The notes under the pieces were generated by a model that did no database searches, was not told the DNA's origin, and saw nothing but the letters and a program-made list of their open reading frames with translations. Position numbers and translations under genes: made by a program. 64,000 bases of DNA from assembly GCA_036172245.1 (NCBI GenBank), contig JAYWIR010000042.1, forward strand, positions 992,001 through 1,056,000. The letters are read 5' to 3'. Positions 1 through 64,000 of this stretch are shown here, in pieces; position 1 is the stretch's first letter, and each line of letters starts with the position of its first letter. This DNA is from Raillietiella orientalis. Taxonomy: Eukaryota.

Positions 1-1299
1 TATCCAATCTGTTGAGCATTTCTGGAGCAGTATTCTCAAGCATTCGTATCTGCCGGGTATTATTCCTCACGCCTGGGTGCTCTCTGTACCATCTGTTTCT
101 TCTCGTGGCCCCTTAACAATTTCGTCACAAAGTGAACAGCGGAAGTCTCCGCCATCCGGAAGTTGCGGTCACGTGAGGTCTCTCTTTCCCCTCCGGTAGA
201 AAATCAGCTTCGGCACTTTGTCCTCTCGACCCATTCGTGGGATGCTGCGTTCCTGTGGCCTGCTTCTCGTTTGGTCCAGAGTTTTCCTTTCCTCTGGACC
301 TCGTGAAGTTCACGAGGTCCAGAGGACGATCTCTTTGGTTGGCCCCCTGCTGCTCCTAGAAGTAACCTGTGCTTATCCTCAGTTGCGAGGGCTCTTTGAA
401 TGTGAGAAAATTGCCCTTGGCAAAAGTGGGTTTGGTTCCAGTCCGCGGGGAGCGCAGGGACCTTCCTCCAGCTGAGGCGCCAGGGGCTTCTCTTTGCTTC
501 GCTTGCGTCCCGCTTGTGCTTCTGGCTCCTGCATTTGGCTCGAGAGAACCAAAACGCAGAACAGGAACTTTGCGAAGAATCCAGTGGTGAGTCGTCCTCC
601 GAGGAAGATCTCCGAACCTCTGTGCTCTTCCTCGATCACGGTAAGCACTTCGATCCTGCCCCGCCACATTTGAGCGTACTCTTCCTATTCGTCAGCGTTC
701 TTGATTTTGTTTTTCTCTCTTCCCCCTTTTTTCGTTCCTCCTTCCCCACTGGCACATCGCTCAGAAATGCTCCATGGCAACGTTCTATTCCTGGATCTCC
801 TCGAGCATCCGGAACTTGTGTCGAGAACGGGAGCTACGAGAAATCCGAATCACAAGGGCTGCTTCCGGACCAAGGGCTCAAAGAACGGAAGTGATGCTTG
901 AGGACGGCGCACGGGGCTTCTGAAATCCTTCCGCCATTCGCCCAGAAGGCGATCCGATCTGACCCGATAAGAAAACAGGAATGAAAGTCTATCAACCTGC
1001 TTACAGACTGTTGAGCTGGCGGGCAGCATTCCTCAGGGTTTGCCGAGGCTCCGATCCCTTGAAGGGCTCGTAAACATCAGAAGGGAATTTTTCCTTCGGA
1101 GATTTATGGTCCTCGCTGAGAATGAGACATCGGATTGCCAACAGAAGCATGCAGCTAGGAGCATACTGGAAGAAGAGACGTCGTGGGGAGGGATGATTTC
1201 AATTGAGACATGAAAAACAGCTGACAGTTAAATCAAGGGGGCACAGTAAGATCAGGATGCTGCGATAAAAGAAAATCCGGCTTTTGAGATGCGTAAACA

Positions 1300-2900
1300 T
1301 GGAAACAGCATGTAAGATATGCAAACCGACCTGTTAATGGCATCAGCATTTTCAACGCCCATCAAGATATTTCTGTCCCTGGAATCCTGAACATCTCTTC
1401 CTCTCGTCAAAGGTTATCCCTCCATTAAAAGGCGACAGTTGTGATGATCCCAAGTAGCGAGCGTTTCCAGGATCGCTGAGCGATGCGCGTCGCCAAGGCC
1501 TCGAGGAAGGTCGCCGAGTCCGACACCACTCGGCTCCCTGAAGCATTCTCGAAGTCAGAAGCGAAGTCCCTTGAAGGATTTCTTGTTGGATTACGTTTCG
1601 ATCCCTAAGCTCCAGGAGCAGCTGAGTAGCTCCTATGGAGGATACTCGCAATCATGGCACGTCTTCCAAGCTGGTTGCCGGGAGACAACCAGGGACATTT
1701 CTGCGATCCCACCTTTCAGTACAGCCAGAGTGCCCCTCGTGCTCGGTTTCTCGAAAAATTCAACTTCCTTCCGGCTCCCTGGCACACGAAACTAATAGGA
1801 CGCATCGCAACCTGAAGAGCCAGCGACAGATTTCTAAGCAACGAAGGAGGAACAGACTCCTAGAGAAATAACGAAGCACAGGCTCTCTCGATAATTCACT
1901 ATTCCTTAGAGCCAAGGACCCATCTTCCGCCTCGAGACTTAGTGCGCGGATCCTGTAAGAAGCAGTTTGGGGGGGGGGGGGGATCTCGAAGTGCAGCGAT
2001 TTTTTTCTAGAATCCATCCGCTCCCCGCAAAATGGAAATCCAAGAACTTCCCTTGGAAAACGAGCAGTTCCCAAGTCTCTCAGGCAAACATGCAAGGGAC
2101 ATCCGGATTCCTGGGAACTTCCGTTGCAACAAACAACAACAACAGTAGCGAGGAACCTTTTTGCCGCGACGCACGCCTGCGTGCTAAGCAGCATCCCTTC
2201 GAAGAGGGTCGAAAGATGGATCCAGGTCGTTGTCAGACCGCTGCGTGGATGCGCTGCGTACAGGCAAACACAAGCAATGAAAGCTGAATGAAGGTTTCAT
2301 CCAAGGCAGGATTGATCCTGGTTCCTTGGATCCCGGAGACTTGCATCCAGTAACGGTGATAAATCAGCTGCACTGGCTCGCAGATTTCGGGATTTCTGAT
2401 TCCTGCAATAAACTTTCATGCGTTGGAGGACTCCCGTGCTGCGTACACGCATTAAGTGGACATAAGACTCCCGATGTGATCTTCATCAAACCACAATCGC
2501 AACTTCATCCGATGGCTGATCGCCCGGATTTGCATTGCCGCTTTTGGTCTGCAGCATCCATGACAACGGAGCACAGCGCGCGTTGCGCGTTCGGACAACG
2601 TGCTCAGGTGAACGCCGCAAAGGCAAATTCTCTGTTGGTGGTGGTAGACGCAGATCCTGAGTCTCTGCCGCCGCTGTACCAGCCGGAATCCTTGAAGAGC
2701 TTTTGGAACATTTCAGTGACGGGAAGACGGAAGAGACCCACCGAATGCCTCCCCCATTTGTAGGAGAAAGGATGACGGGATCAAGTGTCCGTAGCATAAT
2801 GGGCAAAGAGTGAAACAAGCCGGGTGGCTTTTGCGCTCTCTCTGTACTGAAGACCCGTCAGCTTCCCTCACGCAGACGGCTCCGCAATGCTAAAATCTCC
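1300..2900 (-). mobile_element. Degenerate non-LTR retrotransposon RT region (frameshifted remnant)
   Basis: Minus-strand frames give RT-like motifs in the correct order: VLGFP..(2194-1760 frame), then ..SLFLL.., then NARYLG (domain 7, ~1449-1466). Many stops and frameshifts; boundaries approximate. Confidence 0.5.
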
Positions 2901-3255
2901 TCAGTGTGAAACGCACAGATCATAAGGCGTTCCTGCATATGCGCTACCCATCTTTGGACCAGCCCAGATACCCAGTCGCAACACTTTGCGGCCTTTTCCT
3001 GGTAGAGAGCTTCTCTCTTTTATTCCGGTGACTCAGGAACATTTATTCAAATTGAATAAACATACATTAACGCTCCCTGGAGGCACGATTCAGGGAACGC
3101 CGATAGGCAACTAAGAGAAAAATGCGGACAGCACGGAGGGGTTAAAGGATAATAGAGTGGAATAAAAAGAAATTCACAAATATATACACGATGTTAATAA
3201 AACTCCACATGCAAACGACTGTTTGGGAGAAAGGCTGAAGAGGAAAAAGGAGACG

Positions 3256-5141
3256 AGGTTCTCATCCGGTTACCTCGAGGCATTTATTTAAAAAATGAAC
3301 TGCAAGGAAGGGGGGAAGAAGGGTATCTCCTCAAAGAAAAGAAAAGTCAAAAAAAAGGTCCATTTATTCGGACTGACCACTGACACACAGGCCAGCTTCC
3401 AAAAAGTTCAGAACGGAGGAAGGGGACAATGAATAAATAAAAAAGGCAAAAGGGCAAGAACAGGGGTCTTTGGCTTAAGACATCCCTTCCTTTCTAGACG
3501 CGGCATTGGATCTCCCTGGCAACTTCTTCTGGCAGATGAGGCCACCACCTCACTGCTGTCCTCATGAAGGCGGCTGCCACGCTGCGGCCTCTCTCCGCCG
3601 CGAAACGGATTCCAACACATGGCGGGCTGTCACTGTGACACGGATGTGACAGATGGTTGCGATCACAACGCTCCTCTTCAGGCCTCCTCAAGTGAAGAAG
3701 CGCCGCAGCAAGCCCGAGGCGGTGGTCTCCGGGTGGAGGAGTGCCAGCGAGAGTCCCCTTCACATGTCTTTCAGGACGCTGCAGCCTAACAGCAGGTATG
3801 GGAACGACTTCATCGCCCCGCATCTGGAACGGCTCGGGGAGGAAAACTCCAGCGGAAACCAGGTGCATGCGTTGGTTGCCGTGGAATCCCCAGTGCGGAA
3901 ACAGCAGAACATTCTGCTTCCACCGGAGCTGGAAAAGGAAAACGCTTACACACAGGGAGGGGTCACGAGTTCCTCGGGGGGGGGGGCACACCAAGCAGCT
4001 CACGAGCCTGGAGTTGTGGCAGCGACTGATGCACTCCTTCTACAACAACCGCTTGCTGCAGCACGTCATCGTGCAACCCGCCGCGTGGGCGCAAGGAACC
4101 TCCATAGCCGCGGCAATGCCCTCCCTCAGGGGAGCACTTGGGTAGTAACCAGCCGTTCAAATGGGAGATCCGATGTGAGATCGGCGGAAGAGCGAAGAAA
4201 TTTGGCAGCTGGACCACGGGCCAGCTCACGAACGCTGCGACCCCAAGTGCCCACCGGAAGCACCATCGCGCTGGGGGGGTGAGCTGCTGGGAATCCCACA
4301 GAAAGACCTCGAGTCTCCACCCAGCGCTGAAGAACAATCGGGCCGACCCTTCCCCCGGAGTGACAGGAGTCGGCGCTTCTGCTGCTGCACTGGGGTATCC
4401 CGTGCAACGCCCGCCGGTCTCACTGGACCCGAGGGCCTGTAGACCCCGACTGTTGCATGTGTGGCAAGCAGGAATCCTCTCCCGCACCTGCTTGTAGACT
4501 GTGTTGCGCTCCTGTCCCTGTGGTTGCGTTACGCAACGGCCCTTGCGGCATCAAAGGACAATCCCAGGGACGTAGTAGAGCGCCTCTTCGTGTGCGATGC
4601 CCTTTCGTCTGCCGCATCCCTAGCAGCTCATTGCTGCCTACGGGAGATTGTGGCGGCCTGGAGCTACGCGATAGGAGGACGGCGCAATGGGGAGGCCATC
4701 TTCTTCGCCCTGAGCTTCACGAAGACGGCAGCTAGATGGACCCACCTTGGCATACTCGGATGGAACTTGCCGGTATCCTGAAAAGGATGCAGACAGGGTA
4801 ACGCCCCCAAATTTTTCGTGTATTTTTTTTTGAATTTCTGTTTGCTCCCTTCCCGTCCTCTGCCAAGGCGAACCTGGCCGGCCCGCGTTCCGGTTACTCG
4901 GCAGGTTCCGAGCATTTTCGGACAATGTGGGTCCGATGGCCCTGCACATGCATGTTTATTTTTTCTAATGAAGGTCCCGGCGTGACACTGTCCCACCGAA
5001 GGAGCCCCTTTGCTCGGAAACGAGGAGTGGCGGAGTTTATCGACTCGCTCTTGTTGCAGCCGCCGACTCCTGCAATAATGCAGGAGAAGGAGAACTCCCA
5101 TCCTGCCGTTCGGCTGCTGTCATTATTTGCCCTAAGGGCAG
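3256..5141 (-). repeat. Left arm of 1886-bp near-perfect inverted repeat
   Basis: Reverse complement of 9421-11306 (paired positions sum to 14562). ORF-track translations mirror exactly, e.g. 3408..3620 vs 10942..11154. One mismatch seen, 3275/11287. Confidence 0.97.
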
Positions 5142-8100
5142 GCAATGTTGCGACAATGGTTGTGACGGCTATCTGGGAACACTGGGTACAGTCCTGCAGG
5201 AGATCTCCCAGCAGATTGCAGGAGTTTCTGTAGCGGTCACAGTTCCTCTAGACGCACTTACAAAGCGGCAACCCAGGACTCCAATGCCTCTTGCTGCCAA
5301 ACGTTCCAGTTTTGGGGGCGACAGGAGATTCACGGGTGAGCTACCAGAAGTGAGGATAAATGTCTCAGAGAGTAGCCAAATCTTATGTGGGTTGCGCAGA
5401 AGCAGCAAAAGTTTTTCTGCGCTACCGGAGGATATGGAGTGCCGGACCACACTGCCACAAGGGGAGAGAAGTTGGAATTGAATTTCCAGTCCGATCTGTT
5501 TAATGATCAGGGTGCACAAGCCAGCGTCCTGGCACGGTGCCACCAAGTCTTTTAGTCGGATCCGATCTTCTAAGAAAAACCTTGCTCCACAAGGCTTTTC
5601 TTAGAATGTTCTGCGTCCAGGTCTCCACCCAATGATGGGTTGGAAAAACAAAAACAAGAGCGAATGAGAAGGACGACAAAGGTATTCCAAATGGAGACCC
5701 TTCTGGCAAGACGAACTTGCCGTCGAGGAACGGGCAGAGAGCCATCAGTGTCTTCTAAGGGAAGTATCGAGGGTGGGACGGCGGGAATGGACACAGCTTC
5801 CGCTGCTAAATCACGACAGGATCAAGACCGATCTGATTACTTGGGGAAGGCTCCCCAAAACAAAGATCAAGATGTATGAAGGCTGAATCAGACACAAGAA
5901 GTCCCGACAGGAACTTCGAATCTTCCTGGCGGACTTCTTCACCCACAGTGTAGGGAACTGAGATCACATGAGCGATTCCGTGCGTCTCTTTTACGAGTGA
6001 AATCCTCATCATCTTATCCAGGGAGACTTTGCCGAAAGGCAGGAGCTCCAAGGAGCCTTCTTTCAGACCCGAACGCTTAGCAGACAGCTGAAGGTTGGGC
6101 TTCTGACTGAGTACTCTGTGATGGTGGGAGAGCACACCTGGCAGTCGGGTGCAGCAGACCTGCTGCCAACGCGAAGGCCAAGTATATATAAAACTCGCCG
6201 AAGCAAGCACGACGTTAGTAAGAAAATGCTCCCCGCTTTGACGCTCGGGCGCCTCCAGACGAGAACTGCCCTGCGCAGCTGTTGGAGGCTTCCAGGAGGA
6301 TTCAAAAACCCTCAACGCTTATAAAAACCGTGGCTATCACTTGGGACCTGGAAGGTGCTCCACCAGATGCTGGCGGGTCGTCTGCTGAGTTCTGCCGCTG
6401 CAACAGAACTGGCGCTGCTGATTCGAGGGACAGACCAAGTGGTCTGCCTCTTTGGAGTCGGTCATGGTTCGCCTCTTATCGGAAGGGTTAACCTGCGACG
6501 CCTGAACTGGCGTCAAGTTGCTCACCAAGGTGTGGAGCGCTCGAATACAGCAGATGGTGGTGGATGGAACCCACAATCAGTCCGGGGCAGACCTGCAGAT
6601 TTCCCAGGTCGAATCGACCTGAACTAAACACCTATCTGCTTCCGATCGCTCGAGTAAGAACTCACGGCCCCTTCCGGAAGCAGCACCTTAATCTCCACGG
6701 GAGTACCGCGCTCGAGAAGGGAGGACAGCCAACCTTTCAAAAGATTTTCGATTGTGTTTCTTCCAAAGTTGCTGAAACGGCTTGGATTTCAGCGGGTCTC
6801 TTCTCCTGCTTGTTTTGCAGTGGAGTAGAGCGAAAACCTCGACCTTTTTCAGCGGTCATCTCTCTCACTAAAGGAATTCATTTCAAGCGGGAACTTTGTC
6901 AGGCAGATATCTTGAAATCTATACTCTAGAGCCTGCTCCCTGAACTGGTGCTGAACGTGGGCCGGTATAGTCCAGTCTGTCTGTCCCCCGGTGGTATGTC
7001 AAACTTTGCGCACGTGCAGCATCCTAATCGAGGGAGGAAACTGAGATGGGATTATTGCTAGTTGAAAACTCTGATGACACGCCTGAAGTGAAAGCCCTTG
7101 CCGACTGACTGCGTCTTCTGCCGGCTGAACAGACCCCAGCAGCAATTGCACTGAAAGCATTCTTCGAATACATCCTCAAAGGTGCCTATCAACAGGTGGA
7201 GGTTGCAAATCGTGGCGCTTGGTTCCTTGATGGATGCTGAGCGGTCTTCTTTAAGAGCTTCTATGGTGGGTTTGCTACTTATCTGGGGACACCCATGAAT
7301 TCGTTTCCCTCTAGAGAGGTCCAGACTGAGTCTCTCGGCGTCTCCCGTTATAACTTCAAGATTAACGGGATTCCTTGTCGGCGCCTGCGTCCTGGCTCTT
7401 CTTCACCAGCAGAATGCCATCCCGCTGGTGCACTGGACTCTTCCCCGAAAAGAAGTCACCACGCCTCAGCGAGGAAATTTTCAGGGATAGTGGAAACACT
7501 ACAGCGCGTATTGCAGCAGGATCTCGGGTTAGTCACTTTTACGAAGGCTTCATTACCTCATGTTTCCTTGCCTTCTGCATGTAGGTGATGGCCGCTACAA
7601 GCGGTTCCCCGGAATGACGGAACGATGGCTGCACGCTTTCTCCATTTCGGCGGCGAGCGTTTCCTACATATGGCAGGAAGAGCACCACAGTGGGAGCAGT
7701 TGGTGAACTTGGTAAACCGGAGTGGCTCAGTGATGCTCTTCATTCGTAGTGTTCTTTCTCTGGCCATCTCTGAGGCAGCCTTCCGCATCTAAGAAGCGCA
7801 TGTGCAGGGTTCCCACCATCCCGCTAGGGAATCTGTTATTTTGTTTTTGATAAAGGATGTTTCATCCCTGGAACTTCATCAGAGAAAGGGTCTCTGGTTC
7901 GAGTTTCCGAAGGCCAGCAGGGGCAAAGCAAACGGAGATGCAGGATAATCCCTGTCTTGCCTCCTGCCGCTTCTGTTGACATGAGTATTCTCATTCACGT
8001 ACAAAGCAGCTGCCCAAGCATGGCTGAGATTTTTCGGCATCTTGCTTTACAAGGGCTTTTGAGCTACTGCGAGAACAGCTTTTGCCCGTCCCCAACAAAA

Positions 8101-8900
8101 GCCCTCAAGTAGCAGGCCCCGTGTGCGTCGAAAGGTCCATTGGCTCCGTGCTGCAATGCTTAATCCTGCATGCTGAGTCCGAAGGAAAGTGCGGTTCCGC
8201 TCCCGCAGGCTAACGATCCGTCAGTGGAACCAACACTAATGCCCTTCCCTTCCACGCTCGAGTTCCTTGGTGCTCAGTCGGCTACGAGGCTACGAAAACA
8301 GTATTTTTCCTTCCACAGAACCATCGCAGTTTGAAGGGTTTGGGACTCCCCTCGGAGAAATTTTTCTACCCGTTGAGAAAGCAAACACACATCTTCAGCC
8401 TGCTGCCTTCTTACAATGTGCAGAGGAAAAAGGCGCCTGAAAGACCGTCACCACGTTTCGCCCTAATTACAACCTGAGAATAGTCTTCCTGGACCAATTT
8501 AGTTGGAACCAGAAGAAATGTGCCGAGCCATCGTCATCCTCTTGAGCCACAGTTCTGTCCTCCCTACAGGGGAGAAAAATGACCGACGTGAAGACCCCTA
8601 GTGCACAACCGTAAGGACTGCGCTGCTGGGAGGAATATTTCAACATACTACCTTCGAGAGCAGCGCCGAGTTGCTCCGTCCCATCCATCGCCCTGGAGTA
8701 GTGCCTCTGTAGAAGGTACGAGAAGAGCCCAAGGAGTAAGCATGAGCCACCGCCATCCCCCCACTGTTACCATCATCCCCTTATCCCTCCTTGTGGAAGT
8801 GCCATGGAAGTACCCAGACTTCTAGGTGGAAGTTTTCTTGTTGTATAGCGGGAGCAAGCAAGGACTTGCTGATCAGGTCGAGAACTTTCGGGCGCCACTA
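5142..8900 (-). mobile_element. Degenerate L1/Tx1-like ORF2 (APE endonuclease, RT, C-terminal region) forming the spacer of the inverted repeat
   Basis: Minus strand: endonuclease-like segment at 8467-8688; WWE..RKAASEMAR linker at ~7750-7820; YRP....IDFKI (RT domain 1-2) at ~6900-6975; RISLVK...HVISVP...SKFL (L1-type post-RT) at ~5900-6010. Confidence 0.5.
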
Positions 8901-9420
8901 CATTTGATCTTCGTTTCCAAAGAATATACTAGGGAGAGGACAATCTCGACATTTAATAAAATAGTGCCCCCAACACGACACTGTTTGCACTTTGGCGCTG
9001 GAACCAACCAAAGAGAGAGAGAACGCACCTCCGATTTGTGCCAGCTGCATGTCGTATCCGCCCCACACCTGATTTAGGACTGCCATTCCACGTAGTGGAT
9101 GGCAACGAGTAGCAGTAGCCCTTCTGAATGCGGAGGACTCCTCTCGGAAGCTTTTGCGGCGATTCTTTTGTCCTCAACGACCTTCGACCGCAGGGCCACT
9201 GGCAGTACGGTGGTGCATCCTCACAGCAGTCGTCAATCGCCCCGCGGTAGATCAGCAGCGCAGGACGGTCATGCGCTTTATCTCATCTACAATGTAGGGA
9301 GGAGCAAGATAGAGTCACTTCCTTCCCGAAAAAAAAGGAGGATGTCTCCCGCATCTCCTCTACAAGAAAGATACAGGGAGAAACCTCAGAGACCTTCCCA
9401 TTTCCTCCCACCTCTATCAG

Positions 9421-11306
9421 CTGCCCTTAGGGCAAATAATGACAGCAGCCGAACGGCAGGATGGGAGTTCTCCTTCTCCTGCATTATTGCAGGAGTCGGC
9501 GGCTGCAACAAGAGCGAGTCGATAAACTCCGCCACTCCTCGTTTCCGAGCAAAGGGGCTCCTTCGGTGGGACAGTGTCACGCCGGGACCTTCATTAGAAA
9601 AAATAAACATGCATGTGCAGGGCCATCGGACCCACATTGTCCGAAAATGCTCGGAACCTGCCGAGTAACCGGAACGCGGGCCGGCCAGGTTCGCCTTGGC
9701 AGAGGACGGGAAGGGAGCAAACAGAAATTCAAAAAAAAATACACGAAAAATTTGGGGGCGTTACCCTGTCTGCATCCTTTTCAGGATACCGGCAAGTTCC
9801 ATCCGAGTATGCCAAGGTGGGTCCATCTAGCTGCCGTCTTCGTGAAGCTCAGGGCGAAGAAGATGGCCTCCCCATTGCGCCGTCCTCCTATCGCGTAGCT
9901 CCAGGCCGCCACAATCTCCCGTAGGCAGCAATGAGCTGCTAGGGATGCGGCAGACGAAAGGGCATCGCACACGAAGAGGCGCTCTACTACGTCCCTGGGA
10001 TTGTCCTTTGATGCCGCAAGGGCCGTTGCGTAACGCAACCACAGGGACAGGAGCGCAACACAGTCTACAAGCAGGTGCGGGAGAGGATTCCTGCTTGCCA
10101 CACATGCAACAGTCGGGGTCTACAGGCCCTCGGGTCCAGTGAGACCGGCGGGCGTTGCACGGGATACCCCAGTGCAGCAGCAGAAGCGCCGACTCCTGTC
10201 ACTCCGGGGGAAGGGTCGGCCCGATTGTTCTTCAGCGCTGGGTGGAGACTCGAGGTCTTTCTGTGGGATTCCCAGCAGCTCACCCCCCCAGCGCGATGGT
10301 GCTTCCGGTGGGCACTTGGGGTCGCAGCGTTCGTGAGCTGGCCCGTGGTCCAGCTGCCAAATTTCTTCGCTCTTCCGCCGATCTCACATCGGATCTCCCA
10401 TTTGAACGGCTGGTTACTACCCAAGTGCTCCCCTGAGGGAGGGCATTGCCGCGGCTATGGAGGTTCCTTGCGCCCACGCGGCGGGTTGCACGATGACGTG
10501 CTGCAGCAAGCGGTTGTTGTAGAAGGAGTGCATCAGTCGCTGCCACAACTCCAGGCTCGTGAGCTGCTTGGTGTGCCCCCCCCCCCGAGGAACTCGTGAC
10601 CCCTCCCTGTGTGTAAGCGTTTTCCTTTTCCAGCTCCGGTGGAAGCAGAATGTTCTGCTGTTTCCGCACTGGGGATTCCACGGCAACCAACGCATGCACC
10701 TGGTTTCCGCTGGAGTTTTCCTCCCCGAGCCGTTCCAGATGCGGGGCGATGAAGTCGTTCCCATACCTGCTGTTAGGCTGCAGCGTCCTGAAAGACATGT
10801 GAAGGGGACTCTCGCTGGCACTCCTCCACCCGGAGACCACCGCCTCGGGCTTGCTGCGGCGCTTCTTCACTTGAGGAGGCCTGAAGAGGAGCGTTGTGAT
10901 CGCAACCATCTGTCACATCCGTGTCACAGTGACAGCCCGCCATGTGTTGGAATCCGTTTCGCGGCGGAGAGAGGCCGCAGCGTGGCAGCCGCCTTCATGA
11001 GGACAGCAGTGAGGTGGTGGCCTCATCTGCCAGAAGAAGTTGCCAGGGAGATCCAATGCCGCGTCTAGAAAGGAAGGGATGTCTTAAGCCAAAGACCCCT
11101 GTTCTTGCCCTTTTGCCTTTTTTATTTATTCATTGTCCCCTTCCTCCGTTCTGAACTTTTTGGAAGCTGGCCTGTGTGTCAGTGGTCAGTCCGAATAAAT
11201 GGACCTTTTTTTTGACTTTTCTTTTCTTTGAGGAGATACCCTTCTTCCCCCCTTCCTTGCAGTTCATTTTTTAAATAAATGCCTCGGGGTAACCGGATGA
11301 GAACCT
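9421..11306 (+). repeat. Right arm of 1886-bp near-perfect inverted repeat
   Basis: Reverse complement of 3256-5141. Confidence 0.97.
9740..11281 (+). mobile_element. 3' part of a degenerate L1/Tx1-like non-LTR element with decayed zinc knuckle and T-rich 3' UTR (mirrored in the left arm)
   Basis: RSRCGAMKSFPYLLLGC at ~10731-10781 matches the CxxCG..E...HL..C knuckle. It is followed by a stop, a pyrimidine-rich UTR and AATAAATG ends at ~11194 and ~11274. Confidence 0.55.
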
Positions 11307-11640
11307 TTGAACCCATAGATGATCATCGAGGGTCGATGGGGTCAAGCGCCCTAGTTTCCTTTGCCGACGGCCTCGTGATGCGTTCTTTGCATGCAACCCG
11401 TTGACTTCTGACTGCAGGCTCAAGAGTAGTGTATCATCGGAGTGCAGACGGACGTTCAAACCCTCCAAACCAACTGATTTCTGGAGGGAGGGATGCTTCC
11501 GCTTGTTTTTGGAGGTGTCCATTCCAGCAGAGTGGTGAGCAGAAGATGCAGTCTTGGTAGCCTCCCTATTTACCACTTGAGTTCTTTCATTCCTGGTAAG
11601 CACCTTGACCACCGAAGTCTCTGTTTCCCATCTCAAGGTG
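11282..11640 (-). mobile_element. Non-LTR RT catalytic-core fragment
   Basis: VRLHSDDTLLL (YADD-like, HSDD at 11433-11444), preceded in another frame by GYQDCIFCSPLCWN (G.PQG..LSP.LWN-like). Confidence 0.6.
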
Positions 11641-12599
11641 ATGTTTTCGAAAGGCTTCCGGCTTTGTGTTCCGACCGCGCTGTTTTTCTTTTTTTTTTTT
11701 GGTGTTTTTTTTTTTTTTGATTGCTTCAGCCTCGCGCATGGCCTGCACGTGTCGCACCCGCTGATCTCAGCTGGTGTATCGGACTTCCGGGCACCTCCTC
11801 TTCAAGCAGTCTGAGGTTTTGCACAGCGCACAAAATTTGGTCTTTCCGACGCATTCCAGTTGTGGGGCAGCTGGCCCTAGAACTGGAAACGTGCGGTCTT
11901 GTTGACCTCTTCCTGCTCTAGAACATTCACAGGGAAGACGGGCCTTCAGGAAACCAAAGGGTGGAGAGTAGACGATCATGCCCAAGAGCAGCGGACCTCT
12001 CCCTGCGCCTCCTGAAGAGGGCAGCTTCCCGAAGGGAAGAGTCAGCCCTTGTTCCAAGGAGTGGTGTTAGAGGTTGAAACTTTCCTCCTGGGTTCAAGGC
12101 TGAGGGTAAGGGCATTGGCTACTCCAGCACTACCTATTATCTCCTACCCCTAACGCGGTCCTGGACGGAGGGTTTCCCAGAGGGGGACTGGTCGCTTACT
12201 AAAGGGATGGAGCATGAGGGCGCCAAAGGACCGACGAACAGCCACACATTGACGAATTCGTCATCGATGCGTAGTCCATGCGGGATATTCTATTCGTCCG
12301 ACACCGCCATCCGCGCTCCGGGAAGCCCACTGAATATTTGAAAAGGACAGAGGATTGGAATTCTTCGCCTGATTCGAGGGACAGAGTGCCGCCGAAACCT
12401 GACCCGTTCGGTCGTCGCGAACGACACTTCGGCACGTCGACGGTGGCTCTCCCCCCCTTCCGTCCCTCCAGATGGATCGTCGTCTCCAGGGGTGGGAAAA
12501 AAACTGCCCGTTCACCGTGACTAGAGTCCTAAGGAGGCAGTGAGCTAGCGCTGAATTGAAGCAGCGAAGCCGCGCAAGCCCTTGTCGCCACCGGGAATC

Positions 12600-14080
12600 T
12601 GAAGTGCCCGGAAGTCACCGAAGCGCACTCCGATGTGTCGGACCTTTTTTTTTTTTAGAGAGCCCTACGCACAACTCCACGACTCTGAGACACCAAGCCG
12701 ACCATGTAAATGAGGTTGAGTGCCTAGGAATCCTCATCGTGCGAGCCTCGGTTGCGCAAATCCTGTGGAAAGAAATCTTGGAAAAGCCAACGAGGAAGCC
12801 ACAAGGTACGACTTCAACGCGCGAAGCAGAGGACCGACTCGTGGAACAGCGTGCTCCTTCCTAAAGTGCTCTTCGGTACCACGTTCTGCCCAGTGGGTGA
12901 GAAGACGAGCTGCAAAAGAAAGATCCTCTGGAGAGAACGCGGGCAGCAGGTCAGGCCGAAACCATGCTGCCTGCGAGAGGAAGGTAGGACTGGGATGGGA
13001 TCTCTGGAGCAATCCGTGCAAATCTTGGATGCGAGGCAACTGCAGGACCTCACCAACGGCAGGAACTAGTGACCTTTATGGGGCGCACGGAGCCTACTCG
13101 AAGCTGGTCGATAACTCGAAGGGCCGATGTCAGCCCAAACAGGCAAACATGGGGAGACGGGGGAAGTATCGACCCCACGTGGGAGCGAAAAACAGGCACT
13201 GGTGGTGAGTCACCGCTTTAAGGTAGTGGTCTCGAAGCAAGGAAGTACAGCAGGAAGAAGTGATCATGGTGATTTCACATTTCGTGAGGATCCCTCGAGA
13301 AACATAGAAATGGACGATCTAGAGACCAAGGATGACTATCCATGAGTGCGAACAGTTCTCAACGGGTGGCAACGGCAATAAAATGCGACTACACCCCTGC
13401 ATCACGGAAATGATGAGAAGATTCTCTCACAGGACCCGGGAACTCTGCAAACATCCAGCAACCATTGCGTGGCGTCTGACCACCAGAGCCAACATCCGCT
13501 ATGACATGTAGGGTAAGCAGAAAAATGACACACTTGACCAGGCCGCCAATCGCGATGGGATTCGAAACGTGAACCTGCCTAGCGGTTGGTGCAACGACAT
13601 GGAGGGGCAACCAGCCACCGGCACTCGGGTGAACTCTCGATGTTTCACCATGGAAGAATATTGAGTTGCTACAGGCTGAAATGCTGGACAGGCAACAGCC
13701 AAGACAAGTTGAGCAAGGCATGCGGAAACCCAGCTTCAGGTTCTCACCTGCCCAACGCTGCACCAGGATTGCGCGACGCTGGAGGCGGCGATAGTATGAA
13801 AGATGTTCAATAAATTCACCCCACCTCTGGTCGGACCGGACAAAAACAAGCGTTGGGGTTGCACCCCTGAGCCACGCGGGCCTTGGTCCCCATGTCCATG
13901 GTTGTTTTGGAGGTAGCATAGAAGACCTCCCAAGAAAGACCCAATGAGGCTCTTTTCCCATTGTCGCCACCAACACCGGCCCGATTCGAAGGAACACTTC
14001 TCCCCCGTGAGTTTCCCGTGGAGGCTCCATGTCATCCCTCACGAGGAACATGAAGTAACTTCTCTTAACAGACCAAGTCT
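12600..14080 (+). mobile_element. Degenerate non-LTR gag/APE endonuclease fragment (R1/I/Jockey-like)
   Basis: PLVGPDKNKRWGCTPEPRG at ~13825-13880 resembles the GDFNA..WG....RG endonuclease motif. Decayed knuckle-like NC...GAHGAYSK lies upstream at ~13040-13105. Confidence 0.4.
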
Positions 14081-14912
14081 CACTAAAGGCAAGCACCAAC
14101 TTGTCGAACTCCTAGGGTGAGCTGATAATCTCCAGATGCGGCGACTGTGGAAGTGTCGGTCCACGAATCACGTCCGCATGCTCCTCTCACATGAGCCGAA
14201 GGGAGAACGGAGACCCTCGGAAACCCTCGGAAATTCATTGCCTTAGGGACGATCGATCCTATTCCCGACTTATTTAATTGCCGACTCCTCCTCTTCTCCC
14301 CCCAGTGCTCCCCAGTCCTGTCTCCAGCGAGAGTAGTGCCTTTCCTCCCAGAGCTGCACATGTATTCATTTCGGCCCTTGGGTTTTTTATTTGTTCATCC
14401 CTTTTCCAAAAAAGCAGAAAACTGGGGTGAGAAGCGAGCATGCTTCCAAGCTCCCAAGCAGGAGAGCCGTCTTGAGAAGGAAGAGAAGCAAGTGGGTGGT
14501 GCATTTATGTAAGGTGTAACCAAGGTGTCAGCAAGCAGCTAGAGATGAGCTCCTCCTCTCCCATGGACTGCGGCTGCAGATGGCTTGGTTTCCAAGGTGC
14601 AAGAATGCCGGCTCCATGAAACAGCAAGTTTTCCGCGAATCCCTGCTGCACGGGGCGAGAAGCCCGTTGCCTTGTTAACCTCACACGTGAAGCTCGGGCG
14701 AACAAGCGGGACACAGTAGGGGAATAAACGATCAGATTCTCGGAAGGATGCGGTTAGATATCGCTTCTTCTTCCATGTCCTGACCAGTGCCAGGAGACTG
14801 CACCAAACATTGCGACGCAAGATCTCTTCGGGAAACGCCGCATTAATCGACAGCGAAAAATCTGGGAACTGCTCGGCTTCCGTGACGGCTCTTCCTGACC
14901 GTGCGGAGGGAC

Positions 14913-14913
<1 letters not shown>

Positions 14914-14986
<73 letters not shown>
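14914..14986. repeat. Compound (CA)n(GA)n microsatellite
   Basis: Directly visible dinucleotide runs. Confidence 0.97.
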
Positions 14987-14989
<3 letters not shown>

Positions 14990-16449
14990 ATCTGAAACGT
15001 TTTCGGACGAATCGCTAGGAAACGGAGGCACGCCGGGTATCTCGTCGCAAAAGGAGATGTGCTTGCGAGGACTTTGAGGCCGTCGTGCAGGTCCCCGACT
15101 CACGGTTCCATGAGCATGGGAAACGCCACATTGACGTGGTCTCCAGAGAAGGGCCGGGTACCGGAATTCATCTCACGCCTTTCATTATGTTAAATCAAAA
15201 TATTTTCTTACGCTGGAGAAAGGAAATAAAATTCTTCCCGCGTGTGTTTATCCCTTTTCGTGGACCGAAGCAGCTAACTGTTTACTGGCAGTGTAACCTG
15301 GCAACGGTAGCACTCCGAAACTTTCAGCACTCCCACCTCGATTAACACGGAATTGCATTCGTTGGGACGGAGCTTGCCTCGATGTCTGCTGCGCTTAGAA
15401 GTTCCCGTCGCTTGCAACTTCTTCCCAAAAGCAGTGCTCGGAAATCCGTCTCCTGGAGCCTCGTCGACACGGCATCTGGAATTTTCCCGTGCCGTGGTTT
15501 GCCGCGAAAGCCAAACGGAGTCCATGCGGGAGCCGCTCAAGCGCGAAAGTGAATGATGCGGAGAGCTGGAGCTTCTGGCAAAAGCGGAGGAGGGATTCCA
15601 AGCCTATTAGATGCTCCTACGTGGTCCCAGAAAAACGGAAAGGCTCACAGAACTCTGGAGCGTCTCGCAGGAAGCCCGCTCCTGTTCCGCGATGCGAAAA
15701 GGGATCGATCTCCCAGCTTCCTCGAGATGGTGAATCCTCAGTGGCACTCGAGGTTGGCCACGTCGGCCTCTTCCGCCGCCTTATACACTCAGACGCAGAA
15801 CGTGAATTTATCGAAGCCGTCGCCTCGAAATTGGTTCGCTGCAAACGAACCCACTGTATCAATCAGTGGTGAGGGTTGCAGCGAAGGAGAGACCCAGTCA
15901 TCTGCTCGTGCATGTGCGGGTGGATGTGACAAGGTGAGTGACGTATCCGCATTGCAAGAAGCGCTTCACAAAGTGCCCTCTACGCTCCTTCACCCTCTGC
16001 ATTTCAAGTGCACGGTGACTTTTCCATCATGCTTCCAATGCAGCTGCAAGTCTCCCTCCTCTTTTGTCTGCCTCTGTCTAATGCTTTTCCATTAGTCCCT
16101 TCGAGAGTTCATCCTCATCGCATAGTGAACAGCAAGACAACAACTCCAGTCGCAGCAACTGGTACTGCATGAACTGCGAAGCTGAGGAAAACAGCTCCCT
16201 ATAAAAAAAACAGGTATTTTTTCATTCCTTGCTAACCCGTAAAGGTGCAACTACTTTTTCTTCTTCCAGAATTTGTTCCAGGAGAATCAAATAAATGCCC
16301 GTAATGTCTAATTCTGGTCCTGCGATGACCCTGCAGCAGCAGGGAGATCTCGGCCCTCTTCTGTTGTTGTTTACAGATTCTTACGTTCCACCGATTCTTA
16401 GATATTTTCTTTTTCTTTTTTTTTTTTAAGCACATTCGCGGTCCTTCTT

Positions 16450-19400
16450 ACTCCCACTTTATTGGTGTTCTTCTTTCTGTCTCAGTCCTCAAGTGCCCTC
16501 CGGGTTTTCCTCCACCCGCTTTCCTGGAATGCACCTTTCGTTTTTTCGCTTGCGACGGACTGCTCGTTGTCGATGCAGGCTCCAGAGCATCTTCTGGAAA
16601 AATCGTTGTCACTGCCTTCCAGATGACAGTCTTTTGCTTGGCAGGTGAGAACCTCTTGCGAGCGATGACCCAGAGTCTTGCACCTGGGTTTCCCTCTTTC
16701 GTGGACACGCAGCGTTTGATGTGGCTCCCAGAACACGCGGCCTCCTTTCGATGGCCAGTAAATTCCGCTCTTGATTCTCGAGGTTGTCGCCAGCACACCA
16801 GCAGCGCGGTCACTTTGGATGCTGTGGGAGTTCCTGTCTCTGATGCACGTTCCTCTCCTTGGAAAGCTGAGGTTCCTCGACAGGGACTCACTTTTCAGAA
16901 GTTCCCTGGAGCGTCCCCTCGTGAATGTTTTGCTTTGCTGGCGGGAAGGAGGAGTTTCCGTCCTCATCGCTCTTGCCTCTATTGCGCGAAGGGAGGAACG
17001 AACCAAGTTTGCATCCTTTTCCATAGTAACAGGTCCTATTTTGTCGTGCATCTAGAATCGAAGATCTGGAGTGCCTTTATTACGACCGTCGTCTTTCTCT
17101 GGAAGCTGAGATCCCGGAGAATCTTCAGATTGCTGAGGCGGCAGAAGTGAAGGGTGTTGAGGAGCAGCTCGCGCTATTGGAAAGAAGCGCTGAGCAGACT
17201 CGCGCTGGTGGCCTCCTGGCTCAAGGGCCAGAGCCCCCCTCTTAGGATGAATGAATCTTTCCTTCTCCCTGGATGCACCCGCGGAGCTTTTCATCTGTGA
17301 ACGAAAGGATTGCTGGCTCTGCGAGTCCTCACAGTACACAAAGAGCCCCAAGAAACGGCGGAGACATCGTCCGCGCCCTTTCGCGGTCTCGACCCACTTT
17401 TGACAGCGGAAGTCCCCTCGCTCGGGGATCTCCAGGCGCCGACGAAAAGGCAGGAATCTTCCCGGAAATGCTGGAATCCCTCTCTCCCGGCCGTCGCCAC
17501 GGTTCTTCCTACTCGAGCGTCCGCCAGAAGAAACTGCTCCAGGAGAGGCAGCGTGTGGCATGCAGCCTTTCACTTCACTACTGCGCCGTCCTAATGGACC
17601 GTGCCGGGTTTCCATGGATCGCGAGCGATCCCCAATTTAGCAAGCCACTGGACCCCATCGCGAAGGCAAGAACGCGATGCTGGAAGAACGCGTCCTCCGC
17701 ACCGCTGGGGGAAGCGCTAAGCGGACGAGCGACCCGTGGAACCGCTCACACCGGCGACCCAAGGAATAAGTGAGATCTCCATCCCATCCTCCCGATGCTC
17801 CCGGAACGCAACCATTGGTGATGGAGCCGCATCTTTCCTTCCGCTGTGCGAAGTGGTCGCTGCGCGTCGCGGTAGGGCAGCCCCCGAGCCGCAGACGGAA
17901 CGGACGTCTAATGAGCTGCAGCCGCAAACGGATCCAGGGAATGCGTTCCATTAGCGAGGGAGCAAGGAGGATCCGCAGTCCGGTCGCTGCGCACGGCGCT
18001 CCCCGACGACTTCGGGGAAGATCGATGCGACCCGCTCCGCCGGCTCGCGGGCAGCGACGGTGCGATCGCGGGGCTGCTGTGCCCTCCGTGGGCGCGCACG
18101 GGGAGGGCCGACGGACACGAAGCGGAAAACCCTCCAGGGCGAGGGAGGGACGGTCCACCCTCCCGCCTCCCTCGATGTCCCTCCAGGGTTCGCTACGTCG
18201 GAGGCCGCACGTCTGAGGAGCGGTTCGCGCGCGAGGCACCAGAGATCGCAGGTTCAAATCCCGCCCGGGGCGGGGCATCGACGCTGAGAATGAAAGTGAA
18301 TGGGTTGCCTCGAAGATTTTGAGTTTCCCCCGCGAGATGACGCTTGCTGACCCATAATCGGGTGCAGCACTGGTAGAAGCTCTTAAAAACCGGATACCCC
18401 GATGAGTGGCTGGGATGGAAAGTCAACTCTCTGGAAGTCCTTCCAGAAATCAAGGGGTCAGCTCCCTTCAGGTTCTCCTCCGGTTGTGCAAAGGGAACTT
18501 TCCCCTTACCCCTCAGGGGGGGAGGGGGACTTTCCATCTCGTACCACTGAGCTGGTGGTGGATGGATCCTTCTCCAGCGTGTGAAGAGGCCTCCAGGCAA
18601 AATGGGAAGCATCCCTCCAGGGCTTTCTTCAGAGGAGGAGGAAACCAGGAGCGGTTCCTTCGCTGGTTCCCTCCGGAGAAGCAATTCTCGAAGAGAATCC
18701 TTCTTGGGTCCCTTCGGGGAAGAAACTAAGGAGTCGCTCCCTCCAGTGAGAATCAGGAAGGGGTTCCCTACCAAGCATGAGAGGAAAGAACTCCTTCCTC
18801 TGGAGTCTTTCCTGGATTCGTGGAGAGGACCCCTCCCGGGGTGACCCTCCACAGCTTGAAGAGTCACTTGGTGAGGGTGTGCGGCTCCAGCATCAGGGAC
18901 AGCGTCCCTGGAGGAAAACGAAATGATGCTCCCGCCAGGCTGCACCGTCACCTCCCTCCCCCCTTCCTTGCCCCTTCCTGGAGTTCATTCTCAAAGGAGG
19001 GGTAAGAGCGAACGTGTAGGAGCTCTGGGTATGGATGGACGATGGAGAAGCAGGCATGGAGCAGGGGGGCCGTGGTTGGAATCGGCATCCAGGAAGGCCA
19101 ACTACCCAGTCTGGGAGACCCTCCACTTTTTCGGACCTCCCGAAGGGGAACCGAAAACGAGTTCTTCCTGGGAGGCTACTCCCTACTCTGTTCTCTCCTC
19201 CTCCTCCTTTTTTTTCCTCCCTTCCCCGTGTTTCCACGCTGACGGGTACTATCTTGTTTTCCTCCGGTCGGAGGAGCACCCGGTGTCCGGCTTCCCCGAA
19301 GAGTCGCTTTTGTCTCGAGCTGGAGGTGCGCGTTCGGTCGGGGTGAGTCCTGGGCGCTCCCCCGAAGAATACGAGCCGGAGCGAGCGCTGCTGCCAGGAT

Positions 19401-21250
19401 GACCTGAAAGGTCTCGGGCGTCTGAGGAATGAACCTTCCTCGGAGGCGCTGTCTTTCTCTTCCGATCTGGGACTATCTCCCCTTCCCCGTTGGCGGAAAA
19501 AGTCGAGCAATGGGTCCCGGGGGGGGGGGTATTTCCTGGGAGGACGCCAGGATGAGCGGTCTGCCACCGACACACAGACCCGTCCGCGTCCTGAGGGCAG
19601 TCCAGGGGGAGCGTGTCGGCGCGGGAGTTCGTCCCGGAGTTCCTCCAGGAGCGGCAGGAAGGGTGCGGGTGCCCTTCCTTCGCGTCTCCCCGTCCCCCGT
19701 GCGTAAAGAGCGGCCCTGCGGGATGGGGCTGTCTGCCACTACCACCGAGAGCGTTTCGGAGTCCCATGGGTGCCGGGACGCTTCTGGAAGGAAGGAAGGA
19801 AGGGAGTCTATTCTTTCCCTTTTCCCTATCCTGCGTTCTTGCGAGAAGCGCCTGGAACCGTCGAGTACCTCCGGACTCTTGGATGGACACCTGCGGGGCG
19901 GTCACCCTTTGGAACCAGGCGGTCCAGTTGCCGTCAGAAGCGGAGAGGAGGGCAGCCTGGAACCTCCTCGGCCCCCTCCACTTCCCTCTGCCTCTGCAGG
20001 TGGAAGCCGCCGAGGCTCTCTCCTCTCTATCTGCCGCCCCGATCCTTGCTGGGAAGGGAGCGGGGACGGAAGGGACGAGGGAGTTACACGAGAGGGCGTG
20101 GCGGCGACGGGATCTCCCGTGCGCATCGGGAGGAATGCGATCCCAGGCATCTTCCAGGAGTCGCCCACGCGAGGCGTCCCCTCATCCGTCCCAGGGGCGG
20201 CGGAGGAGTGGTGAAAGGGAAGTGGAGGGGGAAGGGGAGGCTGAGGCGGTTCCCGCAAACATTCCTCCGCCTCGTCACGCTCGACGCTCCTCGGGTTGCA
20301 AGGGCGTGGGAAGGGAGGAAACGCCCTTCCCCCCCCCCCTCCCTTCCTTCTCCAAGTGGGCTACGCGCGCGCGACCTCCTCCCAATGAGGCGAGATGACT
20401 CCCTCCCCTAAACTTCCCCTCCGATCCCTCTTCGCTCCCCACCCACCAGGGGAGGGCCGGGAGGGGAAGGAGCGTAGTCCCTGTCGAATGCGCGACTTCC
20501 CGAGGCGCCTCGGCCGGTCAGATGATGAGGCTTCCCCTCCCCCACCTCCTCCCCGTCGCGGCTGGCGACTCGGGGGACCCGCCGCCGCCCAATCGGGTGG
20601 GGTGGGAAGGAGGCCGCGAAAAGGGGCGGAGGACTGGAAAGAAGGAAAGACACGCCGTCAGTTCCCAAAGGAGACCCGGAATCTCTCGCCGCCGTTCCCT
20701 CTCGGTTTGGCTCCCGAGGTCCTCTTTTCTTCCCCCTCCTTCTCCCCTGGAAACCACGCCATCCCGACGGACACAAATTCGTTCCTTCGCTCTTCCTGAA
20801 GACCCGCGACAGGATGCTCGCCCGCTGGGGCGGCCTTGGGTGGCAGCGCTCCTTCGGCAAATGCGGCGGGATCGCCAGCGGAGCTGCAGGCGCACTTGCC
20901 GGTTCCGGCGTCTCCCAGAACCAGAGGACAAGGGAAGGAAGAAATCGGGAACGGTAATGGCGGCGAGGGCTACTCCAAACTTCCTCCGGTCGCTAAGGTT
21001 TCCCCTTTCCATCTCTTCGATTACTTACGGGAAAGGGCCGACGGGGGTGGTCCTTCCCGCAGGACCGGCAGTGCCGACAATCGTTGCCTTCCCCACCTCG
21101 GCACTCGGAGCCGCGAACCGCCCCAGCGAGGAAAAGAAGAAAACAAGAAGCAAAGGGAGGCTGCTGCTGGTTTGCCTGAGCTGAGGATGGTGCTCATCGG
21201 GCGGAAGAAGGCGGGCGCCAACGGTCTTCTTCTCCGAAGTCATTAGCCTC
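16450..21250 (-). mobile_element. Decayed, near full-length I/Jockey-like non-LTR element (gag, APE, RT)
   Basis: Order on the minus strand: knuckle remnants GHPHPSC...C...C...HP (~19550-19680); endonuclease motifs RKGQGRGEGG, PFLILTGGSD, SSGYPVF (~18390-19000); RT motifs AGDNL (YADD-like, ~16780-16795) and LW...RFSPAK. Confidence 0.5.
18238..18272 (+). pseudogene. tRNA 3'-half-like fragment (Arg-like T-arm/B-box plus acceptor 3' strand)
   Basis: ACCAGAGATCGCAGGTTCAAATCCCGCCCGGGGCG contains the GGTTCRAATCC B-box and resembles metazoan tRNA-Arg 3' halves. No adjacent D-arm or 5' half. Confidence 0.4.
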
Positions 21251-23123
21251 CGGGCAGGGTCGCCTGAGTGGACGTCGCTGCCCCGGCCGCTGGACCGAAA
21301 AGGAAGCAGCAGCAGATGGCGGTGTCGAGCAGCCGCTGTCCCGTGCCGCTGCACAAGAACGAAGACAGCGTGTAGGCGGCGGTGCCTCTTATGCTAGCAG
21401 CGAGGATCTCTGAGCAACGGACAGGATGGAGAAGTGAGGAGAGGGGACCTCAGTTCTGCCTTTCCTCTACTAAAGCACCCAGAACGTGTTGCTACTTCTC
21501 TCTCTCCTTCTGTGCCTGTGATTCCGTGCCCCCCGGAGAAGAATGGGAGCCCTCTTTCGGAGGCACGATTCCCGAAGACCCTCCCGGGACAGGTCTCCCT
21601 GGGGAGAGCGATTGCGGTGGCCTTCATCCTTCGATGGCCGTCTTCGAGAGGGAGGGTTTACGCCCCAACGACAGCAGCAGAACGACGACGTTGGCCATCG
21701 CGCCGCCAGTGTCCGGCCCCAGCGGAGCGCCGGTTTGTTGGAGATCTCTTGCATCTAGAGATGGACAGCCCTCTCTGTGAATCCCGCAAGGAAGCACCAG
21801 AATGCGAAAGTCCGGGGAAGTTGCCGCCAGTTTGTTCCCTCCTCCACAACCCTGGAAGGCAGGAAGCAAATGTCTCTAAAAAGCGCAACAGAAGGGAACT
21901 CCTCCAAAAGAGTGGCCACGTTCCCGACTGCTCCAGTCGACAGCGGGATGCCTCACCATATGGGAAGATTTTAAGCAGGAAATCCCCCGCGCTCTCCTTC
22001 TTCCTCCTTCCCACCCCTTCCTACCTTTTCATCTCTTCCATCATTTCACCTTTTCCTCTCCCTCCGTTCTCTCTCCCTCCGGCCTCCTTCCTTCTCCTCC
22101 TCTTTCTTCCCTCCGTTCGACATGCATCTTTGGTGGTGCCGACGGCTACGTGTCTCTTCCTGCACGTGTTTCCAGGAGCGACCGCTCTGAGATGGGAGGC
22201 GACCGGCTCCAGACGTGGTGACGGTGCTCAGAGCTTGCTCGACGCCGGGAAGAGCGAGGGGTGCGCAGTGCCTTTCGTGAAAACGCCGCCGTGGCGAAAC
22301 GCAACGCAAAAAGCTACGACTACCGCGGATAGGACCTCCCCAAGAAAGACGGAAGGGAATCATACCGGTGTTAACGGTCCGGATGCTGCGTCAAAGGCAG
22401 CAGCGCAGAAAATTGCGAAACACGGATGACCCATGGGACGGAGAAAAGGGGAACTGACACAGCGAAGCTCCAAGACGGAGCGCTCTCTGGCTCCTGCTGC
22501 TGCGGGGAGAACGGAAGGGTGAACGACTCGTTCGGCGGAAGCGGGGGGTCTCTGGCAAGCACCTACGTGCGGCGCCGGCACACGTGCGGTGGCACTGCGT
22601 GCGGAGTCCGGAACCGGGGCACACGGGCCGCCATAGCGTGCAGGCTCTGGAGCCAAGGCTCCGTAGCTAATCATAGAAATTGTGGCGGACAGATCGGGAG
22701 CCGTAGAAACGGATCCCATTAACAGATGTATCCGCCACAGGATTTCTTGTACATTTGCTACGCGACGTACACGCCGGGCTGCTAAATGAGAATGAGGAAT
22801 GAGATGGTAATGGATGAGAATTCCCAGTTCGCCCGAAAAAATTGAAACTCCAACCCAAAACGATCCCCGCACGCCATTCAGAGCATCATTAGCAACCTTC
22901 TCTTTTTATGGGGAGGACATCATTCCGGAAATAAGAAATCGCGTGCCTGTAGTAAACGTTCTCGTTGTCGAAGTGAGCGCCCCGAGGCATTTCCTCGGAG
23001 GTTGCTGCCTGCCTTCGACCGTCCGAGGCCTGAGGGTGCACCCTCGCCTCGTGCAGGAGCCGCAAAAACCCCCGCGTCGCCTACGCCGTGAGGGCAGTAC
23101 CGCTCCAATCCGTCCGTCCTCCG

Positions 23124-23156
23124 TCCGGATGCATCCCCGGCGGGGATGCATCCGGA
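23124..23156. repeat. Perfect 15-bp inverted repeat with 3-nt loop
   Basis: TCCGGATGCATCCCC-GGC-GGGGATGCATCCGGA. Confidence 0.95.
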
Positions 23157-23652
23157 GCCACCTGCGTGTCGTGCGCCCGCCCTCCCTGGGGAAGACAACG
23201 GCTTGCCAAAAACGCGAGCGAAGCCCCGCGGTCAGCCGAATCCGCGTCAAACCGACCGGTCGGAGTCGTCGACGAAAGTCGAGTTCCCCCCAGGATGGCG
23301 GCCACCTGGTTGTCGATCCTCGCCTCTTTGCGCCTCCCGACCTCCGGGGCTCTCTCTCCGGGGCGTGATCACGTGATCTGCGTACCCCTGTGACTGGCAT
23401 CGACCCGGGGCCGGTCTAGCGCGCCTCCGCGCGCACGTTCGGCGGCGACGCCTTCCAGAGTGGGGAGCGCGGAAGCAGCGCCTCGTCGGGAGGCTAGCAT
23501 CTACAGGTCCGTCGTCATCCTGCATCCGGATGTCCTTAGCTTCCTGACGTACGACACAGGGGCGTAGGGCAATCGGAACTCCCCAAGTACAGAAGACCCC
23601 AGGGACTGAGGGGATTTGTGTAAGGATGGAGGTTGTGACCATGACCTCCTGA

Positions 23653-23865
23653 ATGGAGTGTCGAAGAGGGGGGGTACCTGCCGACCACCCCAAAGCGCGC
23701 GGAAGGGAGCAACACGAATCTACAGAGTACTTGGGTCCTCTTGAGCTTTCAGGGACGATCAGAGGGAGCTCCCGCATGGATCCAGCATACACGGCAAATG
23801 CCCGTCGCCTGTTGCACCTCCGAAAAGTAGAGAACGGAAGGTTGCCGCAGCAGCTGCGGGGCTGA
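23653..23865 (+). mobile_element. Non-LTR RT domain 7/thumb fragment
   Basis: EYLGPLEL...ANARRLLHLRKV matches the YLG....L.W......A.RRL..LRKL pattern of CR1/L2/I-group RTs. Confidence 0.5.
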
Positions 23866-26743
23866 GGAGGCGGGCGAGGGAGCCGCAGTTGAGGTTTCCG
23901 AGTGGCGCGGAGCACCAGGAAGAGCAGAGAGATGCCGGAGAGCGATGGGGGGAGATTTTGCCCCTGAGATTCCCACTGTCGCCGGCGACTCTGGGGCTCT
24001 CGTTCCTCTTCTCTTCCTCCTCCCCTGCCTCTTCTTCCTCTTCTACGGGACGAGAGAAAGCAGCTGAAGACGCGCCTCCTCCCTCTGCATAGGTTTGATT
24101 GGGAGGCACTCGACACTTCGTCGTTCCGGAATCGGCACAAGCCACAGCCCCTCCCCTCCATGCTTGCGGTGTGGTGCTTGGGAGAGAAGTAGTAGTTCGG
24201 GGCCGCGAGAGGGGAAGGGAAGCTCTCGTTCGTTCCCGAAATCCCCTACTGACTGGGGACCGCCGAGGTGATGGCGAAGTCGACTTCTCTCTGTGCTCGG
24301 AGCACGGCAAGGCGCATAGAATGTCCTCAGGAGGTCTCGGATAGGGATGCAGCTGACCCCGGTAGCTGGGATAGAGGGGCTTCTCGAGTTACTTTCCTGA
24401 GCTCGAAGAGGAAAAGGAATGAAAGGAAGGGTCGCAGGTGATGGACACTCCTGCCGCGGAGTCGAAGCACTCCCGGCCGTGTGCTCACGTCCGCTCCAAA
24501 GTGCATAACGCGATTTCCGGGAAGAAGCGGGTGAGGGAGAGAGGAAGGAGGAGGGGGAGGGAAGGAGGGAGTTTCCCTTCTCCCGAAACAAATCTCTGCA
24601 ACGGACATTGTCGGTAGCGGCTCCCCTCAGAGCTCGCCAGGGGATTCCAGGCCTTCGGGCCCATGTGCCACTCGACGCCTCCGGCGAAGGGACAGGATTC
24701 GCTCCCTGCTTGATTCCCGGAGATTTTCGTGATCCTTTCGAATCGACGCGCTTCCTCGCGAGGCGCGAGGACGTGCCCTGCCTCTTCCTCGCTCCCAGCC
24801 TTGGCTCTTCCCGAATTGCCCACTCTATTGCTGAAATCCACACCCCCTGCCTCTTTCTTGAGTCAGAACTTTTCCCCGTTCCTCTGGAGCGAAGTAAGGA
24901 CGTAGAGCGACTGAGGGGGGGGATTCGCTTCCCTGGGAAAGGACGCGCGGTTGCCGCAGCTGTGCCGTCTCTGGAAGTCTTTGCACACCTTCGCGTCGAA
25001 GGCTGATTTTCCCGAAACCACGCAGAGGTGGGAAGCTGGAAAAAAGAGGGGGAGGGAGGAGGAAGCGATGGGGAAACGAGGAGGGTTGGGCAGCACGCGC
25101 TTTGGCGTGCAGGATTCCTGCCTCTCCGAAAAAAAGACCCTTCCACGGACGGCGCGCCTTCCAGTCGACTTCCCAGGGCAGTCCGGAGTTTTCCGATGGG
25201 TTCTCTGGGAGGGTAGCAGGGCTGGTCTAAAGTGAGGATGCCGGCGGAAGACGGTTGGGAGGGAAGAGTCCGAGAGAACGGTCAGAAGAAGGCGAAGGGC
25301 GATCACATGTGCTCGTGCTCACATGTGCACGCCCTGCACGCATGCGAACCGTCACCACCAGCAAGAGTCACTCGTCCACATCCCGCCCAGAGCTTCCTCG
25401 GAGAGTGATCGCCCCTGGAAAGGGTGGAAGAATGAGAAACGCGGCGGTCTCTGAGAGTGTGCTTCCCGCTTCAGGCACGCGGGAACTGCTGCGCTCCGTA
25501 TACTGGGGATCAACGACTGAGGGCCGTACAGAAGGCAACTTTTAGCTGCGATCCTGTTCTAGTGCCTCTTTGCTTCGGCAGTGATGTTGACCTCCGCAGG
25601 ACTGGGCCGTCGTTCCTTGCTACGTTGGAGTCATCGCTCTGGTCCTTGAAGAGGAGAGATGGCAGCTAGCGCTGGGCCTTTCCCATAACTCCCGAATTCT
25701 GGGAAGACCTGCAGAGCATCCAGCTCGATTAGGTAAGCATGCAGCCAGTAGGGGCCAGCACCATCTCCCCTTTACCCATCCCTTTCATCGGCAGGCACGG
25801 AGCTTTCTAGTTGCATTCCAAAATGCTCCTCGATTTTTTTGGCCTCGATAGGGCAACGACACTTTTGTTGATCTTTTTCATTTCCTTCCAGGACGCAGAT
25901 CTACAGAAAACGCCTTTGGCATCCGCTCGGATCATCCTGTTCCTTCCCTTCGTTTACTTCTTTGTGTCTCTCCTTCCTTCCTCCTCTTCTGCCTCCTTCA
26001 CAGGATTGCAGGTGAGGTTCTATCAGCTATCCAAGTCTTGATGCGTCTTTTTAGTTGCGACAGCTGGCCCGGCGACCAGCCAGGAGACGTGCAGACGTGC
26101 TGAATGTGGAGCACATCGAACACATGGTACCGTGTCTCCGCACACAGTGTATCTGTATGTACAATGAGAGGCGATCGAGAAGTTTCTAAATTTATTCTCT
26201 GTCTTGAGAAACGATGCACGCGGAGTAGATTGCTGTACGTACACATCAGCATCATTCTCCAAAGAGGATTTTTCTGTATCTTTGAGAGCACCCGAAAGCT
26301 CTTGATGGTTTTGAAAGTCTGTAGAGGAAATCCTCAGCTCCCGGATGATTGGATTCCTCTTTCACGTTATTGCGGAAGATTGGAAACCAGCATCCATCTT
26401 TCGTTCTCCTCTTGATCGTACAAGCGCGGGAACAAAACAAGAACCGGTAGAGTCTGCTACTCCGAGAGTCCTCCTTTCCTTCAGCCAAATTTATTCAAGT
26501 GAAGACAGCCATTGAAAGGAGCTAACCATGGGGCAAGAAGCCATCGACCACTTTCCAGCGGACCCTGCGACTTCTGTAAACTTCATCCATCGATAGAATC
26601 AACACGTTTGTGCAGAAGGCACACCTTTGTACACTGCTCAGGCGATGGACACAAATCAATGATGGATAATCCTCTGAAGCGTAGTCCCACAATGTTCTGC
26701 TTATGCCGCGTGCATGCACACTTGAACAGAAGAGAACACCATT

Positions 26744-28580
26744 TTGGACATCGGCCGATTCCTAGACAAAGCCATGCTTTTCCGAAGACTCTATGAAGGT
26801 ATGCAATCCTATATATGGGAGCTGCCTCTCCTGTTTGAATTCACTGTATCCTGTCAGGACCCCGAAAATCGTCTTGTTCCCAAGATACTCTTTGGAGCCG
26901 CCTACGCCAAAACAAACCATGATACCATAAAGGAAGTAGAACAACTGCAACGCAAGACACTATGGGGAACATATCACCCAAGGGTGAGGTTAAAACCCTT
27001 GTGTTGCTCTAAAGAGGAGGACGGTTCCGGGATGAAGTGGCTGACACATTCCATAGAAATAATGGATGCGCGACACATCCTGGACATCGCTGCCCACTGG
27101 GATGACTGGCCATATGCAGCTCATAGGGCCTATTCGATGCTACTAAATAGCTCGAAAGGCCTGATGACTGCATTGTTAGGCCGAGTAGGAGAGTGGGTCA
27201 CCATAGATCCCACTTGGAGGAGGAAGCAACAATTGGTGAAAAAGCACCAGCTGAAGATTGTTCCTAGAAGCAAGGAACTCTGGCAAGCAGAATCCATCTT
27301 AGTGATTCCCTGGATGCTTCAGGTGCCCTTGGACAACAGAAGCTGGATACACCGGAGGTCAAGAGTCACTATACAGCAAATTCAAGAATAGAGAAAAGGA
27401 GGAGACCTACACCACACTCGTATACTTCGGTATATAGAGATGATGGTGGGAAAATTCACCCAAATGACACGTGAAGTATGGAAAAAGTACAAGGATCTCG
27501 CCTGGTCCAGGGTGAACAAACAGAACCTCAAAAAAACGATTGAAGAAGAAGATTAAGATACCAGTCCCCTCCAAGAAGCGGCCCAGCGCTACGAGAGCGA
27601 TACGATCAACCTGGTAGCAATCGGCACAACTCTTTGGAGAAGTGACCTACCGCCGGACACCCAGGATAACCTCCTGATGTTCTATCACGGAGGAATCCTG
27701 AGCGGGTCCAGAGTAAAGTACTATACGGGAAGACGTGAAGATGAAGATTGTATGGCATGTGGAGACATTGATACGAGACTACATGTCTTAACTTGTCCCA
27801 CATTAATCCCAGATTGGCTGATCTAAAAAGGATCATAGGACGTACAACTAGCACAATAATGGAAATACTTGCAGGGATGTTTCAGGGAGAAGGAAACGTC
27901 CCTAACTACAACCCTATGGTAAGAACGACCATTGCTCTTTTCATCACCGCCATACTGGTGCGGTAGTGGAAAATGAAAAACGCTGGAATAGCCCCTTCTC
28001 CAATGGTAATTTTGAAAAGGTTAATACTAAAAGAAATCGGAATCAGGAATTGCGGAAGAGTGCCGGCCTGGACGTACCGCTATATCCTCAAAAGGATTGA
28101 AGACGACGCCCAGGCAACGAACTCAACCAATGTTCCCTAGAAAAACAAGAGGATCTTCTAAAGGAGTGAACGCCCCCTGGTCGTTGCCGCCTTACAGAAT
28201 GTTCACACAAAGAAGCAAGTAAAAGCGATCCCTTGCGGAAAGCTGCGACGCTCTTTTTAGTTTTGGAAGTGTCCCTTCGGGGTTCACTTCAGAGGAGTAA
28301 ACAGGAGTGGTTCCCTTGCGGACACCCTCCAGAGAAGTGGACCCTGTCAGGGGTCCATTCAGAGAAGTTGAAATGGATAGGACCACCCCCCGTAAGGGGG
28401 GCGTCCCTCTGGAGAGGATGAGGGAGGAGATTTTTTTTTCTTCGAAGACAACTAGGGTGGAAGTGCGATCCCCCCGTCCGGGGGGGATCCCTCCCCCAAG
28501 CGTGAGAGGAATGGACTTTGAGCCCTTCCTGGATTCTTTATAAATGTACGAGCCATTTGTAGCGAAAAAGATAAATAAAT
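26744..28580 (+). mobile_element. 5'-truncated L1/Tx1-clade retrotransposon (post-RT region, CCHC knuckle, structured 3' UTR)
   Basis: LVPKIL...IKEVEQLQRKTLW...RVRLKPLCCSKEEDGSGM (LPKE.GGLG-like). Intact knuckle CMACGDIDTRLHVLTC at 27749-27796. Ends in ATAAATAAAT at ~28571-28580. In-frame stops present. Confidence 0.8.
28266..28497 (+). repeat. Array of five related stem-loops in retroelement 3' UTR
   Basis: Hairpins at 28266-28290 (c-TTCG-g loop), 28304-28330, 28334-28360, 28380-28406 (GTAA loop) and 28455-28497. Four begin with GRAGTG; the first three are followed by AGAG. Confidence 0.75.
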
Positions 28581-31500
28581 TTACCCCACCTTTTGTGGAA
28601 CTAGGGGAAAACCGAAAATCGTCTTGTCTTCCGCAGACCACATCAGGCACGTTTCGCTCTCTTAGAAAATTGCCCCTGAAGGCATGCCTGATAGCTCTGG
28701 AGTCGGAAATTTTCGAATGGTTCAGAAAGATCCAGACACCGATCTGATTTTTGGGGTGGCTTAATTGCTCTTCAGTGGCATCCAAGATGACCCGTGCTAA
28801 GCTCCGAACGAATAGAAGGAAGGAGAGGAAAAACAGGAACAGGGAGCAGTTGCAAACAAAAACAGAAAAGGCATCCTGGGACTTGCTGATCTCATGCTCC
28901 AATTACACGCTTTTTTATAGTATCCTTCCTATGTGTGTGTGTTTGCCGTCTTCATTGAGGTGTGTGTGTGTTTCTTCTGAAAGAAACGACTTCACTGAGA
29001 TGAACTGCTTCCTCGACATCCACCCTCTAGTCTCCTGGCGTACATCAACAAGGCGAAAATCTTAAAGAATATTCTCACTCCTACTAAGCTCACTTGAAGG
29101 TGGTAAACGGCGAGGTGGCATGGACGTGGTAAATGACTCCAGTAAAGCATAAACTGTCTTGCCACCCAGGTGTACCTTCGAATGTCATCAGACAGAAAGA
29201 TTCGAAGGAATTGATGCACTCGGCTGTTTTCACGATAAACATCTAATAATTATAGTTAATCCTAGTTTATCCTAAAGCGAAATTTAGAAGCCAAATCTTT
29301 TAACTGATGAAAATTTAAGGCTAATGAAAATTAAGAAGGGAGGATGTGGAAACTCAACGGGAACATCAAGGAGCGAAAATGTGCAAGTGATACTCTAAAG
29401 TTGCAAGAATCTTTTTCAGCTCTTGTGCTTACATTGCTCTTAAGGCTACACTCCTAATGCCATTGACAGTTCCACATGTGAGTGCTGGAAGACTTCTGTT
29501 ACCGTTACAAGTTCCTGGCGCGGGTATTAAAAGAAGAGTTCTCAATAAGTAACGGTAATTCAAGAATGTGTAACCGAACCATGACTTGTGTTCCTCACAA
29601 AGAAGACCTCCTCCTCCCTTCCCCCCAAAAGTGAAAATCATAGATTAGAATAAATCTGAAAAATGAAACGATTGCATTCTTTATGGAGAGTCGGAATTTC
29701 GCTAGGGCAAGAGGTGTCCAGAACGGTAATAAACAATTCATGAAGCACATTTTAATTAAAATATGGAACAAAGAGAACCATCGGAAAGTGCTGCTGGACG
29801 TACAGCTTCCATAATGGAACTTGCAAAACAGTTCCTTAAATCACTCTCGAATAGCTTGAATAGCTACAGAGTATCTTGAATTTGATAGATAAAGATTGTT
29901 TGCTACGAACGCTTAGTTTCCTCCTCTGGATTCTGTAATTTTTACCAACTCTTTCATTTAAGAAACATCGAGAAGAAAAAAACAAGTGTACAGTGGCTTG
30001 AATTGAATTCTAAACCGGGCTGAAGAGCTCATTTGAGAGGAATGTTAAGAGAAGATTTGGTTAAGAGAAGTTGAACCAAGCAAATACTTCAACACCGCCT
30101 TTCGATATTTTGAGTGATTTGACATGCTAATTGCAGCATACATGACAAAGGGAATCACATGGGGGGGGGGCGGAAATGAACTTGATTGGCACACGGTTAA
30201 GACACACACACAAACAAAAGAATGTAGGTCTGTGTACTCGAAGCAGCGTGACTTTTTTTTTTTTTTGACGTAGGAGAAAGCATAAAACCCATGCAGAGAT
30301 TTGATCGTACCGAATTGAACTCGAACAGAATAACAAATACGAAGTGCCAACGCTTTATGAAATAAAATAATCATCTTAAGATTGCACTACATGCAAGACC
30401 AAAACTGCACATCATTAATTTTCATCACAAGTTAGCAGGCATTGAAGGAGTTCGGTATGACTTTTTGCAAAACTGATTTGGAAAGAAAGAAACCTGTAAT
30501 AAATAATTTTATACTTTTCAGCAAGTGGGGGTACGTATTTATTATGTTCTCTAATTTTGCAAGTTATTAAAGGACTACTAAGATATTTTTCATGAGAACG
30601 AAAGTTAGTGGAGCCTCTAGAACAGCTTATCACAACAGTTGTAACGTCTTGTTATTGAGTTTCATAATTTGAAATCAAATAGAAAATATCAGTTTTGTTA
30701 TCAAGGATTCCGGAATACGTGTAAGAGATAACGCTGGAATGCTTTGTTAGTTTGTCTCTGGTATCGAACTTTGTGTACACGTTGACAAATGCCATAAAAA
30801 GATAATTCAGATAAGCACAAGTAACTAGTACAGAAAAATACACATTCGTTCACTTTCTGCAGCACTTGAAGCCAATGAGCTCATTCGGATGAAATACACA
30901 TTCCACCAAGAAGCATCTCCAGTTTTTTGCAGGGCGTTGCAAAATTGAAGGGGCGTCTATTTGTTCAAAATATTCGGTGTTTATGAATCGTACTTTCAGA
31001 GCTTTCAGCTGCATGTTTTCATGCAACCGAGAAATAGGAAACTTAACGAAACTTCCAGCAAGGCTGAGAAACTTTGGTGCTTTAGAGAACTCGGATCGGG
31101 GCTTTGGTATTCTCTAAAACAGAATTGTGCATCTCAACCTCCTAAGCAAACTTCAAATAGAAACGTGTTTCGTTTTCCGAAAAAAAAAAAAAAAAAATCC
31201 GTCGGGAGATTTCGAAAAAGAAATTCAGAACCGTACCGACAGACTTTTCCTACACGCAGACTGTGAACACAATCCGGACGAGGTCATAAACGGTCAGATT
31301 TGTAAACACGTATGTACGAAAAACTGGATTCCTTTGTCCCTCGATCACTGGATCGAGGGGAAAACAGCTTAATGCCGACCTGTTATTTTCGAAAACATGC
31401 AACCGATGCAATATTCAAATCGAGTCACTTGACACGAGGCTGCCATGAAGAGATGAAACGCTTGAATTCGGTCAGCTGTTATCAGCCGTATGATACGTGT

Positions 31501-31721
31501 GTGTGTTGGTATGTGAAGCTGGTGTGCTAATGAGTGTCGTGAGGAAACCATGGGAAACCACAGGATTGCTTTTCCGAGAGTGCCTAATTTGAAATCCTAA
31601 AAGTCCTGGCTGCACACATCCCGAAACAGGAATCCCTCTGTTCGATACACGTTACACAGTTTATAGTAAGCATGATTGATCCAGTGATTAAAATTTCTTG
31701 AAATGCATCGTTGCAGAATTG

Positions 31722-36015
<4,294 letters not shown>

Positions 36016-36018
36016 TAT

Positions 36019-36024
36019 TTTATT
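36019..36024 (-). promoter_or_regulatory. Candidate AATAAA polyadenylation signal of MTHFS
   Basis: TTTATT on + strand, 13 nt past the MTHFS stop, in the 22-nt gap between the two stop codons. Confidence 0.55.
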
Positions 36025-36037
36025 GATTGGCTGTTAA

Positions 36038-36618
36038 TCAGGTGGTTGCATAAATGACAGCATCCACTTTGACATCATGAGGTTCATTTGGGATTGAATC
36101 AACTATTTGCTCCCAAAAGCAAATTCCCATTTTATATGGCATTGGCTTAATGGATTGGAAATAGTTATCATAAAACCCACCACCATGACCCAGTCTCATA
36201 CCATCTTTGGTAAATGCAACACCTGGCACAATAATCAAGTCCAACCCTGTAATTTGCAAATATAAAACTATTTGACCCATGCATACGTATATGTTTCTGT
36301 TTACCTACATGCAAGGCATCTTCGCGAATGTCATCTAATGGTGGTTGGCGAATGCCCCATCTGTTAACAGGCATTTCCATGTAATCATCTATACTTGTGA
36401 TTCTTAACATATTCATGATGCGTGTTCCTGGCTGAAACCTGGGCAAGATTTTCCCATGTTTGTTATCATTGCAGTTTGCAAAAAACTCACCTAGGCACAA
36501 AGCATTCTTTCCCATTATCGAACATGTGGAAGATTATGGCTTCTGTGTTAATTTCACTATCCATACTTACAAATATGGATATTTTGCGAGACTTCAAATA
36601 CCAAGGGTGTTGTGTTAC
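36038..36618 (-). CDS. MTHFS: 5-formyltetrahydrofolate cyclo-ligase; three exons resolved, first coding exon unresolved
   Basis: Exons 36618-36491, 36438-36305, 36246-36038 (GT-AG; introns 52 and 58 nt). Motifs SRKISIFVSMDSEINT, GKECFVPR, WGIRQP, LDLIIVPGVAF...RLGHGGGFYD, PNEPHDVKVD. Confidence 0.9.
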
Positions 36619-38793
36619 CTGCAAATAGTTAATAGTGTTTATTTCAGTTGATTTCTGACGTATATTCTCAATTTACCGCGCTTCAGTTTCACTCATATTC
36701 CTTAATTCTATTGCATAAGAATTACTTATAACGAATGTTATGCGTGCAACGAATTTCAAAACCGAAAATTGGATCATGCTGGAGCTTTTCATGTTCCCTA
36801 ATCGCTGCTGATTCCACTTGTTGCATTTTAGCTCCTGAACCGAATGCTTCCTTTTTAAAGGAGTCGGTCCTGTTTGTCAATCGAAATAACTCAATAAAAT
36901 CGGATTCAGACCAATCAGGAATAATGATCACAGAGAAGCATCCTTCTCTATAGTCATTCCCTATAATGAACAAAGAGCAGCTTGGACAAAAGATCCAGGA
37001 TTCAAGGTCTCTGATCCGGGCATAAAACCTGTACGATTTTTCGGTAAATAATCAAACTCTTCGAAAAACTCTACTTTGCACATTTACTAAGAGGCAGGCA
37101 TCACTCCATCGATGGAATCCTCCCTTGAAGGATGTGGCAATTTCAAATGGCTTCAATCTTGATCTTTGGAGAATTCGAAAATCACTTGAGAGTTTGAACT
37201 CCGTGAAAAAACCGGCGAGAACTACAACAGGATGTGAGAAATGATCCAGCTTCACGACTCTTGACGAGTGAACAGCAACTGGAGATTTGGATTGCTCTCA
37301 AAAGTAATTCTAAATGGAGAGTGGAAGTCCAGAGGCACCCTTAATGGAATAACGAACACCTACGAAAAGCACAGAGAATCTAAAACATTAAGTGTAGGAT
37401 TGGACTGTTGAATATCTCTGAACAATGAATTTTTAAAACGGAATCCAATTTTTCAAGTGGGAAGTTCATTCAGACTTATGGAGAATTTTAATGCAAACGC
37501 TTCCGACATCTCTGGAACGGAACGTTGTTGCTACGTTGTTGCTAGGAGACGTCGGTCCTATCTCGAAACGAAGTTGGCTGTAAGAGCAACAGGTAAAAAA
37601 ACACACACACATAAAAAAAAAACACATACACACATGCTTGGCAGCATTAGTGATAAAATCATTGCGAGATATCTTCCTGTTCAGGTTGCTAAAACATCCG
37701 ATTCCCGATATCGCTTCGATCTTCTCGTGAGTTGACTGCTTTTCCCCTACGCTCCCGGCTGTATCTGCAAACGGATTCGCCCCTCCTCAAGCATTTTCCC
37801 TGTTTCCCCTTTGTCTCTGTTCCGTTCCCTTTTTATGGTCCTTGCAGTCCTTGCGCTCATTCTCTTAGAAGTAATCATTTAAGCGCACAAACCGATAAAT
37901 AAGCATTTCGACTTGGTTGGGAATGTTTTCAAACAAGAGGCTTTACGACGTTGTTCTCCAGATCACTTTGGGAGAAAACGGTCTTCGCCAGTGGTCATGC
38001 GGCACGGCTGAGATCCATCATCTCGAACATTTCTGTTTCCGCTTCCCACTCCCGACTGGTGATGACGCTCTTGGATTACCAGCATCGCTTCAACCTGGTT
38101 GTTTCCTGAACCTGCTCGAATTACTATTACCATTACTTATCACGACCTCTTGGCTCCGCTCTTGGCGTTCACGAAGCCACTAAGAACCAAAGGAGATTAT
38201 GAGGCCGAGAGATTCGATCACAATGATTAGAAATGAAATGAAAGTCATCGGAACAACTTAGTTGTTTTCTCCAATGTATTGATGCATTGTCTTAACGAAA
38301 ACTTATCTTTTACTAGCGACATGGGCCAGCAGTCTCAGAGCTCTCGGGCTCGCCAGCCCCGGACCTCAAGAAAGAAACGGTTTTTATCAAAACGCAAAAG
38401 GCAATTCCCACATATATGGAATTGCCTTTACCTTCCTCGTTTCCTAGAAGCTCTACTAATGATAATTAGAAAGAATACCTTTCACATCTCACGCAGGTTG
38501 ACTTCTTGGAAAAGGGCCGAGGAACGGCATCAGGTTTACTGTTTTGAATGGGGGGGGGGCATGTGCAAAGTTTCCAAAGCCCAGGATCGCATTCAGAAAC
38601 CGTCTTCCGGCCGCACACGCCTCGCTTGTGCAGAAGAACGAGAGTGAAGGACGAGGGGTATCTCGACTCGACTCTTTTCGGTATGAACACGAACTGTATC
38701 CAGTAAATATGACGCGGTTTGGCAACCCTGACCTCCGGATGCAAGCGAGCTTGCCAACTGCCGACTTCCACGCCGCCAGCAACGCAACTGCAC

Positions 38794-38895
38794 CGTGGCG
38801 ATGGCGCTACCGCCGGCGTTCTTCACGTGGCGATGGCGCTACCGCCAGCGTTCTTCACGTGGCGATGGCGCTACCGCCAGCGTTCTTCACGTGGC
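38794..38895. repeat. 32-bp minisatellite, ~3.2 copies
   Basis: Unit CGTGGCGATGGCGCTACCGCCRGCGTTCTTCA at 38794, 38826 and 38858, plus a partial copy; no spacers. Confidence 0.95.
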
Positions 38896-39665
38896 TTCGG
38901 CAGGGCTGCTCCGAGCGGACGCGGGAAAGACCCCCCCCCCAAGTGCTGCTGCTGCACTCGGCGCTCGCCCTCCATCCAAAAGTTGAGCACCAACTCTTAA
39001 GCGGTTTCTTGCAGCGAAACTCCGGAAGGGAAAGGATGGGTCTCTTTGGTCGGCAGCTCGGTTCGTGAGTTCCGCAAGAGTTTCGACAGAATTTTACTTG
39101 AAATCACTCGTAGTGCTCTTATTGGGGCTTTTTTTTTTTTTTTTTCCTCTCTAGCAACGTTCGACTTTGTTTCGTGGTGATCGTATGGGAAGTGTTCTTT
39201 CCTACCTGTGCAAATACACTTTCACTTTGTGCCTGCTTTTCTTCCTTCGTGATTTCTGCGATCTTTTGTGAAATGGCCGTTCTTAGTTTTTTTTTCGACG
39301 CACGTATCAAATTCATTGAGGTAAAATTTTCACTTTTTTTCTTGTGACACTTTGCGGGGGGGGGAGGAATCAGAATTGGCAACAAAACTGGCCGCTTCGT
39401 TTCAAGAACGCCATCGCTGTTCACAGTACATACTTGTTAAATGATTACTAATAGTAATGGTAGATTCTTGTGTTCAGAATCAAGGCTAATATCAAAATTC
39501 TCGGAAGACCTCAACTGTCGTTGGAGGAGCTGCGACGTTAGCTGAACCCAACAAAAAAACCATTTGAGCCATTTGATTGGATTGAACCGCCTACGAACCC
39601 AGGTAGGTTTCGATGAACGTTCGTAAGCAGTCGCCGTACACGTACACGAAAGTCCACGGAAAAAC

Positions 39666-39940
39666 CTGTCCCACCCGATAAATCATTTATTTACATACCA
39701 AAAAGACATGTTAAACATTGCGTGAAACAATGTCATATTCCGTAACACAGTGTTGCCCCACCGCACAGCGCAGTGGGTGCTCCAGGACGAGGTAACTGCA
39801 TGTGAAGCAGTACTACCGATCATGTTTCAAAAATGCGCCTTTTTGTATGCCTAGGCTGCAATGTTTTGATTACCAATATGAAAAACTCGGAAAACATTAA
39901 TAGCTTCTCGGATTCATGACTGTCGGGTCAAATGGGACAG
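39666..39940. mobile_element. Possible MITE/DNA transposon relic with imperfect inverted ends
   Basis: CTGTCCCA-CCCGATAAATCAT (39666) vs the reverse complement of ATGACTGTCGGGTCAAATGGGACAG (39916-39940). No clear TSD. Confidence 0.3.
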
Positions 39941-40339
39941 AATGTTGTATTTAAAAACGAGAATCTAGATTTCCATGAAAATATCAGGGGAAGGGATACC
40001 AATGTACTAATTCAATGAAAAAAAAAAAAAAAGTTCTACATGGTGAGCTTCAAATGGTTTTTCGAAACAAATGTTGGGAGAATGGAATCTGGTCTTTAAC
40101 CTTTATTACAAACCCATTATAACTTACTAATCTCAAGTTGAGGATGTTACGTGTGTGTATAAAGTATCGAAGATGACATGGAAAGGCACTCATCAACTGA
40201 GAACAAAAAAATGATCACTTGAACGATGGTTTTGGTGTTAAAAAGTAAATATTGTTTCAGTACTGTCTATTTTTCTGGCTTTTTTTACTTTATCCTGTCT
40301 TATTTTGAAGTTTTTTTCGCGTTTCCAAAAATAAGTTTG

Positions 40340-41054
40340 TGTTTCTATTCATTTCAAAGGCCCCAACACAGTTATCATCATTAACATGGAGCTGCAATCG
40401 GGATCTCAGCACACCTACACCATCAGCACTATTTACTCATCTTTCCATTTATTTAGGACCCATCTTAAGGAGAACTTCTCAAGAGATAGCCAATAACGCG
40501 AAATCCACGGGACTTGAAACGTCTTTAAGTTCCAACTTGGTCATTTTAGCGAAGCCATCTATATGCTCTTTCGAGGAATTTTTGCAAAGCAATTGGGCGT
40601 AGTAAACGTCATCCAAAATAATCAACCGAATATAGAGAATTGTTTCCGTTGCCTTGAAGTAGCCAAGAGTCGATTTCACTTGAAGCTCGACTTTATTATG
40701 TTTGGATTTCATTTTTTCCATGGTGCACACAGCTGTCAAATTCGATGCATTTGGCTCAGAGGAATCTGAGATTATGTCTCTGTTTTGGTTTCCAACTAAT
40801 CCCCTGTCACGCGTAAGTCTCCATCTAATGGTCGTATTCCCATATTTTCGCTCTCGGCACAGCCAGAATATGGGAATCAAAGCACGTGACTTTTGAGGTG
40901 CGAAAATCAGAGGGGAGCTCATTGCATCTGGTTTCGCGTCGTGTTTTAGATCCAATGTTAAAGGCATTTCTTCGAGCAATCGTTTGTTCTTGAGAAACAG
41001 AGTTCTGTTGCATCTGAAACTCTGTGCAGTTGTTGAATCACCAGATGAGCTCAC
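40340..41054 (-). mobile_element. Degenerate non-LTR RT fragment
   Basis: VDFA....S.EVLLKMG (DF..AFD..L..LG-like) followed by LHVNDDN (YADD-like, ~40372-40392). Confidence 0.4.
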
Positions 41055-41199
41055 GGTGTGGTCGAGCTTCCTCTCATGTTATCCTCTTTATCAGTTTTTT
41101 ACGTGGTCTCCATGCCCAATTCCGATTAACGTCCGCGGCTTAACGCAGGAGTCCTCCCTGGTCTCTCCTGTCTCTTCTGTCCGGAGTCTTTCAGCTTCC

Positions 41200-42033
41200 C
41201 GATGACAGCCGTGGCGAAAGGAGTAGAGACTTGGCGAGGCAAGTTTTTTCGAGAGAAGTGGTCCTGAGTGAAGCAATCCCAGGTCCCATCTCACACAACC
41301 CCTCAGCGAAGACTTGGCTCTTTTGATTGGGCGGCTGGGGAATCCAAAGAACTCGGCGTCATAATGACTGTTGGATATCGGAGCGTGGTCCTGGATGGTA
41401 AGGTATGGACGAAACCCCGCTTCAAATAGAATGGCAAAAGGAAGACAACCTGAGCGCCACCTATCTTCTCGATCTTCACTGGCAAAGACCTGTGTGTCGG
41501 CGAACAACACTACACTTGGGTGTGACTTCAGCCTAGGCATGATCGGGTGATGCAGAAATCAAACAAGATGACTATTCTTGAAGTCTCCTGTCCGTTCGAT
41601 AGCACCGAGAAGGTATTTAACCTCACCTGAATGGAAAAAGAAGAGAAATGCCAGGAGATGGTCTTACTGTTGAGAAAAAAAGGACTTCAGACTGAAGTCA
41701 GAGGAATCCTTTATCGGTGCATTGGGAACCTGGAAACCACGGGACGATGTAGTAATCTGCAAGTTAGGTATCCCGAATCGGTATGCAGGAACAATGAGGC
41801 ACTGATGGTGGTCTTGTGCATCCAACACGGCATGGGTATTCACTGGGAGCACCGTCTGGCACATCCTACAGGTGATGCCATAATTGCACGAAGACAAGAA
41901 ACAGCTGCAAAAGAGGGAGTCTTTCATTCGAACCCTTGAAAAGTGAAGAATCTGTTAGCTGAAGACAGAAGGATTCGACAGAAACATTCTCTTGATATTT
42001 TTATGTACTAATACTGGAATAACTTAAATGAAA
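41200..42033 (+). mobile_element. 3' end of a NeSL/Utopia-type RLE non-LTR retrotransposon (degenerate)
   Basis: RRHN (41354-41365); RHDRV...ILEVSCPFD (PD..D-type, 41535-41600); EKEEKC (K..KY-like); IGALGTW (41713-41733, after a frameshift); LGIPNRY..M, LMVV..I....IHWEH (to 41852). AT-rich 3' UTR abuts U2 sequence. Confidence 0.85.
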
Positions 42034-42152
42034 TCTGTTCTTATCAGCTTAATATCTGATGCGTCACCTATCTGATGGTCAATGTATTAAACTACTTTTT
42101 GGAAGTGGACAAGATGCTTGGAGCTTGCTCCTCTCCTGTCGCGAGTTGACCC
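42034..42152 (+). pseudogene. RNU2: U2 snRNA copy lacking the first ~38 nt and the 3' terminal stem-loop IV
   Basis: TCTGTTCTTATCAGCTTAATATCTGAT (U2 nt ~39-65, stem IIa), Sm-like ACTTTTTGG, GGAGCTTGCTCC (stem-loop III), CTGTCGCGAGTTGACCC. Colinear with remembered human and fly U2. Confidence 0.92.
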
Positions 42153-42439
42153 AGATCGAGATGGAACAGCAGTCGAGCATGTTATTTTGTAGAAGGATCA
42201 AAAGGGGCCTCGTAACGGCTACAAGAGGACGGTGGAAGACAGACATGATCATCTTCACACCAGGACTTAACGTGGAAAACAGCAGTCCGTCTCTGATTAT
42301 TAAAGTATCTAAAGGATGGCGCTTGCGTATGCGTCTAAGGGCAGTCCAAGCAGTGAGGATGGAGAACTGGCAGGAAGGAAGTGGATAGGAGCAGAGGTTG
42401 ATGTAACATTTCTGTAGAGTTCTTCATGTTGATGGGTCT

Positions 42440-44450
42440 CTGATACCAAGTTCCTGAATCCGTGGATGAAGCCTTTCGTTCCCCTTCCCTCCCCCAGAAA
42501 GCGCGGGCAGCATCCTGGCATACGAGGGCACCGGAAATCTGATGTCACACCGACGACCTCGTGGTCCGGGGAGAGGAAGCAGCTCCGAGTCAGGAAGGCT
42601 TCAGCCTTGGGCTTCATCGCGCGAGGGAGAGTTCCTGGAATGAGAGAACCAGGAAGGAGGGAGAAGGCAATCTTAGACGGGGGACCTCCTTCAGTCCTGT
42701 TTCCCCGGAGATTTGCCGACCCCGAGGCGAAGAGAGAGGAGGCGGAGGAAGGAGGCTCCGCCCTCGAGGAATGAGCGGTGGAGGAGGAGGGTAAGGGAAT
42801 TCTCTGCTTCCAGGACGCCGATTCTCCGACGTAATCACCGACCCGAATGGCGGCAGACGATTCCGGTGGCGGTATCCGCCCACAAGGAAGGAATTGGTCT
42901 TGCTCTCCGTTTCCATTCCTCCACTTCGAAGGACGGAGCTCAGCATCCCAGCTATCCGGGAAGAATGCGACGATACTTCTCCGCGTCCGCCTTCCGGCAC
43001 GACCGCCTCTCTTTCTCCTCTTTCCCCGCCAGAGGGCTGCGTATCCAGGAGCTCGGAGTTCCCTTGTCGTCGAGGTCTCACTGGCCGTCCTCCTCGTATG
43101 GGGGCGCAGGAAGGTTGATAGGTGGTTCGACCACCAGCCCGAGTCCGCGCGACCTACCAGCGACGGCCTCCCGAGAGGAACCCGCTGCTCGCCGGCGAGA
43201 CGGCTCTTCAGGAGCGGGTGCTGGCGTTTTTCCTAGGCAGAAAGAAGGGACTGGAGAGAGATCATATTCCCGCAACCCCTTCGTTTGTTTCCTGGCCCTT
43301 CTGCCCTCCACTTTCGGGAAGCCACTTCTAACTGGAGCTCCCAAAGTCGTGTGCTGGACATCGGTCCACTTGGCACGGTCTCACCCCGATCCCACGCTCG
43401 TATTGCTGCTGCTGAGGTCACACGAAGCGCACGCCTCACAAGAAAGGACCGGGACACGGGGGAACAGAGAGTGAGGATGGGAGCTGGGATGCCTACAGAA
43501 GAGAATTCCCGAGTCTTCTACTGGGAGCGTCATGTGGAGGAGAGCAGGAAGGCGTCAGATGGGTCAGAGCATGGCCGCACGTCAGGAGCAGGTTGGGACG
43601 AAGCCATCCCAGAAGAGGCGCTTTCATTCTTCTCCGCCATCTGTCCGGGGAGACACCCTTCCATCACCTCTCTGCGATGCTGCCCCACGAGGCTGCTGAT
43701 CCTGGAGCATCTCGAGAACGACTCGTCCAAACTTCTTCTCTCGCCTCCGTTTCACCCCCTTGGACTCCCCGCACTTCAGATCTGACCTTGCGTTCGCCAC
43801 CGTCCCCATGCTTCTTCCCTAATTCTTCCTCCCTTGATCGGAGTCGTCCTGACAGCTCCCGACTCCTTTCCTCCTTTTCTTCTTCCTTGCTTCTCCTTTC
43901 CCCAAGACTGCAAGTCGAAAAAAAAAAGAAAGAAAGAAAAGAAATCAATCGTTCTCTTTATCGGAGGAACATGCTGTTTATTCCTTTACCGGAACCAGGG
44001 ACTTTCCTCCCCCTCTTCCATCACCTTCTTGCAGCCTCTGCAGAGAGGAAAGGAAGACGGTTCCCACGCTCCAGCATCTGACGGCGTTCCAATGAACGAG
44101 GAGCTCGGCAGAAGTTATTGCTGCAAAAATGGGACTTGGGATCCCGTCTCCCTCCCATCTTTCCGTCTCGTTTCACTCGCGAATCATAAAACCCCATGAA
44201 GCAGCCGTTCTTTACACCCATTCGGCTTACACTTGTTTTCGTGCGTGCGTGTAATGCACGCGGCAGCGTTCGTTCCCGCGCAACCCATCCCACGAGAACG
44301 AAGAAAAACTACCAGGCTCCTCACTACCATCTGCGACCTGGCATCTCCGCGCATCTTTTCCGCATCCGTCCAGATGCTTTCTTGTTTTCCCGGACCAACC
44401 CTTGGTTGGTCCGAACACGTCACTTTCGTGCATCATCTTTCCTTCCCTTC
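42440..44450 (+). mobile_element. Degenerate I/Jockey-like non-LTR element (gag and RT remnants)
   Basis: KPFVPLPSPRK....GHRKSD (pre-knuckle gag pattern, 42466 frame); DPVSLPSFRLVSL (P..YRPISL-like, ~44140-44180). Confidence 0.4.
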
Positions 44451-44599
44451 TCTATCTGAAGAACGACAGTCTGCGGGGGATCACACGTTTTCCGCCATCT
44501 GAATTCCTTTGTCAAGAAACAACTGCCCAGCTGCGTATCCCTATCGAAATACATATACACCCTTTATACATACAGATGTATTTATAGACGTTTAGTTCA

Positions 44600-44724
44600 A
44601 AAGTGTCCATTCCTTCATTCACACGGTATCGTGAGAACTGTTCGCAAGTTTCCGTACAAACAACCCGTGAATCTGTGAGACATTGACAAGTGAGGATGTC
44701 AGAAAAATAAATAAATAAATAAAT
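44600..44724 (+). mobile_element. Short LINE 3' end with (AAAT)n tail
   Basis: AAAAATAAATAAATAAATAAAT at ~44703-44724 follows a short CR1/L2-like C-terminal remnant. Confidence 0.35.
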
Positions 44725-47590
44725 TACGTATTTACATGTATTATTTGATCTCCGAGCCGAATGAAAACATTTTAATAGTCCCATGTCTCTGCTGCATGAT
44801 CTTTTCCATCATTCCGAACGAATCATGCAGTACGAAGATGAACGGTTTAATGTCTGATGGGCGCGGTCACATTTGGATGACAATTTCAAATGCCAAGATG
44901 AATGTGGTTTTCACATTTCATATGAGGAAGTGCATCGGGTGTATCACCATTATAATTCTAGTCGGAAAACATCACTGATTAGTTGGCGGGGCTGAAACAG
45001 ACTTGGGAGAAGTTTCGCGGAAGACCAAAAGGTAAGTAAGAAATGACAACATGAAATAAGAATATTGCTTCAAGTTCGATTGAGAAATTTCAAAATGTTT
45101 ACAGATTCTCACAGGTAATGGCGACAGAACATTACAACGGATTGGCTTTCTTGCCAAAGAAATCAAGAATATTGAAACTAAAGAGTTCTGCGAGTACCGT
45201 TCTTTTACATTACGTATGTATGACATTCTTGATGAATGCTGAAGTTTTGACTTTGCTCCAAGCTCTTGATTTGGAAATGTTGACATCACAACCGCAATAC
45301 TATGATAACTTCAAGAAATGGCCCTTGCATTGAATACCAACCCCAAGCCCTCCCACCTTCCGTCCGATAAGACGACGCAAAGCACTGGTGTTAAACGAAG
45401 TATTTTTTCTTTTCCATTAACTGATATTCCTGATGCCGTCATTTACCAGAAGAAGTGATGGTAGTGGTGCACGTTCTTTGAAATGTGAGATTGGTTATTC
45501 CGTACAAGCTGCATCTTTATTTTTTTGTGATTGGGTTTGGGCAATGGTAAATTATAATAGAAATGATCAATCATCGATCGCAGAGAAAGTCTGAAATATC
45601 CCGTAGGTAACCTCATTCTGATTTTTTTTTGTTTTTTTCTCGGCAATTTCAGTCTTTTAGATGCGTTGTTTTGTTTTGTTTTCAAAAAAGCTGTTTAAAT
45701 TCTTATGCAAAAATTCAACACAATCAATGAACTCGCACACACACGCAAGATGGCTTTGGAGTAAAAGCTGCAAGTGTCCAAAGTACCGAGGTGCCTTCCT
45801 TATAATTTCCTAAAGGAGTTTCAGAGGATTCCTCTCACAGATTCACTGTTCCTATGCTGTGGTTCCTTAGTTGGTTCACTTCTTGAGTTTCAGCCTCAGC
45901 TGAAAATCTCCATTTAGGAATTTTGAATTTTTTTGAGGCTTCAGCAACTCGATACGAAACATCTCCCTAATGAGAAGTTTCGAGCATCTTGCCCACCTAC
46001 AATCAATCAATCTCAGGCTACTGCAGAATTTTTTGTCATTACAGTAGCTCAAAGATGTGAAATTCAGCGTAAGCAGGAGTATGGCTGGCACGGGATGCTA
46101 TCGAGACGTACTCAGCACTTCCGGAACGACAGGGAGGAAGAAAACTGCGTTTTCCGGCTTCGCGCATCATTGGTTAAAGAGCTGCGTGGAAACCCCTACG
46201 ACTAATGCTGCCACCTAACAGCGTGGGTGGAGGGAGGCTAAGATGGCCGAAACAGGAAGAATCCACAGTGCATGCGAGTCTCCCGATAGGAGGACGAAGT
46301 CGGCAAAGAGCGGCGGTGATTCCTCAGCGCACACTTGTTTGAAGAATAGGAGGAAGAAGGACACTATTTTCTCTTTCATCCGTGGCTACGGGAGGAGTGC
46401 CATCCAATGACCTCGTCTCTGGCTTCGACACGAGACGCGCGGTCCACATCTCGTTTTCTTACGCTGACAAGGGCTTTTGCGTTCCACGTAGACGCACAGT
46501 TTCTTGAGCGATGAAAGATCCGCGCAGCATCAGAAAAACTACGACCCAGATCTTCAGCTCCAGATCCAGAAAGCTGCATCATCAACAGCAGAAGAGGACA
46601 CCCAGCACACAAGATTAACAGACAATAGTGATGTTTGACCGTTCAGTCGGAACAAAAAGGGCAAACCTGGATAAGAACGGGGTGGCAAGGCAGTCACCAG
46701 ATCGATTCCGGATAACCTCTCGATGTTCTCTTATCATCACCCACAAGAGACCTTCGAAGACCTCCGGCCGCGAATGCAGAATTGAAAATCAGATTCGAGT
46801 TTTTCCCACCCACCCGCTGAATTGGACACCTATAGGGATCGGTCGTTTCTTCAAGGGATCGTGTGTCTCTAGACAGGGTGTGTTTTTTCCGAAAAATTTC
46901 AAGCAGCAGGCAGGATGGGCAGCCCATCGATCACATGCTCTTCAGGAAGTGTTGGTGAGGTCATCGTATTGCTGCTTCTCTACATCATTCCTTTGCCCAT
47001 CGCAGAAAGACCAGCATTTGCTTTTCCTAGATCACTTGCTTACCTAGTAACCGGAATACTCCTTGAGGAGCTGCAGACAGCCCTGTCAGTTCACGTCAGA
47101 CTCCGAAAAGTAAACGTCACGTGGGAGCATGGCCCCCGCGGCAGGGAACACCCAGAAGCCCATCGAGTGGCGACGAGGCGGCAAAGAAGCTCCCCCTCCT
47201 CCGCAACCGAAGGAAAGATTGAGAGAGTCAGTGACTTGGCTGGACCCGTAGCACAGAGGTCCTGAAATAACTGTTGAGGAAAGATTTTCGACATAAGCAG
47301 GCGCCTCCCGGGTGCGCACTCTAGAGAAAGCGCTGACCTTTCATCGAGTGCAACCATACCTTCCCCGCCTGAATGCAGAGGTCGGGACGCCAGAGCGGCC
47401 CGAGGCCGGCACTGCATCTTTTGCATATGCCTCATTGAAGCCGTTCCTCCACATGTGCCCTGAGGTTCAAATGACAAGGGTGAGGCAGGAAGGAGGGCAT
47501 CCGCGCGCGCGGATCACAGAAAATTCTCCGGTTGTGCAAGCAGGCGAAATGAAATCAGAAAGGGGAATTTGCAACCAGGAAGCGACTTCT

Positions 47591-47923
47591 TCAGAGTCTT
47601 CTACTGCTATTTAGACAAGCCTCGACTCCATCCCAAGTGACTTTGGAAGATGAGCAAAACGTTGAAGAATTTCGAACAGGGAAAAAGAGTTCTTGTACGC
47701 TGTTGTGGTTTCTAGGTGATAGAGCTATGAGCCTACTTTGCAAAAGTTCAGCTGCTACTCTGAAAACTTCAGCCAAAGATAAATTTACCAAAAAAGATAC
47801 ATTCTGTTCTTCGTTTCCTTGGCGCTTTTTGCAATTCTGAATCTCTAATCCCCTCAGGACAACGAGAGCTGCTTTCTTGAGGAAGAGAACATGGAATACC
47901 GATAGGGCTTCCAGATCTACCAT
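47591..47923 (-). mobile_element. Second RLE-type (R2/R4/NeSL-like) knuckle plus RHN fragment
   Basis: NCKKRQGNEEQNVSFLVN (decayed CCHC) followed by RNHNSVQ (RHN.V-like). Confidence 0.35.
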
Positions 47924-49699
47924 CCCAGAGTTTTCTCTTTTTCTTTCCTCAGTTCTCCTTGTCTCTTTTCTTCTTCTTCTTCTCTCATCTCCATTTCATT
48001 CTTCACACTTTACTTTTTCCCATCTCTCACTGGATTTTACTCTTCCTTTGAAGCATTGCTTGTACAGGACACCTGTATTCAATGACACATCTGCGTGAGC
48101 GTGCTTAGAGAATCCTTTGCTCCACACCAGTGTCTACTGCCAGGAAACGCTGTTTCCTATATCCTCTGAAGGAACTTCCCAGCTATCCAGGGATGTGGCT
48201 GATGCCTCCGGAGATCTCGAGTGAGTGTACAGATTCCCAGGCGGCGGTACTGCTCCGTTCTCCCGGTCAACCATCCCGGAACCTCGACTGGAGCAGGTTC
48301 GTCTCTCCAACCTGAAGAATTTTCTCGGAATGTCTCTTCTTCCTTGATTTTCTTTTTTTTTTCTTCCCCTTCCCTTCAGCTTCGGACGCATCTGCCAGTA
48401 GGGCTGCAAGCTTCCCCGACTCGCCTCCGCGAGAGATAGCGATTCCATCCTGGAACTGCGCAAGGTTCCCTAAGAGTCCTCTTCGATCCCTAAGAAATTT
48501 TCGGTCTTGAGTTCCGTGAGGCAACTCCGGAGCTCCGCGGTGCCTTATGAGCTTTATTCTTGAAAGAAGAGAGCGCGCGTTTGCCGTACAGCAGCTTCTC
48601 CTGGTAAGACACCGTCGGGCATTTTCCAGAACAGTGACAGAGGCAAGAACGGAGCAGATTCCTGGACGACCGCTCCGCGACTGCTTCGGAAGGGACCATG
48701 ACTCACCGTTGCTGGTCTCGCTCCCGGGCTCGAGGGACAACGGAAGAGCCCCGCGGGGATGAGGGAGGGCATTCAGCAAAGGAAGGAAGCCCTTAGAAGG
48801 ACTGTTCCAAGGCTGAAGTTGAGGGACAGAGAGGGCTGTTTCCCCCTGGGAGTATCGATCTTCCGGGGTCCCCTTGTTGAGTCGGTTCGACCCGGACGAC
48901 TTTGCAAATGGGAAAACTTTCGGTCGGCCCGTTCCTGGGTCCGTGGGAAAACCTCTTCCACGGAAGGGAGAAGGAGGAAGCGGGAGGGAGGCGGACAGAG
49001 TCGAGTGCTCGTGACGAAACCGACGGAACTTCGGAGGCGAAGAAAAGAGCACCACACAGCTCGTGCTACACCTACTTCACCTTCCCATCGCAGAAGGGCA
49101 GCGATGCCGAGAATTTTGGGAAGATTTCGTAGAACGGACGGAAGCGAAGCAGCAGCGCCTGCGGTCGGAAAGCGCATCCGGCAGAAGAGTCGAACCTGTC
49201 GTGTGCGAAACGACGAAACGAGGAAGGGCACACGAGCAGACTCCCACCAGTGGTTAGAGCAAAATTCGTGCTCGTTGCCTGACTTGACATGGAACCAGCA
49301 ATTGGGCAGCTACTCCTATCGACAACCTTGTGGAAGCTTATCTGCCGAATCCACATCCTCTCGATCCTTCAAACTGAAAAATTGATGAATCGGAATGTCG
49401 GCAGAATTGATTTTCTCAGAGCTCAATGGCATGAGGCGAGGAAGCGGAAGGCTAATCATTTCCATCAGAAGACAGCCATTTATAAAGTATTCATAGTGTG
49501 CTGCATTATGCACTGCATAGTTGCACTTTCCTTATTGAGCTTATAGTTTCTCTTGCAGTTATTCCATTCTGGACTGTGACACAGTGCTGCTCCATCGCAT
49601 CTGCTGAGGAGACAGCGCGAAGCATCCTCGTGAACTGACGGATAAATTAAGGTACGACTTGAAAGAAAGGAAAACATGAATACTGCAGCTCGAGGTGGA

Positions 49700-50400
49700 G
49701 ACGCTGCTCAATGATCTTACGGGCTGACTGCACGAGAATTGGGAAGAAATGATTATCGAACGACGTGCTGGAGACGATTTTTACGGTTGTCCCGAGTCTG
49801 CCTTAGTTCCCTCCTGTCCACAAATCTTCCAGGAGTCGACAGGGGGAAGAAAAATGGAATCTGGAAAATCTTTCATTGTGTCCTAAGGCACGGAAGCATA
49901 GGTCAAGGGTGAGTCAGAAGCAATATCGGATAGGTTGTCCATTGCAAGAAGAAACATTAGGAAGATCTCTTAGACAAATCGATTGTCCTATTCTTTGTTA
50001 TAGCAGCAACTCCTGTGAGTGTCCAGAAAGGTTCCCGTTTTGTGCACGAATACTTTGAAGTCCTGCGACATCTTTGAGGAAGAAACTACGGATGCCAAGG
50101 TATAGGCATAGGGCACTTTGGATATCTCCTTTCTCGCAGGGATCCCCAGCAGGCCAACGACCGTTCCATATACCTGGATGCTAATAAAGGTCTTGCAGAT
50201 TCAGCAACTTCGTTCGAGAGCCACTGACTAGCTCCTTTTCCCCTTGCCCATCTCATTTCGTCTGAACGTTCCTCCCATGCTGCAAAGTGTTTGGAAGTGA
50301 ACTGGAGACTTTCTCCTATTACCACCTTTCCACTTTCCAAAGTGAAATGCTGCATTTCCACTTCTTGCCATCTGCTCGGATGAGTTTGCAGAGTCTTTGA
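49700..50400 (-). mobile_element. Degenerate CR1/L2-like RT fragment
   Basis: ARPLL..RYMER (YRPISLL..K..E-like), then LMFLLAMDNLSD...PLTYAS (LF...NDL...YADD-like, ~49890-49960). Confidence 0.4.
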
Positions 50401-52168
50401 GACTCTCGGAATAGCCAGTGCTTATCTTTTACAGTCTGGAGCTTCATTTGCAAGAAGAACTCTCCGGAGTACTTTCAACATCAGTCAAACGCTTCCCTTC
50501 TGCTTAATGGGTGGTGAATGCCTATCGCTTCTTCGCAATTGAATTCTTCATTCGATTTTTTTTTTTTCCTTTTCGGCTAAAGATGGCATTTCCTTGTCAG
50601 CTAAACTTCTACTCGGCTGAGAACCTGCAATATTAAATGACAATAAAAACGTCAAACAGGAAGCAAAAGGAAGCTCTACGAAACTCTTCGTGCGTTCCCG
50701 AGATGTTCCCGGAGTGAGGAAAAGCGCAATCTGACGGATTCAAGGAAGAGAATTGGGATGGGACGCCAGCAATCGCAAATTTCAGGAAAGCACCGTGACG
50801 TAAGCATCTGCGACGGCTCTCAGGGATGCCCACTGCGCCGCGTATGCATGGCTCCAAACTTTCGCAAAAGACAACTAATAATGAGTCCTCGCCTTTTTTT
50901 TTTTTTTTCCTTTTTCCTTTTTTTGTTCCTACCCGATAACACAAAAGCGAGCATACAGAGTGAAGTAAAGTGGCAAACAGTCCATGAAATGACTTTCGTG
51001 GACCTGGAAGTTGCCTGAGATTTATCGAATTTTCGTGGGCATTGATCAAACTCCTCCAGGTGGCTCCATGACAACGTCCTCTCGCCTTTCCCTAATGATC
51101 TGGCAATCCAAGTGAGCTATCCAATTGAGTAAAATAACTCGTAACTGAAAAATATATGTGTGTGCATGCGTGTCCTCATAGTGAAAGAAAACTGCCTCGC
51201 AATTCTTCTCCTTGCAAATTGCAGTTGCAGCGATAGAAACAGATCGCGTTCAAGATACGAATTCGGCTGGGACCAGTGTAGCAGGAAAGATGAAAAATGC
51301 CTCTCGTTCCTGGTTTGGAAATCGTCTGCACTGAATGAATCTTCCTGGGAGTCGGAGGATGAAATTCAAATGAACCGAAGTGAACTGGCGGTTGACTGCT
51401 TCGTTTGAACACTGAACGTCAAAGACCACAATGAAACATTCGAGCTTCTGCCTGTAAAAAAACAGGGAATTTCCTGGTCTCAGGACTTGAGGTGAGCAGC
51501 CTTCTCTTTAGTAAGTTGGCCTGCCTGGAAAAACACAGGGCCACCGAGTCTCATTTCTCGGTTTTCGTATCAGGGACAGGAGAAAATCCGAAACTTGAAA
51601 CCCATTGAAAAATGTGCGAATTGCCCACAACGTCTCAAATGATTATCCTCAGTACCGCACAAAATCAATGAGTTGGGTATCAGATGAATTTATCCTTATC
51701 AGATTATCCTTTATCGTTGGGAAAAATTAAAAGGAGTGCTACGTTGGTGGGGAATAACCGTGATTCGCAAACCGGACTGCTATTTGGGTGGTAATGAAAG
51801 CAAAGAGACTGACGGATGGTTGCATTTTACTTTTCGCCCACTTTGAAGGGATGATTCGTCCTGAACAGTTCATTGGCATGAATTGTGGTTTAAAATGGAA
51901 GCGGACGCCTACGTCTGCTTGCCCTCACAACTGCTCGGCGCCGTTTTGGGCAAGGGCAATATCACAGCTGAGGACGGAAATGGAGACGTCGTGATTATGG
52001 CACAACCTTCATTGCACTATGAGCGAAAGGCATTGCGGCTATTTATTTGAGGCGTCAGACTTTTTTTTTTTTTTTTTATTCAAAATACACATTTTGCTAT
52101 TTACCTGAACGCCCGACTGAATGCCCAAAATGCTCCCGACCGATTAGATGGGATTCTCTAGCAAACCC

Positions 52169-52194
52169 GTTAATGGTTAATGGTTAATGGTTAA
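52169..52194. repeat. (GTTAATG)n heptamer repeat, ~3.7 copies
   Basis: GTTAATGGTTAATGGTTAATGGTTAA. Confidence 0.85.
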
Positions 52195-55100
52195 AGGAGG
52201 ACTTTTCGCTGTTGATCTAACAGTCTAAACCGTTTTCTTCCACTTAAGCAATGATCATCCATGCATCATGCTTTCTCGTGAGACAAGGAACACCTCATAA
52301 CCAGGTTTCGAAAACATCCTGGCTGCCTTTTCGACCGTGGATGATCTTCGTTCTTCTTGACTTACCTGTGCTCAAACACAGGAATACCCTGCTTTTAAAT
52401 GTTGCAACCTTTTCAGCGTAAGCATTCTAGTTTTCGATGCTCTGTACCACACTTTTTCATCCTTTCTTGTTGTGAACTTAAAACACCCTTATGCTTTCCT
52501 TGTTTCTTGAGCTGAAAGAAAGCTTTCAGCTCACAAAAGAAGGTGCACATGCTTTTGATTGATAAAGAATACCAGTGAAGACACGGAAGAGGAAGCTAGG
52601 ATCTCCAAGAATGTCAGACCTTGTCTTGCTAGAGGTATAGGTCTTAGGTGACCTCGGAGAGCAGGAAACTATGAGGAAGGGGCCTATTGGTTATTTACAT
52701 ATCCAAGGCATGAACTTTTCGTGCACTGAACTCTTTCATTTTCCAGTCCATTCGCCCTCTGAATATGCGTGAAATATTCAATGAGCCAAAATTTGAACCA
52801 CAAAGAGCACGTTCCAAAGCTCTCCGATTCCAGAAACGAAAGATAAATCTTCTAGGTCACCGTGAATCCGTTTTTAGTGCCAGCGGAATGTCTCTCTGCT
52901 TACGAGCTTTTCATCCATTAAGCACGTGGGAGACAATTTGTTGAGGTTGCATGGAGGCGTTTCTGGGGAAGGATATTTCAGATACACGATAGGCAAGCAA
53001 TCATGCTCCTTTAATTGTGACTACCATGGCTGTAGAGGTTTTTTTTTCCTTCTTCTTCTTCTTCTTAAGAACGCGGTCAAGTTCGTACATCAAAACCATT
53101 ATGTGATGGGGGGTTTCTGCTCTTCATCCTGACTCCCGAAAGTCGGATCCAATGAAAAAGTCGTCCGGAAAAAAAAAAAAAAAAAATGCAGTAACCAAAA
53201 TGAGATGATTTTTCAGCAGTCAGTTCTCCGATCAATTGACGAAATTAAACTTTGGTTCACTAGAGTGTACTTCACTATACATTATCTTTAACAACTGTGG
53301 TTTGTTCCTCATGAACCACTGCCTGACGAAGTAGGTATTTAACTATTAAAGATTAGTTGTTTTTGGTGCTGTTTGGAATTGTATAGATTGATGTTCCTAG
53401 ATTCTTAGTCCCTGAAATCTATAAAATGTTAGGGCCTGGTTCTGTGACCAATAATTTATGAGATGGACTCGGATCATTCACGAGGCACTGACCTCGTAAA
53501 TTCAGTGGCTTTTGTGCTTATTTGTATTTCTAGAAAGCAGTCAGTGGTAAAGTGATTTACATTTAATACTGAATGCGGCATGTGTTTGCATGGAGGGAAG
53601 AACCATATTGCCACTTTTTTCGTATTTTTCCTGGGGCCTTCGAGCCGCAACTTGAGTCTCGACCTTACAAAGTCACAAACGGATCTTGTGAAACAGAATC
53701 ATCTTCCTGTTTTTCAAATAAATCAGTAGGTACATACCTTGATCTGAACGGATGATTTTTAAAATGATACTTTCCAAGAGATACAACTCAAACTCCAAAA
53801 TTATGGAGCGTTGTCATTAGTTGCAAAAAAAAATTGGACTGGCCTTACTCTTCTTGCTGCTTACCTGTTCCAAAAGGCTTAGAAATAATTTTGCCTGAAT
53901 TTTCTTTGCCTGAAGTTCATCCCTTCAGGCATCTCTTTACAACGTATTGCTGCTACATCTGGTCGAAGGAAAAAGATCCGGAAGGTGACGGCATCTTTTT
54001 GAGCTTTCGAACACGTTCCTCAACGGGAGACCTCAGCAAACGCTCGGATTATGAGTACAAATAATTCCGAACAAAATTCAAAATCATATGTTTCGCAACC
54101 TCGAAATGTACACATGGCAAATCAGAAGAACTTTTACAAGATTCGAGGAAGAAGTCGCATTTTTTGAAAAGGTGATATGAAATGCACTGCGATCCCACCC
54201 TACGACTTTGTGCTCATTTTCCCGTCATGATGATGACGTTGCCTCTACCGGATAAAGTTGTTTCTGAAAAACTTAACGACCACAAATCCCAGCTTTCTTT
54301 TGGACTAGTGGTCCATTGCAATGAATGGATGGTTATTTTTGCTTCCGTAGGGAGATTCCAAGTTTCTGTCATTCTCGAAAACAAAATTTCTGGAATTCAG
54401 ATTTTTGGCAATGAAAGCATTTCGCTTGAATTTTTTCTGGTTTGTTTTGCACCTTCTAAAAAGCTTGTGGAAGCTCTCACTGACAGTTCTTAGGTACGAG
54501 CATTTTATTTGTAACAGAGAGATCCCGCATTCCGAAAAACCTCAAACTCTTTCGTTAGTTCTTTGAGGAAAAAAAAAACGTCTCTTTCAAATTCATTGTT
54601 TATAAAGATGCATCTTTCAAAAGTACCATCTCTGCTATGTATACGCACTTTTTTAATCATGCGAACTCGGCGCAAAATGCATGGACAATGTCCAACAACG
54701 TGCACGCCCTTTCTTGTACATTTTAGCCTCAAGGCAGGAATGTCAGTTTCTCTTGAGCTCCTCTGACCGCGAGGGTTTTCACCCTGCGATTCAGAATCGC
54801 TCTGATCTTAGGCGAAGAGAAGATTCGTTTAGCTTCTCCTGGAATCCTGCGTGCAGATACGCGGCGGGATGAGAGTGCTTTTCGATTTGCAATGCACTCT
54901 GCTTTTGAGTTTTGCGTGTGCACTTTTTTTTTTTTTTTTTGGTTCGTTTGTTCTTTTACCTTCCACTTCTTCCCTCGTAATATTACGAGGGAAGTTGGTG
55001 TTTAGTTCGGTTGGCGTGCTGGACATCTTGCCTATTCATATTCCAATTTCAGTTCACACAAGATGGATGGAAAGTTGCATAGAACGTCTGGTGTGTGTAC

Positions 55101-57179
55101 AGTGTAGTTGCAAAAACCAGTCCAGTCAGCATCATACGTATTTATAAAATGCTGTCGTGAAATCATAGAAGCGCAATGAGAGCACATCCGAGAGCAGCGT
55201 GCATCATACAAGCAGTGCATGCTGCATATCACCTGTTGCTGTCTGGAGTGTACCAGTTGCTTGCTGTAAAACCCATGTAGATAAAGAGTGCCAGAGCATT
55301 CGATCGTATGGTGGTTTTTGTGTTAAGGGCCCTGAAATTCTTACCGAGGCTGATAGAATATTTAGAAAAGAAGCGATGAGCCAGAGGAGTAGGTGAGAAT
55401 CGAGGACAAAATTGAAACTCTAGTGGTGAATCGGACGTAATCCGGTCCCACTGCAAGAAAGAGAAAAGGGGGAGCAAAGGTTCTTTCGACGGCCTCTTGA
55501 CAAATAAGTGGCATATTGGTCCAAGCAAAATTCAGTTACCGGTAGGGAAATCTATTGGCTGTTTCGACCAGAGAGAGAAATAGGAGAAATAGGATAACGG
55601 AAATTGCTACCAGAGGATATCCAAATCGTTTGGATGCTCGAATCCGAATTGTGGAAGATGAGAAAACCCCGTTGCAAGAAATTCATCAACACGTGTTCCG
55701 ATAACAGTAATGATGTGGTGGTCCAAAACCATTGCCGTTACGTGCGAGAGGTAGGTTTACTCCCCTCTTAATTGGTGACTATAGAAAGGCAACGAATAGA
55801 ACACCGAGGAATTTCTGACACTTTAGAAAGTCTGAAACACAAAATGCGTTTCTGAAACGGACACCAGTTTTCTTTTGGAACAACTGCAGACCGGAATCGA
55901 ACTTTTAAAAATCTAAGTAACGGAAGAAAAAGGCATTTGACGGTGTTGATGAAGCTCAAGGATATATTATCACAACTGAATTCGTAATCATTTAGCACAG
56001 GATCACCTACCAAATAACTTAGTTCAACGACAACGAAAAGATCATTTCTTTTCTCTACCCGATGATGTCCTCATACAGTAATCATGACGTGAAAAATGGA
56101 ACAAATTTTCCGGATAGTCCCATCTTATTTTACAGTTCAGTCCCATTGGCCTTTCATTAACTTAGGAAAACTCGTTTTTCTGATGGGAAGGAATAATCTA
56201 TGGGCAGCAGAATTCTAGATGTACAGCAATTTATGATAGTGTTTCGTTTGCATCCTTGGAAATTACATTGAGTACTTGATAGCGTATATGTCTCCTTGGA
56301 CAAATTTCGATTGCAATATAGTTTCCTCATCGTACTGTTAAAAATCTCCTTGTCGAACAACGCCTGTATTTATCCTGAAGGCACGAGCAGTTCAGTATTA
56401 AACTTGCAGAATTACTTGTTGCATAAATTATGAATTCTGGACCTCACCTTTAGCGAATAAGACGGCTGTTGTTCTCTATGTCATAAAATGTTTGCTAAAG
56501 AAAATGTGTAGGCTTGCCGTGAAACGAATTCATATTTCGAAACCATGACCCTGGTTTTCTAGGAGGGGAGGGAAGGGTTCAGTAAATTTACTTGCGTCCC
56601 CTGCTAAAAAGCGGAAGCCGTTGGTCATACAACGCTCCGTCGAACTTTCGTCATTTCGGAGCTGACAACCACCAGAAAGAAATGTTATTGGATTAAACAA
56701 CGTATGCTCATTATGTGTTATATCTTATCCATATGTGAAACAGTCAATAAAAATTACATGTGAACCCTCTTTGATTATGCGATGCGAAGATGTCGACATG
56801 AAAATGCTTTTTCACTACGAGCGGCTTTCCTGCAACCATTTTCGCCGACGCCAAAAGCATCAGAAAATGGAAGGACTGCAAACCTAAGAGCGGAACTTCA
56901 TCGAAAAATGCACCGGAACTGAAAGGCTTCATTCATTGATTTATTGATCTACTTCATACTGGATTTGCAGTGATCTAAGGAATACTTCACGATTACGACA
57001 TGGACTGGCAGTCAGTAATTAAAACAAATGAGTCACTGACGTTTGCATCAAACGGCCAGCACTGCCGTCAGTCCCGCCCAAGAACCGAGCAGGTTTTATC
57101 TCTTCTTATTTCCCAAAACGCTTCTTTCGTTTAGTATGGAATGTTAACCATCGCTGGTTCGTAAGCACTTAGATTAAGT

Positions 57180-59300
57180 GCTTACGGAGAATTCATTTCG
57201 GCATCCGAATCCATCACCCGCCTACTTTCACTTGCTCACTAAGAAGACCAGAACACCGCAGAAACCAGAATGCGATCCGGGCCTGTGCTTGGCTGCAAAA
57301 AGACATAACGAAGTTCTCAACAGCGATCTCGGGTTTCCATGGGAGGACGGAAACAGAGGAAGATGGCATTTCATCTGCTGTTTAGTGACCGTTCTAGAAA
57401 AGATCTAGAAAAGTCTTTGGTGCTTGTTTGTGAGCATGAGAAATCCATGAGTTGTTTCTATAGACACGGTGTGTTTCCTGATCCTTCCTTCTTTCTCAAG
57501 ATCATGAGCACAGGCATTCCTTGAACACCTTTGCTTTGCGCAAAACCGACACTACTCTTACATTAAAGGTGACCTGGTTGAAGACCTTCAGTTATCACGA
57601 TAGGGTCTCTGATGAAGCTTCAAAAGAGTATGCCATCTCATGTTCTCCGAGTATTTTTCCAATTTACTGCCTGAGTTTCATTTGCACATTCCCATTATTT
57701 ATGTTCAGACTCATGCAAGTCGTTCTATGCATTTACATTGGAGTACCTATGATGCAATCGAACTCTACATCATCCATTATTTAAACCTTGCTATAGTGAA
57801 ATTCTGGTCTCACTTTTTTCCTTCCGACCTTCTCCAGTGACCACCTAGCATATGTTTCTTTTCAAATACCTCACCTGAAATGAAATTACTGTATGAACCT
57901 GGAAAAACAGAAAACGTGGTCAGTGACTATTTACTACGAGCCAGCTCTTCCTGGTAATCGAAGGAAGTGTAAACCGAAGGAAAAAAACCAAAGTAAACTT
58001 TCCTGAACCCAGACTTCCCTTTTTTTTTTTTTTTTTTTTTTTTTTAGATTGAGCAAAGTAAAGAAATATACGTATCGAGTCTTTGAATTGGATTTAGGCT
58101 CCATTTCCCTCCTCTTCCCGCTATCTCATTACATTGATGGAATTAGTTGCGAACATTTGTTTTCATGGAAACGAAGATTGCATTCGTCTGCGAAATATCT
58201 GAATCCCGAATCTTCTCCCAAGGAGTCTTCCTGCCAGCAGAAACATCCTTCAGATGTATGGGATACCAATTTTATAGCATGTAATGAATAATAAAGGAAG
58301 GAAACCTCAAGTATGGCACTCTAATCAATCGTCAACAGCAACAAGCACGCATTTCAACACTCACTCAAATCTTCTTTAGAACACCGTAACAAATTAAAGA
58401 CTTTCAACTCTTCCAACTCTTTAAGCGAGACTGAAAGATATCTGTATCCTCCTCACCTTTCCTTTTAAAGTATTCCCTGTATGTACGTGTATGCGCCAAT
58501 TTCTAAAAGGGATGATTGATTCTAATGAAATCCTCGTGAAGACTTGAAAAAAAATGTTTCCGAGAGCGGCCTTCCGTGGTCCGCTTCTGGTCACGTTAGT
58601 CGCAGAGAGAAAGTGGAAAGATCTAAGCACTGCAAATGTTGTTTAAGATCGTCCTCATCTGCAAACATATTGAACCATGCAACGCACATCTTCCTATCTT
58701 TCCTTCTGCCTTTATTGGACCTCCGATATCAACCACGTATGAACGAATTCCAAACGGGTTACACGTTCGCCATTTCCCATCAATCCCGTTCATTTCTTAT
58801 TGCGCAAGTGATCGCAGAACATGCTCTTACAAATCTGCTAATCATTTCTCCAGATCATTCTGTGGTTCATTCCGATCATGCGTTTCACTTTGTGGCTGAA
58901 GCAAGTTGTTCACAGAATTGGCAGACTGGACGATGTTGGTTCCAGCTGCGTCAGAAAACGTGGATGTACCGAAAATTCTACCCTAAATATCCCGAATCAT
59001 GAAAACAAGCAAACTGTGGATGACCGTAAGTCAAGCATGAAGCATCGACGGTTGAACGAATAGGAGATCCGTTCTGTGGTTCCATTCTGTGGTTGTTGCA
59101 TCAAGAGGAAAAGCTTCCTCGTTTTGAAGATCTCTAGGAAGTGCAGGTTCATTCCTACCATTCGCCAAAGTATCATGAGAAAACCTGGAAACCAATTTCA
59201 AGAATCTTCCCACAAGTGCGCGATAAATTTTTTTACAAATAAATATACAGAGAGCTTTCACACATCACTCTTTTCTACGTGTCACTTCGTGCAACGCTCT
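57180..59300 (+). mobile_element. Degenerate Ty3/gypsy pol (RT, RNase H, integrase)
   Basis: HGVFPDP (RT end), IYVQTHAS (TDAS), LLYEPGKTENVVSDYLLR (Y.PGK.N.VAD.LSR, ~57885-57940), FIGPP and VVHSDHAFHF (integrase SDQG..F), in gypsy domain order. No LTRs found. Confidence 0.8.
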
Positions 59301-61868
59301 CGAAGGCGAACGATTCGAAATAAAGTCACCTCATGAAAATGGAATGGGAAGAGAATGATGCTTCCCGATTGTACCATTTTTTTTTTCTTTCCTTATGAGT
59401 TCAACTTTCATGAGCAGGCGAGAAATTTGGAGTGGTCTTTGCTTAGGGTGTTGGCTGCGTGGTTGCTTTAGTCATCTGCCGAATGCTCCTTTCCAGTAGA
59501 CCAAGTTTGTGTCCTCCTTCCGGAATTAAGAACACTTTGTTCTTCCGATGGTGTTAATGTTTGGAGATTCAAAGATTGCAATCTTTTGCTTTTTGTTTGA
59601 AGGACAAAGAACGTAGCTGGTGTCCTAGCGGAATCCTAGTTTTGCTTCGGCCGTACATTCTATCGTTTGCCCGGTGCTGCATGCCATCAGGATGGAGGCA
59701 AAAGCTTTCTTTGCATTTCGCATCAGCACAAGTAAGTGCAAGGGGTCACAAGAAAGATTCGGCAAAGAAAGCAGTGGATTGCGCGATACTTACCTTGGAA
59801 GGGATCTGAGCAACTCTAAAACAAATTCTGCATCAAAAGATGACCGGCAGTCTGCATACGTTGGAAACGTTAAGTAGTCTTCTTGCATACTCGATGCGTT
59901 GTTGAATGGATGCTGCAGAAATATCCTTGACGAAAAGACTCACGCGCTCGAATGCCTTTGTTTGCATAGAATACCATGGCGCCCCCCTTTATTTTTAAAA
60001 AGGGACTTTTGTAGGCACAGCGTTACTTCAGGATAGTAACTTGCCTCATTTTTTTTTTTTCCAAGTCTTTTCCGGAAGACCGGTCACGTGAAAGAACACG
60101 AACCAAAATGGATGATCACGGAAGCCATGCTTGTCGAAACCGGAACAGACGTTCTCTGGACGTTCTGTGTCGAAATGAATGTCATATTGAAGGGAATGGA
60201 ATTTTCACGAAAGAATACAGGAAATGGAAATGGAAACCAAAAATGAAAATAAACGAGTTGAAGTTTACGCAGAAGGCTAATCTTCAAATTGTTCTGCTGA
60301 TTAGTGCAGCTTCGTAAACTTCAAAATGGTTAAATACATCTCTTGATAGACAGTATGTTCAAACTTTCTGTCGTTAGTCTCTTGCAACGTCCTGCCTCCA
60401 ACACTCATTTGCAGTTTTAAGGAATTCCAACTAGCGACCAACAGCCGTATTGAATCGTCCAGGCCCTCAAGCCGGAATCCTACAAGTCGCATTTTCACGT
60501 TTCTTGGACTAGGAGACGTTGAGTTTTCGAGCCAATGGCCAGTTTCCGCACGCTTGCCTCCTGGGGATTAGTCACCTATGATCCTCCCTTCCATCCTTGA
60601 GATTTTCCTTGAGTTTTTTTTTTTTTTTCTTACACGTTTTGCTGAGAAATCCGATCTGAGCAATCACTGAATCGTCTTGGCGTGCCAATACGTAAATACA
60701 ACTCGTTTCCAGTTCGATGGGGCTCAAGGCTGAATTTCGGATTTTGTGCGACGCTTGAATTTTTCCTTTGCTATCTTTTGAAAACTCTGAATTGAATTAG
60801 TCGAAGACAGCTTTCTGTTCGAAGCCTGCTCGCATCTGCTCTGCCGAAGTCTGGGTCCAGAGATCGACAAAGAACACGGGTCGTTTGCAGCCTGAAAGGC
60901 ATCGACTGGGTACTAATTTCCGGAAGCAGAACTTAAATGAGCTTTCCTGGTAGTCTGTGGTCACATGTCTGAGGGTGAGCCATGAGAAAGACTGTTCTTA
61001 TAGATAGTGAAAGCTCCACAAATCACAGATGGAGAACTCCATCCATTTTCCCATTTATGATCTTCGTCGTCACTACCGGAATGTGTCGTCTTCTTTTTTT
61101 TTTCCTTTCTCGCCGCCCCAGTAAAGAACCGCTGAATTCTTCGAGGTTGCGCCGCGCGTGCTCGGTAGCCCGATGTGCTCGTATGAATTTCCAGAAAACG
61201 ACTCTTGGAGTCTTCTCTGGTGAATCTCCGACGAACGATTGAAGTGCATCACTACACGAGTGCGAACTCATTGCGGGCAGTGATGCATTCTGGTTTCCAT
61301 CTTTAGAACCGTCGAGAAGACGTGTCGAATCGAAAGATCGGGAGGGCAAAGGGGATAAGGACAGAACAGTCCTGGCGATCGATAATTTTCGAATGAATAG
61401 AGTCTTCCCGGTCGGTAAATCACAGAGCAAACCTGTTTTCTTCTCCATTAGTTTGCATAGCCACCGTCTCAGTCCTGGTTGCTCTGTCATCCAATCTAGC
61501 AATTAGTAAGAGCAGAATCTGAGAAGCCCATAAAGATGCCATTCCGGTCTTCATTACAAGGAGCATGCCTTATAAATTGATCATCTCATAGTACGAACGC
61601 TTTCCTGAAGCTACGAAAACTAATTTCCTCGACGACTGGAATTCGTTAAAAGTAGTCGCTCGTCTGCTAGCTCATACACACACGTAAGAAGAAGAAAGGG
61701 GGGGAAGTAGATTCTGTAGTCCCTCGTATTGTATAACTGATGAGTATGAAATCCCGGAGAGCTCAAGAATTATGGGGCAATGTTCTTACCATTTCGAATG
61801 TCGGAAGCGGAATTTCGAAGGAACTGTGGAGTTCCATAATCGAAAGCAAATTGCATGATCGATAAGGA

Positions 61869-62600
61869 GTGGCCGCAGCAAAAGTGAGTGCGAGCGACCT
61901 GGGCGGGGGCACTGCGATTCATTGCAGGATTTCAAGTCGGAATTCGAAGGGAGAAAGCGTCATTCATTCATTCATCATGCCGACTGATGAGCTCCCGATG
62001 CCACTTGTGGGGAAAAAGAGGGCATCCTTTCACATTTCGTGTATCACCACCACACTTACATCTCCTTGCACACACCGAAGTGCACGTCTCGGAGCCAGGA
62101 AAAAGGAGCCTCGCGAACAATTTCCGAAAAGGAAACCATCAAAGAAAAGTCGAAGAAGGGATGTTCGGAAAGAAGCAGGGGGTAGCGACCCGGTTTCGAC
62201 TTCTGGACAAAAGAGAAACCCCACGACCCCTCACTCAGATTCCTATAAGGAAATCCTGTTTCCAAATTTTGGGTATTTCTCCCAGAATGCTGTTCATCTG
62301 ATCTGGATGAAGCAGCTCATTGACAAAGCATAAATTCACGACGATGGCCCAAAATGTAAAATTCTGAAAGCGCGAATGAGGGTGGGATTTCCGATTTTAG
62401 CATTTCGATTTTCTCTCTCTCTTTCTCCATCAATGGATTGTACGTGCATAAAGGGATGGATTTTGAAACCATTAAAAACATTTTATGAACATTCGTTTCA
62501 TTATAATTACTTTCAGCGTGTTTTGGTTTCTGCGCATCCTTCTGCTCGTTATTCTTCATCAGGGATGACACACCAGGCATTTGTTGCAGGAAAATCTGCC
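61869..62600 (+). mobile_element. Degenerate APE endonuclease of a non-LTR element
   Basis: GGGTAIH (GGGVAI-like) followed by FHISCI (..CY.PP-like) at the expected spacing. Confidence 0.35.
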
Positions 62601-62759
62601 ATGACTCTTGAAAAATCTGCTCACCATTTGCAAGATTGGCATTATGACGCTGAGATGGCACGTCTGAAAGAACCCAAGGTGATGGAATTCAATTTGCAAC
62701 AACCTGTGCGTTGGCCGGCCGAATGCCAGGTAACCCAAATTAAATTACATAACTGAAGT

Positions 62760-63650
62760 CGAAGTCGCTTTACGATTTAGTGCTTGATAGAAGAAGTATC
62801 GCATCTGGATTCTTCTCCTGAGAAAGGAGAACCCTTTTACGAAGCCAACGGAGATGAACTACAGGAAATGCCAAGAGGAGAAACGCATGGCACTGTCATA
62901 TACGATTACAAGCTCACGCCTGCTGTGAACTACGTAAGAACTGATTTTGGGGGAAATGTTTATTTCAAGCAGGGCAGCCCCTTTTGGGGTGGCTTCTCCT
63001 AAATATCGAGCGCGCAAAATTTGTTTCGCAACATGACTGTGGTCCAGAAACCGAGAGATAGTTGCTCTTTGCTACCATTTCCGCGATATTCCCACCGAGA
63101 AGGGACAAATTTCTGTACGTTGAATTCAGATCAAGGAGCTCATAAAAGCTACGAAAACTCCTAAGAGAACGCTCAATTGAGACAGTCTGCAGGAAATTTT
63201 CGCTTTCCATTCCATCTCTTTCTCACCTCTGAAACGTACCTCTCGCTACTATGGAACAGGGAAGGTGGTGTTGCAATAAGGTGATGAGGGTGGATTTTTT
63301 TGAACCGAACATCTCTCAAGAAGTGAAAACTCGGGAAACTCAATGATTTCTGAATATTTTACAAAAACATTTCACACATTCTCTGCAAAACAAAAAAAAA
63401 CTTCCTTTTGAGATGCAGTTATTTCATGGATGAACCGAACTTTCTATTTCGAGATCAGAACTCGCCTAAAGGGAGTGATGTAAGGTTTTTGCATCCGTAT
63501 CTTGATCCTTCTTCCCGGGTGCATCCACCATTACGCACTGGATGTGATCAGGACTACTTCAGTGAACAGCCCGCGAAATCCTTAGTGCTCGATAACTCAA
63601 AGATATCCTAGGAAAACGCATGACATAAAGGATCCTCGCTGAGATCTACA
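62760..63650 (+). mobile_element. Penelope-like element RT remnant
   Basis: NYVRTDFGGNVYFKQGSPFWGGFS (NYF.F.G..Y.Q..G.PMGS.S-like), then FPFHLFLTSE (HP.L.FT.E) and VDFLN (PFLD) in PLE order. Confidence 0.55.
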
Positions 63651-63695
63651 TTTCTTCTGAAGCGATGACACCATAATGATGATGCTTGGTAGTGC

Positions 63696-63727
<32 letters not shown>

Positions 63728-64000
63728 CTTTACCGGGACACCCTCAGGTCACGGAAAGAAACAGAGCTTCAACACTGTTCTTTCTGTTCACAATGTGCGC
63801 ATCTGTACACGAGTTCACGAAGGGCTTAGAAGTGCCTCTGCACATTCCTTTCCCTTTTCTTCCTTCCATGTTTATTCTAGGAATCAAAAAGGCAAGAACC
63901 ACCTACACCAAAAATTTCCAAATTGCTCAAATCATTTGCCGATATCTGTTTTTGAATGAATCCGCGTCAGATCTCATGGTTTCTTTAGAGCTCTGAAGAT

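Follow-up and report, generated by a model that had tools for sequence, protein, structure and literature searches.

Utopia retrotransposons, which belong to the NeSL clade, are defined by the junction of their 3' ends with the U2 snRNA gene and by a restriction-like endonuclease (RLE), and are on record for 21 arthropod species (Kojima and Jurka 2015, PMC4640811). As described there, several Utopia families occur per genome, the arthropod families make no target-site duplications (TSDs) and interrupted U2 pieces outnumber intact genes. These features, together with the RLE C-terminus and the U2 3' junction, recur in the elements that we analysed in Raillietiella orientalis. In contrast to the published families, most junction loci here lie outside U2 genes or arrays and are dispersed and promoterless, with U2 and flanking sequence that runs to ragged ends. 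The main text of PMC4640811 contains no occurrence of "transduc", "promoter" or "pseudogene", and the off-target crocodilian copies that it describes carry only short U2-like motifs. Keno elements, of the Tx1 clade, share the U2 3' junction (PMC4640811) but have an apurinic-like endonuclease, and the RLE motifs in the remnant described below thus argue against Keno. A further point of comparison is provided by tailless retropseudogenes (PMC5322556, PMC2912911), which are 3'-truncated, promoterless copies of RNA without poly(A) and to that extent resemble the loci described here; as described, these involve mammalian L1 and have TSDs, whereas the junction class here has none.

The window, that is, the whole stretch of 64,000 nucleotides analysed here (contig JAYWIR010000042.1, positions 992,001 to 1,056,000 of the forward strand), holds a dead remnant, ~540 bp long, that its sequence identifies as the 3' end of a Utopia-type RLE retrotransposon. 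A DNA profile (nhmmer) built from nine sibling copies and covering 955 positions matched 41491–42032 only (E 5e-110), starting at profile position 418, so that the element does not begin at 41200 as the first-pass annotation had it; sibling copies reach hundreds of bases further 5' than the window copy. The coding remnant (41491–41960, + strand, the 3' limit being approximate) was matched in two frames (E 3e-10 and 4e-6) by a protein profile made from 83 homologous C-termini. It is disabled by an in-frame stop at 41628–41630 and by frameshifts near 41533, 41708 and 41802. The C-terminal restriction-like (PD..D/ExK) endonuclease is recognizable from decayed core motifs, namely an RPD-like RHD (41535–41543), ILEV/PFD, K..EK, GALGTW (41716–41733) and IHWEH (41838–41852). 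Thus, the RLE motifs named previously stand at their core, with the exception of RHN (41357–41365), which falls outside the profile match and lies 178 bp from the RHD, compared to ~96 bp in relatives. The reverse transcriptase (RT) and zinc knuckle are gone. Of the parts that make up the single Utopia ORF, the N-terminal zinc fingers, the RT and the CCHC finger are all missing from the 5'-truncated window copy; RT and RLE are present in a U2-flanked sibling (L080), and N-terminal fingers in a sibling copy at C57. An AT-rich 3' UTR (41961–42033, + strand), which aligns with sibling UTRs, completes the remnant and ends in AAA. Three adjacent ORFs, GC-rich or antisense, had no match in Pfam. The locus is a dead fossil, and nothing in it points to function.

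The AAA abuts TCTGTTCTTATCAG at 42033/42034, exactly as first annotated, and this junction is the published Utopia 3' junction (S1 Fig of PMC4640811). The same joining of the Utopia 3' end to U2 at the TCTGTTCT site is found in sibling loci. Since the target site of the host genome has one extra A, the tail begins at U2 nt 40; Kojima and Jurka (PMC4640811) number the same site nt 39. The U2 segment (nt 40–158; 42034–42152, + strand) measures 119 nt to 42152–42155, in agreement with the ~120 nt proposed earlier, and the Rfam U2 model (RF00004) recognizes it with 63.5 bits, above the gathering score of 46. The alignment extends from the junction to ~42152 and takes in stem IIa/IIb, the Sm-site region and stem III; the tail also contains the start of stem IV and ends before the U2 3' end. 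Its identity with the U2 3' part of the promoter-bearing locus C389 is 92%. No poly(A) follows the tail at the window locus, where unique DNA comes next (the downstream flank, 42153–42700, is single-copy), and the TSD test at this locus was negative.

Sequence comparisons place the remnant among its siblings. A long relative in the genome shares 35–46% identity with arthropod proteins from Ixodes scapularis, Acyrthosiphon pisum and Dendroctonus ponderosae, species that PMC4640811 lists with Utopia, the matched records themselves not being tied to named families; the similarity to R2 structures is lower (best E 2e-65). In a 30-row tree, to which the window contributes 104 residues only, the window copy groups with U2-flanked siblings and all of this genome's elements fall into a single clade (SH-aLRT 100), next to arthropod proteins that include those of Ixodes and Acyrthosiphon, in a set of rows without R2/R4/HERO outgroups or named Repbase references. 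FastTree on 69 rows agrees, the smaller tree having left out 39 shorter or redundant rows. That the window sequence is a Utopia-type fossil at a U2 junction is near certain: the junction, the RLE profile and the grouping with U2-flanked siblings all bear out the first-pass annotation. Its suggestion that the family might be new for this lineage is a modest claim, as the host is likely an arthropod and Utopia is already recorded from arthropods (PMC4640811).

Further features of the window are as follows. A U4-like Rfam match (7002–7184, + strand, 46.7 bits), good in its 5' half and poor in its 3' half, is probably a truncated pseudogene; it yielded no shared promoter motif. It lies between the arms of a perfect 1886-bp inverted repeat (3256–5141 and 9421–11306, arms 4279 bp apart), and similar inverted pairs on other contigs represent either real duplication or assembly artefact. 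A compact NEDD4-like HECT/WW gene (~33455–35990, + strand), the best named matches of which are arthropod (69–73%), so that the host is likely an arthropod without close relatives among those sampled, stands tail to tail with a 5-formyltetrahydrofolate cyclo-ligase gene (PF01812; 36041–36530, − strand).

The insertion site of the group in promoter-bearing U2 genes lies between nt 38 and nt 40. At C389, a promoter and U2 1–38 are followed by a 1.4-kb truncated element and then by U2 from nt 40 onward; at C482, a promoter and U2 1–38 are followed by the 5' end of an element. Insertion into real U2 genes is thus found at these two loci, whereas the window copy has no promoter. A rearranged U2/Utopia cluster lies at the end of C30, and its decayed promoters are still 82–88% identical. 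An 823-bp promoter query gave seven matches, all of them on C389, C482, C450 and the cluster at the C30 end and none dispersed, although older U2 promoters are perhaps too diverged for a probe taken from C389. No intact U2 gene was found in the assembly by Rfam, with 47 of 5640 candidates scored, or by pattern. An assembly gap is the most likely explanation, and we do not take this result as evidence of U2 loss; the genes are probably unassembled, because promoter-linked U2 pieces sit on tiny contigs (557–2682 bp) or at a contig end. With no intact U2 gene found, the comparisons that follow cover interrupted and dispersed copies rather than source genes and empty alleles.

By contrast with these gene-linked places, the junction itself is widespread. 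We examined 47 distinct junction loci (40 and then 6 that were fetched, plus the window), drawn from an Rfam search with at least 46 U2 matches (47 of 5640 candidates scored) and a DNA search with 41; because loci were found through the U2 3' part, the set is biased towards junction-bearing pieces. All 47 have the junction, and those at C389 and C30 are gene-linked. The remaining 45 are dispersed and promoterless, as judged from the fetched DNA of the first 41 loci and from the genome-wide promoter search, and they share no upstream flank other than element sequence. AA lies within 4 nt of the junction in 43 of the 47 loci. Downstream, U2 and a common flank run to ragged ends between +83 and +417, and 34 of the 47 pass nt +153, approximately the mature U2 end. 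RLE coding remnants are kept in at least 22 of the first 41 loci, which include several families with different UTRs, and in six dispersed copies the U2 3' part has an identity of at least 94% with that of C389. Among the loci examined, no intact full-length element flanked by U2 was found. TSDs showed no excess (4/45 loci versus 22/270 in the null), and the search for empty sites in the fetched DNA was informative at 1 of the 47 loci. At the C32 locus, a U2 stub lies 4.1 kb upstream; it was considered as a 5' junction and rejected, since neither element sequence nor a promoter connects the two. Seven loci (L022, L023, L037, L043, L047, L051 and L054) hold an inverted, diverged U2-like copy in the shared downstream flank, ~270–345 nt after the junction; at L054 the UTRs of the inverted and the main copy belong to one family.

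These data make the main reading of the first-pass annotation, a disrupted U2 gene that was later fragmented or relocated, less likely: 45 of the 47 loci have no promoter, the promoter occurs at four gene-linked places only, and one unit lies whole within a foreign repeat. The alternative that had been offered alongside it, 3' transduction of target sequence, fits better. The unit in the foreign repeat is that at C19 (L082), where ~45 bp of UTR, U2 from nt 40 to its end and ~260 bp of flank split a repeat of which three other loci hold intact copies. About 4 bp of the target were lost at the insertion, 13 bp were duplicated in inverted orientation and no TSD was left. Because this unit interrupts a foreign repeat, the U2 tail travelled with the element at least once. 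The junction resembles break repair and could equally be the product of DNA-templated repair.

A second set of copies begins with U2. Those at C57, C9, C15 and C44 start at, or no more than 3 nt from, U2 +1, and the DNA upstream of them is unrelated; the junction at C57 is that of promoter-bearing C482, again with unrelated DNA upstream of +1, and C44 is a complete cap-element-tail unit without a promoter. A clear cap within 3 kb was found at 1 of the 45 dispersed loci, in addition to a weak one in the window. The latter is a decayed match to U2 nt 5–28 (41465–41490, + strand) directly at the 5' break of the element, with 19 of 24 letters matching and a 2-nt insertion. Its score of 24.5 is equalled or beaten by 31 of 18274 45-nt window segments (p ~0.002 per segment), and it is more diverged than the U2 tail (~75% versus 92% identity). 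The match, which was sought with a cap in mind, is no more than suggestive of a remnant U2 5' cap. Thus, the U2 5' part reported as absent upstream may be represented by this segment, while the reported absence of a promoter holds (comparison score 12, null median 17.5). Were the cap real, the source gene of the window copy would already have held a truncated insertion, as C389 does. Nine bases of the cap-like segment (41467–41475) match, in inverted orientation, the first bases after the U2 tail (42153–42161), which may be chance or a repair footprint.

U2 5' ends also occur on their own. Genome-wide, we counted 198 dispersed U2 5' stubs (for example L066–L075 and L155–L171), and only 3 of 27 stub loci run on into Utopia. 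The U2 segment that ends at nt 38 has 20 exact matches. The promoter accompanies two of these, three (C57, C9, C15) lack it and run into Utopia, and in the other 15 no Utopia follows. The 26 stubs tested end at nt 33–38 and carry short duplications more often than the null (9/26 versus 8/104, p 0.009), which indicates that U2-initiated RNA is often retrocopied in this genome. These 33–38-nt stubs fit the class of tailless retropseudogenes as described in PMC5322556 and PMC2912911. Inverted copies of their own ends are seen at some stubs (L066, L162).

We favour, with modest confidence, the reading that the window unit is a promoterless copy of an RNA that read through from a U2 promoter, in other words a transduction of the target gene. 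The U2 promoter would transcribe U2(1–38), the element, U2(40–190) and the flank as a single RNA with ragged 3' ends. In the interrupted U2 gene, where the 3' box is distant, 3'-end formation would be leaky. At off-target breaks, reverse transcription, by the RT of the element itself or of another LINE, would be primed inside the U2 tail or the flank, giving copies that are tailless, promoterless and often 5'-truncated. L1 3' transduction likewise produces RNA copies; here, in contrast to that process and to tailless copies, a chimeric snRNA-retrotransposon RNA would serve as the template. We deduce the RNA route from the pattern of loci rather than from a direct mark; with no TSD excess and no poly(A), nothing at the window locus itself marks an RNA intermediate. 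The small number of loci with caps, and of stub loci that run on into Utopia, also speaks against this reading. The caps alone might stem from template switching, as in snRNA-L1 chimeras (PMC13174262, PMC4494074), although this could not explain the 3' tail.

Alternatively, Utopia may have inserted into a promoterless, 3'-truncated U2 pseudogene (nt 1–158) that already stood at the window locus. This predicts a cap, a truncated element and U2 40–158 with neither promoter nor TSD, as seen at C44 and, if the cap is real, in the window, and it accords with the abundance of U2 retrocopies and with the description of arthropod Utopia as making no TSD (PMC4640811). Yet no long uninterrupted U2 pseudogene was found: the five matches that span the site are all short, and the best Rfam matches are the junction loci themselves (47 of 5640 candidates scored). 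C19, which has no U2 5' part and splits its host repeat, is also left unexplained, and we regard such an insertion as unlikely.

A route at the DNA level, in which double-strand breaks were filled with fragments of a U2/Utopia cluster or such fragments moved by duplication, with no RNA step, would account for the missing TSD and poly(A) and for the repair-like junction at C19, and it is in line with the perfect inverted duplications in this genome and the rearranged cluster at the C30 end. Several observations speak against it: no promoter pieces are dispersed, the four capped copies begin at the transcription start and the A-rich element end is kept at the junction in 43 of 47 loci. DNA capture thus seems quite improbable. 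Least of all do we credit a functional U2 gene at this position that was struck by Utopia and whose promoter and 3' end later disappeared through deletion or decay, for although such insertions exist in the genome (C389, C482) and U2 5' fragments are missing upstream of Phytophthora copies (PMC4640811), no promoter similarity remains upstream, even though the decayed C30 promoters are still recognizable, the loci have no non-element upstream flank in common and separate deletions would be required at 45 of them.

The relatives of these elements are not confined to U2. At a site in antisense 28S rDNA, seven of nine exact matches are preceded by element UTRs and two by intact 28S; the loci of this family are L119, L138, L142, L143, L149, L150, L175, L181 and L182 (on C81, C83, C72, C31, C33, C249 and C391). 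Three 28S 5' junctions imply a target loss of 28–29 bp, which presumably includes the R2 site. The 28S clade (SH-aLRT 100) is nested among U2-linked lineages (99.8) and contains apparently non-specific copies, its sister pairing having a support of only 67.8. LIN24_SM, LIN26_SM and LIN9_SM of Schmidtea (S6 Fig of PMC4640811) are NeSL-related and lie antisense in 28S rDNA, as does the sister family here, but the 3' junctions of LIN24_SM and LIN26_SM are ~75 nt, and that of LIN9_SM further, from the site used here. The portions of PMC5035012 covered describe no such antisense 28S case. Two other groups of related RLE families (L131, L134, L139, L144 and L145; L141, L146 and L147) have 3' ends that join neither U2 nor 28S, and one of them falls inside the 28S clade, which suggests loss of specificity.

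Utopia in arthropods was already known, and what is distinctive here is the dispersal of units composed of element plus target. This is described neither in the text of the Utopia paper (PMC4640811) nor in the open-licence literature searched, although Repbase reports or other parts of the supplements could hold it. Extending the read-through reading to the whole genome, it is possible, if short of probable, that Utopia rides the U2 promoter, that U2-element-U2 RNAs have been retrotransposed genome-wide with export of the target gene, that retrocopies make up most of the "disrupted U2 genes" of such a genome and that the same radiation gave rise to the antisense-28S branch that removes the R2 site. 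In the text of PMC4640811, Kojima and Jurka leave open how several Utopia families persist in ~10 U2 genes when interrupted copies exceed intact ones. Should many of the interrupted copies be promoterless retrocopies, counts of them would overstate the load on U2, and it would become testable how an RLE element that targets snRNA genes is transcribed, namely from a host promoter by way of read-through RNA.
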